Source: Pseudobdellovibrionaceae bacterium (GTDB lineage Bacteria > Bdellovibrionota > Bdellovibrionia > Bdellovibrionales > Bdellovibrionaceae). Taken from it: DNA of 10,022 bases. The stretch covers positions 1 through 10,022 of the forward strand of contig JBIKLL010000088.1 of assembly GCA_044359815.1 (NCBI GenBank). Direction: 5' to 3'. A program made the position numbers and the translations under genes. The number at the start of each line of letters is the position of its first letter. Position 1 is the first letter of the stretch. Positions 1 through 10,022 of this stretch are shown here, in pieces. The notes under the pieces are model-generated. The model searched no databases, was not told the DNA's origin, and was given only the letters and a program-made list of their open reading frames with translations.

Positions 1-207
1 CTGGTGTTGAGTCATTTTATAAAAGCAAAAAAATTGCTTTTATAAAATGATTCAATACGAGAGATGAGCCCGCGGCCGTTAGCGAGTGTCTAAAAATAGT
101 GAAAAAAATTATCTTTGCATTTACGCATCACGAGATATGCCATGCGCGCTCGCAAATGTATTCAAAAGGTGTAAAAACATAGAAGTATTTTTAGATTCAA
201 ATTAACC
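1..207. repeat. Modular palindromic element, copy 1 (left-truncated): end of motif B, hairpin tip Z1 (4-58), motif A (56-84), arm Y' (85-125), motif B' (126-153), outer arm X' (158-207)
   Basis: 1-17 is identical to 9869-9885 and 56-131 is identical to 9946-10021 (76 bp). 158-192 is the reverse complement of 9736-9770 at 31/35. 4-28/34-58 form a 25-bp stem with two G-T pairs and a 5-nt loop. Confidence 0.92.
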
Positions 208-258
208 AGCTTTAGCGAGCTTGTTCTTGACTAAACTAACTGGCTTTCTGAAACTAGA

Positions 259-843
259 TTGATGAGAATTACATTTGTTTTTGTTTTATTGTTTATGTCG
301 GGGAAGGTATTTGCTCAGTCATTTACCGAACGAATAACTAATCAGGTTAATTTGCTGAGGCAAAAAAATTTTTCTGAAATCAACAGCCAGATCAGTTTTG
401 TAAAAATGCAAAGCAGCTTTGATTTTTTTAAAACCTATCCCAGTATCGGGGAAGGTATTTTAACCAAAAAAGATTTTGTGATTTCATATAATGAAAAATT
501 TGATGACCCTAATTTTAAAATCAGTGATTCGGCTTTGCGTGGTGTTTTAGCTCACGAGCTGGCGCACATTGCGGACTTTCAGCAGAAATCTTATTTTCAT
601 TTGCTGGAAATTGGATTTTATTATTTGTTTTTTTCACAGGGTGAATCCGTTAAAGCCTATGAACGCAAAATAGATATGTTAGTACTTTGCAAAGGCTTAG
701 GCAGTGATCTGTTGGATTTTCGAAATTGGCTTTACGGTCAGCTGAACGAAAAAGACGTTGAGCTAAAGAAACAAATTTATTTAACCCCCGAGGACATAAG
801 GACCTTTGATCAAAAGCACTGTGATCAATTGAAAGCTCTATGA
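259..843 (+). CDS. Secreted putative zinc metallopeptidase (HExxH, M48-like); start may be ATG 262
   Basis: 194-aa ORF with a signal peptide ending VFA-Q, motif ALRGVLAHELAH and a downstream YERKID motif resembling the M48 third-ligand region. The stop overlaps the next start (ATGA 840-843). Confidence 0.7.
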   Translation: MMRITFVFVLLFMSGKVFAQSFTERITNQVNLLRQKNFSEINSQISFVKMQSSFDFFKTYPSIGEGILTKKDFVISYNEKFDDPNFKISDSALRGVLAHELAHIADFQQKSYFHLLEIGFYYLFFSQGESVKAYERKIDMLVLCKGLGSDLLDFRNWLYGQLNEKDVELKKQIYLTPEDIRTFDQKHCDQLKAL

Positions 844-1877
844 AGATTTTTATTTTTTTAATGCTGTTAATCGCTTCCGGTAATTTGTTTGCTTGGGGTG
901 GCCTGGGTCACAATGCCATTTGTATGGCAGCCAGTAGTTTAGTGAAGGAACCTGAACTGAAGAATTTTTTAAAAAACAAGGGTCATGTCATGGGGCATTT
1001 GTGCAATGTACCTGATACCCATTGGCGCAATCTGGATTCTTCGGTCACCGATCTGAACGCACCCACACATTATGTTGATGTCGAAATTTTAGGTTTGAGG
1101 CTGATGGACATTAACAGTGACTATGGATATTTGCAGAAGAAATACACAGGTCAGCAGAATAATTTTGAAAAAGCTGTGATCACAAATTTTCATAAAGAGT
1201 TTGGTTCGAATTGGTGGCGGACCGAACAGCTTTTTAAAAAGTCTATTGAACAAGGCAAAGCCGCGGCTACAGCAACGGATGAAAATATAGTTTCGGATAG
1301 AATTTATGATTTCTATGTGACTTTGGGATTGATGGGGCATTTTGTTGGTGATAATTCGCAGCCCTTTCATCTGACAGCAGACTATGATGGGTTTGGTGCA
1401 GGTCATGGCGGTATTCACGCGTATTATGAGGAAGCCGTGGTTGCGGAAATTGGCCCCGAATTGCTGACCAAGCTGATCAAAAAAACTAAAGATCTGAAAT
1501 CAAAACCTAAAAAAAAGGGCGCAAAACAGAATCTTGGTTTTTTAAAATCAGGGACAGTGTTTGAGCGCATGAAGCTGCTTGGGAAAGTTTCTTATGATGA
1601 AATCAAGACCGTGATTGAATTGGATAAAGTTTTAAAACCATCGACAGTGGTTTTAGAAAAAGGCATGAAATTAAAAACTCCGGCTGAAAGGGTAGATCCA
1701 TCAAAGGCTGTAAAGAAATTTGAGGGATTGATTATCACCCAGATGGCCAGATCGGCCTTGCTGTTGGCGGTGCTTTGGGACGAAGCGTATCGCGTAGCGG
1801 GTTCACCTAAACTGTCAGGCTATAAAAGCTATAAGTTCCCGTTTCAACCGGACTTTATCGCCCCTGATTATCTGTAA
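840..1877 (+). CDS. Secreted S1/P1 nuclease / zinc-dependent phospholipase C superfamily protein
   Basis: Signal peptide followed by mature N-terminus WGGLGH. PD, THYVD, HFVGDNSQPFH and IHAYYE match the tri-zinc ligand pattern of S1/P1 nucleases. Confidence 0.85.
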   Translation: MKIFIFLMLLIASGNLFAWGGLGHNAICMAASSLVKEPELKNFLKNKGHVMGHLCNVPDTHWRNLDSSVTDLNAPTHYVDVEILGLRLMDINSDYGYLQKKYTGQQNNFEKAVITNFHKEFGSNWWRTEQLFKKSIEQGKAAATATDENIVSDRIYDFYVTLGLMGHFVGDNSQPFHLTADYDGFGAGHGGIHAYYEEAVVAEIGPELLTKLIKKTKDLKSKPKKKGAKQNLGFLKSGTVFERMKLLGKVSYDEIKTVIELDKVLKPSTVVLEKGMKLKTPAERVDPSKAVKKFEGLIITQMARSALLLAVLWDEAYRVAGSPKLSGYKSYKFPFQPDFIAPDYL

Positions 1878-1944
1878 CTAGCCAAGTCTGAAAATTTTGT
1901 TGATTCTTGGGGAAAGCTTCGATTTCATAGCGCCTTGATACTTT

Positions 1945-1950
1945 AGGAGG
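1945..1950 (+). promoter_or_regulatory. Shine-Dalgarno site
   Basis: AGGAGG just upstream of ATG 1955. Confidence 0.7.
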
Positions 1951-1954
1951 GGAC

Positions 1955-3292
1955 ATGAAGTATTTAATCGCCTTGGGGATTATGGCCACAGGACTGTGTG
2001 CCATGGCAAACGGTACAGCTAACAGCCAATCAAATATTTTAAACGCATCGACAGATGTGCAAACTGAACAGCAGGCAAACGATCTGTCAGATCAGGAATC
2101 AGAAAGCCCAGCAGTCCAGCAGGGGCAGGCTCCGCGGATTCCGCTGGATATCAGCAGCGCTGAATACCAACAGCTGTTACAAAAATCGACTTCTAGGTTT
2201 AGCAGGGCTGACGCGCAGATTGAAGAAATCCTGCGAGTGGGCAAACGAAATCTGGATTGGCTAAGAAATATTAATTCAAAAAGAAATTCTAAACTGTCTT
2301 TTACAGGTCCGCACACACGAGTCGGATTCCCGATCAATGCTCCCAAGAAATACAACAACAGAACCATAGTTCAAGACTACAACCAAAGACTGGCCGCTTT
2401 GCCCGAAAATATGAGGGTTGTTTTGTTGAGCAGAAGTCCTGTGCCCGATATGCTGCCATTGTCAGAGGATGCTTATGTGAAGCTGGGTCGGGAAATCGAT
2501 ACGTCTTACCAAAATGCTGCTCGCTGGAAAGTGATGTTGCCTTATCTGCGATCTCTGGAAGAGCGCAGGGCCGAGGACATTCGTGGATGGTATTTTTTAA
2601 ATCAAGATCCTCAGTTGGAATCAAAGCTCACACAGTTTTCTCGGCTGCCTCAGGCTGAACAAACACAATTGTCCAATTATCTGGTGGGTGTTTGTTTTAA
2701 CAGTCGGGAAAATTATGCGGAATGCGGAAGGATCTTGAATCAGAAAATTGCCGAAAACCGCGTTTTGGAATTCTACCAAGGATATAAAAATCGCAGCCAA
2801 CAAATTTGGAATGATTTTTTTCAGATAAAACGGTCTTCGTATTTATACGCAGCCAAAAGGGTAAACGGGGGCTTGTATGTACCGTTTAAACCTGTGGATC
2901 GCGATGATATGAGAAGTTTTTTAAAGGACAATCTGGAGCAAGAATGGCAGTGGCCGGGGTTTAGAGTGTTTATAGACTTTGCCTATGTAATTGGAGCCGT
3001 CGAAGTGATTTGGAAACCTGGTGTTACGCCACATGTGCCTCACTTAGGTTCCCATCAGATAGTGATGGATGCCAACACATCACTGACTGAATACGAGGTT
3101 CAGTGGACCATCAAGCACGAATTTGGACATAATTTAGGATTTCCTGATTGTTACACCGAATTTTTTGAAAGGGAAACAGGACTGATCGTGGCTTATCAGA
3201 TGGATATCACAGACATTATGTGTTCCAGAAAAGGAAACATTAAAAAACGTCACATGGACGAATTGTTAAAAATTTATGGAGGAAGACTATGA
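1955..3292 (+). CDS. Secreted metzincin-like zinc metalloprotease, uncharacterised
   Basis: 445-aa ORF with signal peptide and good RBS. C-terminal HEFGHNLGFPD (HExxHxxGxxD) is followed by DIMC, a candidate Met-turn. Confidence 0.75.
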   Translation: MKYLIALGIMATGLCAMANGTANSQSNILNASTDVQTEQQANDLSDQESESPAVQQGQAPRIPLDISSAEYQQLLQKSTSRFSRADAQIEEILRVGKRNLDWLRNINSKRNSKLSFTGPHTRVGFPINAPKKYNNRTIVQDYNQRLAALPENMRVVLLSRSPVPDMLPLSEDAYVKLGREIDTSYQNAARWKVMLPYLRSLEERRAEDIRGWYFLNQDPQLESKLTQFSRLPQAEQTQLSNYLVGVCFNSRENYAECGRILNQKIAENRVLEFYQGYKNRSQQIWNDFFQIKRSSYLYAAKRVNGGLYVPFKPVDRDDMRSFLKDNLEQEWQWPGFRVFIDFAYVIGAVEVIWKPGVTPHVPHLGSHQIVMDANTSLTEYEVQWTIKHEFGHNLGFPDCYTEFFERETGLIVAYQMDITDIMCSRKGNIKKRHMDELLKIYGGRL

Positions 3293-3795
3293 AATGGATT
3301 GTCGCTTTAATATTTTTTGCGCAAGTGCAAGCATTTGCTCAAGCTGATGACTACAGATTGCTAGAAGAAAAATTTAACGCCAGATCTAGCCGTGCGGTGC
3401 GGGCCGAGATTTTGCCGACTTGGGAAGAACGTCACTATGTAGGGATGAAATGCGTTTTCGTGAATCAAGCTGGGGTTAAGCGTTCTGCATTGATCACCAC
3501 GCTGAGCAAATTTGTGCCAGGATCGGGGCCATTGATTCCGGATAAATGGGACCGACGTGTTCTGATTAGCAATGATAGCTATTATTCAGAAGATCAGTTG
3601 ATCAATTGGTATTTTAATTCGATGTGGACCAATGAAACTGAGGTTTCGCTTGAGGCCGGCATGCATGAAAGACCAGATTTTTATAATTCACCTTATCGTT
3701 TGTCGCTAAAGCGAGATGATGAATTTATATATTTTTTCTTGAGCTACCGAGAGTCTCAGAAAAACTACGGCTACTGCTGGGATCTGCCAAACTAA
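3289..3795 (+). CDS. Secreted hypothetical protein
   Basis: 168-aa ORF with signal peptide ending AFA-Q, GGAGG upstream and ATGA overlap with the protease stop. Two Cys. No family recognised. Confidence 0.8.
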   Translation: MKWIVALIFFAQVQAFAQADDYRLLEEKFNARSSRAVRAEILPTWEERHYVGMKCVFVNQAGVKRSALITTLSKFVPGSGPLIPDKWDRRVLISNDSYYSEDQLINWYFNSMWTNETEVSLEAGMHERPDFYNSPYRLSLKRDDEFIYFFLSYRESQKNYGYCWDLPN

Positions 3796-3798
3796 GCT

Positions 3799-3834
3799 CT
3801 CGCTCAGGCTCAGTATTAACTGCAGCGAAGCGAG
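3799..3834. terminator. Small hairpin right after the operon stop codon (possible terminator or RNA-stabilising stem)
   Basis: CTCGCT/AGCGAG outer stem and GCT-CAGT/ACTG-C-AGC inner stem. No clear U-tract. Confidence 0.3.
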
Positions 3835-3878
3835 TCAGAGGTCCAGCTAGGATTCAGTGATCTGATTTATATTTTTTT

Positions 3879-3921
3879 ATCCATATGAAATCTGCCTCAG
3901 ATTTGGTTTTTTTATATGGAT
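3879..3921. terminator. AT-rich stem-loop between convergent genes, possible terminator
   Basis: ATCCATATGAAA (3879-3890) pairs with TTTTATATGGAT (3910-3921). An alternative AAATCTG/CAGATTT hairpin is followed by GG and a T-run. Confidence 0.35.
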
Positions 3922-4100
3922 TTTCTTGAGTAAGTGATTCTAAAAATCAGAAATCTAAATGTTTTTTTATTTAAGTAGACCCTCTGCGGAGCCGGGATGG
4001 CGGGGGCTCGGCCCGAGCAGAGAAGCAGGAGCTGTGGTCTACTTAAATAAAAAAACATTTAGATTTCTGATTTTTAGAATCACTTAATAAAGAAAAGCCA
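3917..4100. repeat. Long palindrome: perfect 51-bp inverted arms with a GC-rich multi-hairpin centre (REP/REPIN-like)
   Basis: 3931-3981 is the exact reverse complement of 4036-4086, extending to 3917/4100 with 3 mismatches. The 54-nt centre contains CTCTGC/GCAGAG, GCC-GGGAT-GGC, GGGC-TCG-GCCC and AGC-AGGA-GCT. Confidence 0.92.
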
Positions 4101-4132
4101 GTTTTTTAGTATCTCATGCTTGAGTCTGATTT

Positions 4133-4969
4133 TTATTTTTTTGAATTAATAAAATCAAAGATCACTGAGTCTATTTCAAAGATATCGAGGTAATCCCTGA
4201 TTGTATTTTTACTAAACCTTTCAAACTGTGTGCGGTTTACAATCAGATGTTTAACAGTCTCTAATTGCAATTGATTCAGCTGTTGATTGTGAAATCTGTT
4301 TTGCAATTCGACTAGAATCTGCTGATCGGTAGGGTTTTTCAGTTCGATGTCTTCAAACAGCACTGATCTGACCATTCGAGCGGCCAGAAAGGGATTAACT
4401 CCGCTTTTAAACAAAGTGTTGTAGGCGTTGATTGAATAAGAAATATCATCCCACATATCACTGGTGCGCGCAGACTCTGTGGCTTGTAAAACCATTTCAG
4501 CAAAAGCTACTTGCTGATGTTTGTCGGTCAATCGAGCTTTAATGTTGTATCTGGACAAATTAATTTCCTGAGAAATTTCAAAGCCACCCGAGATCCCGTA
4601 TCTGAGCAAAATAGATCTGTCTTTTTTATCAAATCCAGCTTTTTGCAATGTCGCAGCTTTAGATAATAAATCTGTGGCACTGTATTTAAAATAACCTTTG
4701 TTTTTGGCAATTTTGTGAGCGTCTATGATGGCTTTTTGCTGCTCAGCCGATAGTGACCTTTTTAATAAAATTTCGGCAGATTTAATTCTTTCTTGATCAT
4801 TCAGTTTGGATGCTGAAATCAGAATCCTGGATAGTGGTTTTTTTTGGGTAACAGCATTGATCAGATCGGCCACGGGTTCAGAATCTATGGCCAAAGTGAG
4901 TTCACAAGAATCCTGAGCATGGGCCATTGATCCCAAAACCATCACCAATAACAGACTTAAAGCTTTCAT
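4133..4969 (-). CDS. Secreted hypothetical protein, predicted helical
   Basis: 278-aa ORF with signal peptide ending AHA-Q and RBS AGGAG (complement of 4976-4980). No named family recognised. Confidence 0.8.
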   Translation of the reverse strand: MKALSLLLVMVLGSMAHAQDSCELTLAIDSEPVADLINAVTQKKPLSRILISASKLNDQERIKSAEILLKRSLSAEQQKAIIDAHKIAKNKGYFKYSATDLLSKAATLQKAGFDKKDRSILLRYGISGGFEISQEINLSRYNIKARLTDKHQQVAFAEMVLQATESARTSDMWDDISYSINAYNTLFKSGVNPFLAARMVRSVLFEDIELKNPTDQQILVELQNRFHNQQLNQLQLETVKHLIVNRTQFERFSKNTIRDYLDIFEIDSVIFDFINSKK

Positions 4970-5125
4970 TGAAAACTCCTATATAAGAGAGCTTTCAATG
5001 CATAAAACAGACCTACTATCGGCGTCAAATCAGCTGTCATTTGGACGCAAGCCTAACCCTGTTGGTCCTCTTGTCAAAAGTGACAATTATGGCTTTACAG
5101 AGGTTAGGCTGAAATACAGTCCCAT

Positions 5126-5665
5126 TTATTGGCAGGGTTTAGTCATTAGCTTGGGATAGGTTATTTTCTCAAGCATCATTCTTTGGGCGTCATTGCTGGG
5201 AGTGTGGATAGCAACATTTATATCAATGGTGATTTCAGAATCTCGACCGCAAGGTGTCCAAGTTTTTGGGCTGTGGTCATAAACATTAACTTGACCATCA
5301 TTAAAATCAGGGCCGGCGAATACCATGCCTTGGCTGGCGTCCCTGATCCCATCAACAGTACTGACTAAATAAAAATCAGCTATAACGTTTTCGCTCAACC
5401 AATAGTTGTAGAAAACCGTCATAGTATCCAGTGCCACTGAAATGTTTTGCTGACCCTTGATCTGAAGTCGCAAATTGCATGTTAGGCCGCCCTGTTTGTA
5501 GGCAGTCAGACTGGTAAACGACAGTTCATTTTCATTGTTGGTTGGATTTTTTCTTTGAATGATTGATTTATCGGGACAGCCTGAGCCTTGGTAGCTCCAC
5601 ATAAAATCTTGAGCCAAGCCAGCCTGGGCGATGAGCAGTGTGCAGATAGTGATAAAAAACTTCAT
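5126..5665 (-). CDS. Secreted DUF4360-like protein
   Basis: 179-aa ORF with signal peptide and RBS GGAGGA (complement of 5671-5676). N-terminal YQGSGCP, CNLRLQI, WTPCG and a terminal Cys match my recollection of the DUF4360 pattern. Confidence 0.7.
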   Translation of the reverse strand: MKFFITICTLLIAQAGLAQDFMWSYQGSGCPDKSIIQRKNPTNNENELSFTSLTAYKQGGLTCNLRLQIKGQQNISVALDTMTVFYNYWLSENVIADFYLVSTVDGIRDASQGMVFAGPDFNDGQVNVYDHSPKTWTPCGRDSEITIDINVAIHTPSNDAQRMMLEKITYPKLMTKPCQ

Positions 5666-5688
5666 GATAATCCTCCGTAATGTTTTTT

Positions 5689-5887
5689 TGACCTACAGGT
5701 TATTTATAAAAAATAATTGAGATCTTTTTTATTAATTTAATGCCTTTCGCTAACGGCCGCACTTCGTCTCCCGTGTTGCATCATCTGTCGATGCCGCAAC
5801 ACTTAGGTACGCAGAGCGCGACGCTGCACAAGTCATTAAAATAACAAAAAAGATTTCAATTATTTTTTATAAATAACCTGTAGGTCA
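5689..5887. repeat. Modular palindromic element, copy 2 (single layer): 58-bp arm, motif A' variant (5748-5778), mini hairpin, motif B' variant (5797-5828), 58-bp arm
   Basis: 5689-5746 and 5830-5887 are reverse complements at 54/58. CGCTAACGGCCGC is the exact reverse complement of 72-84. CAACACTTAGGTACGCAGAGCGCGACGCTGCA aligns with the reverse complement of 9846-9877. Confidence 0.9.
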
Positions 5888-6037
5888 GTTAAAAAATAAA
5901 CTAAATCCTTGGGGGTGATCAGATCGCAAAAGGTTTGGCCTGGCAAACAAATGTTGGTGCTCTGACCCACAGCTGCAGTTTAGAAATCTGAGGGTGAGGA
6001 GCAATGCAATGTCGAACTAGGGGTAGCGGCTATGCGG

Positions 6038-8662
6038 CTACGCTAGCTGTTTTGAAATCAGCTCAAAGGTGTTGCTGGAAAGTTTTTGATCCACCAGCCA
6101 TTTTAAGTTTTTCTTAAGCTCTGTTTGTAAATCCTGATCCAGTTTGGGCAGCACATCAAAGCTTTGAGCTAAGCGGGATGCCACGGCGGGATTTAATTCG
6201 TCAACGGCCTTGATCATCTGGCAATAGAAGTTATAAGTAGGCTTTTTCAGATCATGAAACACCAAATGATTTTCAGCAAAATTAGCTAACAGCGAATACA
6301 CACGATTAGGATTTTTCAGATTAAATTCTTTATGGTGGGTCATCTTTTGCACATCTTCAAAGGTTTGTTGGTGATCAGATAGCGCAATCAATGCAAACCA
6401 TTTGTTCAATACCAATGATTCAGAATTCCACCGATTAAAAAATAAACTGATAGCTTCGGTTCGGTAGCGTTCAGTTTCCAACAACAAACCAAAAGCCGCT
6501 TGCTGATCATTCATCAACTGACTTTCCTTGAGCTGATTAAAGGCCAAGCCTTGGTGTTTAGGTAACCGTGTTAAATATCCCAGGCAGGCATTCTGAATTT
6601 TACGCCGCCCAAACGCTTTCTGCGAAATCTCAACATCAGTGGATCTGAAGCAGTTTTGATAGGTATTCAGAAATTCGCTTTCATTGGCTTTGGCAATGGC
6701 TGATTCAAAAACAGATCGGGCTTTACTGAGAGTGGTTGAATTAAATGAATCCAAATTCTGAATCAAAAAACCATCATCAGGCAGAGTGATCAGCAGAGCC
6801 AACATTCTGGGGACCAGTTTCCCGTCATTTAAAATCTTTGAAAACAGTTTTAATATATCAGGATTAACGACAGGTTGATTGCCGGCAGCGCAGTCTTTGT
6901 AAATCCTGACAAATTCGTTTAAAAATATTTTTTGAGCGCTTTCCCATCTGACAAAAGAATCATTGTCGTTTTCTATTAAAAACAAACTGTCAGTAAAGCT
7001 TTGGTCAAATTCCAGGTAAATAGGGGCCGAAAACTGCCGATTGATGCTCAAGATAGGTTTTTTGTTAATGCCGTTTATTTTGATTTCTTGCGTGGTCGAT
7101 TTCAGATTGGCAATGTAATGACCTTCTGAATTCTTAGTCACGGCAGGGTTATTGTCTAAATCAATCAATCCTTTGGATCCGAAAATCTGCAGATCCAGTG
7201 GAATGTGAAATTCAAATTTCTGATATCCGGATTTAGTTTCTTCAGCCGTTGGATCGCAAGTTTGAGTTAATGTGACAATGTATTCCTTGGAGCCAGAATC
7301 GAAAGTTTCGGTGACTTTTACCCTGGGCGTACCGCCTTGAAAATACCAGCGCTCAAACTGCTGCCAATCTTGGTTGTTTGCTTTAGCAATGCAATCTGCA
7401 AAATCCTGAATGGTGACGGCCTTGCCATCAAATTTTTCAAAATATAAATCCATGCCTTTTTTAAATCCTGGCCGTCCCACAATGGTTTGCATCATGCGAA
7501 TGACTTCAGCGCCTTTTTCATAAATCGTTGAAGTAAAAAAGTTATCTACAGCAAAACAACTGGTGGGCTGCACTGGGTGAGCATTGGGTCCAGCGTCTTC
7601 GGGAAACTGAGAGCTTCTGAGGTCCCTTACGGTTTGAATTCTGACCAAACCTCGGTCTGACATATCCATTGAAAATTCTTGATCACGAAACACTGTCAAG
7701 CCTTCTTTAAGACTCAGATTAAACCAATCCCTTAGGGTCACTCTGTTGCCGGTCCAATTGTGAAAATATTCATGAGCTATCACTGATTCGATGTTGTCAT
7801 AATCAGAATCCGAAGCTGTTTTGGGATCAGCAAAAACCAATCTGGAATTAAAAATATTTAATCCCTTATTTTCCATGGCACCTGCATTGAAATCATCACT
7901 GGCCACTATCATGTAGGTGTTCAGATCGTATTCGCGATCAAATCTTTGCTCATCCCATTTCATTGATTTGATCAGGGACTCCAAGGCAAACTGGCATCTG
8001 GATTCTTTGCCATGACTGCAATAGATTTCAAGATTGACCTTTTTGCCTGATCGAGTTGTGAATTGGCCTTTCAGTAATCCTAAATCGCCGGCAACCAAAG
8101 CAAACAAATAACAAGGTTTTTTGTAAGGATCTTTCCAGATCACTTGGTGACGGTTGTTTTCAAGCATGGTTTCAGAAACCTTGTCCCCATTTGACAATAA
8201 AATGGGATACAGTTTTTTGTCGGCGGTGATTTTAACAGTGTATGAAGTCATGACATCAGGTCGGTCTAAAAAATAGGTGATCCGTCTAAATCCCTGAGGT
8301 TCATTTTGTGTCACCAGCATTTCGCCGCTTTTATACAAACCTTCCAGTCTGGTGTTTTTAGCAGGATAAATTTCAGTTTCATTTATCAGTTCAAAAGTTT
8401 TTGGAACATCAAACACAGTCAGCGTGGATGGACCAACCGTGTGTTTGCATTCAGATCCGTTTAATAAAACTTTTTTAAGCACTAAGTCTTCGCCGTCCAG
8501 AACCAAGTCTTTATCATCACCGATTTTTGCAATCTGCATGGTGTTGATAACCCTTGTGCAATCAGCATGTATGTCAAAGCTTAGATCCAAGGACAGGATC
8601 TCGAAACCAGGTATTTTATAGTCTTTTAGGAATTGCTTTGTGTGTGAGCTCATAGAGTTCAT
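6038..8662 (-). CDS. pepN: Aminopeptidase N (M1 family); alternative start at 8653
   Basis: 874 aa with GAMENKGLNIFN, HEYFHNWTGNRVT, LSLKEGLTVFRDQEFS, YEKGAEVIRM and NPNRVYSL, all diagnostic of PepN. Confidence 0.98.
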   Translation of the reverse strand: MNSMSSHTKQFLKDYKIPGFEILSLDLSFDIHADCTRVINTMQIAKIGDDKDLVLDGEDLVLKKVLLNGSECKHTVGPSTLTVFDVPKTFELINETEIYPAKNTRLEGLYKSGEMLVTQNEPQGFRRITYFLDRPDVMTSYTVKITADKKLYPILLSNGDKVSETMLENNRHQVIWKDPYKKPCYLFALVAGDLGLLKGQFTTRSGKKVNLEIYCSHGKESRCQFALESLIKSMKWDEQRFDREYDLNTYMIVASDDFNAGAMENKGLNIFNSRLVFADPKTASDSDYDNIESVIAHEYFHNWTGNRVTLRDWFNLSLKEGLTVFRDQEFSMDMSDRGLVRIQTVRDLRSSQFPEDAGPNAHPVQPTSCFAVDNFFTSTIYEKGAEVIRMMQTIVGRPGFKKGMDLYFEKFDGKAVTIQDFADCIAKANNQDWQQFERWYFQGGTPRVKVTETFDSGSKEYIVTLTQTCDPTAEETKSGYQKFEFHIPLDLQIFGSKGLIDLDNNPAVTKNSEGHYIANLKSTTQEIKINGINKKPILSINRQFSAPIYLEFDQSFTDSLFLIENDNDSFVRWESAQKIFLNEFVRIYKDCAAGNQPVVNPDILKLFSKILNDGKLVPRMLALLITLPDDGFLIQNLDSFNSTTLSKARSVFESAIAKANESEFLNTYQNCFRSTDVEISQKAFGRRKIQNACLGYLTRLPKHQGLAFNQLKESQLMNDQQAAFGLLLETERYRTEAISLFFNRWNSESLVLNKWFALIALSDHQQTFEDVQKMTHHKEFNLKNPNRVYSLLANFAENHLVFHDLKKPTYNFYCQMIKAVDELNPAVASRLAQSFDVLPKLDQDLQTELKKNLKWLVDQKLSSNTFELISKQLA

Positions 8663-8756
8663 TATATGGGGACTGTAAAGGCATCAAGCAACAAAATAGT
8701 TTTTAGCTGTGGGCTTAGCTGTTGCAGTTGCTCTGAAAATCATATTAACTAGCCCA

Positions 8757-9689
8757 ATGCCAGTACTGCACTTGCATTTAATTACATTCATATTGGGTAT
8801 GGGAATCAGTCAGATAAAATCAAATCTGCGATTTCCTGAAAGCTTTTATCAGGTTGTTTCAATTTACCTGTTGTTTGGAATTGGATTTAAAGGCGGGGCC
8901 GCCATCAGGGGTATTGAACCTTCATTTTTTCTGAAATCGCTTATTGTTTTATGTATTGGGATTTGTGGGACCTTTGCTCTGGATCAGTTGCTTAAAAAAT
9001 TAAATGTTTTGGACGCGCCTAACAGATTGGGCTTGGTTGCCCATTTGGGGTCTGTTTCAGCCATTACATTTTTAACTGCCATGGAATTTTGGCGGTCCAG
9101 ACTGGGAAATGCTTCATCTGAATGGGCGTTTTTTTTATTGCTGTTGGAGCTACCCGGAATTTTGTACGCCGTGATGCTGTACCAAAAAAGCAAAACCGGC
9201 AGATTTAATTGGTCAGCGATTGGTGATATTTTGCGGGGCAAGAGCTTTGTGCTGTTGATCGTGGGATTTGCCGCCAGTTTTTTAGCTTCGAAATCTAGGG
9301 AATTTGATTTTGCCTTGGGATTTTTCACCAACCCTCTATCAGGTATTTTGTGTTTATTTTTGTTAGATTTGGGTATTTATTCTGGCGAACGTTTTTCGGA
9401 CCTGCGTGGGATTTCTAAGAAGATTTTGTTTGCGACTTGGGGATCATCTGTTTTTTTTGGATTGCTTAGCGGATTGATTTGTAAATTGTTGGGGTTTTCA
9501 CCCGGAGAAGCCTTTATCGTTTCAGTATTGATAGCCAGCGCTTCTTACATCGCCGCACCTTTGGTAGTCAGAAACGAAATTCAAGAAGCCAATCCGGCCT
9601 TGGGATTGAGCTTAAGCTTGGGATTGTTATTTCCTTGGAATCTGATGGCAGGCATCCCAATCTATTTTTGGTTTGCCAACCTGTTTTAG
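8757..9689 (+). CDS. sbtA: Sodium-dependent bicarbonate transport family permease (SbtA/DUF897); ORF track start is GTG 8709, ATG 8757 preferred
   Basis: Multi-pass hydrophobic protein with SNLRFP, SIYLLFGIGFKGG, AHLGSVSAITF, LFLLDLG, ASASYIAAP and SLGLLFPWNLMAGIPIY, matching SbtA family motifs. Confidence 0.88.
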   Translation: MPVLHLHLITFILGMGISQIKSNLRFPESFYQVVSIYLLFGIGFKGGAAIRGIEPSFFLKSLIVLCIGICGTFALDQLLKKLNVLDAPNRLGLVAHLGSVSAITFLTAMEFWRSRLGNASSEWAFFLLLLELPGILYAVMLYQKSKTGRFNWSAIGDILRGKSFVLLIVGFAASFLASKSREFDFALGFFTNPLSGILCLFLLDLGIYSGERFSDLRGISKKILFATWGSSVFFGLLSGLICKLLGFSPGEAFIVSVLIASASYIAAPLVVRNEIQEANPALGLSLSLGLLFPWNLMAGIPIYFWFANLF

Positions 9690-9716
9690 TACAATCCAAC
9701 TGGCCGCTCTGCCTGC

Positions 9717-10022
9717 GGTTGATTAGAATTTTAAAAAAAATATTTCCATGGTTTTACACCTTGTGAATACTTGCTAACGGCCGCAAGCTCATCTCTCGTA
9801 TTGCATAAATGCTAAGATAATTTGTTTTTACTGTTTTTAGACACATGCAGCGAGCGCGCGGGGCATATCTGGTGTTGAGTCATTTAATCTAGCTATGTAT
9901 ATGATAAATTATTAATCATATACATAGCTAAATTAAATGACTCATTACGAGAGATGAGCCCGCGGCCGTTAGCGAGTGTCTAAAAATAGTGAAAAAAATT
10001 ATCTTTGCATTTACGCATCACC
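9717..10022. repeat. Modular palindromic element, copy 3 (two nested layers, right-truncated): X (9717-9770), A' (9773-9803), Y (9804-9844), B (9847-9877), tip Z3 (9876-9944), A (9946-9974), Y' (9975-10015), start of B'
   Basis: A' 9773-9800 is the reverse complement of A 9946-9973 at 26/28. Y/Y' are inverted with 4 substitutions and a 1-nt gap. The tip is a 30-bp stem with one mismatch. B 9850-9877 is the reverse complement of 126-153 at 24/28. Confidence 0.93.

Follow-up and report, generated by a model that had tools for sequence, protein, structure and literature searches.

A dispersed, gene-less hairpin repeat with a conserved asymmetric core and locally matched arms in Bdellovibrionales

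The origin, the spread and the perfect pairing of bacterial palindromic repeats that carry no transposase are an old open question. It is raised again by three intergenic loci of one contig, where two motifs (A and B) had been predicted to face each other at the tip of arms that are largely unrelated but each nearly perfectly self-complementary. What are these structures, how are their arms kept matched and what makes them spread? The window analysed here (10 022 nt) is the entire contig C113 of a 2.95-Mb, 91%-complete Bdellovibrionales genome (G000). Its genes encode an S1/P1-like nuclease, a DUF4360 protein, PepN and Sbt_1, and none of them is related to the A/B element. Sequencing runs that contain this DNA are lake-water metagenomes. 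Both motifs were found at the three loci. The 12-mer GCTAACGGCCGC, which is part of A, occurs four times in the window (72-83 and 9962-9973 on the minus strand, 5749-5760 and 9773-9784 on the plus strand) and any match to it was obtained in 0 of 200 shuffles. The full A motifs lie at 53-84 and 9943-9974 (minus strand) and at 5748-5778 and 9772-9803 (plus strand). The B motif is also present, but as originally written, with its two N positions, it matches only the copy at 5797, the nested copies being one base shorter. The arms at these loci are indeed near-perfect inverted repeats, and they fold far more stably than shuffled sequences (z = -11.7 for 5678-5898 and z = -12.7 for 9717-10022).

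The locus predicted at 9717-10022 is real but larger: the element starts at about 9698 and is a nested double cut by the contig end. Its order is A-X-B'-tip-A'-X'-B, one unit lying upside-down in the tip of another. The outer left arm (9698-9771, plus strand) starts 9 nt past the stop codon of Sbt_1 (gene 8709-9689) with the terminal motif of the A/B family, and its partner arm lies past the contig end. It is followed by the outer A half-core (9772-9803, plus strand) and by arm X of the inner inverted unit (9804-9845, plus strand), which pairs with 9976-10017. The inner B half-core (9846-9877, minus strand) and the inner A half-core (9943-9974, minus strand) flank an AT-rich tip hairpin, Y (9878-9942, no strand assigned), whose differences from its sister-strain orthologue are mirrored. 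Just before the cut come arm X' and the beginning of the outer B (9975-10022, plus strand). The left-hand locus (1-220, plus strand) is the right half of another nested copy, with a tip hairpin at 1-61, A at 53-84 on the minus strand, then X', B at about 126-153 and an outer arm from 158. Because the tips differ, this locus, first delimited as 1-207, is half of a different copy than the one at 9717-10022. The third locus is a simple, single-core copy (5678-5898, plus strand) with arms at 5678-5746 and 5830-5898, A at 5748-5778 and B at 5797-5824. A sister family with a different core (3982-4035) and the same layout is represented at 3917-4100 (plus strand).

The A/B element is a dispersed, gene-less hairpin repeat, with a lopsided core of about 80 nt at the tip of arms of 45-130 bp. 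The exact A motif was found 139 times in the G000 genome and the reversed control 0 times. These motifs form 93 loci (clusters), of which 32 lie within 250 nt of contig ends, and the predicted joint occurrence of A and B in a gene-less, multi-copy family was borne out. Fifty-six complete copies were recognized (29 nested, 22 single and 5 with damage or a partial deletion), the commonest form being the nested one, to which the copy at 9717-10022 belongs. The outer A lies opposite B, intact or damaged, in 56/56 complete copies and opposite its own complement in 0/56. Copies with genes on both sides are found between converging genes in 35 of 51 cases, compared with 108 of 513 for control gaps (150-600 bp). 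The distance between core and stop codon is 60-110 nt in most cases. At co-directional sites (n = 14), the orientation of the core showed no link with the transcribed strand (7 vs 7). No replichore bias of the copies was detected with a test in which a G-rich control octamer did show bias.

Twenty-seven distinct cores were taken from six genomes, and their constant parts are GGCCGCA, CRTMTC and GATAYGC. The TAAC of A, formerly taken as part of an invariant stretch, varies across genera: it precedes GG in only 8 of these 27 cores. In 20 sequences, pairing of the central A:B helix reaches 98.9%; 2 of its 9 pairs have changed on both sides, and a single mismatch is retained. The strand opposite A' folded better in 29/30 cores with RNA parameters and in 30/30 with DNA parameters, and wobble pairs in the tip favour the same strand (25 vs 3), an asymmetry that is inflated by composition and by the kinship of the copies, which are not independent, but whose direction is consistent. 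Mismatches of the outer arms, read on the A strand, are A-C in 35 cases and G-T in 16. These results support the idea that a single folded strand matters, but the favoured strand is the complement of A' and not the A' strand. An invariant GNNA/GNA DNA mini-loop on the folded strand was considered and rejected; many copies fit it and several G274 copies do not. GNA triloop words were counted 12 vs 6 on the two strands. When searched against Rfam, 0/15 window matches reached the gathering score and six other loci gave 0 matches, in line with the prediction that no described Rfam family is involved.

Conservation drops outward from this central asymmetric core. The statement that arms are unrelated holds between arm positions and for older copies (arm identity between 10 older single copies is near background, 44% vs 38%). 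It does not hold for the main, young outer arms of G000, which are homologous between copies (64% vs 36% when shuffled), nor for arm X, which is nearly constant across nested copies. A terminal arm motif was found at 51 ends of the A/B family, at 7 ends of the sister-core family and at 16 other sites. Its occurrence with two different cores supports the interchangeability of arms that had been proposed. Among 42 termini, an A stands two bases before the motif in 36, and a T one base further out in only 14. As a terminal repeat, the motif is present at the 51 arm ends of the young subfamily and was unseen in the G344, G346 and G274 copies apart from one. Departures of the outer arms from their consensus are mirrored in the partner arm in 187 of 299 cases (63%), compared with a mean of 8% and a maximum of 13% in 500 re-pairings. 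In 23 copies from G344, G346, G274 and G293, an arm is 91% identical to its own partner, 33% to other copies and 32% to shuffled sequences. Mirroring is not at work everywhere, since nested copies share nearly the same X/X' mismatches.

Arms can also be inverted copies of host DNA, which the original prediction had missed. The 3' end of oppC was compared in five species of one genus: a hairpin is present in four and the site is empty in G346. The hairpin consists of an A/B core with 133-bp arms in G344, and of other cores with their own arms in G343, G345 and G347. In each filled species the far arm is an inverted copy of the end of its own gene, which is its best match. The numbers of matched bases with the own gene end and with the other species were 27 vs at most 8 in G344, 28 vs at most 13 in G343, 16 vs at most 7 in G345 and 15 vs at most 13 in G347, with 8 for the empty G346. 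The C-terminus encoded by oppC is conserved in all five species, so the copied bases are those of the native gene and do not come from read-through. The site recurs, since in G274 the core also lies behind a gene with an oppC-like end. In a G344 copy behind a rhomboid gene, the arm mirrors 23 nt of the gene end, and the C-terminal residues are kept in four orthologues. In two G344 copies the arm mirrors part of an adjacent unrelated repeat. Where the arm of a G344 or G346 copy overlaps a gene end, the gene is on the A side in 4 cases and on the B side in 1. Evidence of this kind is weak in G000: a mirrored coding end of at least 12 nt, with a fully matching mirrored UTR, was found for 3 of 2224 genes, and 7 were counted without the UTR filter vs 4-5 in shuffled controls. 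One of the three, an alkylation-repair gene, carries an A/B core, and its homologues align to residue 248-249 of 252; in these mirrored-end genes the reading frame may have been extended into the arm. The family separates a core conserved across genera from arms rewritten from local DNA, down to the synonymous codons of the species. At the G347 orthologue (L176, G347:C1) of another site (L058), a core-less, AT-rich and near-perfect hairpin was seen right past the gene end; it possibly consists of arms remaining after core loss.

The core recurs in five other genomes belonging to four other genera. The exact A pattern was present in 3/384 genomes of the order and hits of a covariance model in 4/151 genomes of the phylum, G000 being included in both counts; the model adds G274 (15 hits), G293 and G377. 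Three of the 14 G274 copies examined lie between divergent genes. In a pattern scan of GTDB, 4 of 48 among the matches listed were true elements, all from Bdellovibrionales. The viral_contigs collection gave 0 matches and the plasmid collection only short matches at chance level. A first metagenome scan gave 0 matches; a second gave 18 stretches, of which 9 come from a sister strain and 9 are without the element layout. The nine sister-strain contigs carrying the motif are about 87-96% identical to G000. In the orthologue of the 9717 copy, the outer arm and the cores are alike and the tip differs at many mirrored positions. The orientation of the core is reversed between strains at 4 of 7 other aligned orthologous sites, these inversions being read from short-read assemblies with possible mis-joins, and single and nested forms swap while the outer arms are retained. 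Element sites are not conserved between sister species, and the distribution is patchy and bursty. The oppC site of G346 is empty, and no empty allele was seen in eight lake-water metagenome runs, searched as contigs that break at repeats.

The original prediction assigned the movement of the element to an enzyme encoded elsewhere, but no enzyme tracking with the core was found in any of six families (Y1/RAYT, reverse transcriptase, IS110, PDDEXK_2/Rpn, GIY-YIG and tyrosine recombinase). Y1/RAYT genes are present in G000, G344, G346, G293 and G377, and gave no match in G274 (99% complete, with its 15 core hits), G343 and G347. Neither A nor B lies beside any of the nine Y1 hits of G000, an assembly 91% complete from which a gene between two copies could be missing, or beside the Y1 gene at the 23 of 24 loci of eight relatives where a frame was found; no motif-flanked RAYT or Y1 gene was thus seen in these genomes. 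One RAYT-like gene of G000 (L238, G000:C8:9501-10136) matched NF047646 with 72.5 bits (cut-off 80) and is flanked by its own terminal inverted repeats, which differ from A/B. Dispersed doublets of these repeats number at least 22. In 14 clusters a doublet encloses a third core family between AT-rich arms; 8 doublets have no core and 3 cores have no doublet. In G344, the arms of one A/B copy start with the RAYT terminal repeat of that genome. Eight other Y1-like genes of G000 (L002-L009; C23, C47, C48, C49, C56, C100, C125 and C8:23373) are 85-91% identical, have no terminal repeats and are mostly preceded by short tandem repeats; this class is also multi-copy in G345 and G346.

Reverse transcriptase (PF00078) was detected in 4 of 11 genomes tested, including G293 and G377, and was absent from G000, G274, G344 and G346. 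IS110 was found in 3 of 10 genomes tested and is absent from G000 and G274, and PDDEXK_2/Rpn in 0 of 10. For GIY-YIG, each genome has one long frame (577-686 aa), with one additional weak hit of 318 aa in G346, and no small enzyme of this type tracks with the core. Two tyrosine recombinase hits were obtained in G000 (open frames of 312 and 324 aa), neither of them beside a copy; from their size and number they are read as XerC and XerD. An all-vs-all paralogue search of 2632 ORFs of G000 revealed no gene family flanked by the element. SbcD scores passed the curated cut-off in none of the 20 genomes examined from the order (five of them single-contig) vs 8 of 14 controls. SbcCD is reported to remove long-hairpin structures (PMC3733652). 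The apparent lack of SbcCD across the order would let such hairpins persist, and it is not specific to element-rich genomes.

The explanation towards which we lean is that of a hairpin repeat whose arms are matched and lengthened by fold-back copying, and whose core is a folded single-stranded DNA signal for the enzyme that spreads it. Fold-back (template-switch) copying would take place during replication. Mirrored substitutions, outward growth into host DNA and inversion of the core are reported as products of template switching (PMC8604942), which we infer to have acted here. This process is reported to homogenize the arms of inverted repeats, to lengthen them and to invert spacers (PMC8604942), in cases with arms of 7-16 bp, far shorter than those of A/B. 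The spread itself would require a protein acting in trans, which reads one folded DNA strand and copies the element. Such a protein is proposed because the core has been conserved across genera without ever being perfected, has one favoured strand, is not tied to the direction of transcription and has expanded in bursts. DNA would be read rather than RNA, and the strand read would be the complement of A'. The nested form presents an identical fold on both strands, and it may dominate because the folded core is then shown on both. As no enzyme was found, and no empty allele in the lake-water runs, mobility is deduced from the copy number and from the patchy orthologous sites. The family offers a natural, testable case of replication-driven hairpin building at the 50-130-bp scale, and its core of about 80 nt would be a defined bait for the protein that reads it. 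A bolder proposal, which we advance with much reserve, is that of a new class of mobile DNA: an 80-nt mismatched single-strand signal would insert behind genes and copy its target backwards into its own hairpin (an inverted target-site duplication) by means of a host or unrecognized enzyme, and several unrelated cores would share this chemistry in Bdellovibrionales. If the arm is made at insertion, the inverted target duplication would be a footprint of transposition of which no description was found in the literature searched.

Alternatively, a RAYT/TIRYT-type HUH transposase would recognize the arm termini or the core and copy the entire hairpin, which would be a REPIN turned inside out with the core as cargo. 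This is unlikely, but several data fit it: the RAYT-like gene of G000 with its own inverted repeats, the third core family in their doublets, the G344 copy that starts with a RAYT terminal repeat, and the terminal motif at 51 arm ends, which is loosely like the RAYT terminal repeats of the order. Compensatory changes are moreover reported in REPIN spacers (PMC3116915). This reading is opposed by the lack of A or B beside the nine Y1 hits of G000 and at 23 of 24 Y1 loci of eight relatives, by the three genomes (G274, G343 and G347) without a Y1 or RAYT match and by a conservation that is central and not terminal. We consider it slightly less probable still that the core moves alone, a nick being made beside it and the 3' end folding back to copy 50-130 nt of the target into an inverted duplication. 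In its favour, arms are copy-specific in G344, G346, G274 and G293 (33% vs 32% shuffled) and contain gene ends and truncated parts of adjacent repeats, the overlapped gene is mostly on the A side (4 vs 1) and sister species hold different cores at one site. However, the young G000 copies carry related arms with a common terminus, which shows that core and arms can move together; the native side varies and no close empty/filled pair was found.

A structured RNA, or a bidirectional terminator or mRNA stabilizer, kept by the host at 3' ends and spread by gene conversion without a dedicated enzyme would agree with the excess of copies between converging genes (35/51 vs 108/513), with the short distance of most cores to a stop codon (60-110 nt), with the wobble pairs on one strand and with the lack of an enzyme family tracking with the core. 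It is made improbable by the absence of orientation bias relative to transcription (7 vs 7), by copies lying between divergent genes, by the patchy and bursty distribution (3/384 genomes of the order, 4/151 of the phylum) at sites unconserved between sister species, and by the absence of an Rfam match. In integron attC sites the folded DNA is strand-specific, its mismatches are conserved, its tip varies and RYYYAAC pairs with GTTRRRY. The A/B element shares the folded single strand, the conserved mismatches and the variable tip, and A contains CTAAC. Its AAC pairs with no GTT and is not conserved, however, and neither the paired boxes, a cassette array nor an integron integrase accompany the copies, which are dispersed and not arrayed between cassettes. 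Only two tyrosine recombinase hits were obtained in G000, neither adjoining a copy. The attC-like reading, that of a site for such a recombinase, is very improbable. The last explanation, that library preparation or assembly created the perfect arms by fold-back, deserves the least credit. The assemblies are short-read metagenome assemblies and 32 of the 93 loci are no more than 250 nt away from a contig end, but the arms have fixed mismatches and end lengths typical of the family, the layout recurs in independent assemblies of many genomes, and a sister strain, assembled separately, has copies at orthologous sites. This doubt concerns the inversion and nesting differences between strains only.

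The A/B element belongs among the non-autonomous palindromic repeats and is REPIN-like, but without the terminal REP pair and the cognate RAYT. No description of the family was found in the openly accessible articles searched; the supplementary REP/TIR lists of PMC3733652 and PMC6006769 could bear on its novelty. Like REPINs, it is gene-less, intergenic and multi-copy, folds as a single long hairpin and shows compensatory changes in its variable part (as reported for REPINs in PMC3116915 and PMC6006769). REPs are described mainly between co-directional and converging genes (PMC3733652). A REPIN has conserved inverted REPs at its ends, whereas conservation of A/B is central and asymmetric with the variable part outside; the ends of A/B showed no GT[AG]G-tagged REP pair, and no cognate RAYT gene carries the A/B motif. 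A/B arms can moreover copy host DNA, and A/B copies nest upside-down in their own tip. The TIR families of TIRYTs are long inverted repeats around Y1 genes that also occur as dispersed dimers (PMC3733652). The terminus of A/B arms is partly like their reported GGGGWSAS motif on its complement, and in G000 a sister core is carried inside Y1-type doublets. In contrast, no Y1 gene is bounded by the A/B arm terminus or core, and sections 14 and 16 of PMC3733652 describe no conserved asymmetric core for TIR families. ERIC/IRU, RPE, YPAL, CIR and other MITE-like repeats are reported as hairpins of 100-400 nt near gene 3' ends, with a mobilizer mostly unproven (PMC2229807, PMC3184786 and PMC10969869). 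According to these accounts, such palindromes have a family-wide sequence and terminal inverted repeats, most with TA ends or direct target duplications, whereas in most genomes each A/B copy has arms of its own, and host DNA is duplicated in inverted orientation. CIR is described as two separate stem-loops, unlike A/B (PMC2229807). Template switching at quasi-palindromes is reported to homogenize arms in the same way and can lengthen them and invert the spacer (PMC8604942; see also PMC8794818), but as described there it is a passive mutation process with arms of 7-16 bp, which leaves a conserved, dispersed and never-perfected core unexplained.

The sister family has at least 41 copies with arms in G000. 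Its core is 54-70 nt long, the two arms of a copy are 95% alike while those of different copies are 55% alike, and converging genes flank 22 of 36 copies. Related cores were detected in G012, G024, G103, G120 and G121. These five genomes were picked with a loose sister-core pattern, which served for this choice only: its matches across the order were mostly due to chance, and two G119 loci were rejected as coding matches. The GGA-containing hairpin loops of the sister core may resemble CsrA sites. In the window, a short GC-rich motif just past the pepN stop codon (6001-6043) looks like another type of repeat and may resemble the Rickettsia-type palindromic elements. Downstream of two G274 copies of A/B (L252 and L256), frames that we assume to be transposase-like start at distances of 89 and 332 nt. 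A separate repeat family of G344 and G346 lies beside an IS110 transposase gene (G344:C72 and G346:C22) and often adjoins A/B hairpins or sits inside them (L161, L165 and L166). Multi-copy proteins with an HNH-like C-terminal motif were noted in G000 (C107, C17, C34, C35, C19, C48, C8:4044, C120 and C50), and behind four of them their own last codons are imperfectly repeated. Finally, a region of about 65 kb in G346:C36 matches in two opposite orientations and results either from a large inverted duplication or from fold-back of the assembly.
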